Sequence record: EU863409 | Source: Escherichia phage JS10 | DNA: 64,000 nucleotides | Reading direction: 5' to 3' (one strand) | Part shown: positions 1 through 64,000 of the stretch, one piece after another | How positions within the stretch are numbered: position 1 is the first letter of the stretch | Layout of the letters: every line of letters starts with the position of its first letter | Position numbers and translations under genes: made by a program | The notes under the pieces: generated by a model | The model's input: only the letters and a program-made list of their open reading frames with translations | What the model was told of the DNA's origin: nothing | Database searches by the model: none

Positions 1-777
<777 letters not shown>

Positions 778-806
778 ACAATAAAGCATAACCAAGAGGA
801 TTCAAA

Positions 807-2789
807 ATGGCTTTATTATCACCGGGCATTGAGCTCAAAGAAACGTCCGTACAGAGTACTGTCGTTCGTAACGCAACGGGTCGTGCAGCGCTGGTTGGTA
901 AATTCCAGTGGGGCCCTGCTTTCCAGGTAACTCAGATTACCAATGAAGTTGAACTGGTTGATTTGTTTGGAGGTCCTAATAACGAAGTAGCAGATTACTT
1001 TATGTCTGGTATGAACTTCCTCCAGTATGGTAATGACCTTCGTACAGTTCGTGTCGTTAGTCGCGAATTTGCTAAAAACGCATCTCCTATCGCTGGTAAT
1101 ATTGAAACCACTATTACTACGGCTGGTTCCAACTATGCTGTAGGCGATAAAATTAATATTAAATATAACCAAACTGTAGTCGAATCTGAAGGTCGTGTGA
1201 CTTCTGTAGATACAGACGGTAAAATTCTTTCTGTGTTTATTCCGTCAGCAAAAATTATTGCTTACGCACGTTCTTTAAACCAGTATCCTACCCTAGGCCC
1301 GGCTTGGACTGCTGAAGTTACTTCTGCCTCTTCGGGTGTTTCTGGTACTATTACCGTAGGTAAAATTGTTACGGATTCTGGTATTCTTTTGACCGAAGCC
1401 GAGAATAGTGAAGAAGCTATTACTTCTCTTGAATTCCAAGCGGCCCTTAAGAAATTTGCTATGCCAGGCGTAGTGGCCCTTTATCCTGGTGAAATTGGTT
1501 CTACTCTGGAAGTAGAAATCGTTTCTAAAGCAGCTTATGAAGCTGGTTCTTCTAAAATGTTGGATGTTTATCCTGGCGGCGGTACCCGTGCTTCTATTGC
1601 CAAGGCAGTATTTAATTACGGACCTCAAACAGATGACCAATATGCTATTATCGTTCGTCGTGATGGTGCTATCGTAGAATCCGTCGTACTTTCTACCAAA
1701 GAAGGTGAAAAAGACGTTTACGGTAATAACATTTATCTTGACGATTATTTCGCTAAAGGTACTTCTAATTACATCTATGCTACCTCGTTAAACTGGCCGA
1801 AAGGATTTAGCGGTATCATTAATCTGTCTGGTGGTATTTCCGCTAACGATAAAGTTACTGCAGGTGATTTGATGCAGGGTTGGGATTTGTTTGCTGACCG
1901 TGAAGCACTCCATATTAACCTGCTTATTGCTGGTGCTGTTGCTGGTGAAGGCGATGAAGTGGCTTCTACTGTTCAGAAACACGTTGTGAGTATTGCTGAT
2001 GAACGTCAGGATTGCTTAGCATTTATTTCTCCTCCTAAAGGTCTGTTGGTTAACGTTCCACTGACTCGTGCAGTAGATAACCTTATCGACTGGCGTACCG
2101 GTGCAGGTACTTTCGATGCCAACAACATGAACATCAGTACCACTTATGCCGCTATTGATGGTAACTATAAATATCAATACGACAAATATAACGACGTAAA
2201 CCGTTGGGTACCACTGGCTGCCGATTTGGCTGGTTTGTGTGCACGTACTGATGATGTGTCTCAGCCTTGGATGTCTCCTGCCGGTTATAACCGTGGTCAG
2301 ATTCTTAACGTTCTGAAATTGGCAATTGAACCACGTCAAGCACAACGTGACCGCATGTACCAGGAAGCTATTAACCCAGTTGTTGGTTTTGCTGGTGGTG
2401 ATGGTTTCGTATTGTTTGGTGATAAGACTGCAACTAAAGTTCCATCTCCGATGGACCACATTAACGTTCGCCGTCTGTTCAACATGCTTAAGAAAAATAT
2501 CGGTGATGCCTCTAAATATAAACTGTTTGAATTGAACGATAACTTCACTCGTTCAAGCTTCCGTATGGAAGTTTCTCAGTACTTAGACGGTATTAAGGCA
2601 CTTGGTGGGATTTATGAAGGACGTGTGGTTTGTGATACTACAGTGAACACCCCTGCGGTTATCGACCGTAATGAGTTTATTGCTAATATCTATGTTAAAC
2701 CTGCTCGTTCTATTAACTACATCACGTTGAACTTCGTTGCAACGAGCACTGGTGCTGATTTTGATGAATTGATTGGACCTTTAGTATAA
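807..2789 (+). CDS. 18: tail sheath protein gp18
   Basis: 660 aa (T4 gp18 about 659 aa); gene order 17-18-19; RBS AAGAGGA upstream. Confidence 0.9.
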   Translation: MALLSPGIELKETSVQSTVVRNATGRAALVGKFQWGPAFQVTQITNEVELVDLFGGPNNEVADYFMSGMNFLQYGNDLRTVRVVSREFAKNASPIAGNIETTITTAGSNYAVGDKINIKYNQTVVESEGRVTSVDTDGKILSVFIPSAKIIAYARSLNQYPTLGPAWTAEVTSASSGVSGTITVGKIVTDSGILLTEAENSEEAITSLEFQAALKKFAMPGVVALYPGEIGSTLEVEIVSKAAYEAGSSKMLDVYPGGGTRASIAKAVFNYGPQTDDQYAIIVRRDGAIVESVVLSTKEGEKDVYGNNIYLDDYFAKGTSNYIYATSLNWPKGFSGIINLSGGISANDKVTAGDLMQGWDLFADREALHINLLIAGAVAGEGDEVASTVQKHVVSIADERQDCLAFISPPKGLLVNVPLTRAVDNLIDWRTGAGTFDANNMNISTTYAAIDGNYKYQYDKYNDVNRWVPLAADLAGLCARTDDVSQPWMSPAGYNRGQILNVLKLAIEPRQAQRDRMYQEAINPVVGFAGGDGFVLFGDKTATKVPSPMDHINVRRLFNMLKKNIGDASKYKLFELNDNFTRSSFRMEVSQYLDGIKALGGIYEGRVVCDTTVNTPAVIDRNEFIANIYVKPARSINYITLNFVATSTGADFDELIGPLV

Positions 2790-2914
2790 TCTATTATCCC
2801 AGGCTGTAATATAAAGAACCTAAAACCATTATACCATGTGTTTGGTTACAGCGTACATCACGTAGAATTGCGCCTGGGAGTGATTAACTATAAGGAATAT
2901 GATTTATCAACTGT

Positions 2915-2922
2915 TATAAATA
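2915..2922 (+). promoter_or_regulatory. late promoter box TATAAATA for gene 19
   Basis: exact TATAAATA upstream of gene 19. Confidence 0.5.
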
Positions 2923-2974
2923 AATTAATCAGAACGTTCCTGGTGTGGCCAGGAACTGACTTATGAGGCATCCC

Positions 2975-3466
2975 ATGGAGTTGACAGATATCACTCGTGC
3001 GTTTGAGTCAGGTGACTTTGCACGCCCTAACCTTTTCGAAGTGGAAATTCCATTTCTTGGTAAAAACTTTAGCTTTAAATGTAAAGCAGCACCTATGCCG
3101 GCAGGCATTGTAGAAAAAGTACCGGTTGGCTACATGAACCGTAAAATTAACGTAGCTGGCGACCGTACGTTTGATGATTGGACCATTACCATTTATAACG
3201 ATGACGCCCATGACACCCGTCAGGCAATTGTTGATTGGCAAAACCTCTGCCATGGTATGACCAATGAAATTACAGGTGCAGCACCTGCAGAATATAAGAA
3301 ACAAGCAGTTGTTCGTCAGTTCCATCGTGACGGTAAAACTGTGACTAAAGAAGTTACAATTTATGGCTTATGGCCTACTAACGTTGGTGAAGTCCAGATG
3401 GATTGGGATTCTAACAACGAAGTTGAAACGTTTGAAAGTACGTTCGCTATCGATTGGTGGGAATGA
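2975..3466 (+). CDS. 19: tail tube protein gp19
   Basis: ORF 2963..3466; second ATG (2975) has a GAGG RBS and gives 163 aa; sequence recalls T4 gp19 (TRAFESGDFARPNLF..., C-terminal WPTNVGE...DWDSNNE). Confidence 0.9.
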   Translation: MELTDITRAFESGDFARPNLFEVEIPFLGKNFSFKCKAAPMPAGIVEKVPVGYMNRKINVAGDRTFDDWTITIYNDDAHDTRQAIVDWQNLCHGMTNEITGAAPAEYKKQAVVRQFHRDGKTVTKEVTIYGLWPTNVGEVQMDWDSNNEVETFESTFAIDWWE

Positions 3467-3467
3467 G

Positions 3468-3475
3468 TATAAATA
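3468..3475 (+). promoter_or_regulatory. late promoter box TATAAATA for gene 20
   Basis: exact TATAAATA; followed by hairpin AGGAGC-TTCG-GCTCCT (3485..3500) before the gene 20 ATG. Confidence 0.5.
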
Positions 3476-3523
3476 GAATTATAAAGGAGCTTCGGCTCCT
3501 TATCCCATTCATCGGAGACTCTA

Positions 3524-5101
3524 ATGGCAAACTTTAATACAATATTAAGTTTTCTTAAGCCATGGGCTAATGAAGACGAAAAAGAATATAAACAACAATT
3601 AAATAACAATTTAGAGTCTGTCACTGCACCTAAGCTTGATGATGGCGCTCGCGAAATTGAAACCCAAGAGCAAAATATTCCTTATAACGCTCTTATGCAA
3701 CAAATGTTTGGTAGTAATGAGCCTGAAGTTAAAAACACCAGGGAACTCATTGATACCTACCGTAATTTGATGAACAACTATGAAGTCGATAACGCAGTTC
3801 AAGAAATTGTGTCTGACGCTATTGTCTACGAGGATGATAAAGAAGTAGTTGCATTAAATTTAGACGGGACAGATTTCAGTCAATCAATTAAAGATAAAAT
3901 TTTGGCTGAATTTAGTGAAGTTTTGAATCTTTTAAATTTCCAACGTAAAGGCACCGACCATTTCCAACGTTGGTATGTAGACTCGAGAATATTCTTTCAT
4001 AAAATTATAAACCCTAAAAAAATGAAAGATGGCGTACAAGAGCTTCGACGCTTAGACCCGCGCCAAGTCCAATATATTCGTGAAATTGTTACACGTATGG
4101 AAGATGGTGTTAAAATTGTAGATGGGTACCGCGAGTTTTTCGTTTACGATACTGGTCATGAAAGTTATTGTGCTGATGGACGCATTTATTCAGCTGGGAC
4201 TAAAGTTAAAATTCCTCGTGCTGCTGTAGTTTATGCACATTCTGGGTTATTGGATTGTTGTGGTAAAAACATCATTGGCTATTTGCAACGTGCTATTAAG
4301 CCTGCAAACCAGCTTAAATTGATGGAAGATGCAATGGTCATCTATCGTATTACCCGTGCTCCTGACCGTCGTGTATTTTATATCGATACAGGAAATATGC
4401 CTTCTCGTAAGGCTGCAGCACAAATGCAACATATCATGAACACGATGAAAAACCGTGTGGTATATGATGCTTCGACCGGTAAAATTAAAAACCAGCAACA
4501 TAATATGTCAATGACCGAAGACTATTGGTTGCAACGTCGAGACGGTAAAGCGGTAACAGAAGTTGATACCATGCCTGGTGCCACAGGTATGAGTGATATG
4601 GATGACGTTCTTTATTTCCGCACAGCACTTTATCGTGCGCTGCGTATCCCAGAGTCACGTATCCCTAGTGAATCCAATTCCGGTGTTATGTTTGATGCTG
4701 GTACGGCTATAACTCGTGATGAGTTGAAATTTGCTAAATGGATTCGACAGCTCCAAAATAAATTTGAAGAAATTTTCTTAGACCCATTAAAAACAAACCT
4801 CATTCTTAAAAAGATTATTACAGAAGATGAGTGGGAAAGAGAAATAAATAATATTAAAGTTACGTTCAACCGTGATAGCTATTTCAGTGAAATGAAAGAT
4901 GCGGAAATCATGGAACGCAGAATCAATATGCTAACGATGGCTGAACCATTTATTGGTAAGTATATTTCACATCAAACGGCTATGAAAGATTTCCTTCAGA
5001 TGACTGACGAAGAAATTAATCAAGAAGCTAAGCAAATTGAAGAAGAGTCTAAAGAGGCTCGTTTCCAAAACCCAGATGAAGAAGAAGAAGAGGATTTCTA
5101 A
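3524..5101 (+). CDS. 20: portal vertex protein gp20
   Basis: 525 aa, position between 19 and 67; acidic C-terminus ending EEEEEDF. Confidence 0.9.
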
Positions 5102-5376
5102 TGGAAGATTTAATCGAAGCTATTAAATCAAACGACCTCGTAGCAGTTCGTAAAGCAGCAGGCCCGCTTATCGAATCTCGAGTAGCCGCTTTGATTGAAG
5201 CCCGTAAAGCAGAAATTGCTCGCTCCGTTATGATTGAAGGCGAAGAAGCCGATAAAGATGACGAAGACGAAGATAAAGACGAAAAATCCGATAAAGCAGA
5301 TAAGAAAGACAAAAAAGAATCTGACGATGCGGATGAAGGTGATGACGACGATGATGACGACGAGGACGACGAATAA
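5101..5376 (+). CDS. 67: prohead core protein gp67 (polyacidic C-terminus)
   Basis: 91 aa, start overlaps gene 20 stop (TAATG); D/E-rich tail; position as in T4. Confidence 0.6.
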
Positions 5377-5804
5377 TGTTCCTTATCCCTGATGATTACG
5401 AATTAACTCTAGAAAGCGTAGAGGCCAAAATTCCAGAAGCACAGGGACGTTTTGCTACTCTTTCTGAAGCCCTCGAGAAAAGCGATATAAATAATCTTGT
5501 AGAGAACATGATTGCTGATGGTGATATCGATACAGCTATTGCCATTGCCTCTTTGAATGAAAATATGGCTCTTAACGAATTTATCGTTAAGCATGTCTCT
5601 TCTAAAGGTGAGCTTACTCGTACTAAAGATATTAAAACCCGTCAACGCAACGCTTATCAAACGACTGGGTTGTCTAAAGCAAAACGCCGTCAGATTGCTC
5701 GCAAAGCGTCTAAAACCAAACGTGCTAACCCGTCTACTCAAGTACGTGCTGAACGTAAGCGTAAGAAAGCTCGTTCTAAACGTAAAGCCTTTGGACTTAA
5801 CTAA
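5376..5804 (+). CDS. 68: prohead core protein gp68
   Basis: 142 aa (T4 gp68 about 141 aa); basic C-terminus; position between 67 and 21. Confidence 0.6.
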
Positions 5805-6439
5805 TGAAACCTGAATTGCTCATCGAACATTGGGGACAACCAGGTGAAATTATCGATGGGGTTCCGATGTTGGAATCTCATGATGGAAAAGATTCTGGAC
5901 TTGCCCCGGGCCTTTATATAGAAGGCATATTCATGCAAGCCGAAGTGGTTAACCGTAATAAACGCCTTTATCCAAAACCTATTTTGGAAAAAGCTGTTGC
6001 TGATTATATGGCAGAACAGGTTGCTACTAAACAAGCTTTAGGAGAATTAAATCATCCGCCTCGTGCTAACGTCGACCCTATGCAAGCCGCTATTATTATT
6101 GAAGATATGTGGTGGAAAGGTAATGACGTTTATGGACGTGCTCGTATTATTGAAGGCGACCATGGTCCTGGTGATAAACTAGCTGCTAATATTAGAGCCG
6201 GTTGGGTGCCTGGTGTTAGTTCTCGTGGTCTAGGTTCTTTAACCGAAACCAATAAAGGATATAAGCGTGTAAACGAAGGTTATAAATTAACCGTCGGTGT
6301 TGATGCAGTATGGGGTCCATCTGCTCCTGATGCTTATGTAACTCCTAAACAAATTACAGAATCACAAACGGTAGATACCGATACCAGTGCCGATGACGCC
6401 TTTATGGCTCTCGCAGAGGCCATGAAAAAAGCGTTATAA
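5804..6439 (+). CDS. 21: prohead core scaffold protease gp21
   Basis: 211 aa; N-terminus LLIEHWGQPGEIIDGVPMLESHDGKD matches T4 gp21. Confidence 0.9.
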   Translation: MKPELLIEHWGQPGEIIDGVPMLESHDGKDSGLAPGLYIEGIFMQAEVVNRNKRLYPKPILEKAVADYMAEQVATKQALGELNHPPRANVDPMQAAIIIEDMWWKGNDVYGRARIIEGDHGPGDKLAANIRAGWVPGVSSRGLGSLTETNKGYKRVNEGYKLTVGVDAVWGPSAPDAYVTPKQITESQTVDTDTSADDAFMALAEAMKKAL

Positions 6440-6442
6440 ATA
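6435..6442 (+). promoter_or_regulatory. late promoter box TATAAATA for gene 22
   Basis: exact TATAAATA about 28 bp upstream of the gene 22 ATG. Confidence 0.5.
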
Positions 6443-6469
6443 TTATTATCTAAACAACAGGACTACAAA

Positions 6470-7285
6470 ATGCTTAAAGAACAACTGATTGCCGAAGCAC
6501 AGAATATTGATGCTTCCGTTGCTCTTGACAGTATTTTCGAATCAGTTAATATTTCTCCGGAAGCAAAAGAAACTTTCGGCACTGTATTCGAAGCTACCGT
6601 CAAGCAACACGCCGTTAAACTGGCTGAGTCTCATATCGCTAAAATCGCTGAAAAAGCGGAAGAAGAAGTTGAGAAAAATAAAGAAGAAGCTGAAGAAAAA
6701 GCTGATAAGAAAATCCAAGAAGCTGCCGGTCGTTTCCTTGACCACGTCGCTAAAGAATGGATGGCTGAAAACCAGCTGGCTGTTGATAAAGGTATTAAAG
6801 CCGAACTGTTCGAATCCATGTTGATGGGTATGAAAGAACTGTTTGTTGAACACAATGTGGTTGTTCCAGAAGAAGCAGTGGATGTTGTTGCTGAAATGGA
6901 AGAAGAACTCCAAGAGCAGAAAGATGAAACCGCTCGTCTGTTCGAAGAAGTTGGTAAGCGTGACGCATATATTAATTACGTACAGCGTGAAGTTGCGTTG
7001 ACTGAAGCAACTAAAGACCTGACTGAATCTCAGAAAGAAAAAGTTAGTTCTCTGGTAGAAGGCATGGATTATTCCGATGCATTTGGTAAAAAAATTGGCG
7101 CTATCGTTGAAATGGTTAAAGGCCAGACTGACGTTGAAAAACCAATCACCGAAGCCGCTATAAATAAAACTGAAGACGATGCTGCAGCACTGAATTATAT
7201 TTCGGAAGCAGTTGAAGAAAAAGGCACTAAGCCTACCCTGTCCTTCGCGGACCTGTCTGCAATCGCAGCATCTCGAATTTCTTAA
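6470..7285 (+). CDS. 22: prohead core scaffold protein gp22
   Basis: 271 aa, E/K-rich coiled-coil-like composition, position between 21 and 23. Confidence 0.85.
   Translation: MLKEQLIAEAQNIDASVALDSIFESVNISPEAKETFGTVFEATVKQHAVKLAESHIAKIAEKAEEEVEKNKEEAEEKADKKIQEAAGRFLDHVAKEWMAENQLAVDKGIKAELFESMLMGMKELFVEHNVVVPEEAVDVVAEMEEELQEQKDETARLFEEVGKRDAYINYVQREVALTEATKDLTESQKEKVSSLVEGMDYSDAFGKKIGAIVEMVKGQTDVEKPITEAAINKTEDDAAALNYISEAVEEKGTKPTLSFADLSAIAASRIS
7159..7166 (+). promoter_or_regulatory. candidate late promoter box TATAAATA inside the 3' end of gene 22, upstream of gene 23
   Basis: exact TATAAATA about 140 bp upstream of the gene 23 ATG. Confidence 0.3.
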
Positions 7286-7306
7286 TTTAATAAGGTTATA
7301 CAACAC

Positions 7307-8866
7307 ATGAAAAAGAATGCATTAGTTCAAAAATGGTCCGCTCTGCTGGAAAACGAAGCTCTTCCTGAAATCGTTGGTGCTTCTAAACAAGCTATCATCG
7401 CTAAAATTTTCGAAAACCAGGAACAAGACATCCTGACTGCCCCGGAATACCGTGACGAAAAAATCTCTGAAGCATTTGGTTCTTTCCTGACCGAAGCTGA
7501 AATCGGTGGTGACCACGGTTATGATGCTACCAATATCGCAGCTGGCCAGACCTCTGGTGCTGTAACTCAGATTGGGCCGGCAGTAATGGGTATGGTTCGT
7601 CGTGCTATTCCTCATCTGATTGCTTTTGATATTTGTGGTGTTCAGCCTCTGAATAACCCTACCGGCCAGGTATTTGCACTGCGTGCAGTATACGGTAAAG
7701 ACCCTATCGCTGCTGGCGCTAAAGAAGCTTTCCACCCGATGTATGCTCCGAATGCTATGTTCTCTGGTCAGGGCGCTGCTCAGACTTTTGAAGCACTGGC
7801 TGCAGGTAAAGTTCTGGAAGTTGGTAAAATTTATTCTCACTTCTTCGAAGCTACCGGTGCTGCACACTTCCAGGCTGTTGAAGCCGTAACCGTTGATGCT
7901 GCTGCTACTGATGCCGCTAAACTGGATGTTGCCGTAACCGCTCTGTTGGAAGCTGGTCAGCTGGCTGAATTGGCTGAAGGTATGGCTACTTCTATCGCTG
8001 AACTTCAGGAAGGCTTTAACGGTTCTCAGGATAACCCGTGGAACGAAATGGGCTTCCGTATCGATAAACAAGTTATCGAAGCTAAATCCCGTCAGCTGAA
8101 AGCAAGCTACTCCATCGAACTGGCACAGGACCTTCGTGCAGTACACGGTATGGATGCAGATGCTGAACTGTCCGGTATCCTTGCTACCGAAATTATGCTC
8201 GAAATCAACCGTGAAGTTATCGATTGGATTAACTACTCTGCACAGGTTGGTAAATCTGGTATGACCAACACCGTTGGCGCTAAAGCTGGTGTGTTTGACT
8301 TCCAGGACCCGATTGATATCCGTGGTGCTCGTTGGGCCGGTGAGAGCTTTAAAGCCCTTCTGTTCCAGATTGATAAAGAAGCAGCCGAAATCGCTCGTCA
8401 GACCGGTCGTGGTGCTGGTAACTTCATCATCGCTTCCCGTAACGTAGTTAACGTACTGGCTGCAGTTGATACTTCTGTAAGTTATGCAGCTCAAGGTCTG
8501 GGTCAAGGTTTCAACGTTGACACCACTAAAGCAGTATTTGCCGGTGTTCTTGGTGGTAAATATCGCGTTTACATCGACCAGTATGCCCGTGCTGATTACT
8601 TCACCATCGGTTATAAAGGTTCCAACGAAATGGACGCAGGTATCTACTACGCTCCTTACGTTGCACTTACCCCACTGCGCGGTTCCGATCCGAAGAACTT
8701 CCAGCCGGTAATGGGCTTCAAAACTCGTTACGGTATCGGTATTAACCCGTTCGCTGACCCGTCTGCACAGGCTCCTACCAAACGTATTCAGAGCGGTATG
8801 CCTGACATCGTTAACAGCCTCGGTCTGAATGGTTACTTCCGTCGCGTTTATGTTAAAGGTATCTAA
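7307..8866 (+). CDS. 23: major capsid protein gp23
   Basis: 519 aa; long stretches match T4 gp23 as recalled (QAIIAKIFENQE, GSFLTEAEIGGDHGY, YAPYVALTPLRGSDPKNFQPVMGFKTRYGIGINPFA, YFRRVYVKGI). Confidence 0.97.
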   Translation: MKKNALVQKWSALLENEALPEIVGASKQAIIAKIFENQEQDILTAPEYRDEKISEAFGSFLTEAEIGGDHGYDATNIAAGQTSGAVTQIGPAVMGMVRRAIPHLIAFDICGVQPLNNPTGQVFALRAVYGKDPIAAGAKEAFHPMYAPNAMFSGQGAAQTFEALAAGKVLEVGKIYSHFFEATGAAHFQAVEAVTVDAAATDAAKLDVAVTALLEAGQLAELAEGMATSIAELQEGFNGSQDNPWNEMGFRIDKQVIEAKSRQLKASYSIELAQDLRAVHGMDADAELSGILATEIMLEINREVIDWINYSAQVGKSGMTNTVGAKAGVFDFQDPIDIRGARWAGESFKALLFQIDKEAAEIARQTGRGAGNFIIASRNVVNVLAAVDTSVSYAAQGLGQGFNVDTTKAVFAGVLGGKYRVYIDQYARADYFTIGYKGSNEMDAGIYYAPYVALTPLRGSDPKNFQPVMGFKTRYGIGINPFADPSAQAPTKRIQSGMPDIVNSLGLNGYFRRVYVKGI

Positions 8867-8880
8867 TACCTAACCTTATT

Positions 8881-8902
8881 ATGGGAGACTTCGGTCTCCC
8901 AT
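8881..8902. terminator. hairpin GGGAGAC-TTCG-GTCTCCC between gene 23 and a convergent small ORF
   Basis: perfect 7-9 bp GC-rich stem, TTCG loop, T-rich tract after it on the plus strand. Confidence 0.6.
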
Positions 8903-8915
8903 TCTTGTTTCTGTA

Positions 8916-9182
8916 CTATGCAATCTTAACTCGACGGTTGATGATATCACGGAAGTCAATACGATTTTCTTGGATTTTCAGCCAGTTACCAGATTTGTCT
9001 TTGGTGTGGGTAGAGTATTCACCGTTCCACCAGAAGTCGGTTTCATAAGCCAGAGCTTCGTATTTCTTAACCAATGCATTAACTGCATTACCGTTAGGAT
9101 TGGTACCAAATTTTTCTACCAGAGCTTTGATGTCTTTGTCAAGGTTAGAAAGCGTGGTACGGATAAAGTTTAATTTGTTCAT
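8916..9182 (-). CDS. hypothetical 88-aa early protein in the 23/24 intergenic slot
   Basis: ORF 8916..9197; internal ATG at 9182 preceded by AGGAGA RBS and an early-promoter cassette. Confidence 0.5.
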   Translation of the reverse strand: MNKLNFIRTTLSNLDKDIKALVEKFGTNPNGNAVNALVKKYEALAYETDFWWNGEYSTHTKDKSGNWLKIQENRIDFRDIINRRVKIA

Positions 9183-9192
9183 TTTTAATCTC

Positions 9193-9241
9193 CTCATGTT
9201 TTGATAGGTCTATAGTAACACGTGGGAACCTTGCTGTAAAC
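9193..9241 (-). promoter_or_regulatory. early promoter cassette copy 1 (GTTTACA-N17-TACTATAGACCTATCAA...ATGAGGAG)
   Basis: read on the minus strand; drives the 88-aa ORF. Confidence 0.55.
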
Positions 9242-9247
9242 AACTTT

Positions 9248-9255
9248 TATAAATA
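9248..9255 (+). promoter_or_regulatory. late promoter box TATAAATA for gene 24
   Basis: exact TATAAATA about 29 bp upstream of the gene 24 ATG. Confidence 0.55.
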
Positions 9256-9283
9256 AACATATACCCTCAATAAGGAAAGCGCA

Positions 9284-10567
9284 ATGGCAAAGATTAACGA
9301 ATTACTGCGCGAGTCAACAACTACTACCAGCAACTCATTGGGTCGCCCTAATCTTGTTGCTTTGACCCGTGCTACCACTAAACTAATTTATCGCGATATC
9401 ATCGCTGAACAACGTACTAGTCAGCCTATTGCTGCATTGTATGGTGTCAAATATCTTACCCCTGATAATGAATTCAGTTTCCAAACTGGTGCTGTTTATG
9501 GTGGTGAAGTTGGTTCTAAAGACCGTGAAACTATCCCGGAACTCACAGATAAAGCCCAGGCGATTGCCAAGGGTGACTACTTTAAGTATCAGAATGTGGT
9601 TTATAAGGCTCTTCAAGCAAGCCCACTCGCATCCACTAGCGCTACAGGATTGGCCGATGCTCTTCAAGAAGGTTTGGTGTCATTAACATGTCGTCTGGTT
9701 CCTGATGCAGCCCATACCACTAAATTCGAAGCGAGTAATGTAGAAATCTCTGATGCTGTATTCCAGGTTAATAAATGGAATGCTCCTGTTAAGACCCGTA
9801 AATTGAAGACTGCTTTGACTGTAGAATTGGCACAGGATATGGAATCAAATGGCTTCGACGCCCCTGCATTCTTAGAAGACCTCCTGGCTACAGTAATGGC
9901 AGATGAAATTAATAAAGACGTTCTGCAATCTCTGATAACCGTATCTAAACGCTATAAAGTTACCGGTGTATCTGATAATGGCATCATCGATTTGACTTAT
10001 GATAGTGCTCCGGAATCTGCCCGTAAACTTTATGAAATTGTCTGTGAGATGAATTCTGAAATCCAGAAAACTACTTCTTATTCTGGTACGTTTGTTGTGG
10101 CTTCAAGTCGTGTGGCTGCAATGCTTGCAGGTTCTGGCTGGTTAAAACATAGACCTGAAGATAATAATTGGCTCCCGGAAACTGCCTATGGTTATTTGTT
10201 GAATGGATTACCACTGTTCTGTGACGTTAACAGCCCATTGGATTATGTTATCGTAGGTGTTAAAGAGAACTATGGTGGTAATGAAGTTGTCGGTTCTATT
10301 TTCTATGCCCCATATACAGAAGGCCTGGATTTAGACGACCCAGAACACGTTGGTGCTTATAAGGTTATTGTCGACCCGGATTCATTACAGCCTTCTATTT
10401 CTCTGATGGTTCGTTATGCACTTTCGGCTAACCCATACACCGTAGCTAAAGACGACAAAGAAGCTCGTATTATCGACGCAACCAATATGGATTTAATGGC
10501 GGGCCAGAGTAATATGTCTTATCTGCTTGGTGTTAAACTTCCAGCAATTATTTACGAGGCTGATTAA
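9284..10567 (+). CDS. 24: capsid vertex protein gp24 (copy 1)
   Basis: 427 aa (same length as T4 gp24); gp23-like fold signatures (ELAQD, YYAPY); position after 23. Confidence 0.9.
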   Translation: MAKINELLRESTTTTSNSLGRPNLVALTRATTKLIYRDIIAEQRTSQPIAALYGVKYLTPDNEFSFQTGAVYGGEVGSKDRETIPELTDKAQAIAKGDYFKYQNVVYKALQASPLASTSATGLADALQEGLVSLTCRLVPDAAHTTKFEASNVEISDAVFQVNKWNAPVKTRKLKTALTVELAQDMESNGFDAPAFLEDLLATVMADEINKDVLQSLITVSKRYKVTGVSDNGIIDLTYDSAPESARKLYEIVCEMNSEIQKTTSYSGTFVVASSRVAAMLAGSGWLKHRPEDNNWLPETAYGYLLNGLPLFCDVNSPLDYVIVGVKENYGGNEVVGSIFYAPYTEGLDLDDPEHVGAYKVIVDPDSLQPSISLMVRYALSANPYTVAKDDKEARIIDATNMDLMAGQSNMSYLLGVKLPAIIYEAD

Positions 10568-11850
10568 TGTCTAAGATTATAGACCTAATTAAAGAATCCA
10601 CATTGACGGCTGCCAACTCGGTTGGCCGTCCTGCTCTTCTTTCATACACCCAAGCAACTAATAAACGAATCTTTAAAGCCCTAGTTGCTGAACAAAAAAC
10701 AAGCCAACCTGTTGCCGCTCTGTACGGGGTTCGTGTACTTAATCCTGACGACAAAATGACTTATCTTGGTGGCGCTACATTTGCAGGCCAGATTGGTATG
10801 TCGGAACGTGAAAATATTCCTGAATTTACCGATTCGTCTACAGCTTATGCAGCCGGCGATATGTTCCAGTTTGAAAGTGTAGTGTTTAAAGTTCTAGAAG
10901 CATCTCCTTTCGCCGGAACCACAGAAACCGACCTCGGTGAAGTTATTTCTGAAGCAGTGGCCGCTGGGCATATTCGTATGGTATCAGATGCTGCTATTAC
11001 TTCTAAATTTGAACAAGGCCACCCTGAAATTGCTGAAGCAGGCTTCCGTATTGACAAATGGCAATCTGAAGTTAAATCACGTAAACTGAAAACTTCATTG
11101 ACAGTCGAATTGGCCCAAGACCTAGAATCAAACGGGTTTAATGCTCCTAATTTCGTTGAAAATCTGCTAGGCATTCAAATGGCAGAAGAAATTAATAAGG
11201 ACGTATTACAGTCATTAATTACGGTGAGTTCTCGTTTTAAAGTCCAAGGTGTTTCTGAAAAGGGCGTATTAGACCTTACCAACCCACGTTACGATAATGC
11301 CCAGGACCGTGCTCGTACATTATATTATTACATGTGTGAGATGAACTCTGCCGTCCAACGTCAAACTTCTTTCGCCGGGACTTATGCAGTAGCTAGTTCT
11401 CGTTGTGCTGCTATTCTCGCCGCTTCCGGTTGGGTTGAGAAAAAGGAAGACCAAGACGAATTGGCTTATGGTGTATTAAAGAATGGTCTGCCTCTTTATG
11501 CCGATATGAATAGTCCATGTGATTATGTTATTGTTGGTGTAAATGCTCAGATGGGTGAAGGACAGACGGTCGCATCTTTATATTATGCGCCTTATACGGA
11601 AGGTTTGGATGTGGTTGATGAAGAAGGTGATACTTCAGTAGGTGAATTTAAGGTTATTGTTGACCCAGAAAGCTTACAACCTACAGTAGCATTGCTTGCT
11701 CGTTATGCATTGACTGCAAACCCTTATACCGTCGCTAAGGACGATAAAGAAGCCCGCATTATTGATGGCTCTGATATGGACAAAATGGCTAACCAAAGCC
11801 AGTTGAGTTCTTATCTTGGTGTAAAACTTCCTCCATTGGATAAAAACTAA
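10567..11850 (+). CDS. 24: capsid vertex protein gp24 paralogue (copy 2)
   Basis: 427 aa, collinear with copy 1 (TVELAQDLESNGF, DVLQSLITVS, YTVAKDDKEARIID); start overlaps copy 1 stop (TAATG). Confidence 0.85.
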   Translation: MSKIIDLIKESTLTAANSVGRPALLSYTQATNKRIFKALVAEQKTSQPVAALYGVRVLNPDDKMTYLGGATFAGQIGMSERENIPEFTDSSTAYAAGDMFQFESVVFKVLEASPFAGTTETDLGEVISEAVAAGHIRMVSDAAITSKFEQGHPEIAEAGFRIDKWQSEVKSRKLKTSLTVELAQDLESNGFNAPNFVENLLGIQMAEEINKDVLQSLITVSSRFKVQGVSEKGVLDLTNPRYDNAQDRARTLYYYMCEMNSAVQRQTSFAGTYAVASSRCAAILAASGWVEKKEDQDELAYGVLKNGLPLYADMNSPCDYVIVGVNAQMGEGQTVASLYYAPYTEGLDVVDEEGDTSVGEFKVIVDPESLQPTVALLARYALTANPYTVAKDDKEARIIDGSDMDKMANQSQLSSYLGVKLPPLDKN

Positions 11851-11872
11851 AAAGGGACCTCACGGTCCCTTT
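11851..11872. terminator. bidirectional hairpin AAAGGGACC-TCAC-GGTCCCTTT between convergent gene 24 copy 2 and rnlB
   Basis: perfect 9-bp stem, flanked by A/T runs on both strands. Confidence 0.6.
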
Positions 11873-11877
11873 ACTGT

Positions 11878-12906
11878 TTATTTGGATACTAGTTCAATCC
11901 ATACAGCTCGTAGCGTATCTTTAACGCACTCAACGAGCTGCTTTTTAACTTCAACAGGGTTTTCTGCATCGGTTAATTCTAATTCTTCACGGGCTGCCTC
12001 TTCCAAAATATCTTGGACCGTCAAGCCCATTACCTTTCCAAAATCTTTAGGTGTTACTTCACCAATCTTACTGATAACGTTATTGATACGGTTAACTGTC
12101 ACATAATCTGTGAATTGCCACATCAAGTCCATATCGTCTTGGGACAATACTACTGCAGCCTTAATAGGCTTATCAGATTTTTTCTTCTCGCTGAATTTAG
12201 AGTTCTTACATTTAATCGCTACACGATTTCCATTAGGAAGCCAGATTGGAACATCAGGTTTCAGTACAAAGCCTTCAGCCGTAAATACTTTACCTTCGAC
12301 CTTAGGAATAAAATCGGTTGAGTTAGCAATGGTTAAACCTGCATTATCCACTGCAAAATTGTAATCTGGGATAACAGAATCAAAATCATTCGGCAGTTTA
12401 ATAAGGTCTTCAAAGCTACCTGTGGCTAAGCACGGAGCAACCTTAAACTTATGGATAATACAGAAAGCTTCCATAAGGGTATCAGTTAAAACGGATTCGG
12501 TGCCATCTTCTTTAGTAACACGGATATCAAATACATAAAAGTCTTTATCGCCGTAATCCACATTCTTCTGGATACCCGTACCAGCGAACTCGCCATAAAT
12601 TTGGTACGACTGATAATTAATAGATTCGATTAGATGTTGAACAGATTTAATAGAATCAGCATAGTTCTTAAGTACAATTTCATAGCCATAGAAATCTTCG
12701 GCCGGGAGAATTGGGCCAGTGCGCTTGGCGCACGTGACTGCGTCACGTTCTATGATTAAACTAAAGTTGGTTCCATGAATCTTCTCACGTGCTACCCATT
12801 CACCACCAGTCAAACCATGGGTACGGAGTTTTTCGATAAACTTACTGTTGTAATGGTTTTCCAGACTGCTATATTTCTTGAACATATTATTTGCTTCCAT
12901 AATCAA
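11878..12906 (-). CDS. rnlB: RNA ligase 2 (RnlB)
   Basis: 342 aa; nucleotidyltransferase motif I EKIHGTN; position between 24 and hoc as in T4. Confidence 0.85.
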
Positions 12907-13255
12907 TTTTAACTAATTTACCTTTAAGGTAACCATAATTTGAAGGTTTACAATCAGACATATACATGCTTTCTACCAGAGTGTGGTGCCTAGCATGGTG
13001 TATTTCTGTTTTCCACAACCCTATATTAGTAACTTCTTTGGCCCTTGGCATAACTATAACAAGTCCTAACCAAGATTTCCATATAACAGGACACAAATAC
13101 GGGTCCTTCAATGATGAGAATTCATGTTCTGTTATATTGCAATAGAGTCCAGTTAAAAACAGTTTCCAACTATAGAAGCTTGGTATCTTAATGGCGTATC
13201 GTTTCGTCAGGAAGACCTGCCGGGTTGCACCATTTCTTTTTCTGATAAATGGCAT
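12887..13255 (-). CDS. hypothetical protein with protein-kinase-like motif spacing
   Basis: 122 aa; AIK ... HH ... DCKPSNYG ... KIDYG resemble kinase VAIK / catalytic-loop / DFG motifs; overlaps rnlB start by 20 bp. Confidence 0.4.
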
Positions 13256-13370
13256 AAAACCACCATAATAAATATAATTAAATAGAAGAGCTAGTAATCT
13301 TCTGTCACCAAGCCAAATGGTTTAACGGAAGGACCTAGACCCATTATAACACACCTAAATTTAAAGCATA

Positions 13371-13580
13371 TTACTTTGAACTAGAACGCGCTTTGCGCCG
13401 AACCTTGTTGTTCAATCTTTTACGATAAACAACCTTTTCTTTTGATTTAAATTTCTCTTTGGCTTGTTCTACATCGACCCAAGCTTTAGCCATGTCCTTA
13501 GCAGTACCACCTAATTTTTTAGCAATTTCTATAAAATTTAGTCCAGATTCGTGTAAAAAATGTACTTTAACCTTATCCAT
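13371..13580 (-). CDS. hypothetical small basic protein, possible helix-turn-helix
   Basis: ORF 13371..13619, probable start at MDKVKV (13580); GLNFIEIAKKLGGTAKDMAKAW segment; basic C-terminus. Confidence 0.4.
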   Translation of the reverse strand: MDKVKVHFLHESGLNFIEIAKKLGGTAKDMAKAWVDVEQAKEKFKSKEKVVYRKRLNNKVRRKARSSSK

Positions 13581-13609
13581 AACAATTCTCTTGTTGAGTT
13601 GGTAAAGCC

Positions 13610-13639
13610 ATCTTAACATAGGATTTTTAACTTGTAAAC
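13610..13639 (-). promoter_or_regulatory. candidate sigma70-type early promoter (GTTTACA-N17-TAAGAT) for the small HTH-like ORF
   Basis: -35 GTTTACA and a weak -10 read on the minus strand. Confidence 0.3.
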
Positions 13640-13650
13640 AGGAGTATTAA

Positions 13651-14658
13651 ATGGCAGATTCTATTTTTGGTCATGACGGTCGAGGGACCTTTTCCGGTAT
13701 TGCTTTAAAGGAATCGGATACTGTTATCCCTTTTGAAAAAATTCTTACTAAAGAAAGTCTTATAAACCCGGCAAGATTGGTAGGGAGTAATTCGTATGGC
13801 TTAGGCTTGGTTAGTAAATCCGGAAGAGCTGAAGTTCTGGCCCATTTGGGGATAACCGAAGAAATGTTATCCCCTGGTATCCCTGGCCCTAAAGGTGAAA
13901 GCATTGTAGGACCGAGAGGCCCGGCTGGTCCTGTAGGCCCTGTGGGTCTAAATTGGAAAGGAACATGGAGTGCTGCAACAGCCTATGTTAAGGATGATGC
14001 AGTAGGGTACAATGGGGCTTCTTATTTTTGCGTTCAGGATTCTACCGGTAATAATCCTGCTGAAGAAAACAGCCTTTACTGGGCCTTATTGGCTTCTCAG
14101 GGTGCACAAGGCGAACAGGGTATCCCGGGTAAAGATGGTGAGCAGGGTCCGCAAGGTGTTCAAGGTCCTCCTGGGGTGGATGGGATTGATGGACTTGACG
14201 GAGCTACTGGCCCTCTAGGTCCTCAGGGTCCTCAAGGCGAACCTGGTAAAGATGGCACAGATTTGTTTTCATTCCATAAGTATACCAACGTTGCTGCTGG
14301 GTACGGTGAAATAAAAATACCTGGGGTCGCCAATACGGTTCTTAGAGTTAGATTGGTTAACAACCAAATAGAATACAGCATTTTAAGTAAAGGTGGGACT
14401 ACCCGATATTGTGATTATCACTTTGTTGCTCCTAGTGTTTCGGGTGGAACGGTTACTACCGGTGGCGGAACTAAGACTTTGTCTCCTACAGGCTCATTTG
14501 TTATAGTAAGTGCGGCATATAACGGGCTACGTCCTATTAATATAACCTTAAAGGAATGGGGTTCTAAAACAATTTCAGAAATAACAGTATTTCAACACGG
14601 GCGCAGTGTAGATTCTAATAAACCTATATTGGTTAAAATGGTTAGTTTCCCTTATTAA
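13651..14658 (+). CDS. collagen-like (Gly-X-Y repeat) protein with non-collagen N- and C-terminal domains
   Basis: 335 aa; GIPGPKGESIVGPRGPAGPVGPVG and an uninterrupted run of about 18 G-X-Y triplets (GAQGEQGIPGKDGEQGPQGVQGPPGVDGIDGLDGATGPLGPQGPQGEPGKDG); AGGAG RBS. Confidence 0.8.
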   Translation: MADSIFGHDGRGTFSGIALKESDTVIPFEKILTKESLINPARLVGSNSYGLGLVSKSGRAEVLAHLGITEEMLSPGIPGPKGESIVGPRGPAGPVGPVGLNWKGTWSAATAYVKDDAVGYNGASYFCVQDSTGNNPAEENSLYWALLASQGAQGEQGIPGKDGEQGPQGVQGPPGVDGIDGLDGATGPLGPQGPQGEPGKDGTDLFSFHKYTNVAAGYGEIKIPGVANTVLRVRLVNNQIEYSILSKGGTTRYCDYHFVAPSVSGGTVTTGGGTKTLSPTGSFVIVSAAYNGLRPINITLKEWGSKTISEITVFQHGRSVDSNKPILVKMVSFPY

Positions 14659-14669
14659 TTGGAGGTAGC

Positions 14670-15530
14670 ATGTCTATACAAGTAAATGGACCTCATTATG
14701 AATTGGTTGGGAGAACGGTAACTCTTAGGGCTGTTTTATCTGAATCTTTAACTGACGCTGATATAAAATGGTACAAAAACGGTGTAAACGTTCCATTATT
14801 AGATAAAGAAGACCCGATGTATCTAAATCTTTGGGATGTAGGGTTTCCGGCTTCTGGGACCTATTATGCAATAGCAACCGATAAACTTACACAAGAGGTT
14901 TTTCAAAGCGACGATTTTGTTTTAGAAATAGGAATGGAGCCTAGAGATATAGTTATTTCCGTAGAAAATTTAGATGCTATCGTAAAGGCGGCCATAGGTC
15001 AAAAAGTTTCTTTACAACCTTTAATTTCTATGGGTGCCACGCCCTGGGCTGAAGTCGAGTGTGAATGGTGGAAATACGATAAAATGGTTTCAAATGTAAA
15101 GGATTTGGACGTTGATATAAATCCTTCTATGTACGGGACATATTCACTTAATGTTTCTGCTACCGCTGAAGGAGCCTATAATCCGTATCATGATATAGTT
15201 ACGGTAGATATCATGCCTTTAGATGGTATTTTACCAGAACCTGAAGTGTGTCCTTTTATATACTCGAATGATTTAAATCAATATTTGTCTTATCCTGGTG
15301 GAAGAAATAGGGCTCATATGTGGATAGGTTGGTGGGTATTGGATGAGATAAAAGGAGCCCTTGCTAAAGACCAGGATTGGGCTATCAATATAGAAGATAG
15401 CAATTTTAGGTATAAGTGTGAGCTCATGAAAGTGGCAGAACTTTTGTCACGATATCCTGATGTAGAAATACAGGAATCAAGAAATGGATACATTTTGAAT
15501 AGGAAGCACCTGACATTAAATGTCATATAA
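14670..15530 (+). CDS. Hoc-like paralogue: two Ig-like domains plus Hoc-type C-terminal capsid-binding domain
   Basis: 286 aa; GGAGG RBS 12 bp after the collagen-like gene; C-terminus (WIGWWVLDEI...YPDVEIQESRNGYIL) parallels the C-terminus of the 469-aa Hoc. Confidence 0.7.
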   Translation: MSIQVNGPHYELVGRTVTLRAVLSESLTDADIKWYKNGVNVPLLDKEDPMYLNLWDVGFPASGTYYAIATDKLTQEVFQSDDFVLEIGMEPRDIVISVENLDAIVKAAIGQKVSLQPLISMGATPWAEVECEWWKYDKMVSNVKDLDVDINPSMYGTYSLNVSATAEGAYNPYHDIVTVDIMPLDGILPEPEVCPFIYSNDLNQYLSYPGGRNRAHMWIGWWVLDEIKGALAKDQDWAINIEDSNFRYKCELMKVAELLSRYPDVEIQESRNGYILNRKHLTLNVI

Positions 15531-15531
15531 C

Positions 15532-15561
15532 AAAACGGGAGAGCGAAAGCTCTCCCGTTTT
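15532..15561. terminator. bidirectional hairpin AAAACGGGAGAGC-GAAA-GCTCTCCCGTTTT between the convergent hoc-like and hoc genes
   Basis: perfect 13-bp stem with GAAA loop and U-tracts on both strands. Confidence 0.75.
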
Positions 15562-15574
15562 TATTTAGCCAAAA

Positions 15575-16984
15575 TTAGTAAAAATAAATTATACCTGTGT
15601 CAAGAGCCGAACGATGGATAATTCTTCCATTTCGTGATTCTTGTACATCAACCTCTGGATAATCCGCAACCATTTTTTGAAGAGTGTAGCGATGGAGATA
15701 ATAATTGCTATCTGGGTCATCAGTTTTCCAATCTTTACCTTCAAGTGTCATTTTCTGGATTTCATCCATAACCCACCAACCGGCCCAAATATACGCTGAA
15801 TTACGAACCGGCAGCGGATGGACGTAAGGTAGTTCGCCTTCCGGTTCAGGAGCAACTTTAGGCGTAATTGTTACATTACCAGATTTTTTGACAGTCACAG
15901 GATTATAGTCGGTAGCCGAAACCACAACAGAAACTTCAATAACCTGTGAACCTTCAGCACTTGTATCGACTACTAAAGTATCTGTGGTGCCGGCAACAGG
16001 TGAACCATCTTTCTTCCAAGAATATGCAAAAGTAGCACCAGCAGGCGCACCTGCTACGGTAGCTTTAAAAGAAGCTGGAGTTCCTTCCGGAGTATTAATA
16101 GAGGCCGGCGCTAAAGTAACAGAAACACCTGTCATGGTCTTTTTAGTAATTGTTACACTTCCGGTTTTGGTAACGGTTAAATCGTTATAATCCGTACCTT
16201 TTAGGACTACCGAAACTTCAATAGTGTAAGAACCTACTGTAGATGTATCAACAGCAAGGGTATTACTGCTTTCGCCCGGAATAATAGAACCATTTTTCTT
16301 CCAAGAATAAGTTGCATTTACGCCGGAAGGAGCGCCAACTACATCCGCTTTAAACTGTGCAGATGAGCCTTTCTCTGTACTAATTGAGGCTGGTGTTAAA
16401 GTAACGGAAGCACCTGATATAGTTTTCTTAACAAAAGTTACCGCAATACCTTTAGTAGCTGTAGCCGGGTCATATTCAGGGGCGGTAACAGTAACTTCAC
16501 AGTTCAACGTGTAATTTGCTTCTGCTGCTTCAGTTACAGTAATAGTTTTACCAGTTTGACCTGAAATTACAGTTGTATTACGTTTCCAAACATAAGCCAT
16601 TGTAGCGCCAGCAGGGACACCCGATACGTTAGCAGTAACAACTTGGGATTGACCGATTTCTTTAGAAACGGAAGTAGGGTCTAAGGTCAAAGAAAGAGCC
16701 CCAATGGTCTTATTAGCTACAGTAACTTCAAAAGTTTTTTCAGCTACCTCAGGTTCGCCTTCGGTCGGAGTAGAAGTTGCTACTACTTTTAAAACTTTCT
16801 TACCAGCTGGAGCCGCACCGGTATATCTCAAAACATTGGTGGCCTCTGGATTAGAAGCACCGTCAATGGTCCATACATATGTAACGGTTCCTTCTACAGC
16901 TGCACCTGTTGCGGTAGCAGTGTAGTTGGCGCTTTCGCCTATTTTAATAGACGCAGCGCCGGCTATACTTACAGTAAAAGCCAT
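15575..16984 (-). CDS. hoc: Hoc outer capsid decoration protein, four tandem Ig-like domains plus C-terminal capsid-binding domain
   Basis: 469 aa; four repeats of roughly 90 aa with the pattern TYxWKKNG...Y; C-terminal WAGWWVMDEI...YPEVDVQESRNGRII. Confidence 0.85.
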   Translation of the reverse strand: MAFTVSIAGAASIKIGESANYTATATGAAVEGTVTYVWTIDGASNPEATNVLRYTGAAPAGKKVLKVVATSTPTEGEPEVAEKTFEVTVANKTIGALSLTLDPTSVSKEIGQSQVVTANVSGVPAGATMAYVWKRNTTVISGQTGKTITVTEAAEANYTLNCEVTVTAPEYDPATATKGIAVTFVKKTISGASVTLTPASISTEKGSSAQFKADVVGAPSGVNATYSWKKNGSIIPGESSNTLAVDTSTVGSYTIEVSVVLKGTDYNDLTVTKTGSVTITKKTMTGVSVTLAPASINTPEGTPASFKATVAGAPAGATFAYSWKKDGSPVAGTTDTLVVDTSAEGSQVIEVSVVVSATDYNPVTVKKSGNVTITPKVAPEPEGELPYVHPLPVRNSAYIWAGWWVMDEIQKMTLEGKDWKTDDPDSNYYLHRYTLQKMVADYPEVDVQESRNGRIIHRSALDTGIIYFY

Positions 16985-16993
16985 ATTTTACCC

Positions 16994-17665
16994 TTATTTT
17001 AAAGTTACGAAAGATGAATTACGCGTTTCACGTACTAATACTGAACCATTACGATTAATGTAATAAATCAGACTGAATAGTGTTTGGTGGGCAGATGGGT
17101 GTTGGAAATCTTTAGGGCGTTCTTTCCAATCAGGGGTTTCGGTAATCCATTGATAAATCCACCAAGGCACGGTACAATACCCTGGGTTTTTACCAATGAG
17201 TAAAAGATTAGGGCTAAAGTTTTCAGGCAAAGAGAATACAGGTTTTTCCGATTCAATAACCTTGGTTACGGCCTCTTTGAATTTCTCTTCGACAAACGGA
17301 ACATCTTCTTCAATAATCTCTACCTTAGGAAGTTCGGCTACCTCAATAACTTCAACTACTGCTTCAGGGGCATCAAATAATAGGGTAGCTTCTTCTTTGG
17401 CAGGTTCCGCACCATCAACAAATTCGTTAGCGCCTGTGAGTTCGTCGGCGGCATCAATCAAATCAGAAATAGACAAACCTTCGGTTTCTGGAAGTGGTTC
17501 ATCAGCCAAGGCTTTAAGGCCTTCAGAGATATCGATAATCAAATTATCAAACGAACGGGTTTTCTTAAGTTTTAAACCGAATTGTTCGCCGTATTCGATT
17601 AACTTAGCTTTAGCTTCTTTTTTATCTTCGAGTGCACGAAGCTCTTCAATATATTGAGTATCCAT
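16994..17665 (-). CDS. inh: probable Inh (inhibitor of prohead protease)
   Basis: 223 aa (T4 Inh about 226 aa), between hoc and uvsW as in T4; late promoter upstream on the minus strand. Confidence 0.5.
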   Translation of the reverse strand: MDTQYIEELRALEDKKEAKAKLIEYGEQFGLKLKKTRSFDNLIIDISEGLKALADEPLPETEGLSISDLIDAADELTGANEFVDGAEPAKEEATLLFDAPEAVVEVIEVAELPKVEIIEEDVPFVEEKFKEAVTKVIESEKPVFSLPENFSPNLLLIGKNPGYCTVPWWIYQWITETPDWKERPKDFQHPSAHQTLFSLIYYINRNGSVLVRETRNSSFVTLK

Positions 17666-17684
17666 AATTAGTCTCTTGTTGGTG

Positions 17685-17706
17685 TATAAATATAATTATA
17701 TTTATA
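17685..17706. promoter_or_regulatory. divergent late promoters: TATAAATA (plus, 17685..17692) for uvsW and TATAAATA (minus, 17699..17706) for inh-hoc
   Basis: two exact late boxes in opposite orientation within 22 bp. Confidence 0.55.
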
Positions 17707-17720
17707 ACTGAGAATTAGAC

Positions 17721-19217
17721 ATGCAAATTCAAGTACATTTTGATAATTTTAGTCATGTTCGTGTCGAGTGTGATGAATCCACCTTCTACGAACTCAGAGA
17801 CTATTTCAGCTTTGAAGCTGATGGATATAAATTTAACCCTAAATACCGTTACGGGCAATGGGATGGGAGAATTCGTCTTCTAGATTATAACCGTAAACTT
17901 CCATATGGTCTAGTCCCACAAATTAAAAAATTCGCTGACCAGTTTGAATACTCTCTGTGGATTGACCCACGTATTCTTGAACAGGAAGATATTTCTCGCG
18001 AAGATTTTGACTCATGGGTAGCTTCACAAGAGATTTATTCAGGTTCTACCAAGATTGAGCCGCATTGGTATCAGAATGAAGCCGTATACAACGGTCTGAC
18101 GAAACGTCGTGCAATTCTGAATTTACCTACATCTGCAGGTAAATCATTGATTCAGGCGCTCCTGAGTAGATATTATGTTGAGAACTATGAAGGTAAAATT
18201 CTTATCTTAGTTCCTACTACTGCACTTGTTGACCAGATGATTAATGACTTCATTGATTATCGTTTGTTCCCTAAAGCTGCTATGCTTGGTATTCGTTCAG
18301 GTACTGCTCGTGATTCCGATGCAATGATTTATGTTTCAACTTATCAAACGGCTATTAAACAACCTAAAGAATGGTTTGCTCAGTTTGGTATGTTTATGAA
18401 CGACGAATGCCATTTGGCGACAGGTAAATCAATTTCTACCATCATCGAAGGCCTAACCAATTGTATGTTTAAATTCGGTTTGTCTGGTTCTTTAAAAGAC
18501 GGTAAAGCCAATTTAATGCAATATATGGGTTTGTTTGGTGATGTGTTTAAGCCAGTATCCACTTCGCAGTTAATGGAAGAAGGACAGGTTACAGACCTTA
18601 AAATCAACAGTATTTTCCTTCGTTATCCGGATGAATTCACTGTTAAGATGAAAGGTAAAGATTACCAATCAGAAATAAAGGTCATTACTAAGGCTACTCG
18701 TCGTAATAAATGGGTTGCTAATTTAGCTGTTAAACTCGCTAAGAAAGAAGAGAACGTATTCCTGATGTTTAAAAACATCGAACACGGTAAAACTCTTTTT
18801 GAAATGGTTAAAGAGCAACATAAAGAAGTTTATTACGTATCAGGTGAAGTTAATACCGAAACGCGTAATGCTCTGAAAGTAATGGCGGAAAATGGTAAGG
18901 GTATTATTGTTGTGGCAAGTTATGGTGTGTTCTCTACTGGTATTTCCGTTAAGAACCTTCATCATGTTGTATTTGCTCATCCGGTAAAATCCAAAATCAT
19001 TGTACTCCAGACAATCGGTCGTGTACTCCGTAAACATGCTTCTAAATCAACAGCACAAGTTTGGGACATTATAGACGACATGGGCGTTAAGCCTAAATCA
19101 GCAAATGCTAAAAAGAAATATGTTCATTTGAATTATGCATTAAAACATGCCTTAGAACGTATTCAACGTTATGCTGACGAGAAATTTAATTACGTAATGA
19201 AACAGGTGGATTTATGA
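17721..19217 (+). CDS. uvsW: UvsW DNA/RNA helicase
   Basis: 498 aa; helicase motifs (NLPTSAGKS, DECH); position as in T4. Confidence 0.9.
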   Translation: MQIQVHFDNFSHVRVECDESTFYELRDYFSFEADGYKFNPKYRYGQWDGRIRLLDYNRKLPYGLVPQIKKFADQFEYSLWIDPRILEQEDISREDFDSWVASQEIYSGSTKIEPHWYQNEAVYNGLTKRRAILNLPTSAGKSLIQALLSRYYVENYEGKILILVPTTALVDQMINDFIDYRLFPKAAMLGIRSGTARDSDAMIYVSTYQTAIKQPKEWFAQFGMFMNDECHLATGKSISTIIEGLTNCMFKFGLSGSLKDGKANLMQYMGLFGDVFKPVSTSQLMEEGQVTDLKINSIFLRYPDEFTVKMKGKDYQSEIKVITKATRRNKWVANLAVKLAKKEENVFLMFKNIEHGKTLFEMVKEQHKEVYYVSGEVNTETRNALKVMAENGKGIIVVASYGVFSTGISVKNLHHVVFAHPVKSKIIVLQTIGRVLRKHASKSTAQVWDIIDDMGVKPKSANAKKKYVHLNYALKHALERIQRYADEKFNYVMKQVDL

Positions 19218-19441
19218 AGTCCTTTAAAGAAGTTATCTATGAAGCCTCTATCGAGAGCTTCATGTCTAAAATTAGTTCTTGTCAGACCATGGAAGGTCTG
19301 GAGGAATTAGAGAAGTATTACAAAACTCGTAGTAAGGAAGCCGAACTTCGTGATTCGGATGATATCAGCGTACGCGATGCATTGGCTGGTAAGAGAGCCG
19401 AATTGGAGTCGATGGACGACGAGGAAGAGGAAGATTTCTAA
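19214..19441 (+). CDS. uvsW.1: UvsW.1 (small acidic C-terminal partner of UvsW)
   Basis: 75 aa; ATGA overlap with the uvsW stop; ends DDEEEEDF. Confidence 0.65.
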   Translation: MKSFKEVIYEASIESFMSKISSCQTMEGLEELEKYYKTRSKEAELRDSDDISVRDALAGKRAELESMDDEEEEDF

Positions 19442-19450
19442 ACAAAAAAG

Positions 19451-19470
19451 GCCCAACCTTTCGGAAGGGC
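19451..19470. terminator. imperfect hairpin after uvsW.1
   Basis: GCCCAACC-TTTC-GGAAGGGC with an internal A.A mismatch pair. Confidence 0.3.
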
Positions 19471-19501
19471 CAATAACCATAAAATGGCTATACACACTAG
19501 A

Positions 19502-19669
19502 CTAAAGTAATAATTGTGTTTCGTTCAGCTGTTCTTCAGTGTTTTCCGTAACAGGCATGCTTTGAACGTAATTATAACATGAACCCGGATGAACCGGACC
19601 TTTTTCTGTTTCAACAACCAATGCAGCATCGATTGGAGTTTTACAGACAACGCAAATCTTATCTGACAT
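19502..19669 (-). CDS. hypothetical 55-aa Cys-containing protein (uvsY.-2-like position)
   Basis: translated by hand: MSDKICVVCKTPIDAALVVETEKGPVHPGSCYNYVQSMPVTENTEEQLNETQLLL; AAGGAGA RBS 5 nt upstream; below the ORF-track size cut-off. Confidence 0.45.
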   Translation of the reverse strand: MSDKICVVCKTPIDAALVVETEKGPVHPGSCYNYVQSMPVTENTEEQLNETQLLL

Positions 19670-19697
19670 GATTGTCTCCTTAGTTTAACTTACATAT

Positions 19698-19796
19698 CTA
19701 TTTATTACTTGCTAAAGCGGCATTAATGAATTCTTGGAGAAGTTTCATCTTATCGGCATCTACTTTAATGGGTTTGGTATTTTTAGTACGTCTCAT
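19698..19796 (-). CDS. hypothetical 32-aa ORF translationally coupled to uvsY (uvsY.-1-like position)
   Basis: ATG overlaps the uvsY stop as TAATG; MRRTKNTKPIKVDADKMKLLQEFINAALASNK. Confidence 0.3.
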   Translation of the reverse strand: MRRTKNTKPIKVDADKMKLLQEFINAALASNK

Positions 19797-20230
19797 TATT
19801 TGCCAGCCTCAAATTGTCTCATTTCATGCATGGTCTTAAGGTTAAAACCTCGCGCCTTAATAGCATCCAGTGCTGAACTACAAAAGTCCTGTAATAAGGC
19901 CCAATACTGGATTGATGTATCTATTTTAATCACGCTAGAATCTGCGGCCATTACAGTCTTTAATTCTGACTTCTCGTATTGGTCCATACAAACCTCATCA
20001 CCAGGCTCTCCACGTCCCGTGTAGAAATCTAATCGCTTCTTAAGTGAGGTCTTTTTCTGGATTTCTAATCGCATTATCTCTTTCTTACAATTCGTATACA
20101 GCCTTAGCCATTTGCTGTGCAGCAAAACATTGTTCTGTACTTCATACTGTAAACGAGTCCCATCAATCTTTAAATCTTCATCTAATGCATCTTGGAATGA
20201 TTCCAATTTATATTCAATCTCTTTACTCAT
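19796..20230 (-). CDS. uvsY: UvsY recombination mediator
   Basis: ORF 19796..20263; start at MSKEIEYK with AGGAAA RBS; close match to T4 UvsY as recalled (KWLRLY, KSELKTV, LQYWALLQDFCSSALDAIKARGF, FEAGK). Confidence 0.9.
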   Translation of the reverse strand: MSKEIEYKLESFQDALDEDLKIDGTRLQYEVQNNVLLHSKWLRLYTNCKKEIMRLEIQKKTSLKKRLDFYTGRGEPGDEVCMDQYEKSELKTVMAADSSVIKIDTSIQYWALLQDFCSSALDAIKARGFNLKTMHEMRQFEAGK

Positions 20231-20261
20231 CGCATGTTTCCTGTGTAATAACCATAAGACC

Positions 20262-20290
20262 ATTATACACTATTCATTTGAACAGCAATT
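20262..20290 (-). promoter_or_regulatory. candidate MotA-dependent middle promoter for uvsY
   Basis: minus strand reads aatTGCTGTtca-N-TATAAT; MotA-box-like element 11-14 bp upstream of the -10. Confidence 0.35.
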
Positions 20291-20678
20291 AACCACTCTG
20301 TGAGAGCTGGATTCTAATTTGCTCTAATGTATCCGGGTCATCAACAATACTAAACTGGACGGATACTATAATAGAGTTGTCATCATAAACAGGGGTAACG
20401 CCTACGGCAAGAGCAGAAATTCTGGGTTCGAAGTTCCGCACGGCGGAAACTATATTACGCTTAATGGTATCCGTAATTAATGGGGTAATATTCTCAAATA
20501 GTTGATTACTGATATCACAACCAAATTCAGGCATAAAAGGGCGAGAACCCTTACGAGTGGTAATAATGCCTAACAAACTATTTTTTACTGCACGGGCCCC
20601 TGTAGCTTTAGCGACGTCTCTATTCCAAGACGTCCTCATTTCGGGGTCCAAATCTGAATACATTTTATCGATATTCAT
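20289..20678 (-). CDS. 25: baseplate wedge subunit gp25
   Basis: 129 aa; near-identical stretches to T4 gp25 as recalled (NSLLGIITTRKGSRPF, PEFGCD, SAVRN, PVYDD). Confidence 0.9.
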   Translation of the reverse strand: MNIDKMYSDLDPEMRTSWNRDVAKATGARAVKNSLLGIITTRKGSRPFMPEFGCDISNQLFENITPLITDTIKRNIVSAVRNFEPRISALAVGVTPVYDDNSIIVSVQFSIVDDPDTLEQIRIQLSQSG

Positions 20679-21301
20679 TACATCACCTTAAAGAACTCTT
20701 TAAGTCCCTCAATAACGTGGACGGTATGCTCACCACATTCACAAGAAATAGGTATGGCCAAAATAGGCTTAGGGGCGACTAGAGCATCATAAACTTCTTT
20801 TACATCTTTTTCTGTTATCACAGAATAAAGGTCGTCTAGTTCCGCATCACTTAAATCAGAAAGAAGAAGCTTTTCACCTGCAGAAGTTAAAATATAATCG
20901 ATACATCCTGCAACCATCATAGCCCTATTTTTGTCTTCAAAGAGCTTAGGATATCTGAACACTATTTTAAAGTTGCCGAAGTCCTTAATAATATCAGGCT
21001 CTTTACCTAATGTAGCGCGGGTTAACGTCATAGGGACAACCTGGGAGCGGCCACAACTGCAAACCCACTCACGTTCTATATTCACTTCAGCTAGTGAATG
21101 GGCCCACAGGTTTATCACCAGGAGCTCAGATTCTTGCTTGTTTAAACCACGAGCATCTGTGCAATTCAAAATGAGTTCATTGATAAAGGGCTCTATTCTG
21201 TCTTCTAATTTAGCTTGGAGCAAGTCCTTATACTCTCTGAGGGTAAATGCTCTGCATTTTATGGTCTTGTTTTTAATTTTTACGTCAAAAGTATAATTCA
21301 T
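20678..21301 (-). CDS. 26: baseplate hub subunit gp26
   Basis: 207 aa (T4 gp26 about 208 aa); upstream of 25 with overlapping stop/start; AAGGAGA RBS. Confidence 0.8.
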   Translation of the reverse strand: MNYTFDVKIKNKTIKCRAFTLREYKDLLQAKLEDRIEPFINELILNCTDARGLNKQESELLVINLWAHSLAEVNIEREWVCSCGRSQVVPMTLTRATLGKEPDIIKDFGNFKIVFRYPKLFEDKNRAMMVAGCIDYILTSAGEKLLLSDLSDAELDDLYSVITEKDVKEVYDALVAPKPILAIPISCECGEHTVHVIEGLKEFFKVM

Positions 21302-21319
21302 TGTCTTCTCCTTTAAGCT

Positions 21320-21331
21320 TATTTATAAATA
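21320..21331. promoter_or_regulatory. overlapping divergent late promoters (TATTTATAAATA) for gene 26 (minus) and gene 51 (plus)
   Basis: 12-bp element contains TATAAATA on both strands. Confidence 0.5.
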
Positions 21332-21351
21332 CATCAATAAGAGGATACCCT

Positions 21352-22104
21352 ATGGCTAATATAGTACGTTGCGAAATGCCTGATGGAGTCCACCGATTTA
21401 AACCTTTTACAGTAGCTGATTATCGTGATTTTATTTTGATTCGAAATGATATGAATAATAAATCACCTGAAGAGCAAAAACAAATTTTAGATGAGTTACT
21501 GGAAGAATACTTTGGTGAGTACCCTGTGTCATGGCGCCCATACATGTTTATTGAATTGTATACGTCATCTCTCGGCAAGACCAAAATTCCTATCCGATAC
21601 ACTTGCAGTAAGTGTGAAAAGGATAGACAAGTTTTATTCAATTTGAAGCAGACCAAGTTAGTTAACCCTACAATTGAAGTGGCTGGCTTGAAATTGACAT
21701 TCAAATTCCCTGAAATAGAATATCATGATAAATCTGAATTGATTTTGAATACCCTCCAGACAGTAGAAGATGAAAATGGGGTTTATAACTGGTCAGACCT
21801 TTCTGAAGAAGACCAGTTAGCCGTAATAGATGCTATAGACTTATCTACTTTAGAGGATATAGTCAAACAAACAAGCCCTATTCATTTCGAGCTCAAATAT
21901 GGGTGCTGTAATCGTAGAACAATTACATACACTGACGTTTTAGAAGTGTTTAAACTTATAGTCAATCCGGATGAGATATTTTTATTTTACCAAATAAACC
22001 ATTTACTGGTAAAGAACAATTATTCATTAGAAAGCATTATGCAGATGATTCCAATCGAACGCGGTATTGCTTTGTCTTTGGTTGAAAAGGACCTTAAGAA
22101 ATGA
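21352..22104 (+). CDS. 51: baseplate hub assembly protein gp51
   Basis: ORF 21301..22104; start at MANIVRC (21352) downstream of the late box and an AAGAGGA RBS; 250 aa (T4 gp51 about 249 aa). Confidence 0.7.
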
Positions 22105-23270
22105 GTTCAAAAACTATGCAGCGTGAAGGCTTTCCTAATATTAGTATACGCCTTTACGAAGATTATGACGCCTGGTTAGAGCATCGTTTTGTTGAACTAG
22201 GCGCGACATTTACTACCCTAACAATGCGAGATGGTCTTTATGGTAATAATGAAGGATTGCTCCAGTTTTATGATGCAAAAAACCTTCATACTAAAATGGA
22301 TGGTGAACAAATTATCCAAGTTTCTGTTAAGAATGCCAACTCGGAACGTACCCAATCAAGAATTTACGGAAGTAAACACTTTGCAGTAGGGGTGGATTCT
22401 AAGGGCGACAATATCATAACAATACAACTCGCCCCTATCCACTTTTTAGAAAATCTTAAATTCGGACGTATGTTCTTCCCTAGTGTTCAAGAAACATTAA
22501 CCGAAATGATTGGGGTTATTTATCAAGACCGACCACTCCTTGCACCTCCATTGAACGGGATAAACGTTTATGTTCCTAATGTTCCGTGGTGTGATTCTAT
22601 GGACAGATATATGGAATTTGTACGAGAAGTTGGTATGGCCGTTGAATCCGATAAATTTGTATTTGTCTGGGAAGATATAGATGGTATTTCTATCATGGAC
22701 TACGAATTTATGGTTAATCAAGAGCCTATCAATTTTGTGGTTGGTGAGCCTCGTTTAATAGGCCAATATGTCCAAGATATGGATACTCCTATTGCATTTG
22801 ATTTTGAGTGGTTAACTAAAGCCAACCAACATACCCGAAAACCGTACGAAAATGCTACAGTATATGCCCATTCGTTCCTAGATAAAAACGCCACACGAAT
22901 TACTTTTGGTGACGGGCAAAACAGTATATTGGTTTCTCGTTCAGGTGGATATTCTGATTATACCTACCGAAACGGGTTTGAAGAAGCTGATAGATTGGTT
23001 ACTATGGCCCAGTATGATGGGTACGCTCATTGCAAGGTATATGGGAACTTTGAATTAACTCCGGGTGATAAGATTAACTTCTATGACCCTAAAAACCAAT
23101 TCCAATACGATTTTTATGTAGACGAAGTTATTCATGAAGTGAGTAACAATACATCAATTACAAACCTTTATATGTTTACTAATGGTAAGCCTATTAAGAT
23201 TGAAGAGCCACCGAAGGTTAAAAATGAACTTAAAACTGATACTCCCGATCAAGAAAATAACGCTGGGTGA
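22101..23270 (+). CDS. 27: baseplate hub subunit gp27
   Basis: 389 aa (T4 gp27 about 391 aa); order 51-27-28-29. Confidence 0.85.
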
Positions 23271-23745
23271 TAAAGAGATTTCCATTCCTAAATTGGGTCT
23301 TAAACACCAAAAATTGGTTAAAGATGAAAAAGACCCTTATAAAGCTCTTCATATATTAATGAGTTCCATTTATAAGGGTTTAACTGCAGCCGAAACCGAT
23401 TTCGCTGCTCTTCATCTTTTAGAATTCAACGGACGGCTAAAAGAAAAGGTAACTAAGGATGGGTTTACGTATAACCTAAATGACCTTTATATCTGCCAAC
23501 GTCTTGAATTCCAATTCCAAGGTAAAACATTTAAATTTAAATCACATGAACCGTTCCAAACATTTGGTCCTGTTGATAGTGTATTACAATCTCTTTACCT
23601 TGGGGACGATGTACCAGATTTTCTGGATATGCCTGCCTTTGTTGCTACATGGGCCGACGATATAACTTCTACTGTAGCTATCCCTGGTCCTAATGGTCCT
23701 ATTAAAGGATTGCTTAAAATCATGGATATCTTAAATGAAGAATGA
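23224..23745 (+). CDS. 28: baseplate hub distal subunit gp28
   Basis: ORF 23182..23745; internal start MNLKLIL (23224) gives 173 aa (T4 gp28 about 177 aa). Confidence 0.65.
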
Positions 23746-25471
23746 ATCTAATCAGAATAGTTTTCGTCGCAATAAACTGATTGAAGAAATGGCTCCTCAG
23801 CGTCGTGCTGAGGCGCTAGCCCAAACCCAGAACGACGAATTAGGAAATATAACAGAAGCTTTATCAGAAACCCAGGCGGCGTCTGAATTGCTCTCTGAAG
23901 TTGTTGAAACAAAGTCTAATCAGATTATTAATTCTATAGACCGAGTAGATAAAAGTGTTCAGGATGTTGTCGCCGGAACAGAATTAACGGCTGAAGCTAT
24001 ATCAGAGCAAACCCAACAATCTAAAGCTCTTTCGGATGCATTAAACGAAAAGATTAATAAGCTTTCTAATATGTTGGAGGCTAAATTCTCTGGTATTTCT
24101 ATTCCGCCGGAAGGGAGCTCATTAAAGGTTATTGAAGACTCTATTCCAGAAGAACCTAAGGCCGAAACTCCTAAAGTCCCGGCAGTTATTGAAGATATTC
24201 TTCCGCCTGAAGATAATAAACCTGATGCTGAATTTGTACCAGAGCCTCCTAAAAATTCGGATGAAGGTAAAGAAGGTGATAAGTCTTCTCTTTCCGATAA
24301 AATCGAAGCCCTTACAAAAATAACCGAAAAAGGATTTAAAGCTTCTATAGGCGTCGCTGATAGAATTTCAGGTATGCTTTTTAAGTATACTATTACTGCT
24401 GCTGCAGAAGCCGCTAAACTGGCAGCAGGCCTGGCCCTTTTAATATTTGGTATAGATGCTATTCGCGTATACTTCCAATATTTCATGGACCAATTTAATG
24501 AAGGATGGAAAAAATTTAACGATAAGTTTAAAGAGTGGGGTCCGTTACTTGAAGGATTAATGACATGGGCCAAGAATGCTGAAGCTATGTTTAGCGAAAG
24601 AAATTGGCTAGGTCTGGCTGAAGCTATTATTCGCGGTATGGTTAATCTTACCAAAAATATGGCACAACTGCTAATGCTCGGTATTTCTAAATTGATTTCT
24701 GCTATTTTAAGTAAAATACCGGGTATGGGTGATTTGGCTGAAAACGTAGAGGCATCCGCTTTAATGTCGTATCAACAAAATACCGGAGCCACTTTAGATG
24801 ACGAAGACCAAACTAAAGTAGCCAAGTACCATGATAGACGTTCAGCTGAGGCTTTAGAAACAGCCGAGAAAATGAATAAGAAGTATAAGGGTAAACCTGA
24901 GCTTATAAACCAGGCAGAGAAATACGGTAACCTTACTAAAGAACAAGCCGACCAATTACGCGCTGGTGGAATTGACACAAGCTTCCGTAACCTCCCTGAA
25001 GAAGAACGTTTAGAGTATTTTAAGAAACGTGATAAAGCACAGGCTGATATTATTCGTTTAACTCAAACCGCCGATAATATAATGAAGCCTGATTCTAAAG
25101 ATATCGAAAATGCCAAGGCATTTAAAGCGGATATCGAGAAACAATTGGCTGACCCTATTATGGCTAAAGGTGGAGCACCTAAAGACCTTAATATCCAGCA
25201 ATTACTTGATAAGATGAATAAATCTTTAGAGAAATTTAATGAAGCTGAAAAGCCTAAACCTGCTTCTGTAGCGGAATCTCCTGAAAATACCCAGGTTAAA
25301 AAGGTTGACGAGCAAATGAGAGCAAAGGAAAATGCTAAATATAGTCAGCAAGCTCCAACTCAAATAAATCAGCAAACGAATATCAAGAAAACGAGTAAGA
25401 CTAGTTATAATTTACCACCACAGTCTTCCACTCCTGCTCCTGGTATGCGTCAAGCTACTAAAGTTAATTAG
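23735..25471 (+). CDS. 29: baseplate hub / tail length determinator gp29
   Basis: 578 aa (T4 gp29 about 590 aa); position. Confidence 0.8.
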   Translation: MKNESNQNSFRRNKLIEEMAPQRRAEALAQTQNDELGNITEALSETQAASELLSEVVETKSNQIINSIDRVDKSVQDVVAGTELTAEAISEQTQQSKALSDALNEKINKLSNMLEAKFSGISIPPEGSSLKVIEDSIPEEPKAETPKVPAVIEDILPPEDNKPDAEFVPEPPKNSDEGKEGDKSSLSDKIEALTKITEKGFKASIGVADRISGMLFKYTITAAAEAAKLAAGLALLIFGIDAIRVYFQYFMDQFNEGWKKFNDKFKEWGPLLEGLMTWAKNAEAMFSERNWLGLAEAIIRGMVNLTKNMAQLLMLGISKLISAILSKIPGMGDLAENVEASALMSYQQNTGATLDDEDQTKVAKYHDRRSAEALETAEKMNKKYKGKPELINQAEKYGNLTKEQADQLRAGGIDTSFRNLPEEERLEYFKKRDKAQADIIRLTQTADNIMKPDSKDIENAKAFKADIEKQLADPIMAKGGAPKDLNIQQLLDKMNKSLEKFNEAEKPKPASVAESPENTQVKKVDEQMRAKENAKYSQQAPTQINQQTNIKKTSKTSYNLPPQSSTPAPGMRQATKVN

Positions 25472-25473
25472 GA

Positions 25474-26568
25474 TTGATAATGAAAGTAAAAGAAATTGAC
25501 ATTGACGTAGCCTCCTTATTTAAAGGAGGTTCAAAAACCTCCGCGGGCCAATCTAAAGCTAAACCAGCCCAAACTACGGTAACTGCCCAGTATCCAGCCG
25601 AAAGGGCCTCTGGCAATGATACCTCTACAGATATGGTGTTAAACGATTTATATAAAAATGGATTACTTTTTACGGCATATAATTTTAGCTCTCGCGTATC
25701 ACCTGATTTACGTAACGACCGCTCAAGCCAAATGACCAAAAAGTTTTCAAAAGCTGCAGGTAAACTTACCAGTAATACTGGAGGGTTCAGTGCTGTTAAA
25801 AACCTGTTTAGTAACAACTCTAAAGGAGTTAAATTTGATAGCCAGGCTTTAGCCAATATTTTGCTCCCTCGTTCTAAATCTGATGTTGATTCGGTTACGC
25901 ATAAATTTAATGATGTAGGCGAATCATTAATTACTAAAGGTGGTGGTACTGCTACGGGTATTTTGAGTAACGTTGCCAGTACTGCTGTATTTGGTGCATT
26001 GGAATCTGTAACTAACGGTGTAATGGCCGATTCCGGTGAGCAAATATACACAACCGCACGTAGTATGTATGCAGGACCAGATAACCGTACTAAGGTATTC
26101 ACTTGGGAAATGACCCCTAGAAACGCCCAAGACCTTATTCAGATTATTAAAATATACGAAATCTTTAATTATTATTCTTATGGTGAAACAGGCAACTCTG
26201 CCTTCGCCGGTGAATTAAAAGAGAAGATTGATACTTGGTACCGTTCCACATTTAAAAAAGAAGCTATTGATAACTTTGACGGCAAGCTATTAGGAGAAGG
26301 TATCACAAGTTTCCTTTCTAATGTTATTGTGGTAAGTAACCCAACTATTTGGTATATTCGAAACTTTGGTAATACAAGTTCATATGACGGACGTGAAGAT
26401 ATTTTCGGACCGTGCCAAATCCAAAGTATACGATTTGATAAAACTCCCGACGGACATTTTAATGGTTTGGCTATTGCTCCTAACTTACCATCCACGTTTA
26501 GTTTAGAAGTTACTTTCCGTGAAATCATTACTTTGAACCGTGGCTCACTTTATACGGAAGGATTCTAA
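25474..26568 (+). CDS. 48: baseplate tail tube cap gp48
   Basis: 364 aa (same as T4 gp48); position. Confidence 0.85.
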   Translation: MIMKVKEIDIDVASLFKGGSKTSAGQSKAKPAQTTVTAQYPAERASGNDTSTDMVLNDLYKNGLLFTAYNFSSRVSPDLRNDRSSQMTKKFSKAAGKLTSNTGGFSAVKNLFSNNSKGVKFDSQALANILLPRSKSDVDSVTHKFNDVGESLITKGGGTATGILSNVASTAVFGALESVTNGVMADSGEQIYTTARSMYAGPDNRTKVFTWEMTPRNAQDLIQIIKIYEIFNYYSYGETGNSAFAGELKEKIDTWYRSTFKKEAIDNFDGKLLGEGITSFLSNVIVVSNPTIWYIRNFGNTSSYDGREDIFGPCQIQSIRFDKTPDGHFNGLAIAPNLPSTFSLEVTFREIITLNRGSLYTEGF

Positions 26569-27521
26569 TGTATACTTTACAAGAATTTCAAAACCAGGCA
26601 ATTAATATTGACCTACAAAGGAATAACCTGTTTAGTGTAGTATTTGCTACAGTTCCTTCTTCTAAATCCCAAGCGCTCCTCGACCAGTTCGGTGGAGCTT
26701 TATTTAACAATATCCCGTTGAATACCGATTTGTTTGGAATTACCCAAGGAGATTTAACCCAAGGTGTTACGACATTAGTGACAGCGGGCACTCAGAAGTT
26801 GATTCGTAAGTCCGGCATAAGTAAATATCTGATTGGAGCTATGTCATCCAGGGTTGTGCAGAGCTTACTAGGTGAGTTTGAAGTAGGTACATATCTGATG
26901 GATTTTTTCAATATGGCTTATCCTACGGCAGGTCTTTTAGTCCATGCCGTTAAAATTCCGGATAATACTTTGAACTATGAAATGGATTTGAACCACAACT
27001 CGCCTAATATCAAAATTACCGGAAGAGAATATTCCCCATTGGTATTAAGCTTCCGTATGGATTCTGAAGCTGCTAACTACCGTGCTTTTAATGATTGGGT
27101 CAATAGTGTCCAAGACCCTATTACACAATTAAGAGCATTGCCTGAAGATGTTGAAGCTGACATCCAAGTCAACCTTCATTCTCGTAATGGATTGCCACAT
27201 ACGGTGGTAATGCTTAATGGATGTGTTCCTGTTAGTGTTTCATCGCCGGAATTATCCTATGATGGTGATAACCAAATTGCTTCGTTTGATGTTACATTTG
27301 CTTATAGAAGTGTGCAGACGGGTGCAGTTGGTAAACAAGCTGCTTATGAATGGCTGGAAGATAAAGTCCTTAAAGGCGTAGCAGGTATAAGTGAGAGTAA
27401 CTCATTAAGTGCTTCTGTAGCTAAATTAAGCCGACTTTCAGGAGCTTCTAGTGGATTGACCGGATTGGTTAATACATTTGGTGGGCGTGCTATTAATAAT
27501 GGAATATCCAGGTTGTTATAA
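26568..27521 (+). CDS. 54: baseplate tail tube initiator gp54
   Basis: 317 aa (T4 gp54 about 320 aa); position. Confidence 0.85.
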   Translation: MYTLQEFQNQAINIDLQRNNLFSVVFATVPSSKSQALLDQFGGALFNNIPLNTDLFGITQGDLTQGVTTLVTAGTQKLIRKSGISKYLIGAMSSRVVQSLLGEFEVGTYLMDFFNMAYPTAGLLVHAVKIPDNTLNYEMDLNHNSPNIKITGREYSPLVLSFRMDSEAANYRAFNDWVNSVQDPITQLRALPEDVEADIQVNLHSRNGLPHTVVMLNGCVPVSVSSPELSYDGDNQIASFDVTFAYRSVQTGAVGKQAAYEWLEDKVLKGVAGISESNSLSASVAKLSRLSGASSGLTGLVNTFGGRAINNGISRLL

Positions 27522-27525
27522 CAAA

Positions 27526-27549
27526 AAAGGAGAGCTTACGCTCTCCTTT
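27526..27549. terminator. bidirectional hairpin AAAGGAGAGC-TTAC-GCTCTCCTTT after gene 54
   Basis: perfect 10-bp stem between convergent genes. Confidence 0.7.
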
Positions 27550-27555
27550 AGGGGT

Positions 27556-27846
27556 TTATTTACGGAACGAAATGAAACCTGCTGCGGTCATTAATGGCTG
27601 CTTTTTAACAAAGACCGTGATAGAAATAGGAGCTTCAGATTCAAGCTGACCGGTTACTACACCATTAAAGATATTTTCAGTTTGTTCAGGTTGTGAAAAA
27701 TTTTCAACCGGGCGTAAGTCGAACTGTTTGTCTTCGCCGAAAACTCGGCGTAATTCATTACCGACTGCACTGTCGAACTCTTCAGAAGCAGGGATAACGT
27801 TTTCAACTACCAGTTCTTGACCGTTAAAGCGGAATGTAGATTTCAT
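27556..27846 (-). CDS. hypothetical 96-aa protein (alt.-1-like position)
   Basis: ORF with GAGGAG RBS and an early-promoter cassette upstream. Confidence 0.5.
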   Translation of the reverse strand: MKSTFRFNGQELVVENVIPASEEFDSAVGNELRRVFGEDKQFDLRPVENFSQPEQTENIFNGVVTGQLESEAPISITVFVKKQPLMTAAGFISFRK

Positions 27847-27904
27847 AATGTTCTCCTCATGTTTGTGTAAGGTAATAGTACCACATCCTTGTGGTGTTGT
27901 AAAC
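27844..27904 (-). promoter_or_regulatory. early promoter cassette copy 2, with spacer hairpin ACCACA-TCCT-TGTGGT
   Basis: GTTTACA-N17-TACTAT ... ATGAGGAG-N6-ATG in front of ORF 27556..27846. Confidence 0.55.
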
Positions 27905-30027
27905 TACATTTTGAATTTATTTGGTAAAGAAGAGATGTCCAAAGATGCAGCAAGGATTTCCATAGCCTCATTACTTTCTGAAACAGATTCTGAAACTAGG
28001 AATTCTTTAAACCCATTCATCAATTTAACTTCACCGGTTTCCATCAGATGGTCGCCATCGTAAACGGACTCACTGAGTTCTGAAGGAGATGTCACTGTAG
28101 CTTCCATAAGGTATTTGTGAGATACTCTATCATTCATAGCAAAAGCCGCTACTTTATCAACCTTCAACAATAATCCGCGCGGAAGGATAATTTCTGCTTC
28201 TTCAGAATATTCCGTAAGGTCACCAGGAGCGATAACTTTAACTGCTTCAGCACCTCGAATAACCATACCGATTTCAGCAATCCTGTCTGCAGGGCCTTCA
28301 GGTGCAATTGGATTACCGAACTCATCTTCTTCCCATTCTACCTCTTCATCATCAACTTCACCTACGTCAGATGAACTACCACTAGCCAATTTAAACAACT
28401 CATCGGCGGAGGATAAAGAACCTTCATCACCAACAAAAACTGCTTGGTTGTCGAGGGCCATATAATTTTTACCAAATTCGCCAAAGATGTTAGGCTTTAA
28501 TGAAGCGGACACAAAGTTCTTAAAGTAAAATGTTTTGTTATCAATATTATGGCGTAGAATTTTGTATGGTAAATCCTGGCCACGATACAAAATAGTACCC
28601 TTAGGAAGTTTAATACCCTTAGTAAATGCTGAGTCTAAATCCTTAATCAATTTAATAGCTGTTGTATTGTTTTCGGATTCAGGTTTACCTAAAAGGAATA
28701 AGTTCATAGGAGCATATTCAGCTGCACAATATTCGATAATGGCATTACTTTCGTCTTTTGTCAAGCCCTTAGGTTTAATGAGCTCGCCTGAATAAGCATA
28801 CGCATCGCCAATAGAATCGTTAATTAGTTTATAAACGGCTTCCATAGCGAAAGCAATTCGGGATGCTTTCTCTGAAGGAGACCCCTGAAAACGGGCACTC
28901 AGGTTATTAACAATTCTCTTAATAATATCCAGACTATTGGTAGTATTGATTTGAGAAAGGCCGCTTAAAAGTCTATCGACTTCCGTATTAAAAAACGCCA
29001 TATTATTAGAGTAAATTTCAAACCCTTGTTTATCTCTATTAGCATAATTTAGTTTAAATTTACTATCAGTCATTAAAGCGTGCGTGAGAGCAATGGTGTA
29101 TCTAAAGTTGGCAAGGTCCTCACTCTTAGATTTAAACTGAGAGGCCTGTCGCATTTTAGTAATAGCACCTTTTTTAAAGTTCTGGCTAATCTGCTCAATA
29201 CCTTCGTTCTCAGGGCCTTCGGCCGAGTGAACAGGTACAGAAACTTCAAACTCGTTATAAACCTGCAATTCTTTAGGTGATAAAGTTTCAGGTTCGGCAG
29301 TAGAATACTGCGCTGCTGCAGCCATACGACGGGAAATTTTAGTACGAGAGATAACGGCCTTATCGGTACGTTTCTCTTCAACCTGTGCAATAGATGCCGC
29401 TACGGCTTCGACCTTACTTACGGCCTGTCCGGTTTTCTTAGAAACATAAACTTCACCGACTTTAGACTCAACCTTGGTATAAAGGTCCGCATCAATTTCA
29501 GGCATACCCTTGATATCTTCAATATTAGTGCCACGACGTGCTAAAAGAACGTATGTATGTTTACCACTAAACTGGAACATATCATCAACAACTTTAAACT
29601 TACCACCAGTACGAGCCATAGCCAAACGAGCTAATACACGCTGAACAGTAGGACCCTTACCTTTCATTTTCTTGGTAGGGAAACGGAACAAAACTGCATC
29701 CATTTTAAGTTTACTTACTTGTTCGTATATCGTATCGAAAATAGTATTCAATGCACCAAGAGGGTCAGAACCAAGGCCACCTTTGAGTTCAGCTGGAGCA
29801 CCCTTGCTCGACAAACTCATTAAAATAACATGAACGTATTTGTCGCCAGGCTTAACCATTTTAATAGCGTCTCCTTGAGACGCATAAGATACCATACGAG
29901 CAACAAGATTATCATTACCCGGTGCTTTAATAGAGAAAATCTGTGGGATACCGGAGCCCGGCTTAAGATTTGTTACTGGATAGTTTTTAGCGGAATCACT
30001 ATCAAAAACTTCGTTTAAATTTTCCAT
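27904..30027 (-). CDS. alt: Alt-like ADP-ribosyltransferase, paralogue B
   Basis: 707 aa; N-terminal about 200 aa collinear with paralogue A; ART motifs ILYRGQ (Arg), FVSAS (S-x-S), EEAEIILPRG (E-x-E). Confidence 0.8.
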   Translation of the reverse strand: MENLNEVFDSDSAKNYPVTNLKPGSGIPQIFSIKAPGNDNLVARMVSYASQGDAIKMVKPGDKYVHVILMSLSSKGAPAELKGGLGSDPLGALNTIFDTIYEQVSKLKMDAVLFRFPTKKMKGKGPTVQRVLARLAMARTGGKFKVVDDMFQFSGKHTYVLLARRGTNIEDIKGMPEIDADLYTKVESKVGEVYVSKKTGQAVSKVEAVAASIAQVEEKRTDKAVISRTKISRRMAAAAQYSTAEPETLSPKELQVYNEFEVSVPVHSAEGPENEGIEQISQNFKKGAITKMRQASQFKSKSEDLANFRYTIALTHALMTDSKFKLNYANRDKQGFEIYSNNMAFFNTEVDRLLSGLSQINTTNSLDIIKRIVNNLSARFQGSPSEKASRIAFAMEAVYKLINDSIGDAYAYSGELIKPKGLTKDESNAIIEYCAAEYAPMNLFLLGKPESENNTTAIKLIKDLDSAFTKGIKLPKGTILYRGQDLPYKILRHNIDNKTFYFKNFVSASLKPNIFGEFGKNYMALDNQAVFVGDEGSLSSADELFKLASGSSSDVGEVDDEEVEWEEDEFGNPIAPEGPADRIAEIGMVIRGAEAVKVIAPGDLTEYSEEAEIILPRGLLLKVDKVAAFAMNDRVSHKYLMEATVTSPSELSESVYDGDHLMETGEVKLMNGFKEFLVSESVSESNEAMEILAASLDISSLPNKFKM

Positions 30028-30030
30028 TAT

Positions 30031-32115
30031 TTACCCTTGGATGAATTTTTCTGGTATGTCATAGAGGTCTATGCATGAAGCCAAAAGAGGCAGTACGTCA
30101 AACCGTGTAGATTTAACAAATGAATCAAAAGATACAGGGCTTTCGGAAGTATCGAAGTCATCTTGGTATACGACCAACTCACCGGTTTCCATTAGTACGT
30201 CACCATCATACACTACAGATTCTTGAAGCTCATCCGTCGTCATAACTTCGGCTTGAACGAGTTTTGTATTACTAGATGTCGTTCCGTCATTATTAGAGGC
30301 ATCAGTTATTTTATTAACTTTGACCATCAATCCGCGTGGTAGAATAACTTCAGCTTCTGTTGCTATTCCAAGACTTCCTGGATATACCGCATTAACTTTA
30401 TGGGCTCCATCAATTGCCCATCCTATTTGAACTTTAACGTAATCAGGGTTTTCTTTATACGCTCTTATTTCATTAGGATTAATGGTTATTCCTTCTTCAT
30501 TTTTATCGACTGTCAATTCGTTGCGAACTTCCGGTTCTAAAAGACCAACCCCGGCATGTGTAACACCAAAACGTCCAAAAATGATAGGAGTCAGTGAAGT
30601 AGATACAAAATTTCTAAAATAAAATACCTTATTTTTAACTAGTGCTTCGTATATAGGAGCGGTCATACTCTGTGCACGATAAACTGTAATGCCTTCTGGT
30701 ATACGGTCACCATTTTCAAAAGCTGAATCAAGATTATTAACAGCAGATTCAATAGACCTTTCATTCATTACATCATAGTTCTGAGGATTATAACGTCCTA
30801 AAAGAAGATTATTGATGTCGGTATAACCTGAGCCGCAGTATTCTCTGATGCCGCGCTTTTGTGATGGGGTGTATTTAGAACCATCACGAGCGATAGTAAT
30901 ATCGACCATAATACCACCACCTACACCGGCAAAACTATAAATGCGTTTTTTAATGAACTTGGTCTTGGCCGCTTTCCACTTGGACTCGGTTAATTCATTC
31001 CAGACGTCGTCAGGTTGACCTTTACGAGTTTTGTTATGCATAGCCAGCCATTCGCCTTTATATTCTTCAAAAACCGTATTAATAACAGAGGCATATTTTT
31101 CTAGAGCTTTAACAGATGTCAAAGGTTCGTTTTTGATGGCTGTAAGAATTTTATCTTTAATTTTCTCTTGGATTTCACCTATACCGTGAAGAGGAAACAT
31201 TTTATATTCGTAATGCAATTCTTCAGCAGTGCCTTCAGCTACTATATTAGCAACTTTATTTTTAGCCGCAGGAGAATTGTTATTAGTGACCATTTCCTGT
31301 GCCTCAGGGATTAATGGAGCTGTTGCAGGTTTATTAAAATCTGCTGCAGTAGCTTCATATTTCTTAAACAGTTCACTTTCATTACGATAAGATTCTAAAG
31401 ACTGACTTGCTGCAATAGCGCGACGAGAAATCTTAGTCTTGGTTATAACCATTTTATCAGTGCGACGTTCTTCAACTTTAGCAATACTGCCGGCAATAGC
31501 AGTTTCTTTAGTAACCTGCACACCTTCTTTTTTAGAAATATAAACTTCACCAACATCAGAATCTACCTTAGTATACAATTCGGCATTAATTCCTGGCATA
31601 CCTTTGATATCTTCAATATCAGCTTGTTTACGAACTACTAGGATATAAGTATGTTTACCGGTAAATTGGTACATAGCCGGAACTACTTTGAAGCGTCCAC
31701 CAGTTTTTTGAGTTACCAGACGTTGGATAATCCGTTGGACAATAGGCCCTTGCCCTTTCATTTTCTTGGTTGGAAAACGGAACATCACAGCATCCATACG
31801 AAGCTTTTTAACTTGTTCGAATACTACGTCGAAAATGGTATTAATAGCATCAATAGGAGTAGGGCCTAAGCCGCCTTTAAGTTCGGCTGGAGAACCTTTA
31901 GCCGAAAGGCTCATAAGGATAACGTGGGCGTATTTATCACCTAATTTAACCTGTTTAATAGCATCGCCTTCAGAGGCATAAGATACCATACGAGCAACTA
32001 ATTGGGATTCGACATCACCAATCTTCCAAATCTGGGGTACTTTAAGTTTCGGGTTTAAGTTTACAGTAGGCAGCGTGCCTTCAGACTCAAACACTTCATT
32101 TAATTGTTCGGTCAT
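30031..32115 (-). CDS. alt: Alt-like ADP-ribosyltransferase, paralogue A
   Basis: 694 aa; ART motifs TVYRAQ, FVSTS, ATEAEVILPRG; 3-bp spacer to paralogue B. Confidence 0.8.
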   Translation of the reverse strand: MTEQLNEVFESEGTLPTVNLNPKLKVPQIWKIGDVESQLVARMVSYASEGDAIKQVKLGDKYAHVILMSLSAKGSPAELKGGLGPTPIDAINTIFDVVFEQVKKLRMDAVMFRFPTKKMKGQGPIVQRIIQRLVTQKTGGRFKVVPAMYQFTGKHTYILVVRKQADIEDIKGMPGINAELYTKVDSDVGEVYISKKEGVQVTKETAIAGSIAKVEERRTDKMVITKTKISRRAIAASQSLESYRNESELFKKYEATAADFNKPATAPLIPEAQEMVTNNNSPAAKNKVANIVAEGTAEELHYEYKMFPLHGIGEIQEKIKDKILTAIKNEPLTSVKALEKYASVINTVFEEYKGEWLAMHNKTRKGQPDDVWNELTESKWKAAKTKFIKKRIYSFAGVGGGIMVDITIARDGSKYTPSQKRGIREYCGSGYTDINNLLLGRYNPQNYDVMNERSIESAVNNLDSAFENGDRIPEGITVYRAQSMTAPIYEALVKNKVFYFRNFVSTSLTPIIFGRFGVTHAGVGLLEPEVRNELTVDKNEEGITINPNEIRAYKENPDYVKVQIGWAIDGAHKVNAVYPGSLGIATEAEVILPRGLMVKVNKITDASNNDGTTSSNTKLVQAEVMTTDELQESVVYDGDVLMETGELVVYQDDFDTSESPVSFDSFVKSTRFDVLPLLASCIDLYDIPEKFIQG

Positions 32116-32151
32116 AATAATTCCTCTTTAATAACCGTATTTATGCCATAA

Positions 32152-32167
32152 AAGGCCCGAAGGCCTT
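32152..32167 (-). terminator. hairpin AAGGCC-CGAA-GGCCTT upstream of alt
   Basis: perfect 6-bp stem, U-tract on the minus strand; followed by CATAAATA (32138..32145, 7/8 match to the late box) and an AAGAGGAA RBS. Confidence 0.4.
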
Positions 32168-32336
32168 AAAGTGGTAGCAACGTACGATATACTTCGAATG
32201 TCGGGCCTTTTTCATACCGGTCAAAAGTATCTTTGAAATCAGCAAAAGCTATTTCATCCTCAAACTCGAGGATGATTTGAGAGGCCGCGGTGGTGTTTGT
32301 ATTTGTTACAACAATTGTTTCTAAATAAGCTTTCAT
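32166..32336 (-). CDS. hypothetical small protein
   Basis: ORF 32166..32378; ATG at 32336 lies just after the ligase stop; weak RBS. Confidence 0.3.
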   Translation of the reverse strand: MKAYLETIVVTNTNTTAASQIILEFEDEIAFADFKDTFDRYEKGPTFEVYRTLLPL

Positions 32337-32337
32337 A

Positions 32338-33861
32338 TTATAGTCCAGTTTGAGACCAATCACCAAATACATCTTCAAATGTATCAGCTTCTGTTTTATC
32401 GAAACGCCAACCTTTAATAATTGGAAGGAAAATACCTACAGTATCAGTACGTCCTTTAGAATGAACCCAACCATTACATTCACAGTCAGCAATACGTCCA
32501 ATCAACTTACCTTCACGGGCTTGTTTCATAAGAAGTTCACGGTCTAAATCAGGACGGTCTTCTAATGGAATCAATACCTTTTTACCTGATTTATCTTTCT
32601 TATGGGTAGTATCTTTAAAACCTGAACCACAGTCAGATGTAATTCGACGACACCGCGATACCAGCTCGACACCACCAAGTTTGTTTGGGTCTTTAGAGTG
32701 TTCATAATAACCTACCACTTCTAAAGCGATATCGATTACTTCTTTGAACTTGATAAGATTCTTAGAACGGCGGTTTTCCCAGTAGGAGTCCATGTTCTTA
32801 AGGATAATACCTTCCAGGCCTTGGTCGACATATTTCTTATAAACAACTTTAGCTTCGTCAAGATTATTAACCCATTGGTTTTCGATAGCTTCAACACGCG
32901 TTGTACCATGCAATACGACATTATGAGCAACCATAAGTTCTAAGGCTGCAAAGCGTACATCATACTTATCGCCTTTAATTTTACCTTCGGAATATACGAC
33001 ATCCAATGGGACATAATCCCACGCCTGTAATACCATACCTGCTGCTTCGGTTGGAGTAATAGTTCCTTGAAGAGCCTTGTTAGCCAACCCGTTTGAAGTA
33101 GAACGATCGGCTACGGTTTGGAATTCCTTGGCTTTACTTAATTCAGGAAGTTCCTCATCAAACATACTAAACAAATCATTAGACGCTTTAGGTTCTACTT
33201 TAGGAGTGTGGTAAACTAATTCACCGTCAATCATAACACCATTAGGATGGCGCTGTCGAGCTTCTTCAGTCATGGCCATTAATTCAGCCGCCAAAAGATT
33301 AAGCCCTTGGTATTCATTACCACCGCGAGTAAGGAATGTTACGCCATCGTTACGAACTTCAGCAAAACAACGAGCACCGTCAGCTTTTAATTGGGCGAAC
33401 GCAGGCCATTTAATATTTTTCTTAATCAAATCTTCATCATAAGAACTAGCCAACATTTGAGGTTGTTCAGGGATTAAACCTTTCCAAACCTTGTTAGCAA
33501 TAGAAATCGATGCACCACATTCAAGGTCACGCATCATTACGCGACGTAATACCTCAGCGTCAGGACCCTTAGCATCGGCAATAATTTGGGCAAGCTCTTC
33601 AATAGCAGCATTACCCGTAATCTTACGGGTGGCTAATGTGAACTCGGCGAAATCAAGAAGGTCTTCAAGAGTAATCATACCAAAGGATTGAGACGTAAAT
33701 CCAGGTTCAGGCCACTTTTTAATACCGTAGTTTAAACGACGGGTATAAGCCATACGATATACACGTTTCAGAAGCTCGTTATCCTTTTCACGAGCAATAA
33801 TAGCTTCTTTAGATTTAGTAGAATCAATAGAAGCAATTTCGTTTAAAATATCTAAAATCAT
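32338..33861 (-). CDS. 30: ATP-dependent DNA ligase gp30
   Basis: 507 aa; adenylation motif KADGARC; position next to alt as in T4. Confidence 0.9.
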   Translation of the reverse strand: MILDILNEIASIDSTKSKEAIIAREKDNELLKRVYRMAYTRRLNYGIKKWPEPGFTSQSFGMITLEDLLDFAEFTLATRKITGNAAIEELAQIIADAKGPDAEVLRRVMMRDLECGASISIANKVWKGLIPEQPQMLASSYDEDLIKKNIKWPAFAQLKADGARCFAEVRNDGVTFLTRGGNEYQGLNLLAAELMAMTEEARQRHPNGVMIDGELVYHTPKVEPKASNDLFSMFDEELPELSKAKEFQTVADRSTSNGLANKALQGTITPTEAAGMVLQAWDYVPLDVVYSEGKIKGDKYDVRFAALELMVAHNVVLHGTTRVEAIENQWVNNLDEAKVVYKKYVDQGLEGIILKNMDSYWENRRSKNLIKFKEVIDIALEVVGYYEHSKDPNKLGGVELVSRCRRITSDCGSGFKDTTHKKDKSGKKVLIPLEDRPDLDRELLMKQAREGKLIGRIADCECNGWVHSKGRTDTVGIFLPIIKGWRFDKTEADTFEDVFGDWSQTGL

Positions 33862-34121
33862 TTTACCGTCCTTACAGTTTGTGTACTTCTATTATAAGCT
33901 ACTTCATCTAAAAGCTCATTTAAAGTTTTGTGATACGATATAATACGCTTATCTTTAATATCATATTCAGTAACATACATAAATCCACGCCGAACACATT
34001 GGATAAAGATATCTTCATCTTTGGCTTGGAAATATACAGGATTCAATCGAAGGAATTGTCTAAAGTTTCCATAATCATGGGATTTAGGGATTCCATCAGT
34101 AATAGTATGAACAACAAACAT
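33858..34121 (-). CDS. hypothetical protein (30.1-like position)
   Basis: ORF 33858..34154; ATG at 34121 with GAGG RBS, just after the upstream stop. Confidence 0.4.
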   Translation of the reverse strand: MFVVHTITDGIPKSHDYGNFRQFLRLNPVYFQAKDEDIFIQCVRRGFMYVTEYDIKDKRIISYHKTLNELLDEVAYNRSTQTVRTVK

Positions 34122-34122
34122 A

Positions 34123-34761
34123 TTAACCTCGTGCAATCCATTCAACGGCTGCATTATTACGAAGGGATTCGATTGCTGCGATATCGTCCCATGAATTAAC
34201 CTTTACGGCTAAATTAGGTTTAAAGTCGCGTTCACCACGGGCTAACCAATAAACTTGGATATCCATGAGAATATTAGATGCAGCATCACAGTGGTGAGCC
34301 AAATCGTCAACATAAAACTTAATGCGTTTGCCGTACGTATTTTTAGCTCTTATGAACAGGTCTTCTTTTGATTCTGAATGACCACACATCAGAATCTCCT
34401 TGAATGCGCCAGGGAACAAAGCATTCAAATTGAATTGTCTATTCAGCAGAGCATCAATTGAGTCGCCTAGCGCAGTCACGGCCACAAAATCGAAGTCTTT
34501 TTTGAGCTTGTTGATGTGTTTTAATGCGTCCATGTAAGGGGACAGATAACGAATAAAATCCGACTGATTATATTTCTCAATTAAACGTGCGCCTAATTCG
34601 TCGTCACAATTAAACAGTTCGCCTGGAGATAAGAAACGTTCGTCCTGAATCATATTCAAAATATGTTCTAAAGGCAAATTATATTTCTGTGCGAAATAAG
34701 GCAAGCCGGACTGCCAACTTAAACATACTCCATCGATATCTGTTAAGATAACTGGTTTCAT
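34123..34761 (-). CDS. HAD-superfamily phosphatase-like protein
   Basis: 212 aa; N-terminal LTDIDGV (HAD motif I) and FYVDD near the C-terminus. Confidence 0.55.
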   Translation of the reverse strand: MKPVILTDIDGVCLSWQSGLPYFAQKYNLPLEHILNMIQDERFLSPGELFNCDDELGARLIEKYNQSDFIRYLSPYMDALKHINKLKKDFDFVAVTALGDSIDALLNRQFNLNALFPGAFKEILMCGHSESKEDLFIRAKNTYGKRIKFYVDDLAHHCDAASNILMDIQVYWLARGERDFKPNLAVKVNSWDDIAAIESLRNNAAVEWIARG

Positions 34762-35225
34762 AATAAATCTCTCAATTTGTTTAGGATGTCGATAAACTCT
34801 TTTTCAGTTAGTATTGTATCACATTCTTTGAGGTGGCTTGCCATTGAATGCTTTAAAACCTTACCTTTAGTGGCTTGTAAAGCTTCTCGGAATCCTTTGT
34901 TCTGGAGCGCTGCTTCAAAATACGCACTTTCGTAAAGCTCTTTCCACGCTTCGGAATATCTTGAAAACGGGGTTCCAAGCCAGAACAACGTGCCACGGTC
35001 CTGAGCTCTAGCATAAGCTCGTCCAGCTTTTTGCGCGTCTAACCCGGACATCCTAAATATACGTCTTTGTTGTTCAACATTTTTCACCTTACACCCTTGG
35101 AGGAATCCTTCGAGTCCACCAAATTGGATACCATCCATAACGAAAGGCCATTTAGCAAAGTTACTTAATGCACATGATGGCCACGGAAAGTTACTTCTAA
35201 TTTCTAACTCAGACATCTTTGACAC
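34758..35225 (-). CDS. NADAR/YbiA-family (DUF1768-like) protein, 30.3-like
   Basis: 155 aa; LSNFAKWPFVMDG...F segment resembles E. coli YbiA (DFSNFAAWPIKVDG) as recalled. Confidence 0.5.
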   Translation of the reverse strand: MSKMSELEIRSNFPWPSCALSNFAKWPFVMDGIQFGGLEGFLQGCKVKNVEQQRRIFRMSGLDAQKAGRAYARAQDRGTLFWLGTPFSRYSEAWKELYESAYFEAALQNKGFREALQATKGKVLKHSMASHLKECDTILTEKEFIDILNKLRDLL

Positions 35226-35424
35226 TTATAATTTCAACATCGGCCCAATAACCATAACCCGGCAGTCGGTCTTCAATGGATAAACCACCGTCATGTTTAG
35301 GCATTTTAATTGTCATGATATAAGGTTCTAAATGGTCCGCCGTATGAGGAGAAACATCAGTCACACGATAAGTCACTTCAACCATTTCCGTACCTAACAA
35401 TTTCTGAATCAGTTTCTTAACCAT
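35209..35424 (-). CDS. hypothetical protein
   Basis: 71-aa ORF in a tight minus-strand gene array. Confidence 0.4.
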   Translation of the reverse strand: MVKKLIQKLLGTEMVEVTYRVTDVSPHTADHLEPYIMTIKMPKHDGGLSIEDRLPGYGYWADVEIISVKDV

Positions 35425-35425
35425 A

Positions 35426-35620
35426 TTATCCTCGCTTCAAACATTTGATTACAGACAATTCAGAACCCATGCGCACGTCTTCAGTGCCATCGACCCATAG
35501 GACCGTGTAGGCTTCTTTAATAGTAGCATTACCCAATTTAAAAGCAGGTAAAACCTTTGAAATCATACCAGGAATACCAACGCCTTTTAACTGAACGGTT
35601 TGTGATAAGAATAGTTGCAT
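35426..35620 (-). CDS. hypothetical protein
   Basis: 64-aa ORF in a tight minus-strand gene array. Confidence 0.4.
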   Translation of the reverse strand: MQLFLSQTVQLKGVGIPGMISKVLPAFKLGNATIKEAYTVLWVDGTEDVRMGSELSVIKCLKRG

Positions 35621-35907
35621 TAGAACCTCATCTGAAATCCATGTGATTTAACATTACCGCCGTAGATGTCAGAAGTATTGACTTCGCGGGCAGCGCTAGG
35701 GTCGATGTTAATATCATGGTTGAGCTTAGTGATTGCTAGGGTGTCACGACCATTGACTGTACGGAATTCTACTGGACAAACCACATCAGCATAGGCCTTA
35801 ATGGATTCACGAGTAGGCTGTTTGTCAGCAGGAACATCTTTACCTGCCTTAGAGAAAACAACTTCACAGAAATTTTTACGAGTATCGAAATAAGTGGTCA
35901 TAAACAT
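35620..35907 (-). CDS. hypothetical protein
   Basis: 95-aa ORF; GAGGAAA RBS and an early-promoter cassette upstream. Confidence 0.5.
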   Translation of the reverse strand: MFMTTYFDTRKNFCEVVFSKAGKDVPADKQPTRESIKAYADVVCPVEFRTVNGRDTLAITKLNHDINIDPSAAREVNTSDIYGGNVKSHGFQMRF

Positions 35908-35966
35908 AATATTTTTTCCTCATCAGTTGATAGGTCTATAGTATCATGCCTACTGGAGATGTATAC
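35905..35966 (-). promoter_or_regulatory. early promoter cassette copy 3
   Basis: GTATACA-N16-TACTATAGACCTATCAAC ... ATGAGGAAAAAATATT-ATG. Confidence 0.5.
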
Positions 35967-35983
35967 CCTTTTTTAAAGATTTA

Positions 35984-36001
35984 GAAACAAAAATGGGACT
36001 C
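35984..36001 (-). terminator. hairpin GGGACTC-CGAA-GAGTCCC
   Basis: perfect 7-bp stem, followed by ATTTTT on the minus strand, directly 3' of the 53-aa ORF. Confidence 0.55.
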
Positions 36002-36017
36002 CGAAGAGTCCCATAAC

Positions 36018-36179
36018 TTATGCAATAACTTTACCGAAGCAAGCAGCATCTGCACGCAATACTGCACGAGCACGAGCTTGAAGCTTATCAACTACCTGAT
36101 TGATACGCTTGTTAGACGCACGCTTGTAACCAGCGCGTTTAGAGGTTCCGTCAACTACTTTAACTTCTTTCTTAGCCAT
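36018..36179 (-). CDS. hypothetical 53-aa basic protein
   Basis: translated by hand: MAKKEVKVVDGTSKRAGYKRASNKRINQVVDKLQARARAVLRADAACFGKVIA; AAGAGA RBS; terminator hairpin just 3'. Confidence 0.35.
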   Translation of the reverse strand: MAKKEVKVVDGTSKRAGYKRASNKRINQVVDKLQARARAVLRADAACFGKVIA

Positions 36180-36533
36180 TTTTTAAATCTCTTAAATTAG
36201 GATGCAGGACTTATTGACATTGCCTGCGCAAGCCCTCAAGGGGAACATAGGTTTTAGATATTTAACGACAGGATAACCGTAAACCTCGTCATCATAGCTC
36301 TTATCTGTTGCACACCGTTAGCTTAAAGGTTCCGGGTTCGATTTCTCGAGGATAAGATATATACTGATGGATATATAGGCCTTGAGGCGTACTCCCGATT
36401 GGCCATCACCTCGGGGTAGCATGCACTTGCCGCTATAAAATACCATTCAAGAGGTACACCGTAAAACTGCTGTGGTCTTAAAACTATAATGATTCGCAAA
36501 TCATTAATCAGACAGTTCGACGGCTCCTCGATT

Positions 36534-36782
36534 TTACTTCAGGGTAATAATAAAATGACGTACTGCTTTACGAGCTGCTGAAGCCAAAGGCTTAGCATAT
36601 TTCAGTTCATCTTTTGCTTCCAGTTCAGCAGCCAGAGCGGCCTGAGCCGGATTAAGATGTTTGAAATAACGCAGGATTTCCAGTGCTTCGGCTTCAACAT
36701 CAATAGATGCGCCGTAGTTTTCGTGACCGTTGTTCCAAGCGTTGCGTTGCAGTTCAAGAGCGTGATTCAGATGTTTGTTCAT
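36534..36782 (-). CDS. rIII: rIII (lysis inhibition accessory protein)
   Basis: ORF 36534..36836; internal start MNKHLNHALE gives 82 aa (the T4 rIII length); next to gene 31 as in T4. Confidence 0.65.
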   Translation of the reverse strand: MNKHLNHALELQRNAWNNGHENYGASIDVEAEALEILRYFKHLNPAQAALAAELEAKDELKYAKPLASAARKAVRHFIITLK

Positions 36783-36920
36783 TTTAAATTCTCGATTCGA
36801 GATAAAGATTGGTGGACACGTTCTTCTGAATTTCACTTCCTTTCGGCAAGTCTCTCAGTTGTAGTCCACCGCTTAGGATTCTCCGGTTAACTAACTAGTC
36901 CGGCAGCCAATCCATATTAT

Positions 36921-36928
36921 TATTTATA
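36921..36928 (-). promoter_or_regulatory. late-promoter-like TATAAATA on the minus strand between 31 and rIII
   Basis: exact box on the minus strand, about 140 bp upstream of the rIII ATG. Confidence 0.35.
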
Positions 36929-37252
36929 TCACTTATAAAGACACGGAATAGCTTTATAGTGACAGGTAACGAATTTCTGTTTAATTTCTTTAGGCTGTTT
37001 AATACCTAATGCAACTAAAGGATGTGGCACGTTAGCAATCTTACCAACAGGAAGTGGAGTCAAATCACCTACTTCACAAAAACCTTCAGGGACATCGGGT
37101 CCTACAGAATAAATTTCACAAAGTTCAGGGATTTCACCTTGATGAAGTTTGCCAATAACGATACCAGATGCAGTAGTTTCTTCATCACCAGCTTGTTTTG
37201 GTTCGGAAACGAGAATAACATATTCTCCGACCGCTTTAATAGGAAGTTCCAT
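36929..37252 (-). CDS. 31: co-chaperonin gp31 (GroES analogue)
   Basis: 107 aa; near-identical to T4 gp31 as recalled ([56 protein letters not shown]). Confidence 0.92.
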
Positions 37253-37310
37253 ATTTAATCCATGTTGTTTTGTTGATAGATTAATAATAACACGCTATTC
37301 TTAAAGCATA

Positions 37311-37577
37311 TTACAGGACAAGCAGAGTTTCAGTCTGAAGCCCATTAATAGAAATCAGTTTATCGAAACGGAACGAGCGCCAGTCATTAACCTTGGTATC
37401 AAATACACGAATATAATTAACCGGTTCTTTATTAGCTTCTGGGCCCGGTGCTTGAATTTCTTTATACGGGAGAAGGTCCAGGTCGCGAGTACATGTCATA
37501 CGACGAACGCTACCATCCGCCTTTTCAAACAGAACTTCGTGAGTACCCCACGGACAGAATAGTCTTAGCTTTTTCAC
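37311..37577 (-). CDS. hypothetical protein (31.1-like position)
   Basis: 88-aa ORF. Confidence 0.4.
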   Translation of the reverse strand: MKKLRLFCPWGTHEVLFEKADGSVRRMTCTRDLDLLPYKEIQAPGPEANKEPVNYIRVFDTKVNDWRSFRFDKLISINGLQTETLLVL

Positions 37578-37613
37578 GGAGTCGAATAGTTTCTTGTTCA
37601 GTTAAAATCATAA

Positions 37614-37847
37614 TTATTCCAGAATAGTTTTAATAGTGGTTGCATTACGCTCTTTTAGAGCTCTTAATAGGCTATGGCAATTATCAAGAATAGGCACCGT
37701 TTTGTATTTCATGTTGGCATAAACCCACTCAGATTTATAGTACGATTTCCATCGAGAGAAAAAGTACTTTTTGTATTCTACTGAATAGGCTACTAAGCTT
37801 TCACCTTTTGAATTCAGACCTGAAAACTTAACTAGACGAAATTTCAT
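37614..37847 (-). CDS. hypothetical protein (31.2-like position)
   Basis: 77-aa ORF. Confidence 0.4.
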   Translation of the reverse strand: MKFRLVKFSGLNSKGESLVAYSVEYKKYFFSRWKSYYKSEWVYANMKYKTVPILDNCHSLLRALKERNATTIKTILE

Positions 37848-38392
37848 TATTCACCACAATAGTTTTGAATTGATTCCCAGTTCAGAGAACGGAGACCGGT
37901 ACGGTTATACTGGATAACTTCGATGCCGGATTCACGGAGGATATCATCCCACCCTTCAGGATTTCGGTCATAGAGTTCAGCATAAACCAGCGTTTTAATT
38001 CCGGACTGCGCAATAGACTTAGCACAATCTGCACATGGGGACAGTGTCACATACATCGTAGCACCGTCAATAGAACTTCCTGTACGAGCTGCGAACAGGA
38101 TAGCATTCAGTTCAGCATGGATTTCATTTTTGGATGACCATGCGGCATGAGCCATACGATGTTCTTTAAGAAGAATCGATTTATGGGACATTCGTGCCGT
38201 GTCATACACAACACGAGTCCAGTCCTGTTCCACTGCATGGTCACAACAGTTAACACCACCAGACGGAGAACCATTATACCCTGTAGAAATAATGCGACCA
38301 TTCTTTTCAATAACCGCGCCCACTTTCCATGAACAACATTTTGATTCCTGAGAAATCAGATAGGCAATCTGAAGATATGTACTTGCTTTCAT
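37847..38392 (-). CDS. cd: dCMP deaminase
   Basis: 181 aa; zinc-binding deaminase motifs HAELNA and PCADC; position as in T4. Confidence 0.9.
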   Translation of the reverse strand: MKASTYLQIAYLISQESKCCSWKVGAVIEKNGRIISTGYNGSPSGGVNCCDHAVEQDWTRVVYDTARMSHKSILLKEHRMAHAAWSSKNEIHAELNAILFAARTGSSIDGATMYVTLSPCADCAKSIAQSGIKTLVYAELYDRNPEGWDDILRESGIEVIQYNRTGLRSLNWESIQNYCGE

Positions 38393-38622
38393 TCTACGAA
38401 CACTCGCTGCGCTTCGACCAGACCATCAGAACCAAGTTTTAACTGGGTAATCTGGCCGCCATTTTTAGGATTAACGATAACCAATACCGCACGTGGTGAT
38501 TCCTGGATTACTCGCAGAGTCGCATCAGGAAAACGTACAGAAACCTTATTAATCAGGGCCTGAGCAAATTCTTTAACTTTAACTTGAAACTGCTCTACAG
38601 TAATAGGTTGTTCGCTCAGCAT
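38389..38622 (-). CDS. hypothetical protein (cd.1-like position)
   Basis: 77-aa ORF overlapping neighbours by 4 bp. Confidence 0.4.
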   Translation of the reverse strand: MLSEQPITVEQFQVKVKEFAQALINKVSVRFPDATLRVIQESPRAVLVIVNPKNGGQITQLKLGSDGLVEAQRVFVE

Positions 38623-39176
38623 TAGATGGTCTCCAACTTAAGTTGTTTGGTAGTGGTAGCTTGGGTAACGTCGCCTTTAACAATATAACACACTTGGTGG
38701 AACGAACTGGTCAAAAGCTCTTCGGCTTGACGGTCGGCTTGTTCCTTTGTGTTATGGCGAGAATGAACTTCAATCTTACCATTTTTAATGATAAGCACTT
38801 TCCAATCCGCGGTGGCTTTTACCGGTTTAGGTCCACCATTTTCAGAAATACTCACCGAGGCCAGTGGACGTACTACTTCAATAAAGTATTCGAATTCATG
38901 GCCAAAAAGGCCTGTTGAATTAAAAAGAACAGCATTTACATCATCAGGATTACCTGTGATTTTGCTCGGGTCGACAAACATCATCTCGTCATATACACGA
39001 ATTCGGCTTACACGTTCACGCCCATTATGGTAATCAATTTCAACTTCAAACGGATTCATACCTACATACTTGGCAAAAGCTGTATTGAGGCCATAAGAGC
39101 CGTTATTAGTGAATTTGTTTTTAGTGTATTCGCTAATGAACTTATAAAACTTACGCTCTTCAAAGAACTTACCCAT
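38622..39176 (-). CDS. hypothetical 184-aa protein
   Basis: ORF 38622..39287; start at MGKFFEE (39176) downstream of an early-promoter cassette and ATGAGGAAATCGAA-ATG. Confidence 0.5.
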   Translation of the reverse strand: MGKFFEERKFYKFISEYTKNKFTNNGSYGLNTAFAKYVGMNPFEVEIDYHNGRERVSRIRVYDEMMFVDPSKITGNPDDVNAVLFNSTGLFGHEFEYFIEVVRPLASVSISENGGPKPVKATADWKVLIIKNGKIEVHSRHNTKEQADRQAEELLTSSFHQVCYIVKGDVTQATTTKQLKLETI

Positions 39177-39236
39177 TTCGATTTCCTCATTTGTTTCGGT
39201 AGGACTACTATACCACAGTCCTACCATGATGTAAAC
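39174..39236 (-). promoter_or_regulatory. early promoter cassette copy 4, with 9-bp stem GGTAGGACT/AGTCCTACC
   Basis: GTTTACA-N17-TATAGT ... ATGAGGAAATCGAA-ATG. Confidence 0.5.
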
Positions 39237-39238
39237 AC

Positions 39239-39517
39239 TTAAATTGCTTCGACAACTACCGTTTGTTTCTGGAAGTCCATTTTGCATGAAATAGCCAAAA
39301 TGTGGTCATCAATTTTAAATGGAACAATTGCAAATGCTGCACCAGTCGTGAGTTGGACAGTGATTGCATCAACTGCATCCGGGAACATGATTTCCAGAAT
39401 AGCAGACAAACGTCCGTGCACTTTTAATTCAGTCGACGTGTCGACAGGTTCGTATAGGTAATCAGATACAATCTGACTAAAAACCACTTTAACAATTTCA
39501 GAATAAGTAGGGAACAT
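39239..39517 (-). CDS. hypothetical protein
   Basis: 92-aa ORF, GAGG RBS. Confidence 0.45.
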   Translation of the reverse strand: MFPTYSEIVKVVFSQIVSDYLYEPVDTSTELKVHGRLSAILEIMFPDAVDAITVQLTTGAAFAIVPFKIDDHILAISCKMDFQKQTVVVEAI

Positions 39518-39524
39518 AATTACC

Positions 39525-39740
39525 TCAGTGTACTGTATGGACCTTCACGTTAACAATAAACCGGTCAACGACTTCAGTCAGAGGAACGAACTCAACATAG
39601 TACTCACCTTTGTAACGTTCATTCAGGTCATTACGAAGGGCTGCTAGTGAGTTAATGAGGGTAGGAGACATATTAAGCCCTACCAGTTTCTGAAGCTCTT
39701 TATAAGCTTCTTCTTCAACTTCATGGTGTTTGTTATACAT
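39525..39740 (-). CDS. hypothetical protein (start uncertain)
   Basis: ORF 39525..39845; the upstream part overlaps the next ORF in another frame, so the internal ATG at 39740 is proposed. Confidence 0.3.
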   Translation of the reverse strand: MYNKHHEVEEEAYKELQKLVGLNMSPTLINSLAALRNDLNERYKGEYYVEFVPLTEVVDRFIVNVKVHTVH

Positions 39741-39929
39741 AATGTTTTTCCAAGAAGGCAAGGAGTTCTGGCGCCGATTTAAAAATACCACCATCGACCC
39801 TGTCTTCATCTCTATAGTCCATAACATCCAGGCCAATACGTCCATCAGTTAAAGGCCATACGCTGAAGAAAAAGCATTTACGTTTTTCAATTTCTTCGAT
39901 TGTACGAAAAATCTTTTCGATATTATTCA

Positions 39930-39930
<1 letters not shown>
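39733..39930 (-). CDS. hypothetical protein, translationally coupled to pseT
   Basis: ORF 39733..39960; ATG at 39930 overlaps the pseT stop (TAATG); GGGGA RBS. Confidence 0.35.
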
Positions 39931-41151
<1,221 letters not shown>

Positions 41152-41155
<4 letters not shown>

Positions 41156-41613
41156 ACACCAAGCTCCTTATAAAGCTCTTCACGGCAGGTTTTAAGGATT
41201 TTACCAGTTTCATAAGCAACACTTTCAGGAACATCGCCGAGGGTTACTGCGGATTGCATTTGACCATGGCGCTTAGCTGCGTATTCAAAACTTTTTACTA
41301 GCTCACGAATACGTTCTTTTTCTTCATAAAGCGATTGGTTTTCTTTATAGCACGCCGTAACATCTAAGATTGAATTCCACACATCAGAAGGAATAGGTTT
41401 GGACAATTTCAACACTCGGCTCGGGAAATCATTCCATGGGGCATAGTATTCAACTTCTGTAATAACTCCACCTTTACATTCTGTAATAAAAAATCGAGCT
41501 TTACCTTCCAAAGGTGTTTTACGGCAAGAACCAATTCGGGCCAGATTTTGGAAGAATTCGTCTTTACACTTCATGATATTATTAGCGTTCTCAACATACC
41601 ATAATATTTTCAT
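41152..41613 (-). CDS. hypothetical protein
   Basis: ORF 41152..41649; ATG at 41613 with GAGGAA RBS. Confidence 0.4.
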
Positions 41614-41780
41614 ATCCAATTCCTCAATTTTTATAATCCGTAGGAGCATTATACTCTGCTCCCAAGAGTTTGTAAACTACTTTCCAAAAATGCCATTCAT
41701 ACACAGGCTGAACACGATACCAAAGCAAAAACATGCAGCACCGAATTTAAAAACATCCCACCCATCGATACAGGCTTCAA

Positions 41781-42071
41781 TCATTTGCACTTCTCCTCTT
41801 TTAGTCCAGAACGATAATAACATAACATAGATTTCTGGTCTTGTACATATCTTTTTACGTCGTTCAACCAAATGCGATGTTCTTGCGAGTCTTCAAACGG
41901 CATTCCAACCCAGGCCTTACCATCGATTACCTTAACCTGCCATTTAACATTATGTTCGGCAATAGGTTGTGGCCATGAAGGGTGGAGTTGTTGTTTAGGC
42001 GCTACAGGAACATCCTGGGCACATCCAACTAACAAGCCAATAGATAACATTACAGCAGTCAATTTAATCAT
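41781..42071 (-). CDS. outer-membrane spanin (o-spanin, Rz1-like lipoprotein; pseT.2 equivalent)
   Basis: 96 aa; signal peptide with lipobox LLVGC; Pro-rich mature N-terminus; directly follows the i-spanin candidate with ATGA overlap. Confidence 0.55.
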   Translation of the reverse strand: MIKLTAVMLSIGLLVGCAQDVPVAPKQQLHPSWPQPIAEHNVKWQVKVIDGKAWVGMPFEDSQEHRIWLNDVKRYVQDQKSMLCYYRSGLKEEKCK

Positions 42072-42421
42072 TCTGTGATGCTCCTGAAGTCTTGGGTAAA
42101 GGAATCGAAGGACTTGTTGATTTGTTTTTCGACCAATCCTGGCTTACTTGCCACCACGTGCGCCTTCTTCGAATCTTTACGGAGCTTTTCATTTTCTGCC
42201 TTAATTTTATCCATTCGGGCATTCATTTCAGTAGTACGGAATTCAATATCCGAGTATTGACCACGAAGGTCCTCTACAGCTTCGGCGTTCTGTTTAGCTG
42301 TTTGCTGGGTTGTTTTCAGTTCTTCAGTTAATGTATCAATACGGCTTGATTGATACGAAATAAAACCGTAAGCACCTACTGCAATGGCCCCAGCTAAAAG
42401 GTAAATACTTAATTTAGACAT
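42068..42421 (-). CDS. inner-membrane spanin (i-spanin, Rz-like; pseT.3 equivalent)
   Basis: 117 aa; N-terminal transmembrane segment IYLLAGAIAVGAYGFI followed by charged coiled-coil-like sequence. Confidence 0.55.
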   Translation of the reverse strand: MSKLSIYLLAGAIAVGAYGFISYQSSRIDTLTEELKTTQQTAKQNAEAVEDLRGQYSDIEFRTTEMNARMDKIKAENEKLRKDSKKAHVVASKPGLVEKQINKSFDSFTQDFRSITE

Positions 42422-42909
42422 TTGGTAATAATCTCGATGATGTCATCACGTGACAGGGAGTTGATAAGAACCGTTTTAGGGTTTTCACACTGGATTTTAT
42501 ACGTTTCGAACATCACGCACAATTCTTCAGCGGTATGGTAAGGGCTCGAAATGCCAAGGCGATTAAACTTGTCGCTTAATGGGTCGCAAATCAAATAAAA
42601 TGTGATTCCTGCGATTTTGACATTAGGTTGGCTGATATTAATGAATATCTCAGCATCATACTTAGAAAGGTTGTTTTGGAGAAACTCAACCATAGAGTTA
42701 ACAGCTTCAGGCATGGCTTCACGCTTTTCTTCTGCATAACGGGTAGAGTATTCTTTTTGCTTAATTTTCTTTTTAGCATTTTTAGCTAAAGTAACACGAA
42801 GATCGGTTAGGTACCCTACTGCACGAGAACCTTTAAAAACTTGGATACCGTCAGTAGAGTCACCAAAAGCTTTAACAACCATTTCGTTGGTAATCATTTG
42901 CATATTCAT
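42409..42909 (-). CDS. hypothetical early protein (Alc-like by position and size only)
   Basis: 166 aa, between rnlA and the spanins where T4 has alc (about 167 aa); no motif recognised. Confidence 0.3.
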   Translation of the reverse strand: MNMQMITNEMVVKAFGDSTDGIQVFKGSRAVGYLTDLRVTLAKNAKKKIKQKEYSTRYAEEKREAMPEAVNSMVEFLQNNLSKYDAEIFINISQPNVKIAGITFYLICDPLSDKFNRLGISSPYHTAEELCVMFETYKIQCENPKTVLINSLSRDDIIEIITKCLN

Positions 42910-42968
42910 TTTGTTTTCTCCTCATTAGTTGGTAAGTCTATACTAACACATCATGAGGAGATGTAAAC
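42907..42968 (-). promoter_or_regulatory. early promoter cassette copy 5, with inverted repeat CTCCTCAT/ATGAGGAG
   Basis: GTTTACA-N16-TAGTATAGACTTACCAAC ... ATGAGGAGAAAACAAA-ATG. Confidence 0.5.
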
Positions 42969-44116
42969 TACTCTATTACAATTTCTTTCAAATATTTTTC
43001 AGGGATTTGGGCCTTATGATTTTTCAAGAACACAGAGTTAATCTGGTCCATGACCGTATCATAATTAATACCGTCTACGTACGCCTGCATAAGAATAGAG
43101 AACAGCCCTGGGAAGTCTTTGAGGATTAACTGACCGGTGACAGCATAGTCTTTACGGTCACGGCCCTTGAGCTGAGAATACGCTGCTTCTAACAAAGCCA
43201 AGGACTGTTCTAAGTAGTCTAAATGGATACGTTCAAATGCATTGATTTTCTCGATAGCAAATGAATCAGTGCTGAACAAACCTCGGAGGTCATCGGTTCC
43301 ACCAGCCACTACAACTTCAAACAAACGTTCGTTGTTGTTAATGGAATCTTTGGTATGATGCAGTGCGCTATACCAAGCGGTTTTGAGTTTAAAGAACGTG
43401 CCATCTTTAAGTACAAAGATAAAGCCTTCAATACCCTCTTGTTTACGGATATTGTCAACAAAATCACCTTCGGTGAGTTCATAGCTTTTAACCAAATGCT
43501 TACGCAGAGCGCCATCTTTAAACAGTTCAGCGTAAGGGATATATTCACCCGTTTCGTTATTACGAACGTTCAGTAAGATAAGGTTTGTTTCTTGGTAAGC
43601 CAGCACAATACGGTTAGTAGGCGAAACATACTCGAGGTTACATGTATAGCCTGCTTTAGTAATTTCTTCTAAACGAGCAGCGAAGGCCTCGTTTTCAGGG
43701 AGTCGAAGGAAACGTAAAGAATCGTGTACCATCGACGAGTGGATAGAGCCTTTAGATTTAACAGAAAGATATTGTCTGTCCATGAAGGTAGAAATCAAGG
43801 AACCATCTTCCTTAGCCATTACGAGGTCGATATTTTCTTGTGATAAATCTAAACCAATAGTCAATGGGTTTTCATCGAGATTAAAGAACTTTTGCATAGG
43901 ACGAGCCGCGATACGTACAGGACCGTTCTCGTCCATTTCAAACATAATGCCTCGGCACTCTAGTGCGCCGTCTTCCAACCAATCACTGTACGATGCATAG
44001 TTATAACTAAAGATGCGATAGTTGACTCCTAGCGCACTCTGGAAGTCTTTAAAGAAGAACTTAGATTTAGTTGAGTTTTTAACCAAAGTCATCAAGTTAT
44101 CATATAATTCAATCAT
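42968..44116 (-). CDS. rnlA: RNA ligase 1 (RnlA)
   Basis: 382 aa; matches T4 Rnl1 as recalled (YRIFSYNYASYSDW, ALECRGIMFEMD, motif I KEDGSL). Confidence 0.9.
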   Translation of the reverse strand: MIELYDNLMTLVKNSTKSKFFFKDFQSALGVNYRIFSYNYASYSDWLEDGALECRGIMFEMDENGPVRIAARPMQKFFNLDENPLTIGLDLSQENIDLVMAKEDGSLISTFMDRQYLSVKSKGSIHSSMVHDSLRFLRLPENEAFAARLEEITKAGYTCNLEYVSPTNRIVLAYQETNLILLNVRNNETGEYIPYAELFKDGALRKHLVKSYELTEGDFVDNIRKQEGIEGFIFVLKDGTFFKLKTAWYSALHHTKDSINNNERLFEVVVAGGTDDLRGLFSTDSFAIEKINAFERIHLDYLEQSLALLEAAYSQLKGRDRKDYAVTGQLILKDFPGLFSILMQAYVDGINYDTVMDQINSVFLKNHKAQIPEKYLKEIVIE

Positions 44117-44526
44117 TGCTTTATCCTATGTTGGGTATTCCAAGGTGGATTAAATTTCTTTATGAACATTGGCTCTTCAAGAGACATGGTCTCAACTGAC
44201 ATAGTTCCAAGTTCGTTAGTCATCGACAGATTAAAGCACTGTCTAGCATAGAACTCTACCTTTTTACCTGCCATTAATGCTTCATGAATCAGAATGGACT
44301 TGGTCGAATCCGACGTTTGGTCCTTACGATTAATAGCGGTTCGGTAGTAGTTGATGCGCTTACGAAGATTTTTAGTCTTCCCGATGTAGACTAGTATATC
44401 ATCAACCGCTATAGCATATATGACATTTTGTTTATTTGGAACCGTGATAGGGGCTATAGTAGCATCTGTTTGGAGCTCCAGTGTAACGTACTTGATAAAG
44501 CTAAATTCATCTGCGATTTCTTTCAT
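44113..44526 (-). CDS. denA: endonuclease II (DenA), GIY-YIG nuclease
   Basis: ORF 44113..44550; start at MKEIADE gives 137 aa; GIY-YIG core VIYAIAVDDILVYIGKTKNLRKRINYY; position between rnlA and nrdB. Confidence 0.8.
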   Translation of the reverse strand: MKEIADEFSFIKYVTLELQTDATIAPITVPNKQNVIYAIAVDDILVYIGKTKNLRKRINYYRTAINRKDQTSDSTKSILIHEALMAGKKVEFYARQCFNLSMTNELGTMSVETMSLEEPMFIKKFNPPWNTQHRIKQ

Positions 44527-44553
44527 AGCAATAAGGGGCCGAAGCCCCATTCC

Positions 44554-45693
44554 TTAAAAATATTTCTTGTATGACGCCATTACTTTTTCATCGACATCAT
44601 TATCAATTTGTGCTACAAGGTAAGAACTGATTTCCACTTCCTGAGGAGCGGCCTGTACAGCATCAGAGTTCAGGTATTCGCGAATCCAAGGATATGGATG
44701 GCGAGTAGGAGCATCAGTAATAGGACACGGTAAGCCACATTGCTTCATACGAGAAACTGTCAGGTAATCGACAAAAGCACCCATGTTCTGAGTATTTAAT
44801 CCAGGGCAAGTACCATCTTTGAACAGGTGGCCAGCCCACTCTTTTTCTTGTCGGTTAACTTCCATGAAAATATCAACTGCTTCTTGTTCACACTCTTGAG
44901 CAATTTTAACCCATTCATCACCATCAGTACCAAGCTGGAGTTGACGAATAATATATTGGGTGCCTTTAAGGTGAAGCTGTTCATCACGTGCAATGAACTT
45001 CATAATCTTAGCATTACCTTCCATGATTTCCATATTCTTATGGAAGTTAAAGGTACATGCAAAAGATACATAAAAACGAATAGCTTCCAATGCGTTGATT
45101 ACATGGAGGCAGAGGTAAAGAGAACGCATTAGTTCGTATTTGGCCTGTTTTACGCCTTCGCTAAACTCATGATATTCTTCTAAAGCATTCTGGTAAAGTC
45201 GGGTTTTCTCAATAACATCATCATAATAACGACCAATAGATTCAGCACGTTTCATGATAGCTTCATCTAACAGAATTTCATCAAATACCTTAGATGGGTC
45301 TGTATAGAGGTTACGCATGATATGGGTATATGAACGAGAGTGAATAGTTTCACTAAAGGTCCATGTAGCAACCCACGTATCAAGGCTAGGGTCTGAAATC
45401 AATGCTTGGAGTGCAGCAGAAGGAGCACGTCCCTGGATACTATCCAGAAGTGATTGATACTTCAGGTTATTGGTAAAAATATTTTGCTGGAATTGTGGAA
45501 GCTTATTAAACTGGGCCGCATCCATCATCAAGTTAACTTCCTCTGGACGCCAGAAGAAACTCAACTGCTTTTCACAAAGCTCTTCGAATACTTTATGACG
45601 CTGGATATCGTAACGAGCAATACCCAATCCTGAACCAAAGAACATCGGTTCGACTAAAACATCAACTGGGGTAGTATTAAAAACTGTAGACAT
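44554..45693 (-). CDS. nrdB: ribonucleotide reductase small subunit NrdB (uninterrupted)
   Basis: 379-aa continuous ORF; position. Confidence 0.9.
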   Translation of the reverse strand: MSTVFNTTPVDVLVEPMFFGSGLGIARYDIQRHKVFEELCEKQLSFFWRPEEVNLMMDAAQFNKLPQFQQNIFTNNLKYQSLLDSIQGRAPSAALQALISDPSLDTWVATWTFSETIHSRSYTHIMRNLYTDPSKVFDEILLDEAIMKRAESIGRYYDDVIEKTRLYQNALEEYHEFSEGVKQAKYELMRSLYLCLHVINALEAIRFYVSFACTFNFHKNMEIMEGNAKIMKFIARDEQLHLKGTQYIIRQLQLGTDGDEWVKIAQECEQEAVDIFMEVNRQEKEWAGHLFKDGTCPGLNTQNMGAFVDYLTVSRMKQCGLPCPITDAPTRHPYPWIREYLNSDAVQAAPQEVEISSYLVAQIDNDVDEKVMASYKKYF

Positions 45694-45708
45694 GTTATTC
45701 TCATTTGT

Positions 45709-45726
45709 TAGTGACTCATCCGTGAG
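45709..45726 (-). promoter_or_regulatory. hairpin TGACTCA-NNNN-TGAGTCA between nrdA and nrdB
   Basis: perfect 7-bp inverted repeat about 15 nt upstream of the nrdB RBS. Confidence 0.3.
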
Positions 45727-45746
45727 TCAATTATAATCAGATTTTA

Positions 45747-48002
45747 TTAAAGCTTACAAGCTGCACAATCATCGGCTTTAGGAGTTTCGATTTCATAATC
45801 GTCAGTACCAGAGCCATCACGGGTGTTATGATAGTAAAGGTTCTTACCACCAAAGTACCAGAAATATAACAGGTCATCAAGCATTACTGACATAGGAACT
45901 TTTCCTTTCTCATAATTCTGAGGGTCGTAATACGTATTCGCTGATGCTGATTGGCAAACCCATTTCAACATAATTGCCACTTGGGTAAGATAAGGTTTAT
46001 TACCTTTCTTAGCGAGGCTCCAAGCGTAATCATAAAGGCCTTGGTTATGTTCTACATTAGGAACTACCTGACGGAAGTTACCTTCTTTAGATTCTTTAAT
46101 ACTTACCGGACCACGCGGAGGTTCGATACCGTTGGTAGAGTTGGAAACCTGGCTGCTTGACTCGCATGGCATAAGTGCTGATAATGTGCTATTACGGATG
46201 CCATGTTTAGCCAAGTCTTCCCGCAACGCCGACCAGTCACAAACATAGTTTGGGGCTGCGATTTGGTCAATCTTTTTATTGTACCAGTCGATAGGAAGCT
46301 CGCCTCGAGACCACTTAGTGTCTGAATAATACTCGCAAGGTCCTTTTTCTTCGGCCAACTTGATTGATGCTCGGATAAGTCCATACTGTAATCTCTCAAA
46401 CAGTTCATGAGTTAAATCGTTTGCGTCTTCATAAGAAGCAAAGTTGCTTGCCAGCCATGCTGCGTAGTTAGTAACACCCACACCAAGGTTACGACGTTTC
46501 TTAGCCTTAAGAGCTTCAGGAACAGGATAATCTTGGTAGTCTAACAAGTTATCAAGTGCACGTACCTGTACTTCAGCAAGTTCGTTGATTTTGTCTTGGT
46601 CTTGCCAATCGAAGTTATCCAATACGAATGCAGACAGAGTACATAAACCAATTTCAGCATCAGGACTATTCACATCGGTAGTCGGGATGGCAATTTCACA
46701 ACACAAGTTGCTCTGACGAATAGGAGCTTTCTCACGAATGAATGGCGTGAAGTTGTTAGTGTTATCAACGAATTGAGGATAAATTCGTGCAGTGCCTGAA
46801 CGTTCGGTCATGAACAATTCAAAGAGGTCGCGTGCTTTAATACGTTTCTTACGAATACTAGGGTCTTTTTCTGCGGCTTCATACAATTCACGGAAACGTT
46901 CTTGGTCTTCAAAATAAGAATAATAAAGCTCGCCACCCATTTCATGAGGACTAAACAGGGTAATATAATCATTCTTACCGAAACGTTCCATCATCAGGTC
47001 GTTTAACTGGATTCCGTAGTCCATATGACGAATACGGTTTTCATCGACACCTTTGTTGTTTTTCAGAACGAGCAGATTTTCAACTTCCAAATGCCAAATA
47101 GGATAATAAGCAGTAGCAGCGCCGCCACGGATTCCACCTTGTGAACATGATTTAACAGCAGTCTGGAAATGTTTCCAGAATGGAATAACACCAGTATGTT
47201 TGACTTCACCCATGCCAATACGAGAACCTTCAGCACGAATCATACCAACGTTAATACCAATACCTGCACGTTTAGAAATGTATTCAATTATTGAGTTTGC
47301 AGTTTTGTTAATAGATTTCAGTGAGTCACCTGCTTCAATAACAACACAAGAACTAAATTGACGGGTTGGAGTACGTGCACCAGCCATAATAGGAGTAGGC
47401 AACGAAACCTGACGAGTACTTACAGCGTCATAAAAACGAATAATATGTGCTAAACGGTTGCCCGGCTCGTCTTGGTGTAAGGCCATACCAATACACATTA
47501 TAGCGAACTGAGGAGTTTCGTAGATTTTACCTGTTGTTTTATCTTTAACCAGATATTTCTCTTTAAGCTGCATTGCACCAGCATAGGTTAATTCGAAATC
47601 GCGTTCATGCTTGATATGAGATTCCAGGAAAGTAATTTCTTCTGCAGAATATCGAGACAACAATTCAGGGTCATATTTACCTTCGTTAACACAATAGGAA
47701 ATATGGTCGATAAAACTGCGTGGTTCAAACTGGCCATAAACTTCTTTACGCAGTGCAAACATCAATTGCTTTGCAGCAACATACTGATAGTCAGGCTCTT
47801 CAACCGAGATAAGGTTGGCCGCTACCTTAACAGTCAGATTTTGGATATCTTTGGTAGTCATACCATCACGAAGGTGGGTTTTGATTTCTTCGTATAATTC
47901 ATAGGGGTCGATTTGGGTTCCTTCACAGCCCCAAGTCAGAACTTTAATAATTTTTTGTGCGTCAAAATCTTGGGATACACCACTACTTTTTTGTACTTGC
48001 AT
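45747..48002 (-). CDS. nrdA: ribonucleotide reductase large subunit NrdA
   Basis: 751 aa (T4 NrdA about 754 aa); position. Confidence 0.95.
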   Translation of the reverse strand: MQVQKSSGVSQDFDAQKIIKVLTWGCEGTQIDPYELYEEIKTHLRDGMTTKDIQNLTVKVAANLISVEEPDYQYVAAKQLMFALRKEVYGQFEPRSFIDHISYCVNEGKYDPELLSRYSAEEITFLESHIKHERDFELTYAGAMQLKEKYLVKDKTTGKIYETPQFAIMCIGMALHQDEPGNRLAHIIRFYDAVSTRQVSLPTPIMAGARTPTRQFSSCVVIEAGDSLKSINKTANSIIEYISKRAGIGINVGMIRAEGSRIGMGEVKHTGVIPFWKHFQTAVKSCSQGGIRGGAATAYYPIWHLEVENLLVLKNNKGVDENRIRHMDYGIQLNDLMMERFGKNDYITLFSPHEMGGELYYSYFEDQERFRELYEAAEKDPSIRKKRIKARDLFELFMTERSGTARIYPQFVDNTNNFTPFIREKAPIRQSNLCCEIAIPTTDVNSPDAEIGLCTLSAFVLDNFDWQDQDKINELAEVQVRALDNLLDYQDYPVPEALKAKKRRNLGVGVTNYAAWLASNFASYEDANDLTHELFERLQYGLIRASIKLAEEKGPCEYYSDTKWSRGELPIDWYNKKIDQIAAPNYVCDWSALREDLAKHGIRNSTLSALMPCESSSQVSNSTNGIEPPRGPVSIKESKEGNFRQVVPNVEHNQGLYDYAWSLAKKGNKPYLTQVAIMLKWVCQSASANTYYDPQNYEKGKVPMSVMLDDLLYFWYFGGKNLYYHNTRDGSGTDDYEIETPKADDCAACKL

Positions 48003-48068
48003 AATTTCCTCAATATGTTAGGTTCTACATCTATAATAACATAGAACCTGTTAAGCATGGACTGATAT

Positions 48069-48464
48069 TTATAGGTCTTCTAATGAGAACGTATCTTTGA
48101 AAAGTTTGTTAACAACCAGGGCTATCACATCCCCATGACAGTCCTTAGGTTTACAGGTACACGCTATTCGCATACCTCTAAGGGTTTCAAGGTGTTCTCT
48201 TTTAATTTCACCTGATTTTATTTTAGCAATAAAGTATTCTTTAAAGTTCTTGATGTTTTCCTCACGAGTCCCATCTTTAAATGGATTACCCCACATAGTT
48301 CCACGCTGGATATTGACATCAAAATCTTCTTTATACTTGTTAACAACTCTACAGACTCTCATTATAGCACCAAATTCAGCCCAATCATAATAACCAAAAA
48401 TAAGGTACCAGCGATTTGAATTTTCATACAGCCATCTTAGCCTTAATAGTAGGGTGTGATTCAT
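48069..48464 (-). CDS. hypothetical protein with WGNPF ... C-x-C ... CHGD motifs (DUF4326-like); start uncertain
   Basis: ORF 48069..48479; candidate starts at 48464 or 48362; overlaps the td 3' end. Confidence 0.4.
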   Translation of the reverse strand: MNHTLLLRLRWLYENSNRWYLIFGYYDWAEFGAIMRVCRVVNKYKEDFDVNIQRGTMWGNPFKDGTREENIKNFKEYFIAKIKSGEIKREHLETLRGMRIACTCKPKDCHGDVIALVVNKLFKDTFSLEDL

Positions 48465-49280
48465 AACCTTTAAGAACAAAATCAGACGGCTTCATTGAAT
48501 CAATCCAAGACAGTTGTGTCTTAGTGTCCCAAAGAATAAACTCTTCCGGTAAATCAATCTCGAGTTCACAAAGATCTTTAGGTTCGCGACGAAGAACTTC
48601 TTGGCATTGTTCAACGTGATTAGAATAGATGTGCGTATTGCCGCCTGAGAACACTAAATCGCCAGGAATAAGATTACACATCTTAGCTACAATATGCACA
48701 AGAGCGGCGTAAGAGGCGATATTAAATGGCAATCCTAAGAACACGTCAACAGAACGTTGGTACCACTGGAGGTCAAGATGGCCGTTACGAACGTTGAACT
48801 GATAAAAACAATGACATGGCGGAAGAGCCATCTGGTTGATTTCAGCCGGGTTCCATGCGGATACGATTTGACGTCGGTCATTAGGCATCTTTTTAATACG
48901 GTTGATAATTTCTACAACCTGGTCGACACCACCAAAATCTCGCCATTGTTTCCCATATACAGGACCGAGTTCGCCGCTATGATAACCTAGGTCTTTGGCC
49001 TGATTTTCATAGTTCTCGTCCCAAATAGTTTTACCGTCAATTAATGAACCGTGAGTACGGAAACGAAGGTCGTTAACGTTTGTTGAACCCGAAAGGAACC
49101 AAAGGAGCTCAGCAATACAGGCTTTCCATGCTAATTTTTTAGTTGTTACTGCAGGAAAGCCTTTAGTTAAATCAAAACGTAATTTAGTACCGAACAGTGC
49201 AATTGTACCGGTGCCGGTACGGTCGTCGGTTTCGTAGCCATTTTCCAGGATATCTTTAATTAAAAATTGATATTGTTTCA

Positions 49281-49293
<13 letters not shown>
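48424..49293 (-). CDS. td: thymidylate synthase (uninterrupted)
   Basis: 289-aa continuous ORF; ThyA-like sequence throughout. Confidence 0.95.
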
Positions 49294-50402
<1,109 letters not shown>

Positions 50403-50403
<1 letters not shown>

Positions 50404-50648
50404 TATAGCACCTCAACATGTGTGATATCGTTTGGCCAAATGATGTCATGATGGTTATAATAGGAAATATCTCCCTTAACAAAACGATAATTATTACCAC
50501 GGCCTTGCTCCCAGGCCAAAGATACCTTATGGAGGTTTTCATAACGGTCCCTGACCCAAAAGGATTCGTCATATGCTGTATTATTATAAAGTCTATCCAA
50601 TTCTGCTTCGGTACCAGTAAACTCTTTTAAATTGATAGTAATTTGCAT
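50403..50648 (-). CDS. hypothetical protein
   Basis: ORF 50403..50789; start at MQITINL (50648) with GAGGAAAA RBS. Confidence 0.45.
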
Positions 50649-50658
50649 TATATTTTCC

Positions 50659-50898
50659 TCACGCTTTCTTAGCGATTTTCCAGTCAGCTTTAAATTGGTC
50701 AACATCAGAATGGTGAATCCAGAAACCAGATGAGCTACCATCTTCATAAAGAGGACAACCATCACACTCATCTTTCCAGCCCATTTCACACAAAGCTTGT
50801 TCGGCTTTTTCCAGAGCTTCCGGATTGTTACCTTGGATTGTAAAGTACCATTTGCCTTTAACTTCAGAATCTTTAATTGATTCGCGTTGTAATTTCAT
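50659..50898 (-). CDS. hypothetical protein
   Basis: 79-aa ORF with an early-promoter cassette upstream. Confidence 0.5.
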   Translation of the reverse strand: MKLQRESIKDSEVKGKWYFTIQGNNPEALEKAEQALCEMGWKDECDGCPLYEDGSSSGFWIHHSDVDQFKADWKIAKKA

Positions 50899-50954
50899 TT
50901 TATTCTCCTCAAGTTGATAAGGCTATAGTATCACTACCATAGCCTTAGGTAAAC
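50896..50954 (-). promoter_or_regulatory. early promoter cassette copy 6, with 8-bp stem AAGGCTAT/ATAGCCTT
   Basis: GTTTAC-N18-TACTATAGCCTTATCAAC ... GAGGAGAAT ... ATG. Confidence 0.5.
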
Positions 50955-50956
50955 AC

Positions 50957-51184
50957 TTATTTTTGAATTAAGCCCATATAAAATTCAGCGTCTTCAGCAT
51001 GCATACCATCGCAATATTCATCAGCCATAAAGCGGGTAAGGTCTTCAAGAGGACCTTGGACTTCAATTTGCATACTACAGAATTGTGTGTCTTTGATATA
51101 AGTCATAGTCAAAGAAGGATAACGATTACGGATAACTTCGTAGGTGTATTCAAAATCAACGATATCAATATTAACCTTAGCCAT
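50957..51184 (-). CDS. hypothetical protein
   Basis: ORF 50957..51202; start at MAKVNID with GAGGAAAA RBS; early-promoter cassette upstream. Confidence 0.5.
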
Positions 51185-51245
51185 TTTATTTTCCTCACTC
51201 ATTAGTTGATAGGTCTATAGTATCATGCCTATAGACCATGTAAAC
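51182..51245 (-). promoter_or_regulatory. early promoter cassette copy 7, with 9-bp stem GGTCTATAG/CTATAGACC
   Basis: GTTTACA-N16-TACTATAGACCTATCAAC ... ATGAGTGAGGAAAATAAA-ATG. Confidence 0.55.
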
Positions 51246-51247
51246 AT

Positions 51248-51508
51248 TTATTTTTGAATTTTATCAAGCCATTTACCAAGTTTAATCATTTCTTTGGTAG
51301 CTTTTTCCATACTTCTGAATTTAACCAGTAAGGGTTGAGCATCAACACCCATAACTAAGGTGGTTACAAGACTATGTTCGCCTACAAGCCATAACGAATA
51401 CGTTTGGATATCGAGGCCGTAATTTCGGTCTTTATGAACTCGTACACCCATCACTTCAAATTTCTCACTGGCTTTTTCTACTGCATCCAGGAAATCATCT
51501 TTAGTCAT
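51248..51508 (-). CDS. hypothetical protein
   Basis: ORF 51248..51571; start at MTKDDF (51508), just after the upstream stop. Confidence 0.4.
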   Translation of the reverse strand: MTKDDFLDAVEKASEKFEVMGVRVHKDRNYGLDIQTYSLWLVGEHSLVTTLVMGVDAQPLLVKFRSMEKATKEMIKLGKWLDKIQK

Positions 51509-51509
51509 G

Positions 51510-51893
51510 TTAGGCCTTAAAAGTTTTTTGCAAAAGTTCAATAATTTGGTCGACGTTCTGTTCAGTGACAATGCAATGGATTTGGGTCACGCCGGTCTTA
51601 GTAACAGGTTTGTCAACTTCATCTTGTCCATCATATTCACGGAAGCAATAGAACTCATCTTCATGCAATTCAAAATATTCCTCTAGTGTTCCGTCTGCAC
51701 TAAAAATCTTGCCATTAGCACATTTGATTTTAGTTACAAATTTATCCCCATCTGTGGTCGTTGTATCCTTTACTTCAAACCACCCACCATTTTCTTGGAT
51801 AATATCGACCATATCATTATTATTGATAGGGGTGATATTAATAAAAGCTTTGATACACTCAGGGCGAAGTTCGTATTTTTTACCAATTTTCAT
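51510..51893 (-). CDS. hypothetical protein, tandem paralogue 2
   Basis: ORF 51510..51908; shares a C-terminal pattern with 51898..52269 (EYFEL.E.EF..F.E.DG ... TF). Confidence 0.5.
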   Translation of the reverse strand: MKIGKKYELRPECIKAFINITPINNNDMVDIIQENGGWFEVKDTTTTDGDKFVTKIKCANGKIFSADGTLEEYFELHEDEFYCFREYDGQDEVDKPVTKTGVTQIHCIVTEQNVDQIIELLQKTFKA

Positions 51894-51897
51894 TTTT

Positions 51898-52269
51898 TTA
51901 AATTCCAAAGGTAGCTTTAATCAAGGCAACAACTTCTGCCGCATTTTTGTGGTTTACCTGTACATGGATAGTTTGGGTATCAACGGCAGGAGCATCGCCA
52001 TCAACTTCCAGGAAGTGACAGAATTCCCATTCACCGAGTTCAAAGTACTCATCAGCACCGCCCATACTATTCAGGATGGTGCCATCTTTCATTTCAACTT
52101 TTTCAACAAAATAATCACCTTCAATATAACTCATATCCAGGACTTTGAAGGAATTGCCATGTTGTTCCAACAATCTGACTATGCACGAATTATAATTATC
52201 ATCAGGACTACCAGCGATGAATTGTTTTTTGGCAGCAGGGTCTAATACGTAAAATTTACCAATTTCCAT
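51898..52269 (-). CDS. hypothetical protein, tandem paralogue 1
   Basis: 123 aa; early-promoter cassette and GAGGAAA RBS upstream. Confidence 0.5.
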   Translation of the reverse strand: MEIGKFYVLDPAAKKQFIAGSPDDNYNSCIVRLLEQHGNSFKVLDMSYIEGDYFVEKVEMKDGTILNSMGGADEYFELGEWEFCHFLEVDGDAPAVDTQTIHVQVNHKNAAEVVALIKATFGI

Positions 52270-52327
52270 TTTTATTTCCTCATGTAGTTGATAGGACTAT
52301 AGTATCATGTTTAAAGGCATTGTAAAC
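52267..52327 (-). promoter_or_regulatory. early promoter cassette copy 8
   Basis: GTTTACA-N16-TACTATAGTCCTATCAAC ... ATGAGGAAATAAAA-ATG. Confidence 0.55.
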
Positions 52328-52343
52328 CATTAAATGCCAAAAA

Positions 52344-52363
52344 GGGAAGACCGAAGTCTTCCC
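52344..52363 (-). terminator. rho-independent terminator after gene 32 (GGGAAGAC-CGAA-GTCTTCCC)
   Basis: perfect 8-bp stem followed by TTTTTGG on the minus strand. Confidence 0.7.
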
Positions 52364-52379
52364 ATTATAAATCAATAAC

Positions 52380-53285
52380 TTATAGACCAGCTAACAGGTC
52401 GTCCAGACCATCGTCATCAGAAGGACTTACTGATGGCTCAGGAGTAGTGGAACGGGTCGGTGTAGACGGTTTGGAATCATATGCATCAAGGTCTGCACTG
52501 AATGCGTCCAGGTCATCACCAATCTTATCAGCAGCTGCAGAAGCTTTAGCGGCAGCACCACCAAGAGCAGCAGTACCAACAACTTTCTTAAACTTGGCTT
52601 CGTTAGTTTCAAAGGATTTGAACTCGAGCAGTTTAGAAAGGTCGTGCATTTCTTCCATCAATTTAGCTTGGTAAGCTTCATCATTGATGTTAGGAATTTC
52701 AGACTGACCCATGAATTTGGAATCGTCGTAGTTTTTGAAGTCACCAACTTTCTTAGATTTCAGTACGAAGTTAGCACCATCAAACGGACACGTTACGTCA
52801 ACCGGCACTTCACCAATATCAGTATCAACTTCAACCATCTGGTTGATTTTATCCATAATTTTCTGACCGAAACGGAATTTAAACACTTTACCTTCGTTAG
52901 CAGGCACTGCACTATCCTTAATAACAAGGATATTAGCCCAGAAGGAAGTTTTACGTTTCATCAGTTTGTATTCGGCGTTATTAGTATTATACGTATCGTT
53001 CTGGTTCATGTATTTACATACAGGACAAGAATCGAAATCACCGTGAGTAGACGTACAGTTTTCAATATACCATTGACCATTTTTCTTAAAGCCGTGGTTA
53101 ACGAGCTTAACGAATGGAGATGGATTTTCTTCGTTTTTCGAAGGTAGGAAACGAATTACCGCAGTACCAACACCATTGTCATCTTTCAATTTCCATTCAG
53201 CTTTATCATCGGAAGAGAAAGAAGAACCACCTTTCATTGCAGACAGTTGAGCAGCCAGTTGGGAAGGGTCTTTACGTTTGAACAT
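52380..53285 (-). CDS. 32: single-stranded DNA-binding protein gp32
   Basis: 301 aa (same as T4 gp32); acidic C-terminal tail. Confidence 0.95.
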
Positions 53286-53375
53286 ATTATTTACCTTAGC
53301 AGATTTTAGCAGTTGTATTTTATTAACAGTTTTTAACAGATTGAGTTAGTATATTAACACATTTAATATGAAGCA
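53286..53375 (-). promoter_or_regulatory. gene 32 5' leader, candidate translational operator
   Basis: 90-nt A/U-rich leader with repeated UUAAA/UAAAA elements, read on the minus strand. Confidence 0.4.
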
Positions 53376-54029
53376 TTAAAACTTACAAGATTTGATAGTT
53401 TCAATGAACAATTTACGAGCTTCTAAATTATCGATTATAAGAATTTTCTTATAAGCATTTAATTTAGTCGAATACTTAGACCACACTAAATCGTTGGTCT
53501 GTTCATCATGTTTATTTATTATATCCATAAATGAATCAAGCAAAATAAACGTTTCGAATGAAATAACATTCGATTGAAGGAGCTTAAAAATATAGCTCGA
53601 GTTAACTTTTTTATTATATTCAAAAATTTCAGAAAGCGCTTGAACTTCCACTTTCTTACTGAAATAATAGATGTTTTTGATATCATCCTCAAAAACTTGT
53701 TTTATTCTTTTAAGTCTACCGATATATTCTCGGTAAAAGACTAAGGCGTCAGCATCACTGATGTCGCCAATCCATGCGTCTTGGTTAGCCACCAAGTTAC
53801 TCATGAAGATAAGAGCAAGCTCTTTCAAAGTGTATTTATCACTCAATTTCTCGAAGAAATATTTGTCACGACGTTTTTGGTAAGCCGTATCAGAGATTCG
53901 CATGACCCAGTTATATTTTATAACGTCGTATTTGGCGTTGAAGTGATGTTTGAGCATTAAGTATAGTGAATATACGCTCTTACCATTCACCATACGATTA
54001 TTGTTTGGTGGCATGCGAATCTTAATCAT
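53376..54029 (-). CDS. 59: helicase loader gp59
   Basis: 217 aa (same as T4 gp59); position between 33 and 32. Confidence 0.85.
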   Translation of the reverse strand: MIKIRMPPNNNRMVNGKSVYSLYLMLKHHFNAKYDVIKYNWVMRISDTAYQKRRDKYFFEKLSDKYTLKELALIFMSNLVANQDAWIGDISDADALVFYREYIGRLKRIKQVFEDDIKNIYYFSKKVEVQALSEIFEYNKKVNSSYIFKLLQSNVISFETFILLDSFMDIINKHDEQTNDLVWSKYSTKLNAYKKILIIDNLEARKLFIETIKSCKF

Positions 54030-54328
54030 AACAAGAAATCCAGGGTATTAGTTTTTTGCGTTCGTGCCATTGAAGGCCGAAGCAAGTTATCATCAATGGC
54101 CTCGTTCATAATTTTATCAATAATTCCTGCAGGCAAATAACGAGCAAAGTTACCTTCAGGGATGCTGTTCTCTTCCAACCATGCGGTAGCCGCTTCGAGG
54201 TAACTACAACCTTCAGCCTCAACAAAGGCCTCAATATCAAGGCCATTCTGTTGTTTATTTACCAATACATGGACAGGTTCAGAAGCGGTATTAACCGCTC
54301 CATCAAAATCATTCAAAGATTGTGTCAT
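54026..54328 (-). CDS. 33: late transcription co-activator gp33
   Basis: 100 aa, acidic; position between dsbA and 59. Confidence 0.65.
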   Translation of the reverse strand: MTQSLNDFDGAVNTASEPVHVLVNKQQNGLDIEAFVEAEGCSYLEAATAWLEENSIPEGNFARYLPAGIIDKIMNEAIDDNLLRPSMARTQKTNTLDFLL

Positions 54329-54587
54329 ACAGTTCTACCACTTCAGTTTTTTCGTCTTCGAAACGTTCACGAGTGCCTTTATGATACAGGGAGAACAGCT
54401 GGTTAAACATTTTACCGTCTACACCAAGTTCGGTCTTAGCACGGTCTTTGATATCTTTAATTTCGTCACCATATGCTTCCATTTTTAATTTGGTATCGGA
54501 AGCAGTTTTAATCAATTGGGCTAGGGTATTACCATGTTCTTCTTGGTTGAATTCAACTTTCACTTTTTCTTTAGCCATTATATTCAC
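54309..54587 (-). CDS. dsbA: DsbA (double-stranded DNA-binding protein)
   Basis: 92 aa (T4 DsbA about 89 aa); position next to rnh. Confidence 0.7.
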   Translation of the reverse strand: MNIMAKEKVKVEFNQEEHGNTLAQLIKTASDTKLKMEAYGDEIKDIKDRAKTELGVDGKMFNQLFSLYHKGTRERFEDEKTEVVELYDTIFE

Positions 54588-54588
54588 C

Positions 54589-55536
54589 TTAATAAAAATC
54601 AGCTACTGTAGCAGTTAGTTTAGACAAACCTGATTTAACGAAATAAGGATAAACTTTAGATTTCGAAGGTTTGTCATACGTATTATATCTTTCAGTAATT
54701 AAAGCAACAATATCATCTGGGATAAAGTCCATATCAATTAAGATTTGGTTTTCACAGAAACGTTCATATTGTTCCTCAGTAAGAAGTGTTTTAATTATAT
54801 CATGGTCATAATAATTCAGAGCAATTGCTTCAAGTTCCTTGGCACGAGTGCTAGGAGTACGTTCGCCTTCAACCATTGTCAACCAATAATCACCACGAAC
54901 TTTAATACTTGCAACGTTGTCCTTGCGGTCACCTTTAATAACCTTAGTCACGCAATCAAGCAGAGCATCACCAGATTTTGTTTTGACGAATTTTTTCTGC
55001 ATTGGAGACCATTGTTTTACACCAGGGAATTTATGAAGTTGGGTAAAGTCACCATCAGAAGAGCCAATCATAACAGGATGGCCTAAAGCCGTAAGGATGC
55101 GAGTCAATACAGCAATATGGTCATCAGCCTCGATTGTATCGATATTCATAACAATATAAGGCATGTTTTGTTCAAGCTCATCCACAATAATATGCATTGC
55201 AGTGAATAAGCCTTCCCAATCAAATGGTGATTCGTCACGTGCCTTGGCACGGTTTTTCTTATAATAAGAAGAATATCGACGACGCCAATAACCTGATTTA
55301 GAGTTATCAACACAAATGATTAATTGGTTGTAACCTTGTTTTTTAAAGTCTTTAATGTTTTTCTTAATTGAATTCAACACGAGGTGTCGAAGCATTGCTG
55401 TGGTTACTTTAGGAAATCCAGCGTTTTCACCAAATTCTTGGAAGGCTGCCGCCATAATGATTTGGCTGAAATCCAGGAGTAAAAATCCGTCTTTTTGTTG
55501 GTCTTCTTCAGGAAGTAAAAAATCTAAATCGTTCAT
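54589..55536 (-). CDS. rnh: RNase H (5'-3' flap exonuclease)
   Basis: 315 aa (T4 RNase H about 305 aa); acidic FEN-family clusters; position upstream of gene 34. Confidence 0.85.
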   Translation of the reverse strand: MNDLDFLLPEEDQQKDGFLLLDFSQIIMAAAFQEFGENAGFPKVTTAMLRHLVLNSIKKNIKDFKKQGYNQLIICVDNSKSGYWRRRYSSYYKKNRAKARDESPFDWEGLFTAMHIIVDELEQNMPYIVMNIDTIEADDHIAVLTRILTALGHPVMIGSSDGDFTQLHKFPGVKQWSPMQKKFVKTKSGDALLDCVTKVIKGDRKDNVASIKVRGDYWLTMVEGERTPSTRAKELEAIALNYYDHDIIKTLLTEEQYERFCENQILIDMDFIPDDIVALITERYNTYDKPSKSKVYPYFVKSGLSKLTATVADFY

Positions 55537-55567
55537 ATGAACCTCTGTCCAATTAGTGTAGAAGGTT

Positions 55568-55596
55568 ATTATATCATGGCCCTGGAAGAAGTAAAC
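55568..55596 (-). promoter_or_regulatory. candidate early promoter for rnh (GTTTAC-N17-TATAAT)
   Basis: minus strand reads GTTTAC ttcttccagggccatga TATAAT about 30 bp upstream of the rnh ATG. Confidence 0.45.
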
Positions 55597-55603
55597 ACTT
55601 TGC

Positions 55604-55611
55604 TATAAATA
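55604..55611 (+). promoter_or_regulatory. late promoter box TATAAATA for gene 34
   Basis: exact TATAAATA about 33 bp upstream of the gene 34 ATG. Confidence 0.55.
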
Positions 55612-55643
55612 GTTCTATACCCTGAAAACGAAAAGGAAATAAA

Positions 55644-58600
55644 ATGGCTGATATTTTAAAACCTGCATTCCGTGCTACATCCGGACTCGATGCTGCGGGC
55701 GAGAAAGTTATCAATGTTGCCAAAGCCGATTACAATGTACTAGATGATGGCGTCAACGTTGAATTCTTTATAGATGAGAACACCATCCAGGCGTACGACG
55801 AGACGCGCGGATATAAGAAAGGGTTTGCCGTAATCCATGACCAACGTATTTGGGTTGCTCAACGTGATATCGCTGCACCATCTGGAACTTTTGTACCCGG
55901 TTATTGGACTGCTACCCGTACTGACCCTAAATGGATTACAGTAGCATCTCCTACGCGCCAGTTGGCTTCCGGTGAATATATTGCGGTGGACTCAGCTGCT
56001 AGCTTTACTACATTTACTCTGCCTCCTAACCCTACTGATGGTGATACCATTGTAATCAAGGATATCGGTGGCCGTGTAGGTTATAATGAAATCAAGGTTC
56101 AATCTAGTTCTGCTCCAGGCGGCGGTAATCAGAAAATTGTTCGATTTGGTAACCAGTTCTCTGAAACTCTGATAACCAAACCTTTTTCTTATAACATGCT
56201 TATCTTTGCTAACCGTCTTTGGCATTTCTGGGAAGCAGGTAACGAAGAACGTGGTATTCGCGTAGAGCCTAATACTGCACAGTTCCAAGCTCAAGCGGGT
56301 GATAACGTTTTACGTCGTTATACTTCAGGTGCAGTAATTAAATTTACTCTTCCTAAGTATGCGAACCAAGGTGATATGGTTAAAACCGTAGATATCGATG
56401 GTCTTGGAAGTAAGTTCCACTTAATCGTTGAAACCTTTGATGCATCGTCTTCATTAGGTAAGCCTGGTCAGCATAGCATGGAATTCCGTACCTCTGGTGA
56501 TGGGTTCTTTGTTTATAACTCTGTTGAAAAAGTGTGGTATGTTTGGGACGGTGACCGCCAAACTCGACTGCGTGTTATTCGTGATGACGTAGAACTTTTG
56601 GCTAACGAAAGTATTATTGTTTTTGGTCCTAATAACACAACTCCACAAACTATTAATATCACTTTACCTACTAGCGTAGCACAAGGCGATACTATTAAAA
56701 TCGCATTGAACTATCTTCGTAAAGCACAGACAGTAAATATTAAGGCTGCTGTAGGTGATAAAATTGCTTCTTCGGTCCAATTGCTCCAGTTCCCTAAACG
56801 TTCTGAATATCCACCAGATACTGAATGGGTGTTGAATGACGTATTGACCTTTAATGGTAATATAAGTTATACCCCGGTTATTGAACTGAGTTATATCGAA
56901 GACACCACTACAGGCGGTAAATATTGGGTTGTTGCCCAGAACGTTCCTACGGTAGAACGTGTGGATTCTAAGGATGATTTAACTCGTGCTCGTCTTGGTG
57001 TTATTGCCCTTGCGTCTCAGACCCAGGCAAACGTCGACCATGAAAATAATCCTGAAAAAGAACTTGCAATTACTCCGCAGACTTTAGCTAATCGTGTTGC
57101 CACTGAAACTCGTCGTGGTATTGCTCGTATTGCTACGACTGCTCAGGTGAACCAAGACACCACTTTCGCTTTCCAGGATGATTTGATTATTTCTCCTAAG
57201 AAATTAAACGAACGTACTGCAACCGAAACTCGTCGTGGTGTAGCCGAAATTGCTACGCAACAGGAAACTGATGCTGGTGTTGACGATACCACCATTATTA
57301 CTCCTAAGAAGCTACAGACGCGCCAGGGCACTGAAAGTCTTTCAGGTATTGTAAAATATACCTCTACGGTAGACACCACTCCTGCGACTGCTAGGGACAC
57401 TGTAGGTACTAACGTTTATAATAAGAACGTAGGCAATTTGGTTATTTCTCCTAAAGCTTTAGACCAATATAAAGCTACTCAAGCCCAACAAGGTACGGTA
57501 TATCTTTCTACCCAGTCAGAAGTTAATACCGGACAATCTGCTAGCGGATTTGCTAACAGTGCAGTTTCTCCTGAAACGTTGCATGCCCGTGTGGCTCTTG
57601 ATACTCGTACAGGGTTAATTGAAATTGCTACGCAAGTAGAGACAGATACTGGAACAGATTATACTCGTGCGGTAACGCCTAAAACGTTAAATGATAGGAA
57701 AGCTACGGAAGGATTGACTGGTATTGCTAGAATTGCAACCCAAGAAGAATTTGATGCAGGCACGTTAGATAATGTTATTTCAACTCCGTTGAAAATTAAA
57801 ACAAGACTTAATGATACTGCTAGAACTTCTGTCTCAGCAGCCAGCGGTTTGATTGAATCAGGAACCTTATGGAACCATTATACACTAGATATTAGAGAAG
57901 CAAATGAGACCCAACGTGGTACCGCTCGTCTGGCTACCCAGACCGAAGTCAATGTTGGCACCGATGACAAAACCATCATCACTCCTTTGAAATTACACTC
58001 TAAAAAATCTACTGAAAGTTCTGAAGGTATTATTCGTGTTGCAACGAATACCGAAACCACTGCAGGAACTTCTAAAGTTCTGGCTGTAAGCCCTTCTGGT
58101 TTAAAATATGTAGTACAGTCCGAAACCACTTGGGAAGCTACTGCACTTCGCCGTGGATTTGTTAAATTGACCGAAGGTGCTTTGACTTACTCAGGAAATA
58201 AAGTTACCGGTTCTGGTGTTAAATTTAACTCAGGTACAGGCCTTTATGAGAACGACGATACTGTTCTGAATGCAGCCAACTATCCTAAAACAGGTTATGC
58301 GGTTTCATCTTACGAGATGAATAAAACTTTACAGAACTTTTTACCTATAAATGCTACGGCTGTGAACTCCGAGAAATTGGATGGCCTGGATTCACTTCAG
58401 TTCATTCGTAGAGACGTCGACCAAACGGTTAATGGTTCTTTAACCCTAACCAAACAATTGAACCTGGCAGCCCCTCTGGTGTCTTCTAGTACTGCTACAT
58501 TTACGGATGTTACAGCTACTAATTCTACCTTTGGTACAGTGAACGTTGTTAACGGAACTAATAAATGGAAAATAACATCTCCATCTACTGGAACTACGTT

Positions 58601-59612
58601 AACTATCGGCGATACTACTAACGTATTGACATTAAACACTGCTACAGGTAATGTTGCTGCACTTAATAACCTTAGCGCTGGTAATGATGTTCAGGCCAAA
58701 AATAACTTTGTGTTAAATGGAAGAACTATCGCAACCACCACTGGTGAAGCTTCTGGTGCTACATTGTCTTTAGGCGATAACTCACAGAATTTAGTGCTCA
58801 AAACTCTTGATGCTGGTAATATCGTAGCTAATGGTGGCGGTGCTTATAAAGTTCTTACCGAGAAAAACGCAGTAGAAATTGTAGACAGAAACTTTGTTAA
58901 CCAAGCCGGTGATACAATGTCCGGTGTACTCCGTGTGAATGCCCCGGTTCGTGTATTTGGTACTAAGCCTACATTAGCTTCTCAGGTTCCTACGGCAGAG
59001 ACAGTTGGCTTCTGGTCTGTTGATATCAATGACGAGGCTACTTATAGTAAGTTCCCTGGTTATTGGACTATGAAGACCAAACGTCAAGTTAATATTGACA
59101 CGGTCCAAACTAAACCTGCTGGTGTTTCTGATGAGATATGGAATGCTTCTGGTTGGTTAACAGAAACCGGTGCATTTAGTTCTCCGGCCATTCGTTATCG
59201 TAACGAAGACGGTAGTTTTGGTGATGAAGTTCTTGGTACGTCTGGTCAGAAATTACGTGGTGCTTGGTTTGATTATTCTGTTCGTGATAAGGAAGTTAAA
59301 TATCCTGGTACATTAACTCAGTTTGGTAATACGTTAGATTCATGTTATCAGGATTGGGTGTGTTATCCTACAGGACTGAATGGCGGTACTATTCGCTATA
59401 CCCGCACCTGGCAGAAGAATAAAAACGCATGGACTACGTTCTCAATGGTCTATACGGCAGATAACCCTCCTTCTGCGGAAGATGTTGGTGCACTGCCGGC
59501 AGATAACGCTACAATGGGTAACATTACAATCCTCGATTGGTTGCGTATTGGTAACGTTCGCATTATTCCTGACCCAGTCACTAAATCCGTTAAGTTTGAG
59601 TGGATTGAATAA
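55644..59612 (+). CDS. 34: long tail fibre proximal subunit gp34
   Basis: 1322 aa; matches T4 gp34 as recalled (TETRRGIARIATTAQVN, TETRRGVAEIATQQE, LDGLDSLQFIRRD, C-terminal VKFEW); position. Confidence 0.9.
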   Translation: MADILKPAFRATSGLDAAGEKVINVAKADYNVLDDGVNVEFFIDENTIQAYDETRGYKKGFAVIHDQRIWVAQRDIAAPSGTFVPGYWTATRTDPKWITVASPTRQLASGEYIAVDSAASFTTFTLPPNPTDGDTIVIKDIGGRVGYNEIKVQSSSAPGGGNQKIVRFGNQFSETLITKPFSYNMLIFANRLWHFWEAGNEERGIRVEPNTAQFQAQAGDNVLRRYTSGAVIKFTLPKYANQGDMVKTVDIDGLGSKFHLIVETFDASSSLGKPGQHSMEFRTSGDGFFVYNSVEKVWYVWDGDRQTRLRVIRDDVELLANESIIVFGPNNTTPQTINITLPTSVAQGDTIKIALNYLRKAQTVNIKAAVGDKIASSVQLLQFPKRSEYPPDTEWVLNDVLTFNGNISYTPVIELSYIEDTTTGGKYWVVAQNVPTVERVDSKDDLTRARLGVIALASQTQANVDHENNPEKELAITPQTLANRVATETRRGIARIATTAQVNQDTTFAFQDDLIISPKKLNERTATETRRGVAEIATQQETDAGVDDTTIITPKKLQTRQGTESLSGIVKYTSTVDTTPATARDTVGTNVYNKNVGNLVISPKALDQYKATQAQQGTVYLSTQSEVNTGQSASGFANSAVSPETLHARVALDTRTGLIEIATQVETDTGTDYTRAVTPKTLNDRKATEGLTGIARIATQEEFDAGTLDNVISTPLKIKTRLNDTARTSVSAASGLIESGTLWNHYTLDIREANETQRGTARLATQTEVNVGTDDKTIITPLKLHSKKSTESSEGIIRVATNTETTAGTSKVLAVSPSGLKYVVQSETTWEATALRRGFVKLTEGALTYSGNKVTGSGVKFNSGTGLYENDDTVLNAANYPKTGYAVSSYEMNKTLQNFLPINATAVNSEKLDGLDSLQFIRRDVDQTVNGSLTLTKQLNLAAPLVSSSTATFTDVTATNSTFGTVNVVNGTNKWKITSPSTGTTLTIGDTTNVLTLNTATGNVAALNNLSAGNDVQAKNNFVLNGRTIATTTGEASGATLSLGDNSQNLVLKTLDAGNIVANGGGAYKVLTEKNAVEIVDRNFVNQAGDTMSGVLRVNAPVRVFGTKPTLASQVPTAETVGFWSVDINDEATYSKFPGYWTMKTKRQVNIDTVQTKPAGVSDEIWNASGWLTETGAFSSPAIRYRNEDGSFGDEVLGTSGQKLRGAWFDYSVRDKEVKYPGTLTQFGNTLDSCYQDWVCYPTGLNGGTIRYTRTWQKNKNAWTTFSMVYTADNPPSAEDVGALPADNATMGNITILDWLRIGNVRIIPDPVTKSVKFEWIE

Positions 59613-59620
59613 GAGGTATT

Positions 59621-60742
59621 ATGGAAAGATTTATGGCAGAATTTGGACAAGGATATGTCCAGGTTCCTACATTATCTGAAAACAATGCTGTAAGGTATAA
59701 ACTTAGTATAGCTGGTAGTTGTACTAAGTCTACTAAAAAAGCGTATGTTAAATTTCAAGATGGGGACTTCGGTCCCCAGAATTTTCAAAATGGACTAAAC
59801 CTTATAGAAATTGATGTTAGTGCCGAACCTAAAGTGGTGGCTAACAAAACTTATAGCTTTACAAAAGATTTTGATGTTATCTCTGAAGCTTTTATTACTT
59901 ACATAAGTTCAATACCAGCCAATAGAATAGTTTGTTTAGTATCTTCTGGTAGATTAAATGCTTCACAAAATCTTATTGATTGGTTCCGTGCAGCAGGAAG
60001 TACCGCATTTCCATCTAAATGGCTAATAGACCGCTTCGAGCCGTCTTATTCAGCCTTTTACGTGTCCGGTAGAAATACTATAGTGATGGAACACGTCCTT
60101 TATAATGATGGGGTGTTTGTTGAAGATGTTTCTACACCATTAGAAGTCGTTTTTGACGATATCAGTGATGTAGGCGGGACCGGGTATCCTATAAGAATAG
60201 TAGAAGATGAAAACACTTATCTAAGTAATGGTGGAGAAGAAATAAAACGTTTCCCTACCGAATCTCCTACTACTCCTTGCGCCGATTATAACATGAAGCC
60301 TGGGGAATTCTTTTATCTTAAATTCCAAATGATGTGTGACCAGGAATTAAAAGATTTAGGGACCTCTCAGATGTCTGTTAGATTTTTTAATGCCTCAGGT
60401 GCTTTAACAGGGTCGGTTAATATGGAAGTTCCACCTAATGTCCCTGCTGGGTCTTGGATGACTTTTGAGCGGGTAATTGAAGTTCCTGCTAATACTGAAA
60501 CATTTACATTGTATGCAAGAAAAACAGTGGCCGATGGAGTCGGCGGTGTACGTAATGTGATGTTTGGGGAAGTATCAGAGCCAGAATCACAGCCTAAATC
60601 AGCCGAATTTGGTGTAAATGGTATTCGTATGAATTTCGGTACCGAAACTAAGAATATGGGTACTACCATAGCCCAGTTATACGATAAAACAGGTACTAAA
60701 CCGGGACAGGTTTGGGTGTCTGAATTTAGAGAAAAATATTAA
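59621..60742 (+). CDS. 35: long tail fibre hinge protein gp35
   Basis: 373 aa (T4 gp35 about 372 aa); TAAGAGGTATT-ATG junction after gene 34. Confidence 0.8.
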   Translation: MERFMAEFGQGYVQVPTLSENNAVRYKLSIAGSCTKSTKKAYVKFQDGDFGPQNFQNGLNLIEIDVSAEPKVVANKTYSFTKDFDVISEAFITYISSIPANRIVCLVSSGRLNASQNLIDWFRAAGSTAFPSKWLIDRFEPSYSAFYVSGRNTIVMEHVLYNDGVFVEDVSTPLEVVFDDISDVGGTGYPIRIVEDENTYLSNGGEEIKRFPTESPTTPCADYNMKPGEFFYLKFQMMCDQELKDLGTSQMSVRFFNASGALTGSVNMEVPPNVPAGSWMTFERVIEVPANTETFTLYARKTVADGVGGVRNVMFGEVSEPESQPKSAEFGVNGIRMNFGTETKNMGTTIAQLYDKTGTKPGQVWVSEFREKY

Positions 60743-60760
60743 GGAACCTTCGGGTTCCTT
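60741..60760 (+). terminator. hairpin AAGGAACC-TTCG-GGTTCCTT after gene 35
   Basis: perfect 8-bp stem, TTCG loop, followed by TTTTCGTTTTC. Confidence 0.65.
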
Positions 60761-60818
60761 TTTCGTTTTCTACAGCCATAAATATATAAAAAGGCTATAA
60801 CTCCCAAAGGAAACTCAA

Positions 60819-61466
60819 ATGGCAGATTTAAAATTAGGTTCTACAGCAGGAGGTTCGGTATTATGGCACCAAGGTAATTTTCCTTTAACGCCTGTATCAA
60901 ACGACCTTCTTTACAAAACATATAAAGTTTACACCGAGTATAATAAACCTCAAGCAGTTGATAACGATTTCGTTTCAAAAGCTAACGGTGGTAATTATCA
61001 GAACAACGTGTATTTTGAAAAAGGTTTGACCTTTAATGATACTAATGGATATGGTATTAAATTAGGAGCAAGAACCGCCGGAGCCCCTTTCACAGCTTCT
61101 TTCCGTATTAAAGGTGCTTTTGGATATGAAACGGAAGATGGTACTCCGTTTATGATATTTGACCCAAGTACAGTAGTAGGTGCTAAACGCCTCACAGTAA
61201 TGGGTGATTCATTATTCCGTCAAGTTTATGACGAATCAGGTCGTGTATTCAGCCCAGGCAACACCCCTACTAAAGCTCAAGTAGGATTATCGTTAGTAGA
61301 TAACGCAAAACAGGTCCAAATAAATAATACTAACATGCAAACAATGACCGGAGTACTTGCTGCTCCTAACTTTATTTCGCTGAATCCGGCCTCTGACGCA
61401 GGACACGTTCCTCGTTTTGACCAGATTGTCATTAAAGATTCTATTCAAGATTTTGGTTATTATTAA
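60819..61466 (+). CDS. 36: long tail fibre distal subunit gp36
   Basis: 215 aa (T4 gp36 about 221 aa); CATAAATA about 35 bp upstream (7/8 match to the late box). Confidence 0.8.
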   Translation: MADLKLGSTAGGSVLWHQGNFPLTPVSNDLLYKTYKVYTEYNKPQAVDNDFVSKANGGNYQNNVYFEKGLTFNDTNGYGIKLGARTAGAPFTASFRIKGAFGYETEDGTPFMIFDPSTVVGAKRLTVMGDSLFRQVYDESGRVFSPGNTPTKAQVGLSLVDNAKQVQINNTNMQTMTGVLAAPNFISLNPASDAGHVPRFDQIVIKDSIQDFGYY

Positions 61467-61474
61467 GAGGCATT

Positions 61475-64000
61475 ATGGCTACTTTAAAGCAAATCCAATT
61501 TAAAAGAAGTAAAGTGGCCGGTGTACGTCCGACACCGGCCCAGTTGGCTGAAGGCGAACTGGCTATTAACTTAAAGGACCGTTTACTTTTTACTAAAGAC
61601 GATACTGGAGCGATTATCGACCTTGGCTTTGCTAAAGGTGGTAATATCGACGGAAACGTTATTCATAACGGTAACTACAACCAGACCGGCGATTACACTC
61701 TTACGGGTGTATTTACTCAAATAGGTGATTTTAATCTCAACGGTATTGCTCGCGTAACTCGTGATATTATTGCTGCAGGTCAGATAATGACACACGGTGG
61801 CGAACTTATTTCTAAGAGCGCCTCAACTTCTCACCTTCGTTTCTTTGACGGTAATGATCGCGAACGTGGCATTATTTTTTCTCCTAATAATGCAGGAGCA
61901 ACCAACCAAATAGTTAATATTCGCGTACAGGATTATTCTACTGCAAGCGAAAGCACTTATGCATTTTCAGGTAATGGTTTATTTTCTTCTCCTGAAGTTT
62001 TTGGATGGAAATCCGTATCAACTCCAGTAATTTATACTAATAAAGTTATTACCAATGGTAAAGTTGCTGGCGATTACGATATATCTTCATTATCAAATAA
62101 CACTCCATTGGCAGAAAGCGAAACGGCTATTAACCACCTCCGTGTTATGCGAAATGCTGTAGGAGCAGGTATTTTCCACGAAGTTAATGTTAATGACGGA
62201 ATAGCCTGGTATTCCGGAGATGGCTTAGACACTTATCTTTGGTCGTTTACCTGGTCCGGTGGATTGAAAGCCGGTCATTCTATTTCTGTAGGTCTTCCAG
62301 GTGGCCCTAAAGGATATTCTGAATTAGGGACGGCTTCAATTGCTCTTGGTGACAATAACACTGGTTTGAAATGGAAACAAGACGGCCAGTTCCATACAGT
62401 TAATAATGGAGCTTATACTTTACTTACAACTCCGACTGAAGTTACAAGCCTTAAACAGTTAGTTGCGGGTTATTCAACCAACGGTTCTGATTTAATTCTT
62501 CCTACAACTCAAAACTATCCATTAGTTATTGTTAATACTACTAATGATAAAAACGGCTTCGGCGACGGTCAAACTCTTTTAGGTTATCACCAAAGCGGTA
62601 AATATCACCATTATTTTCGTGGTAAAGGCGTAACAAACGTTAATACCGATGGTGGGTTGTTGGTTACTCCTGGTAACGTTGAAGTCCGTGGTGGTTCTGT
62701 TAATATTGACGGTCGTGGTAACGCTTCCACTGTGCTTTTTAAAGGAAGTACCTCAGGATATAGTTCAGTTGATAATATAGAGCTCAAAGGTTGGGGTGAC
62801 ACTTTTAATACGGTAGGTGGTTCTCGTAAAAACGTATTGGAAACATCTGATGCTACCGGCTGGATGCACTATATTCAACGAAATACGGCAGGTAAAGTCG
62901 AATCTTATTTAAACGGCACGATGAACATCGCCGAAGGATTGTCTGTCAGTCAAGATACATCCTTAAAACGCAATCTGTATGTTTCCAATGAAATTAAAGT
63001 CCGCGCTGCTAGTGGTCTTCGTATTTGGAATGATAAGTATGGTGTTATTTTTCGAAATTCAGAAGACCAGCTGCATATTATCCCAACCAATGTTAATGCT
63101 GGTGAAAGTGGCGGATTAGGTCCATTACGCCCATTAAGTATTATGCTAGACACCGGTCGGGTTAAAATCCCTAACTTAGAAGCAGACCAGGTTTCTTTTA
63201 AGGGCACCGGTGTATTGGAATTCCCTAATAGTAGCGGCGCATCTTATGCCAACCAGAACACGACTAAAGCTCCGTTGTATCAAGCACTTGATGCTGCAAC
63301 TCAAGCATTTTACCCTATTACTAAGCAGAAAAATGTTGATTCGAACGTAACTGTTACTCAAGGTATGGACCGAGCTACAAGTGAATATCGAATTGTTGCT
63401 CAAGGTGATTTGCTTGGTGATGGTGATGCTACAGGATTAAAATATTGGCGCTTTACCAAAGAAGGTAACTTCATGGCTCAGAACCGCTTATATGCAGGTA
63501 CAGCTTTCATGAATACTGATGGTAATATTGCAGGTTCTATTTGGAACAAGTATAGCGGTGCTACTAACCTTGACGCAGCGGTGAGTACTCGTGTGGCTAA
63601 AGAAGGCGACACAATGACAGGCCGCTTAACTCTTAAAACCAATTCAGACGCTATTGTTATTGATTATCCGGCAGATGAAGCTGGTTATGTTAAGGGTAAA
63701 AAAGGTGGTGTTGATAACTGGTATGTAGGTAATGGTGGTGCTGATAACGGTTTAGCCTTCTGGAGCTTCCAATCCCAAGGTGGTATTAATATCACCCATA
63801 ATGGTGAGGTTGTTTTATCTCCACAAGGTGCTTCAGTATTCAATATAAACCGAGACCGTATTTATATGAACGGTTCCAACTGGATTGCACATAAATCTGG
63901 TGCATGGGGTGACCAATGGGGCTTAGAAGCACCTTATTTCCTTGAGTTTGGTAGTGTGGGTGAAGACAGTTATTATCCCATTATTAAAGGCCGATCTGTA
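61475..64000 (+). CDS. 37: long tail fibre distal subunit gp37, N-terminal about 840 aa (continues beyond window)
   Basis: open frame from ATG 61475 to the window end; N-terminus MATLKQIQFKRSKVAGVRPTPAQLAEGELAINLKDR matches T4 gp37 as recalled. Confidence 0.85.
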   Translation, partial: MATLKQIQFKRSKVAGVRPTPAQLAEGELAINLKDRLLFTKDDTGAIIDLGFAKGGNIDGNVIHNGNYNQTGDYTLTGVFTQIGDFNLNGIARVTRDIIAAGQIMTHGGELISKSASTSHLRFFDGNDRERGIIFSPNNAGATNQIVNIRVQDYSTASESTYAFSGNGLFSSPEVFGWKSVSTPVIYTNKVITNGKVAGDYDISSLSNNTPLAESETAINHLRVMRNAVGAGIFHEVNVNDGIAWYSGDGLDTYLWSFTWSGGLKAGHSISVGLPGGPKGYSELGTASIALGDNNTGLKWKQDGQFHTVNNGAYTLLTTPTEVTSLKQLVAGYSTNGSDLILPTTQNYPLVIVNTTNDKNGFGDGQTLLGYHQSGKYHHYFRGKGVTNVNTDGGLLVTPGNVEVRGGSVNIDGRGNASTVLFKGSTSGYSSVDNIELKGWGDTFNTVGGSRKNVLETSDATGWMHYIQRNTAGKVESYLNGTMNIAEGLSVSQDTSLKRNLYVSNEIKVRAASGLRIWNDKYGVIFRNSEDQLHIIPTNVNAGESGGLGPLRPLSIMLDTGRVKIPNLEADQVSFKGTGVLEFPNSSGASYANQNTTKAPLYQALDAATQAFYPITKQKNVDSNVTVTQGMDRATSEYRIVAQGDLLGDGDATGLKYWRFTKEGNFMAQNRLYAGTAFMNTDGNIAGSIWNKYSGATNLDAAVSTRVAKEGDTMTGRLTLKTNSDAIVIDYPADEAGYVKGKKGGVDNWYVGNGGADNGLAFWSFQSQGGINITHNGEVVLSPQGASVFNINRDRIYMNGSNWIAHKSGAWGDQWGLEAPYFLEFGSVGEDSYYPIIKGRSV

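Follow-up and report, generated by a model that had tools for sequence, protein, structure and literature searches.

A short Hoc-type gene beside a collagen-like fibre gene in the T4-like coliphage JS10

Hoc is the main handle for display on the T4 capsid and has been proposed to act in adherence to mucus and cells. In T4 the hoc gene is found at one place only and its product consists of three Ig domains plus a C-domain (PMC10385173), as a first-pass annotation of the DNA studied here had also stated. Only one Hoc sits on each hexamer, and T4 hoc- capsids can be decorated by the Hoc of RB49 (PMC10385173). A second, short Hoc is already known, both as an annotated gene and from work published in 2023 on related phages. 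PMC10385173 describes shorter second Hocs for two phages, Enterobacter phage PG7 and Serratia phage Muldoon; that of Muldoon has 314 aa, with two Ig domains and the C-domain. Like JS10, these are T4-like phages in which a long Hoc is accompanied by a short one that reuses the capsid-binding domain. In Aeromonas phage 65 the gene is annotated 'hoc-2, second copy of the hoc gene', and a hoc annotation is also carried by the gene in JS10 and IME08. A literature search for two hoc genes, a link between collagen and Hoc, and homology between Inh and Hoc returned Fokine et al. 2023 as the sole relevant paper; Petrov 2010 and Rao & Black 2010 hold nothing relevant on these three subjects.

The window analysed here is a stretch of 64,000 nucleotides from the T4-like coliphage JS10 (Dhakavirus; EU863409). 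The gene considered, hoc2, probably encodes a functional second head-decoration protein of the Hoc family, with two Ig-like domains mounted on the Hoc capsid-binding C-domain. The second Hoc itself is not new. The fresh points are the pairing of the short Hoc with a fibre gene and the presence of a Hoc-type C-domain in Inh; neither these nor the conservation of the first Ig domain of Hoc2 were found described in the literature searched.

The locus and its transcription

The open reading frames of hoc2 and hoc converge with 44 nt between them (Table 1), which agrees with the earlier description of two convergent Hoc-type genes of 286 aa on the plus and 469 aa on the minus strand. The ATG of hoc2 lies 11 nt past the stop codon of the fibre gene and 5 nt downstream of a GGAGG Shine-Dalgarno sequence. 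Among the gene contexts compared, the convergent arrangement fibre-hoc2 / hoc-inh is kept out to Aeromonas phages.

Table 1. Positions of genes, Hoc2 domains and predicted signals in the window
Feature	Position	Strand	Remarks
Gene 23	7307..8866	+	Major capsid protein, presumed docking partner of Hoc2
Collagen-like fibre gene	13651..14658	+	335 aa; first gene of the fibre-hoc2 pair
hoc2	14670..15530	+	286 aa; second gene of the fibre-hoc2 pair
Hoc2 Ig1	14670..14933	+	Residues ~1-88
Hoc2 Ig2	14949..15218	+	Residues ~94-183
Hoc2 C-domain	15264..15527	+	Residues ~199-286; capsid-binding by homology
Predicted bidirectional intrinsic-terminator hairpin	15532..15561		Between hoc2 and hoc
Hairpin arms	15532..15544 and 15549..15561
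hoc	15575..16984	-	469 aa; canonical Hoc orthologue
inh	16994..17665	-	223 aa
T4-type late promoter box TATAAATA	17699..17706	-	34 nt 5' of the inh start codon

The hairpin between the two genes has 13-nt arms that are 100% complementary and a 4-nt loop. Its folding energies are -23.1 kcal/mol (z = -7.5) on one strand and -22.7 kcal/mol (z = -6.0) on the other, and none of the shuffled sequences folded as well. The stem is GC-rich and is followed on each strand by a U-rich run, the plus strand continuing UUUUUAUUU and the minus strand UUUUGUUAU; terminator detection reports it on both strands. These features, together with its place between convergent genes, are those of a bidirectional intrinsic terminator, and support the 13-bp-stem terminator proposed at first pass. 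The two convergent units, fibre-hoc2 and inh-hoc, would both end at this shared hairpin. The late promoter box upstream of inh is the likely start of an inh-hoc transcript that ends there, and inh is probably co-transcribed with hoc. For the late promoter pattern 6.8 occurrences would be expected in the window, and 17 are present. In JS10 the 120 nt upstream of the fibre-hoc2 operon contain no canonical late promoter TATAAATA; one is present upstream of the pair in TH15, ABTNLsp5 and Phynn, and in FBB1 and Cronus the pair directly follows gene 24.

Hoc2, its family and the fibre gene

The JS10 protein recorded as 'hoc head outer capsid protein' has the same sequence as Hoc2 (100% identity). 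A search of the Pfam copy used here gave no match for Hoc2; its AlphaFold2 model (pLDDT 88.4) contains two beta-sandwich domains (residues 1-88 and 94-183, both with pLDDT above 90) and a beta/alpha C-domain (199-286), and the best Foldseek match of the model is to the Ig domains of RB49 Hoc (3shs, E=3.5e-12). Model and fold match agree with the two Ig-like domains first assigned to this protein, so that the N-terminal Ig string typical of the Hoc family is present with two members. The acidity of the family (pI ~4-5) is shared as well: Hoc2 has a pI of 4.5 and a charge of -19, next to pI values of 5.2 for JS10 Hoc and 4.7 for T4 Hoc. Residues 122-284 match T4 Hoc (PDB 5vf3_Z) in phmmer at E=1e-16.

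The long Hoc matches the same T4 protein at E=2e-112 and exceeds it by one Ig unit in the alignment. Four in-register repeats of 285 nt (95 aa) and Pfam matches to Ig_3, I-set and Ig_2 bear out the four Ig-like domains previously counted; the third and fourth units are 61% identical, and a C-domain that binds the capsid by homology occupies residues ~377-469. The relatedness of the two C-termini, noted earlier from the letters of the sequence, is likewise found on alignment. BLASTP aligns Hoc2 with the long Hoc over 196 aa (E=4e-20), the C-domains are identical at 35 of 87 residues (40%), both are related to T4 Hoc, and both proteins match PHROG 1149, 'Hoc-like head decoration'. This supports the view that the two C-termini are homologous, putatively capsid-binding domains.

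Hoc2 is a member of a distinct and old orthologous family present in several T4-like genera. Full-length orthologues with 30-50% identity are encoded by phages of the genera Dhakavirus, Gelderlandvirus, Gaprivervirus, Roskildevirus, Biquartavirus and Ishigurovirus and on metagenome contigs. The proteins are ~265-290 aa long, share 33 invariant alignment columns, and carry a conserved pattern in the first Ig domain (GPxY...WYK...LWDVxYPAxGxY...LEIG) followed by Ig2 and the Hoc C-domain. As there is no named family for it, the group of short Hocs paired with a fibre gene is defined here; JS10 belongs to it by length, by Ig1, Ig2 and the C-domain, and by an upstream fibre gene with an FGHDGRG N-domain. 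A HMMER search of the full library with a Hoc2 profile returned ~15 short full-length cluster representatives along with long Hocs of up to ~1,170 aa, and this search was swamped by giant multi-Ig proteins and is usable only for such counting. Identity between the Ig domains of Hoc2 and those of the long Hoc next to it is no higher than 15-26%, so low that the two sets are unrelated at sequence level. Therefore hoc2 is no recent copy of its neighbour, and a recent local duplication of hoc is ruled out.

Within this family hoc2 follows the gene for the collagen-like fibre, and the two genes together form a conserved cassette. The fibre protein has a conserved N-domain (residues 1-75, FGHDGRG...LGITEEML), two Gly-X-Y stretches flanking a CBM5/12-like motif, and a variable C-terminal domain. 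Its Pfam matches are Collagen (1.2e-10) and CBM_5_12 (7e-5), it matches PHROG 5073 'tail fiber protein' at 1e-69, and in PDB and NCBIfam searches the collagen repeats were the sole part to match. In every intact case found, comprising ~16 lineages from at least six genera as well as metagenome contigs, the fibre gene lies immediately 5' of the Hoc2-type gene on the same strand, with a spacing of 11 nt or less or with overlapping stop and start codons. Among 50,697 phage records the Hoc2 Ig1 domain was detected in 22 and the fibre N-domain in 21, with 18 in common at the thresholds used; the other four Ig1 records also proved to carry the fibre N-domain under closer queries. Scanned for the fibre N-domain, the IMG/VR and JGI metagenomes yielded only three known genomes and a single new contig.

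The constant position of Hoc2-type genes directly 3' of the fibre gene in these lineages suggests a capsid anchor for a head fibre. Extended in this way, the reading of Hoc2 as a decoration protein becomes tentative: its C-domain would sit on the hexamer, the distal Ig1 would dock the N-domain of a collagen-like trimeric fibre, and the variable C-terminal part of the fibre would form a ligand-binding tip. Several observations point in this direction. IME08 has kept both genes, which are no longer adjacent. Mean pairwise identity is higher in the distal Ig1 than in Ig2 of Hoc2 (39% vs 28%) and higher in the N-domain than in the C-terminus of the fibre (38% vs 27%). The Hoc2 of Cronus has lost Ig2 and retains Ig1 and the C-domain beside an intact fibre gene. 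In a mirror-tree comparison the distances of the fibre N-domain track those of Ig1 best (r=0.70, against 0.60 for Ig2 and 0.25 for the C-domain), which fits co-evolution; however, these values fall in gene order, as linkage decay alone would also give. All of this support is genomic, and other findings speak against an adaptor. Between JS10 and its sister isolate Esco_phi_B-01, hoc2 was exchanged as a cassette separately from its partner: it diverges by 8% and the fibre gene by 0.5%. The fibre family carries a tail-fibre annotation and may be attached to another part of the virion, and the placement of a trimer on a monomeric Ig domain would need asymmetric binding. It is possible, though less likely than not, that Hoc2 is a dedicated fibre adaptor, that some T4-like phages bear modular, exchangeable head fibres, and that the Hoc C-domain serves as a general 'plug' for gp23 hexamers, which at least three neighbouring genes (hoc2, hoc and inh) would reuse for different cargo.

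Capsid docking and the integrity of hoc2

The C-domain of Hoc2 retains most of the residues by which T4 Hoc holds the capsid. PMC10385173 is the source of a list of 15 T4 Hoc residues that either touch gp23* or keep the ESRNG loop in place; JS10 Hoc2 has 13 of them unchanged and differs at two (H295N and Y304H). Residues R212, W221, W222, D225 and E269-G273 of Hoc2 correspond to R300, the WW helix start, D313 and the E-S-R-N-G loop of the Hoc family, and R300, W310, D313, E355, S356, R357 and G359 are invariant across ten Hoc2-family proteins. On the capsid side, JS10 gp23 differs from that of T4 in the Hoc docking segment (residues 326-344) by S327A alone, with D336, P337 and R344 kept.

After capsid expansion the C-domain of Hoc2 would dock at the centre of the gp23* hexamer, one molecule per hexamer, at the site also used by the four-Ig Hoc from the opposite strand. 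That diverged C-domains can use the same site follows from the decoration of T4 hoc- capsids by RB49 Hoc. Given a common docking site with a single molecule per hexamer, ~155 sites would be split between a long decoration and a short, very acidic one, at a ratio set by expression and affinity. Judged from these sequences, competition for one capsid site and a mixed decoration layer, as proposed at first pass, are both plausible. We infer capsid binding, competition with Hoc and the timing of expression for Hoc2; the literature searched contained no virion proteomics or binding results for Hoc2 of any phage.

The C-domain might instead bind another capsid position, such as special hexamers, or another partner, with no competition between the two proteins. 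In JS10 Hoc2 the beta1-beta2 loop, which carries R300, is lengthened by nine inserted residues, and residues 206-210 in this loop are modelled with a pLDDT below 50, so that its affinity or site preference could differ from that of Hoc; the divergence of the domain, including the two changed contacts, leads the same way. Vertex-proximal hexamers impose preferred orientations on Hoc (PMC10385173), hence the sites are not all equivalent, and Inh provides a precedent for recruitment of the same domain to other roles. Yet the ESRNG loop, the WW helix start, R300, D313 and Q354 are all kept, many family members (among them those of phage 65, FBB1, AS4 and Phynn) are free of the insertion and retain a T4-like YxHxL motif, and the docking segment of gp23 is conserved. 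A separate site is thus unlikely, and docking at the Hoc site is the preferred reading.

A duplication of hoc might have left hoc2 behind as a pseudogene or a fragment in decay, but this reading is highly improbable. The gene is shorter than hoc, many Dhakavirus genomes lack it (query coverage of 36-51%), and in JS10 no late promoter is seen for it. Against this, it is a full-length frame with a strong Shine-Dalgarno sequence and is intact in Esco_phi_B-01, where it is under purifying selection: the 67 substitutions between the two isolates comprise 47 synonymous and 20 non-synonymous changes (dN/dS 0.096). The full-length orthologues with their invariant columns and the low identity to the Ig domains of the neighbouring hoc contradict decay as well.

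Least probable of all is the suggestion that the shared domain mediates homologous recombination or inversion of the intervening segment: two homologous coding segments do lie inverted about 45-400 nt apart, but as DNA they share 53% identity and no exact run beyond 11 nt, on which the idea fails. An invertible segment would have long near-identical repeats and usually a recombinase gene; here the best inverted matches reach 81% over 36 nt and 79% over 34 nt, the ORF list shows no recombinase gene in the locus, and the orientation is the same in all relatives examined.

Inh and the known decoration systems

Annotations in relatives describe the inh product as a minor head protein that inhibits the prohead protease. 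Residues 159-219 of the JS10 protein form a third copy of the Hoc-type C-domain at this locus. The Pfam copy used here gave no match for Inh; it matches PHROG 1051 at 6e-91 and the Hoc-like PHROG 1149 at 9e-5, and hhalign aligns it with the Hoc C-domains at a probability of 96.6% (E=5.8e-10). The C-terminus is modelled by AlphaFold2 with a pLDDT of 80-89, and its only meaningful PDB fold match in Foldseek is the C-domain of T4 Hoc (8t1x_X, probability 0.99). T4 Inh, the inhibitor of the gp21 prohead protease (PF26097, PF26098), is likewise homologous to the Hoc and Hoc2 C-domain over its C-terminal ~65 residues and keeps the WW helix start and the E(T/S)RN loop. Unlike Hoc2, it has a helical or disordered N-terminal part in place of Ig domains, a different reported role, and replacements at W306, D313, G359 and Y360. 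If Inh carries a C-domain of the Hoc type, the protease inhibitor would be expected to dock on the capsid at some step.

Some therapeutic-type coliphages (the group of JS10, CLB_P2 and IME08) have two Hoc-type proteins for what is probably one site, which bears on the surface chemistry, antigenicity and display-platform use of these phages. From the strict association between the short Hoc and a collagen-like fibre gene, T4-like phages with a head fibre would be expected.

Among the known systems T4 Hoc (5vf3, 8t1x; RB49 Hoc, 3shs) is the closest in build. Like Hoc2 it is an acidic, non-enzymatic decoration protein with an Ig string on a C-domain that binds the gp23* hexamer, with the WW helix and the ESRNG loop; the long Hoc of JS10 is its direct orthologue. 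Hoc2 differs in having two Ig domains rather than three and a loop insertion before R300. Its gene lies on the strand opposite hoc in an operon with a collagen-like fibre gene, whereas T4 has no such gene. The hoc-2 product of Aeromonas phage 65 aligns with JS10 Hoc2 over 98% of its length at 33% identity, and the two genes are true orthologues. A collagen-like decoration protein that binds hexamer centres directly is found in gp12 of SPP1, a precedent for the display of a collagen-like trimer from the centres of capsid hexamers. SPP1 gp12 binds the capsid itself; in JS10, by contrast, capsid binding would fall to a separate protein, Hoc2, to which the fibre would be joined by a hypothetical link.

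Two Hoc-type genes and their transcription units

The region 13300-17700 of the window matches the genomes of Dhakavirus, T4-like phages of the family Straboviridae, subfamily Tevenvirinae, with Esco_phi_B-01 the closest at 96.6% DNA identity. The T4 gene order is kept: gene 23, two gene 24 paralogues, rnlB, the 24.2-/24.3-like genes, hoc, inh and uvsW. The tandem paralogues of gene 24 (head vertex protein) occupy 9284-10567 and 10567-11850 on the plus strand and encode 427 aa each, with 243/433 positions identical. T4 carries a single gene 24, and the doubling is also annotated in IME08, CGG4-1, ABTNLsp5 and Cronus.

Features of the hoc region of phage JS10 (window coordinates)
Feature	Position	Strand	Remarks
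gene 23	7307-8866		major capsid protein gp23
fibre gene	13651-14658	+	Pfam Collagen, CBM_5_12; PHROG 5073 'tail fiber protein'
hoc2	14670-15530	+	286 aa ORF
hairpin	15532-15561	both	13-bp stem, 4-nt loop
hoc	15575-16984	-	469 aa ORF
inh	16994-17665	-	residues 159-219, Hoc-type C-domain

The first-pass annotation had described hoc2 and hoc as convergent genes whose products share a C-terminal capsid-binding domain and differ in the number of Ig domains. This observation is confirmed in all its details, the positions of both ORFs included, and the claim of homology is right. The C-domains of Hoc2 and Hoc are identical at 35 of 87 aligned positions (40%). BLASTP between the two proteins (E=4e-20, 29% identity over 196 aa) spans the final Ig domain together with the C-terminus, and both match PHROG 1149, 'Hoc-like head decoration'. 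In a PDB search T4 Hoc (5vf3_Z) is matched by Hoc with E=2e-112 and by Hoc2 with E=1e-16, residues 122-284 falling onto 218-370. The AlphaFold2 model of Hoc2, built from a 20-sequence alignment (mean pLDDT 88.4), contains two beta-sandwich domains (1-88 and 94-183), an ill-defined linker and a beta/alpha C-domain (199-286). A fold search of the PDB with this model ranks the three Ig domains of RB49 Hoc first (3shs, E=3.5e-12) and receptors with two Ig domains next. Hoc has four 285-nt repeats, in register, of which Ig3 and Ig4 share 61% identity. Only one hoc gene is present in T4, both in the phage-record search and at the T4 locus, and its product consists of three Ig domains and a C-domain (PMC10385173). 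Hoc aligns with T4 Hoc as 1-105 plus 194-469 and therefore has one Ig unit more.

The proposed bidirectional terminator is borne out by a perfect stem within the 44-nt spacer between the two genes. The hairpin folds with -23.1 kcal/mol on one strand and -22.7 kcal/mol on the other, more stably than any shuffled sequence, and each strand has a U-rich run 3' of it. On the minus strand, 34 nt ahead of inh, there is a T4 late-promoter box, TATAAATA (17699-17706), so that the inh-hoc unit is probably a late transcript stopping at the hairpin. The 55-nt inh/uvsW intergenic region holds a second such box back to back with the first (17685-17692, plus strand), which suggests late and divergent transcription of uvsW and inh-hoc. 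In JS10 and dhabil the 120 nt upstream of the fibre gene contain no TATAAATA box; TH15, ABTNLsp5 and Phynn do have one ahead of this gene. In TH15 and ABTNLsp5 it sits in the context 'ACTTGTAAACAG', which JS10 (window 13600-13650) and dhabil share without the box. In FBB1 and Cronus the fibre-hoc2 pair directly follows gene 24.

The hoc2 family, its fibre gene and the capsid site

Between hoc2 and its neighbour hoc, Ig-domain identity is no more than 15-26%. Full-length Hoc2 orthologues, by contrast, reach 30-50% and were found in Dhakavirus, Gelderlandvirus (CGG4-1), Gaprivervirus (TH15), Roskildevirus (FBB1, Cronus), Biquartavirus (AhFM11), Ishigurovirus (phage 65), Pantoea phage Phynn and metagenome contigs. 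The gene hoc2 represents an old family that is linked to a gene for a collagen-like fibre. In all intact cases, from at least six genera (the window and relatives' loci L002, L004-L011, L014, L021-L023 and L026), the same-strand gene directly upstream of hoc2 encodes a fibre-like protein, at a spacing of 11 nt or less or with an overlap. This protein has a conserved N-domain of ~75 aa (FGHDGRG...LGITxEML); in most cases collagen Gly-X-Y repeats and a variable C-terminal part come next. A search of 50,697 phage records detected, at the thresholds used, the first Ig domain of Hoc2 (Ig1) in 22 and the fibre N-domain in 21; 18 records had both, and closer queries also found the N-domain in the other four Ig1 records. 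The N-domain-only records are degraded remnants (PspYZU05, AP1).

IME08 keeps both genes, the fibre gene now lying after gene 24b, and a 13-codon remnant of the fibre gene 5' end directly precedes its hoc2 (L001 2850-2888). The IME08 fibre N-domain is found just past gene 24b (L001 24-230) in a frame different from that of the annotated 'tail fiber protein', which starts downstream at 233; either a mis-annotated start or a frameshift could account for this. In Pseudomonas phage PspYZU05 (L012 4501-5165) the sole annotated Hoc-type gene of the region encodes 132 aa, a C-domain without a complete Ig domain. A fragment of the fibre N-domain, broken by a stop codon, stands in front of it. Between rnlB and inh there is no hoc gene, and the locus looks like a decayed fibre-hoc2 pair.

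The function of Hoc2 is most likely capsid binding at hexamer centres, where it would compete with the long Hoc, since several lines of evidence favour this site. In T4 Hoc, the residues contacting gp23* or holding the central loop are Y293, H295, R300, Y304, W306, W309, W310, D313, Q354, E355-G359 and Y360 (Fokine et al. 2023, PMC10385173). JS10 Hoc2 is identical at 13 of these 15 (the exceptions being H295N and Y304H), and R300, W310, D313, E355, S356, R357 and G359 are invariant in 10/10 Hoc2-family proteins compared. The Hoc-binding segment of JS10 gp23 (T4 326-344) differs only by S327A and retains D336, P337 and R344. There is one Hoc per hexon, and T4 hoc- capsids are decorated by RB49 Hoc (PMC10385173), so diverged C-domains can use the T4 Hoc site. 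Hoc2 is strongly acidic (pI 4.5, charge -19), as are other Hocs. The gene is no pseudogene fragment: it is intact in Esco_phi_B-01, with ~47 synonymous and 20 non-synonymous differences from JS10 (dN/dS 0.096). Against hexamer-centre binding counts a 9-residue insertion, modelled at low confidence, in the Hoc2 loop bearing R300. N200H, among the differences between the JS10 and Esco_phi_B-01 proteins, restores the T4-like His295.

A tentative extension, which we consider rather doubtful, is that Hoc2 anchors the fibre on the head, its C-domain docked on the gp23* hexamer and Ig1 holding the fibre N-domain. The conservation pattern would fit: mean pairwise identity in the Hoc2 family is 39% for the distal Ig1, 28% for Ig2 and 53% for the C-domain, that of the fibre is 38% for the N-domain versus 27% for the C-terminus, and Cronus Hoc2 has lost Ig2 and kept Ig1 and the C-domain. 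Distances of the fibre N-domain correlate with those of Ig1 (r=0.70), Ig2 (0.60) and the C-domain (0.25); however, this order is also expected from linkage decay. A further point against fibre anchoring is that hoc2 and the terminator (window 14700-15560) are evenly 7-9% (~8%) divergent from Esco_phi_B-01 (L016), whereas identity is 99.5% in the neighbouring fibre gene and ~97.5% in hoc and inh. Such a patch between near-identical phages indicates that hoc2 was exchanged as a cassette by recombination.

The suggestion that the inverted C-domain regions of hoc2 and hoc mediate inversion or recombination proved wrong, as these share 53% DNA identity, with no exact match longer than 11 nt (the top inverted matches, 36 nt at 81% and 34 nt at 79%, cover the ESRNG and GWW motifs) and the gene orientation is identical in all relatives examined.

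A Hoc-type domain in Inh

The Inh proteins of relatives carry the annotation of minor head protein and prohead-protease inhibitor. Alignment and modelling identify residues 159-219 of JS10 Inh as a homologue of the Hoc capsid-binding C-domain. The segment KNPGYCTVPWWIYQWI...DWK...VRETRNSSF aligns with RNSAYIWAGWWVMDEI...DWK...VQESRNGRI of Hoc, PHROG 1149 is matched with E=9e-5, and BLASTP against Hoc and Hoc2 gives collinear, weak matches. Comparison by hhalign of an 8-sequence Inh alignment with an 18-sequence Hoc and Hoc2 C-domain alignment yields a probability of 96.6% (E=5.8e-10). In the AlphaFold2 model the C-terminal 75 residues (pLDDT 80-89) have the strand-helix-helix-strand-strand order of the Hoc C-domain. 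Foldseek, run on 350,542 PDB chains, gives the model a single meaningful match, the C-domain of T4 Hoc on the gp23* capsomer (8t1x_X; probability 0.99, TM 0.52; second match 0.11). Three adjacent genes, hoc2, hoc and inh, are therefore built on one gp23-docking module. Pfam gives the Inh region its own family (PF26098, Phage_Inh_C), and no link between it and Hoc was found in the searched literature.

Comparison with other phages

A second, short Hoc is already annotated and published. The JS10 gene is named 'hoc head outer capsid protein' at NCBI (the 286-aa protein is 100% identical), and its counterparts are called hoc in IME08, dhabil, dhaeg and CLB_P2, 'Hoc I' in CGG4-1 and 'hoc-2, second copy of the hoc gene' in Aeromonas phage 65. 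Variation in Ig-domain number among relatives is common, as judged from the lengths of Hoc-type proteins: 178 aa (AhFM11), 279 and 944 aa (CGG4-1), 284 aa (a metagenome contig), 377 aa (IME08), 470 aa (dhabil), 473 aa (ABTNLsp5) and up to ~1,170 aa (cluster representatives). More than one Hoc-type gene per genome is uncommon but not rare: the search matched 1,119 places, spread over 1,086 phage records. Phage Muldoon has a second, shorter Hoc of 314 aa with two Ig domains and a C-domain, and PG7 has two Hoc-like proteins (Fokine et al. 2023, PMC10385173). The two-Hoc arrangement itself is thus ordinary; what merits experimental work is the conserved pairing of the fibre gene with hoc2, along with the Hoc-type domain of Inh. 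Reuse of the C-domain for the display of other ligands has been proposed by Fokine et al. 2023 (PMC10385173).

Follow-up and report, generated by a model that had tools for sequence, protein, structure and literature searches.

The window, by which we mean the whole 64-kb stretch of JS10 DNA that was analysed, matches T4-like Dhakavirus genomes over the region 16500-22500, at 98.6% for phage Ec2-ASingh, 97% for EcWhh-1 and 92-97% for JS98 and IME08, and on these matches it is Dhakavirus DNA, from a T4 relative of the JS98/IME08 kind. Genes were named from the annotation of JS98 and IME08 (92-97% identity) together with Pfam scans of the window ORFs. The A+T content of the window is 60%, its intergenic DNA being still more AT-rich. 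Two junctions between divergent late operons concern us here. At the first, site A, a gap of 55 bp separates a leftward late unit, inh-hoc (15575..17665, minus strand), from a rightward one, uvsW and uvsW.1 (17721..19441, plus strand). The leftward unit consists of inh (16994-17665, ATG at 17665) and hoc (15575-16984), both named from the IME08/JS98 annotation and separated by 9 bp. The rightward unit consists of uvsW (17721-19217), identified by the Pfam domains UvsW_N, ResIII and Helicase_C and by the annotation of relatives, and of uvsW.1 (19214-19441), named from relatives.

At the far end of hoc, a terminator scan found a GC-rich, bidirectional terminator-like hairpin with T runs on both strands (15537..15556; a consensus match only). 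This hairpin sits between a converging plus-strand ORF, which ends at 15530, and hoc, which ends at 15575, and it is the probable 3' end of the inh-hoc unit. The converging side holds two plus-strand ORFs (13651-15530), Hoc-like in IME08 and tail fiber / Hoc-like in Kosakonia phage 305, which are absent from T4 at this place; no exact late box lies near them, the nearest variant box (13267) being 371 nt upstream. Further to the left, the capsid vertex gene 24 has been duplicated in tandem, giving adjacent plus-strand ORFs of 427 aa (9284-10567 and 10567-11850) with 57% mutual identity; unlike this adjacent pair at 9284-11850, gene 24 is single-copy in T4.

To the right of uvsW.1 come uvsY.-2, uvsY, gene 25 and gene 26, in that order and all on the minus strand according to the annotation of relatives, and after them the second junction, site B. 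Here a gap of 50 bp separates a leftward baseplate unit (20289..21301, minus strand), formed by gene 26 (20678-21301, ATG at 21301; Pfam T4_baseplate and relatives' annotation) and gene 25 (20289-20678; relatives' annotation), from gene 51 (21352-22104, plus strand; Pfam T4_baseplate and relatives' annotation) and gene 27 (22101-23270, plus strand; annotation of relatives). Genes 51 and 27 are the start of a rightward baseplate-hub unit (21352..23270) that continues into gene 28 and onward. The start of gene 51 was set at the ATG at 21352, which is preceded by the Shine-Dalgarno sequence AGAGGA and agrees with the JS98 and T4 annotations. The IME08 record (L001, NC_014260) sets the starts of inh and gene 51 too far upstream (1998-2720 and 6890-7693), so that both frames run over the promoters; its gene 51, which corresponds to window positions 21301-22104, begins at a TTG, overlaps gene 26 and spans the promoter.

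Both gaps hold two opposed, exact copies of the T4-type late-promoter box TATAAATA. Site A (17685-17706) reads TATAAATA-TAATTA-TATTTATA, a perfect 22-bp palindrome in which a plus-strand box serving uvsW and uvsW.1 (17685..17692) is followed by the 6-bp spacer TAATTA (17693..17698) and by a minus-strand box serving inh-hoc (17699..17706), which reads TATTTATA on the plus strand. A box scan of the window found no further exact minus-strand box for inh-hoc. Site B (21320-21331) is TATTTATAAATA, a perfect 12-bp palindrome with the box on both strands, and its minus-strand box serving genes 26-25 (21320..21327) and plus-strand box serving genes 51, 27, 28 and onward (21324..21331) have TATA (21324-21327) in common. 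The original prediction had placed opposed exact boxes at 17685-17706, for uvsW on the plus strand and for inh and hoc on the minus strand, and a 12-bp element at 21320-21331 with a box on each strand, for gene 26 (minus) and gene 51 (plus); the exact boxes are indeed present at the first site, the sequence confirms the element at the second, and the annotation of relatives and the Pfam scans bear out the gene assignments. The term back-to-back that it used for both sites is apt for 21320-21331, where the boxes overlap by 4 bp, but not for 17685-17706, where they face each other.

The ALTERNATIVES considered were that only one box per site is functional, that the palindromes serve a regulator or form a cruciform, and that the pairs arose by chance. 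The last holds that AT-rich octamers co-occur by chance in AT-rich intergenic DNA, and the 60% A+T of the window, with intergenic DNA richer still, is in its favour. Against it, the window contains 17 exact boxes compared with 6.8 +/- 2.6 in dinucleotide shuffles, none of 100 shuffles reaching 17, and it contains two opposed pairs within 40 bp where 0.044-0.048 are expected. At least two such pairs appeared in 1 of 1000 dinucleotide shuffles and in 2 of 1000 local 60-bp shuffles, so the excess persists when local composition is kept, and the conservation of the pairs at orthologous positions in dozens of genomes refutes this explanation, whose probability we regard as practically negligible.

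The positions at which the four promoters would start were inferred from the published location of the T4-type late box, which occupies -13 to -6 (T4 late-promoter literature). With this register, the predicted +1 is an A in all four cases. At site A the order from left to right is plus-strand box, minus-strand start (17693), four bases (17694-17697), plus-strand start (17698) and minus-strand box, placing the two predicted starts, both of which fall in the spacer, only 5 bp apart. The two transcripts would diverge without overlap, and each box corresponds to positions +2 to +9 of its partner. Because boxes and starts are interleaved in this way, each mRNA leader is expected to open with the complement of the partner's box, and both leaders, of 23 nt to the uvsW ATG at 17721 and of 28 nt to the inh ATG at 17665, open with A-UAUUUAUA. 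Between -13 and +9 the two site A promoters of JS10 do not differ at any base. Site B is back to back in the strict sense: initiation is predicted at 21314 and 21337, a distance of 23 bp, with leaders of 13 nt to the gene 26 ATG at 21301 and 15 nt to the gene 51 ATG at 21352. The facing layout thus gives leaders of 23 and 28 nt in 55 bp, versus 13 and 15 nt in 50 bp for the back-to-back layout, and longer leaders may be the reason why compact junctions have facing boxes.

All four boxes lie between genes, and the purine at which each is predicted to start precedes, by 13-28 nt, a start codon equipped with a Shine-Dalgarno sequence. In this they are typical of the window, where most exact boxes also fall between genes and have their predicted purine start 13-58 nt before an ORF. 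Late boxes in general also prefer Y(-1)R(+1) at the predicted register, a preference shown by 12 of the window's 17 boxes and by 18 of 32 T4 boxes. The four boxes carry the sequence features of T4-type late promoters (an 8-bp box, a purine start in register and a position a short leader away from a late gene), and site B has the arrangement of a T4 26/51-type overlapping divergent pair, in which opposed boxes with bases in common lie between the gene 26 and gene 51 start codons. Moreover, the late co-activator gp33 is encoded inside the window, by gene 33 (54026-54328, minus strand; Pfam PF16805, E = 1e-25), with genes 55 and 45 located beyond its 64 kb; gp55 is present in all sequenced T4-related genomes (T4 late-transcription review).

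On each side of both sites, what lies upstream is antisense DNA of the adjacent operon, and so each of the four units needs a promoter of its own within the 50-55-bp gaps. Sigma-70-like sites are not enriched in the window (21 found versus 21.8 expected), and sigma-70-type promoters were rejected on this count as another source of transcription. The same evidence weighs on the explanation in which one box of each pair works, the other being a by-product of an AT-rich box that is close to self-complementarity, and its gene is reached by read-through or from another promoter. Partial symmetry of this kind is cheap, since TATAAATA and its complement TATTTATA differ at two positions only. The T4 late-transcription review cautions, in addition, that some listed T4 late promoters come without proof of activity in vivo, and the minus box of site A takes the variant form AATAAATA in Tequatro-, Mosig- and Gaprivervirus. 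However, upstream of each unit there is only antisense DNA of the neighbouring operon, with no other late box and no enriched sigma-70 site from which a box-less gene could be served, and the variant in question, A at -13, is the commonest accepted variant of the T4 late box according to the same review.

The conservation of the two sites bears on this explanation more directly. We compared 14 annotated genomes from 12 genera and 57 further IMG/VR loci that were retrieved via UvsW alignment, and both boxes of each pair are kept across about a dozen genera while the flanking bases drift. At site B, T4 carries the 12-mer TATTTATAAATA unchanged, as do all except four of the approximately 65 relatives that have genes 26 and 51, a conservation that reaches down to 54% UvsW identity with flanks free to vary. 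Three of the four exceptions still hold two opposed boxes: in L052 and L053 the 12-mer is embedded in the longer TATTTATAAATAAATA, and in L067 the site is flipped to TATAAATATTTATA, with facing boxes and a 2-bp overlap. The fourth, L051, was unreadable, its gene 26 coordinates being unreliable.

At site A, the form TATAAATA-N6-TATTTAT(A/T) was found in 33 distinct sequences. The plus box is invariant in all 33, and the minus box is either exact or, in 9 of the 33 (Tequatro-, Mosig- and Gaprivervirus), the A(-13) variant AATAAATA. Among these sequences there are 14 distinct spacers, and all of them fit the pattern T-R-N-N-T-R, which fixes only the predicted -1 and +1 positions, T(-1)R(+1) for the plus promoter and Y(-1)A(+1) for the minus promoter, and leaves the two middle bases free. 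This is the pattern that selection on two working starts would yield, and it provides the strongest evidence available from sequence comparison that both orientations are used. Flank lengths differ among the 33 sequences and the 6-bp length of the spacer is constant. This length may be under selection or may simply be inherited, the spacer being short and N10-N13 being tolerated in distant relatives.

In distant relatives the opposed pair at inh/uvsW is retained in other layouts, with boxes facing across N10, N12 or N13, back to back across N6 or N11, or overlapping in a 12-mer (IMG/VR loci L059, L060, L063, L064, L066, L067, L037 and L051). This variation indicates that the exact geometry is not essential: what is conserved is the opposed pair itself, and the precise site A geometry is specific to a clade. 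The persistence of both boxes of both pairs over about a dozen genera while their neighbours drift, the constraint on the site A spacer at -1/+1 of both promoters, and the retention of two opposed boxes in distant phages with a changed geometry all argue against a single working box per pair, which we consider very unlikely.

A variant box of the A(-13) type was also seen elsewhere in the region. The small ORF uvsY.-2 (19502-19669) has AATAAATA at 19699-19706 on the minus strand, from which transcription is predicted to begin 24 nt before the ORF, and this is likely to be an additional late promoter for uvsY.-2.

The comparison of spacers is also informative about the palindromes themselves, which could mainly serve a dimeric DNA-binding regulator, for example DsbA, or a cruciform, and not bidirectional initiation. 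Both palindromes are perfect, over 22 bp (17685-17706) and 12 bp (21320-21331), and the window contains dsbA (54309-54587, minus strand; Pfam PF11126, E = 1.5e-25), whose product has been reported to bind AT-rich sites overlapping late promoters. However, none of the 13 other distinct site A spacers is self-complementary, including TAGTTA and TAACTA of the closest relatives and those of JS98 and IME08, and the 22-bp palindrome forms a weak hairpin (-3.6 kcal/mol as DNA), two observations on which a hairpin or cruciform role for it was rejected. The affinity of DsbA is reported to be low and its gene to be non-essential (T4 late-transcription review), and among distant relatives the arrangement of the boxes shifts while both boxes persist. 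Taken with this evidence, a main role as regulator sites or cruciforms appears highly improbable. Gene 33 and dsbA overlap by 20 nt (54026-54587, minus strand), and the review reads the conserved overlap of these two genes as a sign of translational coupling.

The explanation that we favour, and that we hold as a whole to be very probable, is that both sites are compact pairs of T4-type late promoters dependent on gp55, which drive transcription in opposite directions from between divergent late operons. The units they separate look like four divergent late transcription units, each with its own box acting as a working late promoter. The original prediction had called the four boxes late promoters, and their placement, the Shine-Dalgarno sequences behind them, the conservation of two boxes per site and the presence of gene 33 are what one would expect of working ones.

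How two such promoters would behave at so short a distance can be approached from what is established for T4. There, gp55 reads the box through bases of the non-template strand and the open complex is melted from -12 to +2; gp33 touches the upstream duplex, and gp45 surrounds the DNA where the complex ends upstream, lengthening the footprint by 13 bp (T4 literature). Placed on JS10, the predicted bubbles would span 17686-17699 and 17692-17705 at site A, with 8 bp in common, and 21313-21326 and 21325-21338 at site B, with 2 bp in common. At each site, one open complex would melt and hold a stretch that includes its partner's box, and we infer that polymerase could for this reason sit in only one orientation at a time on each copy of the DNA, so that the direction would be chosen at each initiation. 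The activation of late transcription by the gp45 clamp is orientation-specific (T4 late-transcription literature), and the two directions would draw on clamps of opposite orientation, so that they should not compete for the clamp. The competition between late promoters raised in the original prediction can accordingly be divided, its steric part being supported by the overlap of the predicted bubbles and its clamp part not supported, given the orientation dependence of gp45 activation.

The symmetry of site B extends to the genes around it. Both gp26 (20678-21301, minus strand) and gp51 (21352-22104, plus strand) give end-to-end matches to Pfam T4_baseplate (PF12322). Their pairwise comparison yields 20% identity (E = 5e-5), and the comparison of their profiles with hhalign, colinear over 185 columns and with Cys pairs in common, yields a probability of 98.9% (E = 1.8e-17). 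These matches mark the two proteins as ancient paralogs, encoded head to head around the palindrome. The T4 tail review describes gp26 and gp51 as hub-assembly chaperones, with homology between the two unmentioned there. The head-to-head layout is consistent with an old inverted duplication having the palindromic promoter as its axis. No inverted repeat of the DNA around the 26/51 palindrome was found beyond the 12-mer itself, and a recent inverted duplication was rejected on that basis.

A bolder proposal joins these two lines, making the pairs into direction toggles set by replication and the 26/51 palindrome into the axis of an ancient inverted duplication of a unit composed of a late promoter and a hub-chaperone gene; we think it unlikely. 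As toggles, the pairs would fire on each DNA copy in the direction dictated by how the arriving gp45 clamp is oriented, and hence by which strand carries the nick or the lagging-strand primer, and the ratios of uvsW to inh-hoc and of 26-25 to 51-27 would be coupled to the direction of fork passage. The duplication, if it took place, would mean that the two paralogs 26 and 51 stay co-expressed. Returning to the divergent late promoters as such, site A is a natural template with an internal control, which could be used to test in vivo the clamp polarity rule that was established in vitro. Since its two promoters are identical from -13 to +9, any asymmetric use must stem from the surroundings, for example from the orientation of the clamp, the direction of the fork or supercoiling.

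Both sites have counterparts in T4. At T4 26/51 (NC_000866, 116450-116461) the identical 12-bp TATTTATAAATA stands at the orthologous position, with similarly short leaders and Shine-Dalgarno sequences, and only the flanking leader sequences differ from site B of JS10. Scarlato et al. (Virology 1989) reportedly showed by experiment that overlapping late promoters direct the divergent transcription of the T4 26/51 cluster. Both 26/51 promoters are annotated as late promoters in the GenBank record of the Mosigvirus SA79RD, and the T4 RefSeq record NC_000866 contains no promoter features. At T4 inh/segE (112021-112042) the sequence is TATAAATA-TAGATA-TATTTATT, with a 6-bp spacer and a position beside the inh start as in JS10. 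The minus box at inh is the A(-13) variant in T4 and exact in JS10, and the perfect 22-bp palindrome is particular to the JS10 spacer TAATTA, the T4 inh/segE spacer being TAGATA. A further difference is the homing-endonuclease gene segE, whose insertion in T4 separates the plus promoter from uvsW, whereas the JS10 plus promoter serves uvsW directly. T4 uvsW has its own promoter, embedded in segE, and published work on T4 recognises a late promoter ahead of inh and a promoter ahead of segE.

Genome-wide, T4 has three opposed pairs and no more, and each of its three late/late divergent junctions holds one of them, namely 4/53 (facing, gap of 7), inh/segE (facing, gap of 6) and 26/51 (overlap of 4). 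The 4/53 pair (NC_000866, 77349-77371), which falls outside the JS10 window, consists of facing boxes in a 47-bp gap between divergent late genes, and it differs from site A of JS10 in its genes and in having a spacer of 7 bp and not 6 bp. In relatives (L077-L084), the 4/53 junction has facing boxes separated by N7, N14 or N15. Sites A and B are therefore best described as orthologs of T4 pairs at which late promoters are already recognised, which makes them ordinary for T4-like phages. As late promoters have been recognised at the orthologous T4 positions, our analysis adds little to the biology; its value lies in the annotation, with four late promoters and their likely starts placed in this Dhakavirus.

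Outside the T4-like phages, the closest comparison is with the bidirectional sigma-70 promoters of E. coli (Warman, Grainger), which rely on the symmetry of the -10 element: an AT-rich, pseudo-symmetric element is used by polymerase in either direction, and one direction excludes the other. Interference between the directions is seen there only at high activity, when one of them is strongly activated, which offers a published parallel to the steric competition proposed for the JS10 sites. The JS10 pairs are unlike these promoters in their gp55 specificity, their 8-bp box, the lack of a -35 element and their use of an orientation-specific sliding clamp in place of -35 contacts or classical activators. 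The starts of the E. coli promoters are commonly 18, 10 or 23 bp apart. Site A, with predicted starts 5 bp apart between two separate boxes, lies outside the common sigma-70 configurations listed. Site B, in its sequence, resembles the promoters with a shared -10 element, as its two boxes share TATA, its predicted starts are 23 bp apart, a spacing that is also among the common E. coli ones, and its predicted bubbles overlap by 2 bp.

Follow-up and report, generated by a model that had tools for sequence, protein, structure and literature searches.

The best-studied relative of the genes described here is the Alt protein of phage T4 (gpAlt, UniProt P12726), an NAD+--arginine ADP-ribosyltransferase of which about 40 copies are present per head and are ejected with the DNA (PMC9958956; PMC9026906). 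Besides its role as an enzyme it has been described as a core protein, and mutation of the E-x-E glutamate abolishes its activity (PMC11404850). The T4 precursor is cut at ITE-6, a site mapped by mass spectrometry, and at LTE-619, resulting in a protein of 68.2 kDa (PMC5694885). At least 27 targets are known, including RNAP alpha (Arg265) and MazF (PMC8120803), and the gene is non-essential (PMC9026906). A conserved terminator upstream of alt was reported by Nolan et al. 2006 (PMC1524935), and the duplication of Alt in JS98 and Bp7 has been noted (PMC4177764).

The window, i.e., the whole stretch of 64,000 nt that was analyzed, is from a JS98/JS10-type Dhakavirus. The sequence-only reading had described two adjacent minus-strand ORFs of 694 and 707 aa, 3 bp apart, and the ORF list matches this exactly:

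30031..32115, minus strand: altA, the upstream gene (A-type, T4 Alt-type), 694 aa precursor (ORF list, PF03496, PHROG 802, IME08 alta)
27904..30027, minus strand: altB, the downstream gene (B-type), 707 aa precursor (ORF list, PF03496, PHROG 802, IME08 altb)
27556..27846, minus strand: alt.-3 homologue, 96 aa, downstream neighbour (ORF and IME08 alt.-3, syntenic position)
32166..32336, minus strand: alt.1 homologue, upstream neighbour (ORF list; 'alt.1' in IME08 and T2)

The three bases between the genes are 30028-30030. The likely ATG of alt.1 is at 32336, directly past the ligase stop, and UP19 has a 171-nt CDS at this place; the ORF list extends to a TTG at 32378. The alt pair is situated between DNA ligase (30)/alt.1 and alt.-3/gene 54, in an orientation opposite to that of the baseplate genes, which is the position of the T4 Alt family, and the gene order is as in T4 (29-48-54 / alt.-3 / alt / alt.1 / 30). 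The gene pair as such is already known, as alta and altb are annotated in IME08 and the duplication is mentioned in the literature.

Alignment, BLASTP, tblastn and predicted structures were used to divide both precursors into domains (a slash marks a predicted cut by the gp21 protease):

32095..32115, minus strand: AltA N-terminal propeptide, aa 1-7, MTEQLNE/V, predicted gp21 site that aligns with T4 ITE-6
31396..32094, minus strand: AltA conserved N-terminal alpha/beta domain and helical linker, aa 8-240, 65% identical to AltB
30880..31395, minus strand: AltA variable helical middle domain, aa 241-412 (alignment; predicted structure)
30220..30879, minus strand: AltA ART catalytic domain, aa 413-632
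30676-30678, 30595-30603 and 30349-30357, minus strand: AltA R480, S505-T-S507 and E587-A-E589
30034..30219, minus strand: AltA C-terminal propeptide, aa 633-694, after the predicted gp21 site LQE632/S that aligns with T4 LTE-619
30010..30027, minus strand: AltB N-terminal propeptide, aa 1-6, MENLNE/V, predicted gp21 site (motif mapping)
29308..30009, minus strand: AltB conserved N-terminal domain and linker, aa 7-240 (BLASTP, alignment, predicted structure)
28768..29307, minus strand: AltB B-type helical middle domain, aa 241-420 (tblastn and alignment)
28069..28767, minus strand: AltB ART catalytic domain, aa 421-653
28582-28584, 28501-28509 and 28192-28200, minus strand: AltB R482, S507-A-S509 and E610-A-E612
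28285..28476, minus strand: AltB-specific acidic, predicted-disordered insert, aa 518-581 (composition and pLDDT)
27907..28068, minus strand: AltB C-terminal propeptide, aa 654-707, after the predicted gp21 site LSE653/S

PF03496 (ADPrib_exo_Tox) was the sole Pfam domain matched, with 123.2 bits for AltA and 64.7 bits for AltB at a curated cut-off of 23.4 bits. The 674-position profile of PHROG 802 ('Alt-like RNA polymerase ADP-ribosyltransferase') matched both proteins end to end (residues 1-693 of AltA, E 1.9e-262; residues 1-707 of AltB, E 1.3e-250). Both are collinear with T4 Alt over their full length, N-terminal domain included, and AltB is 100% identical to the JS10 'Alt RNA polymerase ADP-ribosylase' cluster representative. 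The motifs that had been quoted for the two copies are present verbatim (TVYRAQ, FVSTS and EAEVILPRG upstream; ILYRGQ, FVSAS and EAEIILPRG downstream), and alignment to T4 Alt assigns the catalytic positions listed above to its R478, S503-T-S505 and E574-M-E576. Across 77 homologues there is no variation at the first Ser or at either Glu, and conservation of the Arg is at least 90%. The Dhakavirus AltB has S-A-S, whereas at least 90% of the homologues have S-T-S; the ILPRG strand and the P/F residues that follow S-x-S are kept in it as well. The domain-by-domain alignment of the paralogues, which could have exposed the loss of catalytic residues from one of them, found these residues retained in both. 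By these sequence criteria, both copies are confirmed as intact, full-length R-S-E ADP-ribosyltransferases of the Alt family. Two other assignments were rejected. For a MuF-fused or polyvalent-protein ART, neither a MuF head domain nor multiple effector domains were found, PF03496 being the only Pfam match, and Aravind and co-workers placed Alt outside the genuine polyvalent proteins (PMC5512222). For a binary-toxin enzyme with two ARTs (VIP2 / iota Ia / C2I), the N-domain of Alt is not itself an ART fold. For the N-terminal domain alone, a GNAT acetyltransferase fold, which would have an acetyl-CoA-binding motif, was considered as a candidate.

The similarity of the two copies and their motifs are far beyond chance, yet the similarity is unevenly distributed. 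The N-terminal region was shared, as the sequence-only reading had it, but over about 240 aa and not about 200 (BLASTP, residues 1-240, 65% identity, E 7e-103). The ART domains are homologous as well (C-terminal ~300 aa, 34%, E 1e-37). The expected difference of the middle segments was borne out, with no BLASTP similarity between about residues 240 and 415, and so was that of the extreme C-termini, which are 40% identical in the alignment. The N-domain, with AF2 strands and helices at aa 17-238 of AltA, is the best-conserved part of the family, at a mean pairwise identity of 66% versus 22% for the middle domain. The middle domain of AltA is all-helical in the predicted structure (pLDDT ~90), had no Pfam match, and is 10% identical to that of AltB, 35% to that of T4 Alt and 68% to that of teqsoen AltA; the AltB middle domain is 44% identical to that of teqsoen AltB versus the 10% to AltA. 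The divergence between the copies is thus found in the helical middle domain and in the segment from S-x-S to E-x-E. Within the latter, between the S-x-S strand and the strand ahead of E-x-E, lies the AltB insert. Its 64 residues include 18 Asp/Glu versus 2 Lys/Arg, and model confidence is low there, with pLDDT <50 at residues 518-539, 546-566 and 570-580. The matching segment of AltA is shorter, structured and unrelated.

Processing was assessed by searching for the motif of the gp21 prohead protease, L/I-x-E at the N-terminus and ~55-63 aa from the C-terminus, as in T4. L-x-E is present at both homologous positions of AltA (LNE7/V, LQE632/S) and of AltB (LNE6/V, LSE653/S). All of 17 diverse N-domains have the N-site Glu and, two residues on, the Phe; the C-site Glu does not vary among the 77 homologues, and the same alignment-based mapping reproduces the 68.2 kDa of mature T4 Alt. 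Predicted cleavage would remove C-terminal propeptides of 54-62 aa, that of AltA having a low pLDDT and ending in ...PEKFIQG (T4 Alt: ...PYKFVQG), and would leave a mature AltA of ~69 kDa with a computed pI of 8.9 and a mature AltB of ~71 kDa with a computed pI of 6.0. Because this propeptide would be cut off, the difference at the extreme C-terminus is unlikely to matter for the choice of targets. Together with the late-promoter-like box, the junction and the dN/dS values given below, the motifs indicate that both copies would be late products that enter the prohead and are processed in the manner of T4 Alt. The searchable literature yielded no virion proteomics for either Alt copy of JS10 and no direct evidence for a B-type Alt in virions, cleaved, active or with distinct targets.

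Candidate expression signals are located upstream of altA and at the junction of the genes:

32138..32145, minus strand: late-promoter-like box CATAAATA, 22 nt upstream of the altA start codon
32152..32167, minus strand: terminator-like hairpin AAGGCC-TTCG-GGCCTT, just upstream of the late box
30025..30038, minus strand: altA-altB junction AAGGG-TAA-ATA-ATG, with the altA stop, the 3-nt spacer and the altB start

The box CATAAATA matches the late promoter TATAAATA in 7 of 8 positions, occupies its place in T4, teqsoen and phage 107, and is conserved in IME08, MX01 and UP19, i.e., together with JS10 in four Dhakaviruses. The exact TATAAATA occurs at 17 sites in the window, none of them at the alt locus. 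CATAAATA may thus serve as the late promoter of altA. In the last ~420 nt of altA no other late box with up to one mismatch was found, the nearest being at 30459-30452, and altB therefore probably lacks a late promoter of its own. The hairpin is identical in T4, teqsoen, phage 107, IME08, MX01 and UP19. At the junction, the Shine-Dalgarno-like AAGGG lies inside the end of altA; the three-gene array of MX01 has the same arrangement at each of its two junctions, and Tequatrovirus has it as AAGGATAAATCATG. These signals suggest that altA and altB are translationally coupled and are expressed late together.

The pair is old. The B-type middle domain was found by tblastn in 444 phage records of Dhakavirus and Tequatrovirus, 42 of them at 95-99% identity and 402, including T2, RB33 and pSs-1, at 43-45%. 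Between the genera, B-type copies are 44% identical in the middle domain and 58% in the ART domain, compared with 10% and 36% between A-type and B-type. Both alt genes are intact in T2, with a 3-bp gap. A recent or lineage-specific duplication is thereby ruled out in favour of an old A-type/B-type pair common to both genera, and the locus is best explained as an alt operon of two genes that is ancestral in T-even phages. Both genes are under strong purifying selection: against IME08, MX01 and, for altB, UP19, dN/dS was 0.03-0.06 overall and did not exceed ~0.12 in any one domain, the AltB ART domain being lowest of its protein (0.02-0.04). The T4 ORFs alt.-1 and alt.-2 are a frameshifted remnant of the B-type copy with a deletion of ~1.7 kb; the B-type gene has thus been lost from T4 by deletion. 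T4 grows well without altB and does not even require alt, so that AltB can be dispensed with in the laboratory.

Taken as a whole, the most probable explanation, in which we have considerable confidence, is that an ancestral alt operon encodes two late, packaged, gp21-trimmed and injected arginine ARTs, AltB likely having other host targets. The two ~77 kDa precursors would share one plan, an N-propeptide of 6-7 aa, an alpha/beta N-domain with linker, a helical middle domain, an ART domain and an acidic C-propeptide. Both genes would be transcribed late from the single promoter-like box upstream of altA, with altB translation coupled to that of altA across the 3-nt junction. Both precursors would be incorporated into the scaffolding core of the prohead, be trimmed by gp21 at LNE/V and LxE/S, remain in the head as mature proteins, and be ejected with the DNA. 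In the first seconds of infection they would use NAD+ to mono-ADP-ribosylate arginines, as expected for the E-x-E type, on host proteins. AltA would be the T4-Alt-type enzyme and AltB a separate, equally old lineage that most likely recognizes another set of host proteins, given that AltA has unrelated sequences in the middle domain and between S-x-S and E-x-E. What we infer from these features is that the genes are co-expressed late, that the proteins are packaged, processed and injected, and that they are arginine-specific with different targets; two packaged, injected, arginine-specific effectors are well supported by the sequences, and the divergence of the two segments makes different targets plausible. 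Points against this explanation are the loss of altB from T4, the S-A-S of Dhakavirus AltB, the imperfect late box and the disordered insert within the AltB ART domain.

The second copy might instead duplicate the function of the first, with RNA polymerase alpha and others as common targets, and simply make the injected Alt activity higher or more robust. The catalytic triad, the arginine-type E-x-E and the whole delivery architecture are indeed common to both proteins, one copy suffices for T4, and T4 Alt alone is promiscuous with its at least 27 targets (PMC8120803). Yet identity between the copies is just 36% in the ART domain and about 10% in the middle domain, two genera and 444 records have retained the B-type as a distinct lineage, and purifying selection acts strongly on both, on different sequences. 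Duplicates kept for dosage normally stay similar or decay. We therefore regard redundancy as unlikely.

It is very improbable that AltB is packaged but catalytically weak or inactive, its main role being that of a protein of the prohead core or the head interior, or of a decoy that only binds, via its acidic insert. This would fit the S-A-S in place of S-T-S, the disordered acidic insert of 64 residues within the ART domain, the lower Pfam score (64.7 versus 123 bits) and the description of Alt as a core protein besides being an enzyme (PMC11404850). However, the Arg, the first Ser, both Glu, the ILPRG strand and the P/F residues are all kept, dN/dS is at its lowest in just this domain, and the Tequatrovirus AltB has the canonical S-T-S and a much smaller insert. 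Hardly any weight is given to a late-made AltB that is not injected but acts within the cell that made it, or is broken down in the prohead, AltA alone being delivered. The searchable literature yielded no proteomic evidence for B-type Alt in virions, and the pI of 6.0 makes mature AltB a near-neutral to acidic protein, in contrast to the basic AltA and T4 Alt (pI 8.4-8.9). Nevertheless, AltB keeps the N-propeptide, the N-domain and the C-propeptide, with both gp21 motifs at the T4-mapped positions, features without obvious purpose in a non-packaged protein, and altB is co-oriented and apparently coupled with altA.

Returning to two injected arginine ARTs, a wider reading is offered tentatively, at somewhat less than even chances. 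The alt locus might be a cassette-exchange site for capsid-delivered effectors, with a genus-specific N-propeptide, N-domain and C-propeptide around a middle and ART cassette that is swapped between genera, in one to three copies. AltB might then be a second injected arginine ART with targets not overlapping those of the T4-type Alt, e.g., nucleic-acid-binding or defence proteins drawn by the acidic insert, an activity that would never have been studied because altB is naturally deleted in T4. Nearly all knowledge of capsid-delivered ADP-ribosylation comes from T4, which has just a broken second alt; in T2, in the JS98 group and in more than 400 sequenced relatives the gene is intact and subject to strong purifying selection. 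Should AltB have targets of its own, a host modification that is invisible in T4 would take place in the first seconds of T-even infection. The alt array, with its one to three copies and exchangeable cassettes of effectors, would in that case be similar to the hypervariable loci of internal proteins by which host defences are countered. While the gene pair itself is no new discovery, this is a modest lead for phage-host biology and for the choice of therapeutic T-even phages.

Among the closest known systems, T4 Alt has in common with the pair the family, full-length architecture, locus, the R / S-x-S / E-x-E residues and the gp21 motifs; the hairpin and late box upstream of T4 alt correspond in place to the hairpin and late-promoter-like box upstream of altA. 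AltA is of the same paralogue type (tail KFIQG/KFVQG), although the identity is only 46% in the N-domain, 35% in the middle domain and 63% in the ART domain, and for its effector part it carries the T2 and teqsoen allele (93% in the ART domain), not that of T4. AltB is the other paralogue, of which T4 retains just the alt.-1/alt.-2 remnant. Its orthologues are the second Alt-like genes of T2 (YP_010073850) and of ~400 other Tequatrovirus records, teqsoen_164 and gene 213 of phage 107 among them. They likewise lie directly downstream of alt after a 3-nt gap and resemble AltB in the middle domain (44%), the ART domain (58%), the ...KFKM tail and the motifs. Overall identity to the Dhakavirus AltB is ~48%; the Tequatrovirus proteins differ in having S-T-S, an insert that is much smaller and less acidic, and an N-domain with 68% identity to AltA of their own genus versus 46% to Dhakavirus AltB. 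Within Dhakavirus, alta/altb of IME08 and both Alt genes of JS98, JS10 and Bp7 are the same pair (92-100% identity, no substantive difference), and in MX01, QL01, WG01 and AnYang a third alt copy is inserted between the two.

T4 ModA and ModB are R-S-E ARTs of the same clade from the same phages and also serve arginine-specific host takeover (PMC5512222; PMC8120803). In contrast to Alt, they are ~200 aa long, made early and not packaged, and have no N-domain, middle domain or propeptides. The bacterial R-S-E toxins C3, Vis, iota-Ia, VIP2 and Certhrax show only 16-25% sequence identity and differ from Alt in their delivery, being secreted or binary-toxin proteins; in VIP2 and iota the N-domain is a second ART fold, which that of Alt is not. 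The T4 internal proteins IPI-IPIII, cargo with a capsid-targeting sequence, resemble Alt as cargo of the prohead core with a short N-terminal propeptide that is removed by gp21 and as proteins ejected with the DNA (PMC9026906), and both combine a conserved targeting part with hypervariable cargo behind it. However, the internal proteins are small, non-enzymatic and devoid of a C-terminal propeptide, whereas mature Alt keeps its large conserved N-domain.

The sequence-only reading had described two adjacent minus-strand ORFs for Alt-like proteins, and an ORF listing of the window (GC about 40%) agreed exactly with it, including a spacing of three bases:

30031-32115, minus strand: altA, the upstream, A-type copy (694 aa)
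27904-30027, minus strand: altB, the downstream, B-type copy (707 aa)

Both proteins scored far above the cut-off of 23.4 for the Pfam model PF03496 (ADP-ribosyltransferase exoenzyme), with 123 bits for AltA and 65 bits for AltB, and the PHROG 802 profile 'Alt-like RNA polymerase ADP-ribosyltransferase' spanned both of them end to end. A BLASTP comparison of AltA with AltB revealed the N-terminal similarity that had been proposed, but its length turned out to be about 240 aa, not about 200 aa (residues 1-240, 65% identity, E 7e-103). No similarity was detectable by BLASTP between residues ~240 and ~415. The last ~300 residues again matched (34% identity, E 1e-37), showing that the catalytic domain is homologous in the two proteins. 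Domain-by-domain alignment yielded identities of 65% for the N-domain, 10% for the helical middle domain, 36% for the ADP-ribosyltransferase (ART) domain, and 40% for the tail, which bore out the divergent central region noted earlier.

The gene pair is real, fairly common, and already known at the annotation level. The region 27500-32500 matched 563 phage records in a megablast search, and the best matches were found in Dhakavirus (JS98-like T-even coliphages, 90-98% identity). The pair was named altb and alta in the annotation of IME08, three Alt-like genes are present in MX01, QL01, WG01, and AnYang, and AltB matches the cluster representative named 'Alt RNA polymerase ADP-ribosylase [Escherichia phage JS10]' at 100% identity. 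The alt duplication is also already in the literature (Jin et al.). Nolan et al. 2006 (PMC1524935) counted T4 alt.-1/alt.-2, RB49ORF183c, and 44RRORF188c among the paralogous alt duplications and listed 44RRORF187c as a duplicate of full length, while a T4 GenBank note states that alt.-1 and alt.-2 'reflect an old duplication of the first part of gene alt'. When the literature was searched for virion proteomics or for work devoted to the two copies, it yielded passing mentions of the duplication only. The additions of the present analysis concern the age of the B-type lineage, its loss from T4 by deletion, the differing termini as predicted propeptides, and the apparent role of the locus as an effector-cassette exchange site. 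As a side observation, the automatic ORF for the alt.1 homologue (32166-32378) runs to a TTG at 32378, with a 41-nt overlap with the ligase gene. The likely start is the ATG that immediately follows the ligase stop at 32336, giving the 171-nt gene annotated in UP19, a Dhakavirus relative.

The catalytic motifs quoted in the sequence-only reading were found verbatim in both ORFs, and in an alignment of 14 proteins including T4 Alt the R, S-x-S, and E-x-E triad was retained in both paralogues. Residues R478, S503-T-S505, and E574-M-E576 of T4 correspond to R480, S505-T-S507, and E587-A-E589 of AltA, and to R482, S507-A-S509, and E610-A-E612 of AltB. In 77 homologues there was no variation at the first Ser, at either Glu, or in the L-P-R-G that comes next, and the Arg was kept in at least 90%. 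A caveat on competence concerns the middle position of S-x-S, which is Ala in Dhakavirus AltB versus Thr in at least 90% of the homologues. ADP-ribosylation by T4 Alt was abolished in the variant 'Alt E577A' (Pozhydaieva et al., PMC11404850). In the 682-aa numbering of T4 Alt (T4 GT7, record L004 4504-6552), which was also used for the ITE-6 and LTE-619 cleavage sites, the glutamates of the motif fall at E574 and E576, and position 577 is occupied by Val; therefore, the published E577 is probably the second motif glutamate with an offset of +1. The E-x-E form of R-S-E ARTs denotes arginine specificity (reviewed in PMC8120803), which implies, by analogy, that AltA and AltB would be arginine-specific.

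T4 Alt, a protein of the prohead core, is present in about 40 copies (PMC9958956; PMC9026906). It is cut by the prohead protease gp21 at ITE-6 and LTE-619, as determined by mass spectrometry, and the cut at LTE-619 removes 63 C-terminal residues and leaves a 68.2 kDa product (Ali et al. 2017, PMC5694885). Residues 7-619 of T4 Alt in our alignment likewise amount to 68.2 kDa, which validates the mapping of the cleavage sites. All copies examined carried the gp21 motif L-x-E at the two positions that align with the T4 sites, and the alignment yielded the following candidates (the slash marks the cut):

AltA, minus strand: putative gp21 sites LNE7/V and LQE632/S
AltB, minus strand: putative gp21 sites LNE6/V and LSE653/S

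At the N-terminal site, the Glu and the Phe two residues on were invariant in 17 diverse N-domains, and the Glu of the C-terminal site was invariant in 77 homologues. The predicted mature proteins have masses of 69.4 kDa (AltA, pI 8.9) and 71.1 kDa (AltB, pI 6.0). The extreme C-termini, whose divergence had been listed among the differences between the paralogues, indeed differ (40% identity). However, because the motif LxE/S lies at the T4-homologous position, they are predicted to be propeptides of 62 aa (AltA) and 54 aa (AltB), both acidic, which are probably removed before the enzyme meets any host protein.

Two elements upstream of altA bear on expression:

32167-32152, minus strand: hairpin AAGGCC-TTCG-GGCCTT
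32145-32138, minus strand: late-box-like CATAAATA (7/8 match), after the hairpin and before the strong ribosome-binding site of altA

At the equivalent place, T4, teqsoen, and phage 107 have an identical hairpin and, after it, the canonical late box TATAAATA, and a terminator upstream of alt has been reported to be conserved (Nolan et al. 2006, PMC1524935). The C variant of the box is common to IME08, MX01, and UP19, so that Dhakaviruses have CATAAATA versus TATAAATA in Tequatroviruses. Exact TATAAATA occurs at 17 sites in the window versus 6.8 expected by chance, none of them at the alt locus. The last ~420 nt of altA contained no late-box-like sequence. The arrangement of altA stop, 3-nt spacer, and altB start (AAGGG-TAA-ATA-ATG) is conserved, and in the three-gene array of MX01 both intergenic junctions are identical (CAAGGGTAAATAATG) and repeat the altA-altB junction. 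A sigma-70 promoter and terminator scan around both genes was uninformative, as promoter-like sites were fewer than in shuffled sequences. From this arrangement we infer, with a box that is only a 7/8 match, that altA and altB would be expressed from a single late transcript and that translation of altB would be coupled to that of altA across the 3-nt junction. Overall, the view that AltA and AltB are two functional, late-made, capsid-targeted, and gp21-processed arginine ADP-ribosyltransferases is well supported as a prediction from sequence, by comparison with the T4 protein that has been characterised in experiments.

Two paralogue types were kept across genera in the alignment. The upstream A-type, to which T4 Alt belongs, has a tail ending in ...KFIQG/KFVQG, and the downstream B-type has a tail ending in ...KFKM and its own middle domain. 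AltB and the second Alt found in teqsoen, a Tequatrovirus, were 46% (N-domain), 44% (middle), 58% (ART), and 59% (tail) identical. The B-type middle domain alone matched 444 phage records in a tblastn search, 42 of them at 95-99% identity (Dhakavirus level) and 402 at 43-45%, including T2, RB33, and pSs-1. T2 contains two intact tandem alt genes, which encode proteins of 697 and 685 aa and lie 3 bp apart. In T4 (L004 6555-6900, compared with teqsoen, L003 6595-8652), B-type codons 1-116 are found downstream of alt and are 96-98% identical to the intact copy of teqsoen/T2; this remnant, alt.-1/alt.-2, is frameshifted near codon 56 and, beyond that point, has an internal deletion of ~1.69 kb relative to teqsoen. 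Thus, alt.-1/alt.-2 is the remnant of the B-type gene specifically, and T4 is a natural altB-null. The second copy is an ancient orthologous B-type lineage, present in T2 and deleted in T4. The N-domain alone was found at 1,742 places in 1,200 records, and multi-copy arrays are therefore common in the Straboviridae.

Two simpler histories of the pair were considered, namely that one copy is a decaying pseudogene and that the pair arose by recent local duplication or was homogenized by recent gene conversion. Nei-Gojobori comparisons of the window with IME08, MX01, and, for altB, UP19 gave overall dN/dS values of 0.03-0.06 for both genes (dS 0.2-0.5), with no domain above about 0.12 and the highest values in the tails. 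Because of these low values both genes are maintained, and together with the intact ORFs they rule out a decaying copy. The N-modules of altA and altB are 65% identical at the nucleotide level with a dS of about 1.4, which rules out a recent event; their longest identical run is 23 nt, and no recent conversion tracts between A and B N-modules were found. The N-modules are more alike between A and B within a genus (65-68%) than between orthologues across genera (46%). Gene conversion long ago would account for this likeness, and so would co-evolution with genus-specific head components; either fits.

Divergence along the genes was uneven. For AltA of the window and UP19, members of the same genus, dS was 0.27 for the N-module and 0.19 for the tail, whereas the middle domain reached about 2.0 and the ART 1.5. 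The AltA middle domain and ART (window 30220-31395) were compared with the phage records L003 4504-6591, L006 4501-6588, and L007 705-2798. The ART is 93% identical (dS 0.53) to that of teqsoen/T2 AltA, while the N-module and tail of teqsoen/T2 AltA are T4-like (98-100% identical to T4, dS >1.4 versus the window). Both patterns suggest that an internal effector cassette was exchanged between genera, and the alt locus appears to behave as an effector-cassette exchange site. Mean pairwise identities in 77 homologues were 66% for the N-domain, 22% for the middle domain, 52% for the ART core, and 42% for the tail. In the three-gene array of MX01 (L002 3405-9665), the third, middle copy (681 aa) is composite: its N-module is B-like (90%), its tail resembles the A-type (68%), and its cassette shares 80% identity with alt of VR7, a different T-even coliphage, and ~81% with 'altb' of Shigella phage SP18. 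The identity of both MX01 junctions suggests that the array expanded by recombination at the repeated junction or the N-module.

Searched against the local Pfam with E-values up to 10, the N-domain and middle domains gave no match; all Alt homologues carry a precomputed Pfam label, PF26846.1, which probably covers the N-terminal or middle region. The N-domain profile had no match among PDB sequences, and a search of the PDB copy by sequence for a solved Alt structure retrieved only iota/CdtA-type toxins (E ~1e-3). Among 1.84 billion representatives, phmmer found the N-domain in just 71 clusters. In all of them it formed the N-terminus, and an ART or a degenerate ART nearly always came after it; it is thus an Alt-specific module, and the idea of a general delivery module for other effector classes received no support. 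Foldseek against viral predicted structures retrieved other Alt-like or split-Alt proteins only. In a few metagenomic proteins (P0170, P0171, P0172, P0175) the N-domain precedes sequence without a Pfam ART match; on visual inspection P0170 and P0172 resemble degenerate ARTs, and in P0175 (541 aa) and P0171 (1142 aa) it could be fused to something else.

AltA and AltB diverge chiefly in two places, the helical middle domain (aa ~241-412/420) and the segment from S-x-S to E-x-E. In R-S-E ARTs that have been characterised, the PN and ARTT loops flanking these motifs contact the substrate. The loop just before E-x-E reads YPGSLGIATE in AltA versus APGDLTEYSEE in AltB. In the predicted structure of AltA the segment between the motifs is structured (helices 522-555, pLDDT 84-95), and AltB has the following insert:

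28285-28476, minus strand: acidic insert inside the ART of AltB (aa 518-581, 64 residues), predicted to be disordered, 18 D/E versus 2 K/R, including EVDDEEVEWEEDEF

Two injected effectors with different targets had been proposed from the sequence. It is reasonable to expect different target specificities of AltA and AltB, the one basis being the divergence of the middle domain and the motif-flanking segments. We tentatively put forward the possibility that AltB is an injected effector that has so far escaped study and has host targets of its own. Owing to the acidic insert, mature AltB has a near-neutral pI of 6.0, compared with basic values of 8.4-8.9 for AltA and T4 Alt, and in Tequatrovirus AltB the insert is shorter and less acidic than in Dhakavirus AltB.

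Follow-up and report, generated by a model that had tools for sequence, protein, structure and literature searches.

An AdfN ortholog and a probable NT5C-like HAD phosphatase encoded by overlapping genes beside the DNA ligase of a JS98-like coliphage

Two overlapping genes in the 64,000-nucleotide stretch of phage DNA analysed here (the window) are best explained jointly, with a probability that we put at roughly 80%, as encoding an ortholog of the T4 anti-DarT factor AdfN (gene 30.3) and a phosphatase resembling the NT5C nucleotidases (gene 30.2), that is, as two early accessory genes that would be co-transcribed but act independently of each other, and whose adjacency to the DNA ligase and Alt genes would be inherited T-even gene order. 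The window comes from a JS98-like T4-type coliphage (Straboviridae, Tevenvirinae, Dhakavirus); the 1.7 kb around genes 30.2 and 30.3 share 99% DNA identity with Escherichia phages MN04, NC-G, and JS98, and the gene order is that of the JS98 annotation, altB-altA-alt.1-30-30.1-30.2-30.3-30.4-30.5-30.6, with every gene from altB through 30.6 on the (-) strand (Table 1). The ligase and the two Alt-type ADP-ribosyltransferases that a first-pass annotation of the sequence had placed in the neighbourhood are indeed found there. Genes 30.6 through 30 are tightly packed and devoid of intergenic signals, and a promoter and terminator scan over these genes returned no separating element, promoter-like sites being rarer than in shuffled sequences.

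Several local features of the region deserve mention. A terminator-like hairpin (36014..35993, (-)) is located almost directly after 30.6 and is followed by 30.9, and, relative to JS98, ~842 bp carrying genes 30.7 and 30.8 are missing at window positions 35915..35934. In the altA-like ORF (30031..32115), ~1.1 kb at 30258..31353 gives no blastn alignment to JS98 and has flanks that are 97% identical, marking it as a diverged or replaced segment of one of the tandem Alt paralogs. The likeliest start ATG of gene 30.1 sits one base past the 30.2 stop (TAAtATG), and the 98-aa mechanical ORF of 30.1, which extends up to 34154, is an over-extension. Finally, another reading frame within adfN holds a 53-aa ORF (34853..35014, (-)).

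Table 1. Coordinates of the genes discussed, in window positions
Feature	Position	Strand	Description
Gene 30.3 (adfN ortholog by sequence)	34758..35216	(-)	Phage-type NADAR, 152 aa from the probable start ATG 35216
Gene 30.2	34123..34761	(-)	Predicted C1-capped HAD-superfamily phosphatase, 212 aa, NT5C-like branch
Gene 30.4	35209..35424	(-)	71 aa, PHROG 2042 (E 6.3e-35); directly upstream of adfN
Gene 30.1	33858..34121	(-)	DUF3045 protein gp30.1; likeliest start ATG 34121
Gene 30	32338..33861	(-)	DNA ligase (ATP-dependent)
Alt-type ADP-ribosyltransferases, tandem pair	27904..30027 and 30031..32115	(-)	
PseT	39930..40838		

Both ORFs are present where the first-pass annotation had drawn them (34123..34761 and 34758..35225), on the (-) strand, which it had left unstated, and the motifs that it had picked out can be read in the translations: the 212-aa ORF 34123..34761 starts MKPVILTDIDGVCLSW, with the DIDGV motif, and includes YVDD within KFYVDDLAHH, while ORF 34758..35225 contains the SNFAKWP...DG string as ALSNFAKWPFVMDGIQFGGLEGFLQGCK. 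When 50,697 phage records were searched by tblastn, the gp30.2 HAD protein was matched in 1446 and the gp30.3 NADAR protein in 1509 of them, in both cases almost all T4-type myoviruses, and the host distributions of the two sets of matches are almost identical. Given conservation this wide, neither ORF is a product of chance. The GTG at 35225 (155 aa) is the start of 30.3 only in the mechanical ORF sense; the true start is probably the ATG at 35216, giving 152 aa, because this choice agrees with the T4 and JS98 annotations and with the 152-aa cluster representative P0121. The same ATG recreates the 8-nt overlap of 30.3 with gene 30.4 that is seen in T4 (ATGTCTGA). At the other end of the gene, the 30.3 stop and the 30.2 start share an ATGA (34758-34761), again as in T4.

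As to family, gp30.3 matches Pfam PF08010 (Phage_30_3) over residues 15-153 with 219 bits (cutoff 36, E 2.3e-65) and aligns without gaps to all 152 aa of T4 gp30.3 at 85% identity (i.e., 23 substitutions). The Pfam search gave no match to PF08719 (NADAR/DUF1768) at E ≤ 1, and the matches to other NADAR-like entries are sub-threshold: TIGR02464 ("riboflavin biosynthesis intermediates N-glycosidase"; NCBIfam) at E 0.037, and YbiA at E 0.78 and 0.062 in PDB sequence searches with the protein and the family profile. Because phmmer and hmmsearch runs of both proteins and of their family profiles against the PDB sequences yielded sub-threshold matches only, structure prediction was needed. The gp30.3 model (pLDDT 93.9), based on a 40-sequence alignment of database relatives, has the NADAR fold, in which two small beta-hairpins flank a helical core. 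The catalytic residues Glu36 and Lys43 (T4 numbering) are kept (LEGFLQGCK); across three gp30.3 alignments E36 is invariant and K43 is either invariant or at least 90% conserved. H123 (VLKHS) is likewise unchanged throughout the three; it falls on the last predicted strand (E120-122) or immediately beyond it. The C-terminal helix is intact, the T4 alignment reaching 152/152 and the model placing a helix at residues 138-151.

The proposal that 34758..35225 encodes a YbiA/NADAR (DUF1768) protein therefore holds for the fold and the catalytic residues and fails for the sequence profile, PF08719 being replaced by PF08010. Taken literally, failure to match DUF1768 is an outcome that the first-pass annotation had named as counting against NADAR membership, but we consider it overridden by the fold evidence. 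The gp30.3 family is very large, comprising no fewer than 7372 clusters when grouped at 90% identity, and some of its members carry sub-threshold or precomputed PF08719 matches. By its sequence, the window gp30.3 is the ortholog of T4 AdfN.

T4 gene 30.3 has been renamed adfN, for anti-DarT factor NADAR (Johannesman et al., Nat Commun 2025, PMC11825919). T-even phages need AdfN to resist DarTG1, and it suffices for this resistance; in purified form it strips ADP-ribose from DarT1-modified DNA, and its function is impaired by E36A, by K43A, and by loss of the C-terminal helix, as in a natural RB69 frameshift; against the thymine-modifying DarTG2 it is inactive (PMC11825919). An independent study reported guanine-ADPr hydrolysis in vitro by T4 gp30.3 and described, as the hallmark of phage NADARs, a His in the last strand in place of the YbiA Glu or the DarG1 Asp (Toxins 2024, PMC11125620). 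In a transposon library, T4 30.3 insertions fall 150-fold under DarTG1 (log2FC -7.25) and stay level under DarTG2 (0.03) (HIDEN-SEQ preprint, 10.1101/2025.11.20.689424). Outside T-even infection, AdfN-T4 fails to rescue E. coli from DarT1; it works fully only in T-even infection, and another T-even protein, or the setting of such an infection, may be needed (PMC11825919).

The window and T4 proteins have in common the PF08010 domain, E36/K43/His123, the C-terminal helix, and 85% identity, and the two loci share the order 30.4-30.3-30.2-30.1-30 together with the start/stop overlaps; they differ by the 23 substitutions and in genus (Tequatrovirus for T4, Dhakavirus for the window). DarG1-type NADAR antitoxins (Geobacter lovleyi, 8bat; E. 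coli C7; Schuller et al., 2023, PMC11543638) are far more distant, at ~15% identity. They are encoded in DarT1-NADAR operons, whereas gp30.3 is an orphan without a cognate toxin, and their last-strand catalytic residue is an Asp where gp30.3 has a His; T4 AdfN cannot stand in for DarG1 in uninfected cells. By analogy with T4, host DarT1 would ADP-ribosylate guanine in the phage DNA and thereby block replication, AdfN would hydrolyse the N-glycosidic guanine-ADP-ribose bond by means of the Glu36/Lys43 pair and the phage-specific His123, and release of the ADP-ribose would restore replicable DNA and let the phage escape DarTG1. We infer that the window AdfN behaves like its T4 counterpart, both in enzyme activity and in anti-DarTG1 phenotype. 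The first-pass guess that the NADAR gene could counter host DNA-ADP-ribosylating DarT toxins has thus proved right through the T4 ortholog (PMC11825919, PMC11125620, HIDEN-SEQ), but it is a re-discovery of what is already published for T4 AdfN; for the role in nucleotide salvage offered alongside it, we found no evidence.

Many coliphage homologs of gp30.3 (P0133-P0141) are truncated or fused to adjoining ORFs, with lengths of 86-154 aa; some of these have extra Pfam matches, and they resemble the inactivating RB69 frameshift. Sequence comparison suggests that loss of adfN is frequent in coliphages.

Besides adfN, the sole T4 gene significantly depleted under DarTG1 is 30.4 (log2FC -1.79, adjusted p 0.014; HIDEN-SEQ Data S6, 10.1101/2025.11.20.689424). 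Because the end of 30.4 and the start of adfN share 8 nt, the depletion may be a polar effect of 30.4 insertions on 30.3. Alternatively, 30.4 could be the T-even factor that AdfN reportedly needs.

The second protein, gp30.2, carries the four catalytic motifs and the core of the HAD superfamily, so the HAD-like phosphatase assignment made for 34123..34761 at first pass stands. The motifs are D8-I-D10-G-V (motif I), T96 (II), K132 (III), and D152-D153 (IV); among 39 homologs, D8, D10, K132, and D152-D153 are invariant and T96 is at least 90% conserved, as are the cap residues W16, S18, Y64, N65, S67, R108, and N111. The predicted structure (pLDDT 94.9) consists of a Rossmannoid HAD core and a cap module, the latter a four-helix insert located directly after motif I (residues ~14-70), that is, a C1 cap. 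Identity to T4 gp30.2 is 75% over 194 aa, and the ~70-aa C-terminal tail of the T4 protein is absent; a variable C-terminal tail of 70-130 aa with a conserved G[IV]EYL..(R/Q)PT motif is found in many gp30.2 homologs, including that of T4.

When a gp30.2 profile was run against 1.84 billion representatives, 1109 relatives (50%-identity cluster representatives) emerged, and the core HAD motif set is retained in the 65 distant relatives that were sampled. The family most often matched by these in Pfam is NT5C (24/65, best E 4.2e-10). gp30.2 itself scores 12.9 bits against NT5C (PF06941), below the cutoff of 24.8 (E 0.1), and the profile of the 39 homologs reaches cdN in the PDB at E 0.71 only. 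A structure search with the gp30.2 model recovers HAD-fold proteins, NT5C-like ones ranking first or close to it, and viral proteins of similar structure often bear the name 5' nucleotidase. With the NT5C enzymes (human cdN/mdN, S. epidermidis 3bwv, PBS1 Dtm), which are among its structural neighbours, gp30.2 shares the HAD core with a helical C1 cap, the DxDGV form of motif I, and an aromatic residue at +8 (W16 in gp30.2, F in mouse cdN), although sequence identity is only 14-16%. We read gp30.2 as probably nearest to the 5'(3')-deoxyribonucleotidases of the NT5C branch. Its fold and active site fit an active Mg2+-dependent NT5C-like phosphomonoesterase of small molecules, and the likeliest reaction would be dephosphorylation of a (deoxy)nucleoside monophosphate or of a comparable small phospho-sugar.

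Among phage enzymes of the NT5C family, dTMP phosphatase activity has been proven for PBS1 Dtm (PMC12697855). A base-exclusion role is not evident for gp30.2, since the gp30.2 family occurs in T4-type phages of many host genera. Our literature search found no work on gp30.2 and no assay of any gp30.2 homolog. The longer gp30.2 profile hits (P0143, P0186, P0194, P0239) contain no Pfam domain besides HAD, and no natural HAD-NADAR fusion occurs among the gp30.2 profile matches. In T4, 30.2 is non-essential in K-12, with 72/72 TA sites hit, and the corresponding log2FC values are -0.12 (p 0.61) under DarTG1, 0.00 under DarTG2, and -0.10 in LB versus M9 (HIDEN-SEQ, 10.1101/2025.11.20.689424).

To what extent the two genes belong together can be judged from 85 loci that carry a gp30.3-type NADAR, 80 of them from IMG/VR and the others from T4 and four further annotated phages. 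A gp30.2-type HAD gene lies within 6 kb of the NADAR gene in 23 of them and is absent from that interval in the remaining 62. Among the 23, it is directly downstream in 17 (T-even and Acinetobacter phages) and 700-900 bp off in five; in the rest of the 85 loci, the neighbours of the NADAR gene are unrelated and highly variable. The 30.3/30.2 ATGA overlap is common to T4, JS98, and the Acinetobacter phages. KVP40-like Vibrio phages (Schizotequatrovirus) have a true 30.2 ortholog beside the ligase and ART genes, and their 30.3 adjoins gene 47; here, the relocated NADAR gene is followed by an overlapping, canonical PF06941 NT5C gene (E 4.6e-11). This arrangement, which is kept across 49 KVP40-like Vibrio phages (V09, L004:4007-4961, and 48 others; L087, L088), is a second, independent NADAR-nucleotidase adjacency. 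Together with the ATGA overlaps, it hints at some linkage that is not captured by the T4 fitness data. Along with the depletion of 30.4 under DarTG1, it leaves a small probability for a linkage that screens in K-12 would not reveal.

One way to read this linkage is that gp30.2-type NT5C-like phosphatases are uncharacterised nucleotide-pool or counter-defence enzymes that are recurrently coupled to phage NADARs. We regard this as unlikely, although an NT5C-like HAD gene directly after the NADAR gene in two independent forms (gp30.2 and the PF06941 protein) argues for it. If it were true, the phosphatase might dispose of a toxic or modified mononucleotide, e.g., ADP-ribosylated dGMP from damaged DNA, or its target might alternatively be a nucleotide analogue generated by a defence system, and the T4 fitness screens, run on defence-poor K-12, would have missed such a role.

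The neighbouring ligase gene invites a different reading, namely that gp30.2 is a polynucleotide-end phosphatase that readies nicks for the gene 30 ligase. The gp30.2 model, with its four-helix C1 cap and invariant cap residues, makes this improbable; HAD caps reportedly close over small substrates, and polymer-end enzymes such as Pnkp are said to be capless, as laid out by Burroughs et al. in 2006. The T4 PseT (Pnkp) 3'-phosphatase, which acts on polynucleotide ends, is capless, whereas gp30.2 has a C1 cap and no kinase domain, and the Pnkp match to gp30.2 spans only 125 core residues. Moreover, the phage already encodes PseT, and T4 30.2 is without fitness effect.

A direct partnership would make gp30.2 and AdfN a two-step module, gp30.2 acting either as a cofactor or as the enzyme that processes the ADP-ribose set free by AdfN, or a phosphorylated form of it. 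The ATGA overlap here and in T4, the direct adjacency in 17 T-even and Acinetobacter-phage loci, the nearly identical genome-level distributions of 30.2 and 30.3, and the different NT5C-family HAD gene that directly follows the NADAR gene in KVP40-like phages all speak for such a module, and the literature leaves room for a missing T-even cofactor of AdfN. However, under DarTG1, T4 30.2 is neutral (log2FC -0.12, p 0.61), to be compared with the 150-fold drop of 30.3, implying that gp30.2 is not required for AdfN function. The HAD gene is also missing within 6 kb in 62/85 NADAR loci, the true 30.2 ortholog stands apart from 30.3 in KVP40-like phages, and the profile matches include no natural HAD-NADAR fusion. 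ADP-ribose, moreover, is a pyrophosphate diester that presents no phosphomonoester substrate to a HAD phosphatase, which likewise counts against the module. For DarTG1, the module is largely refuted, and in general we consider it quite improbable. As a candidate for the missing T-even cofactor of AdfN specifically, gp30.2 was rejected, given its neutrality under DarTG1 and an adjacency that is limited to certain lineages.

Turning to gp30.3, it is very improbable that the NADAR protein acts mainly on soluble substrates (YbiA-like riboflavin-pathway N-glycosides or ADP-ribose-derived immune signals) with DNA as a secondary target. The weak TIGR02464 match (E 0.037) fits such a role, and soluble ADPr derivatives have been favoured as substrates of phage NADARs (Iyer et al., 2022), but the genetics and biochemistry of T4 AdfN indicate DNA guanine-ADPr, the gp30.3 subfamily carries a His where YbiA-type proteins have a Glu, and T4 30.3 insertions behave neutrally when LB and M9 are compared. 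Compared with YbiA and the Phytophthora NADAR (2b3w, 8bau), gp30.3 is sub-threshold for PF08719 and has neither the YbiA-type Glu nor the C-terminal glycine-rich segment; YbiA has been linked to riboflavin-intermediate N-glycosidase activity and gives no in vivo protection against DarT1 (PMC11125620).

Least probable of all is that the NADAR protein is tied to the phage ADP-ribosyltransferases (Alt, ModA, ModB), erasing or tuning their modifications of host protein or RNA: two Alt paralogs are encoded 2.6-7 kb off and early co-expression of T4-like NADARs with ARTs has been noted (Iyer et al., 2022), but guanine-ADPr in DNA is the substrate of every NADAR tested, T4 gp30.3 among them, whereas Alt is described as an RNA polymerase ADP-ribosylase and so as a modifier of protein, T4 alt is neutral under DarTG1 (log2FC -0.01) and 30.3 is neutral without DarTG1, most NADAR loci have no ART nearby, and KVP40-like phages carry the NADAR gene at another place, apart from Alt and the ligase. 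On the strength of the T4 fitness data and the KVP40-like relocation, we reject a functional link between the NADAR gene and the Alt genes, whose closeness the first-pass annotation had called notable; with T4 alt neutral under DarTG1, the proximity of Alt reflects synteny, not function.

With an AdfN ortholog and an NT5C-like phosphatase as independent accessory genes remaining the preferred reading, gp30.2 stands out as a protein with intact catalytic motifs that is kept in ~1,450 sequenced phages although T4 30.2 insertions show no phenotype. Identifying its substrate would close a minor gap in the understanding of T4, and we do not expect it to overturn the present picture. For gp30.3, a direct transfer from T4 AdfN predicts DarTG1 resistance in a JS98-like phage, which may help in choosing or engineering therapeutic coliphages.
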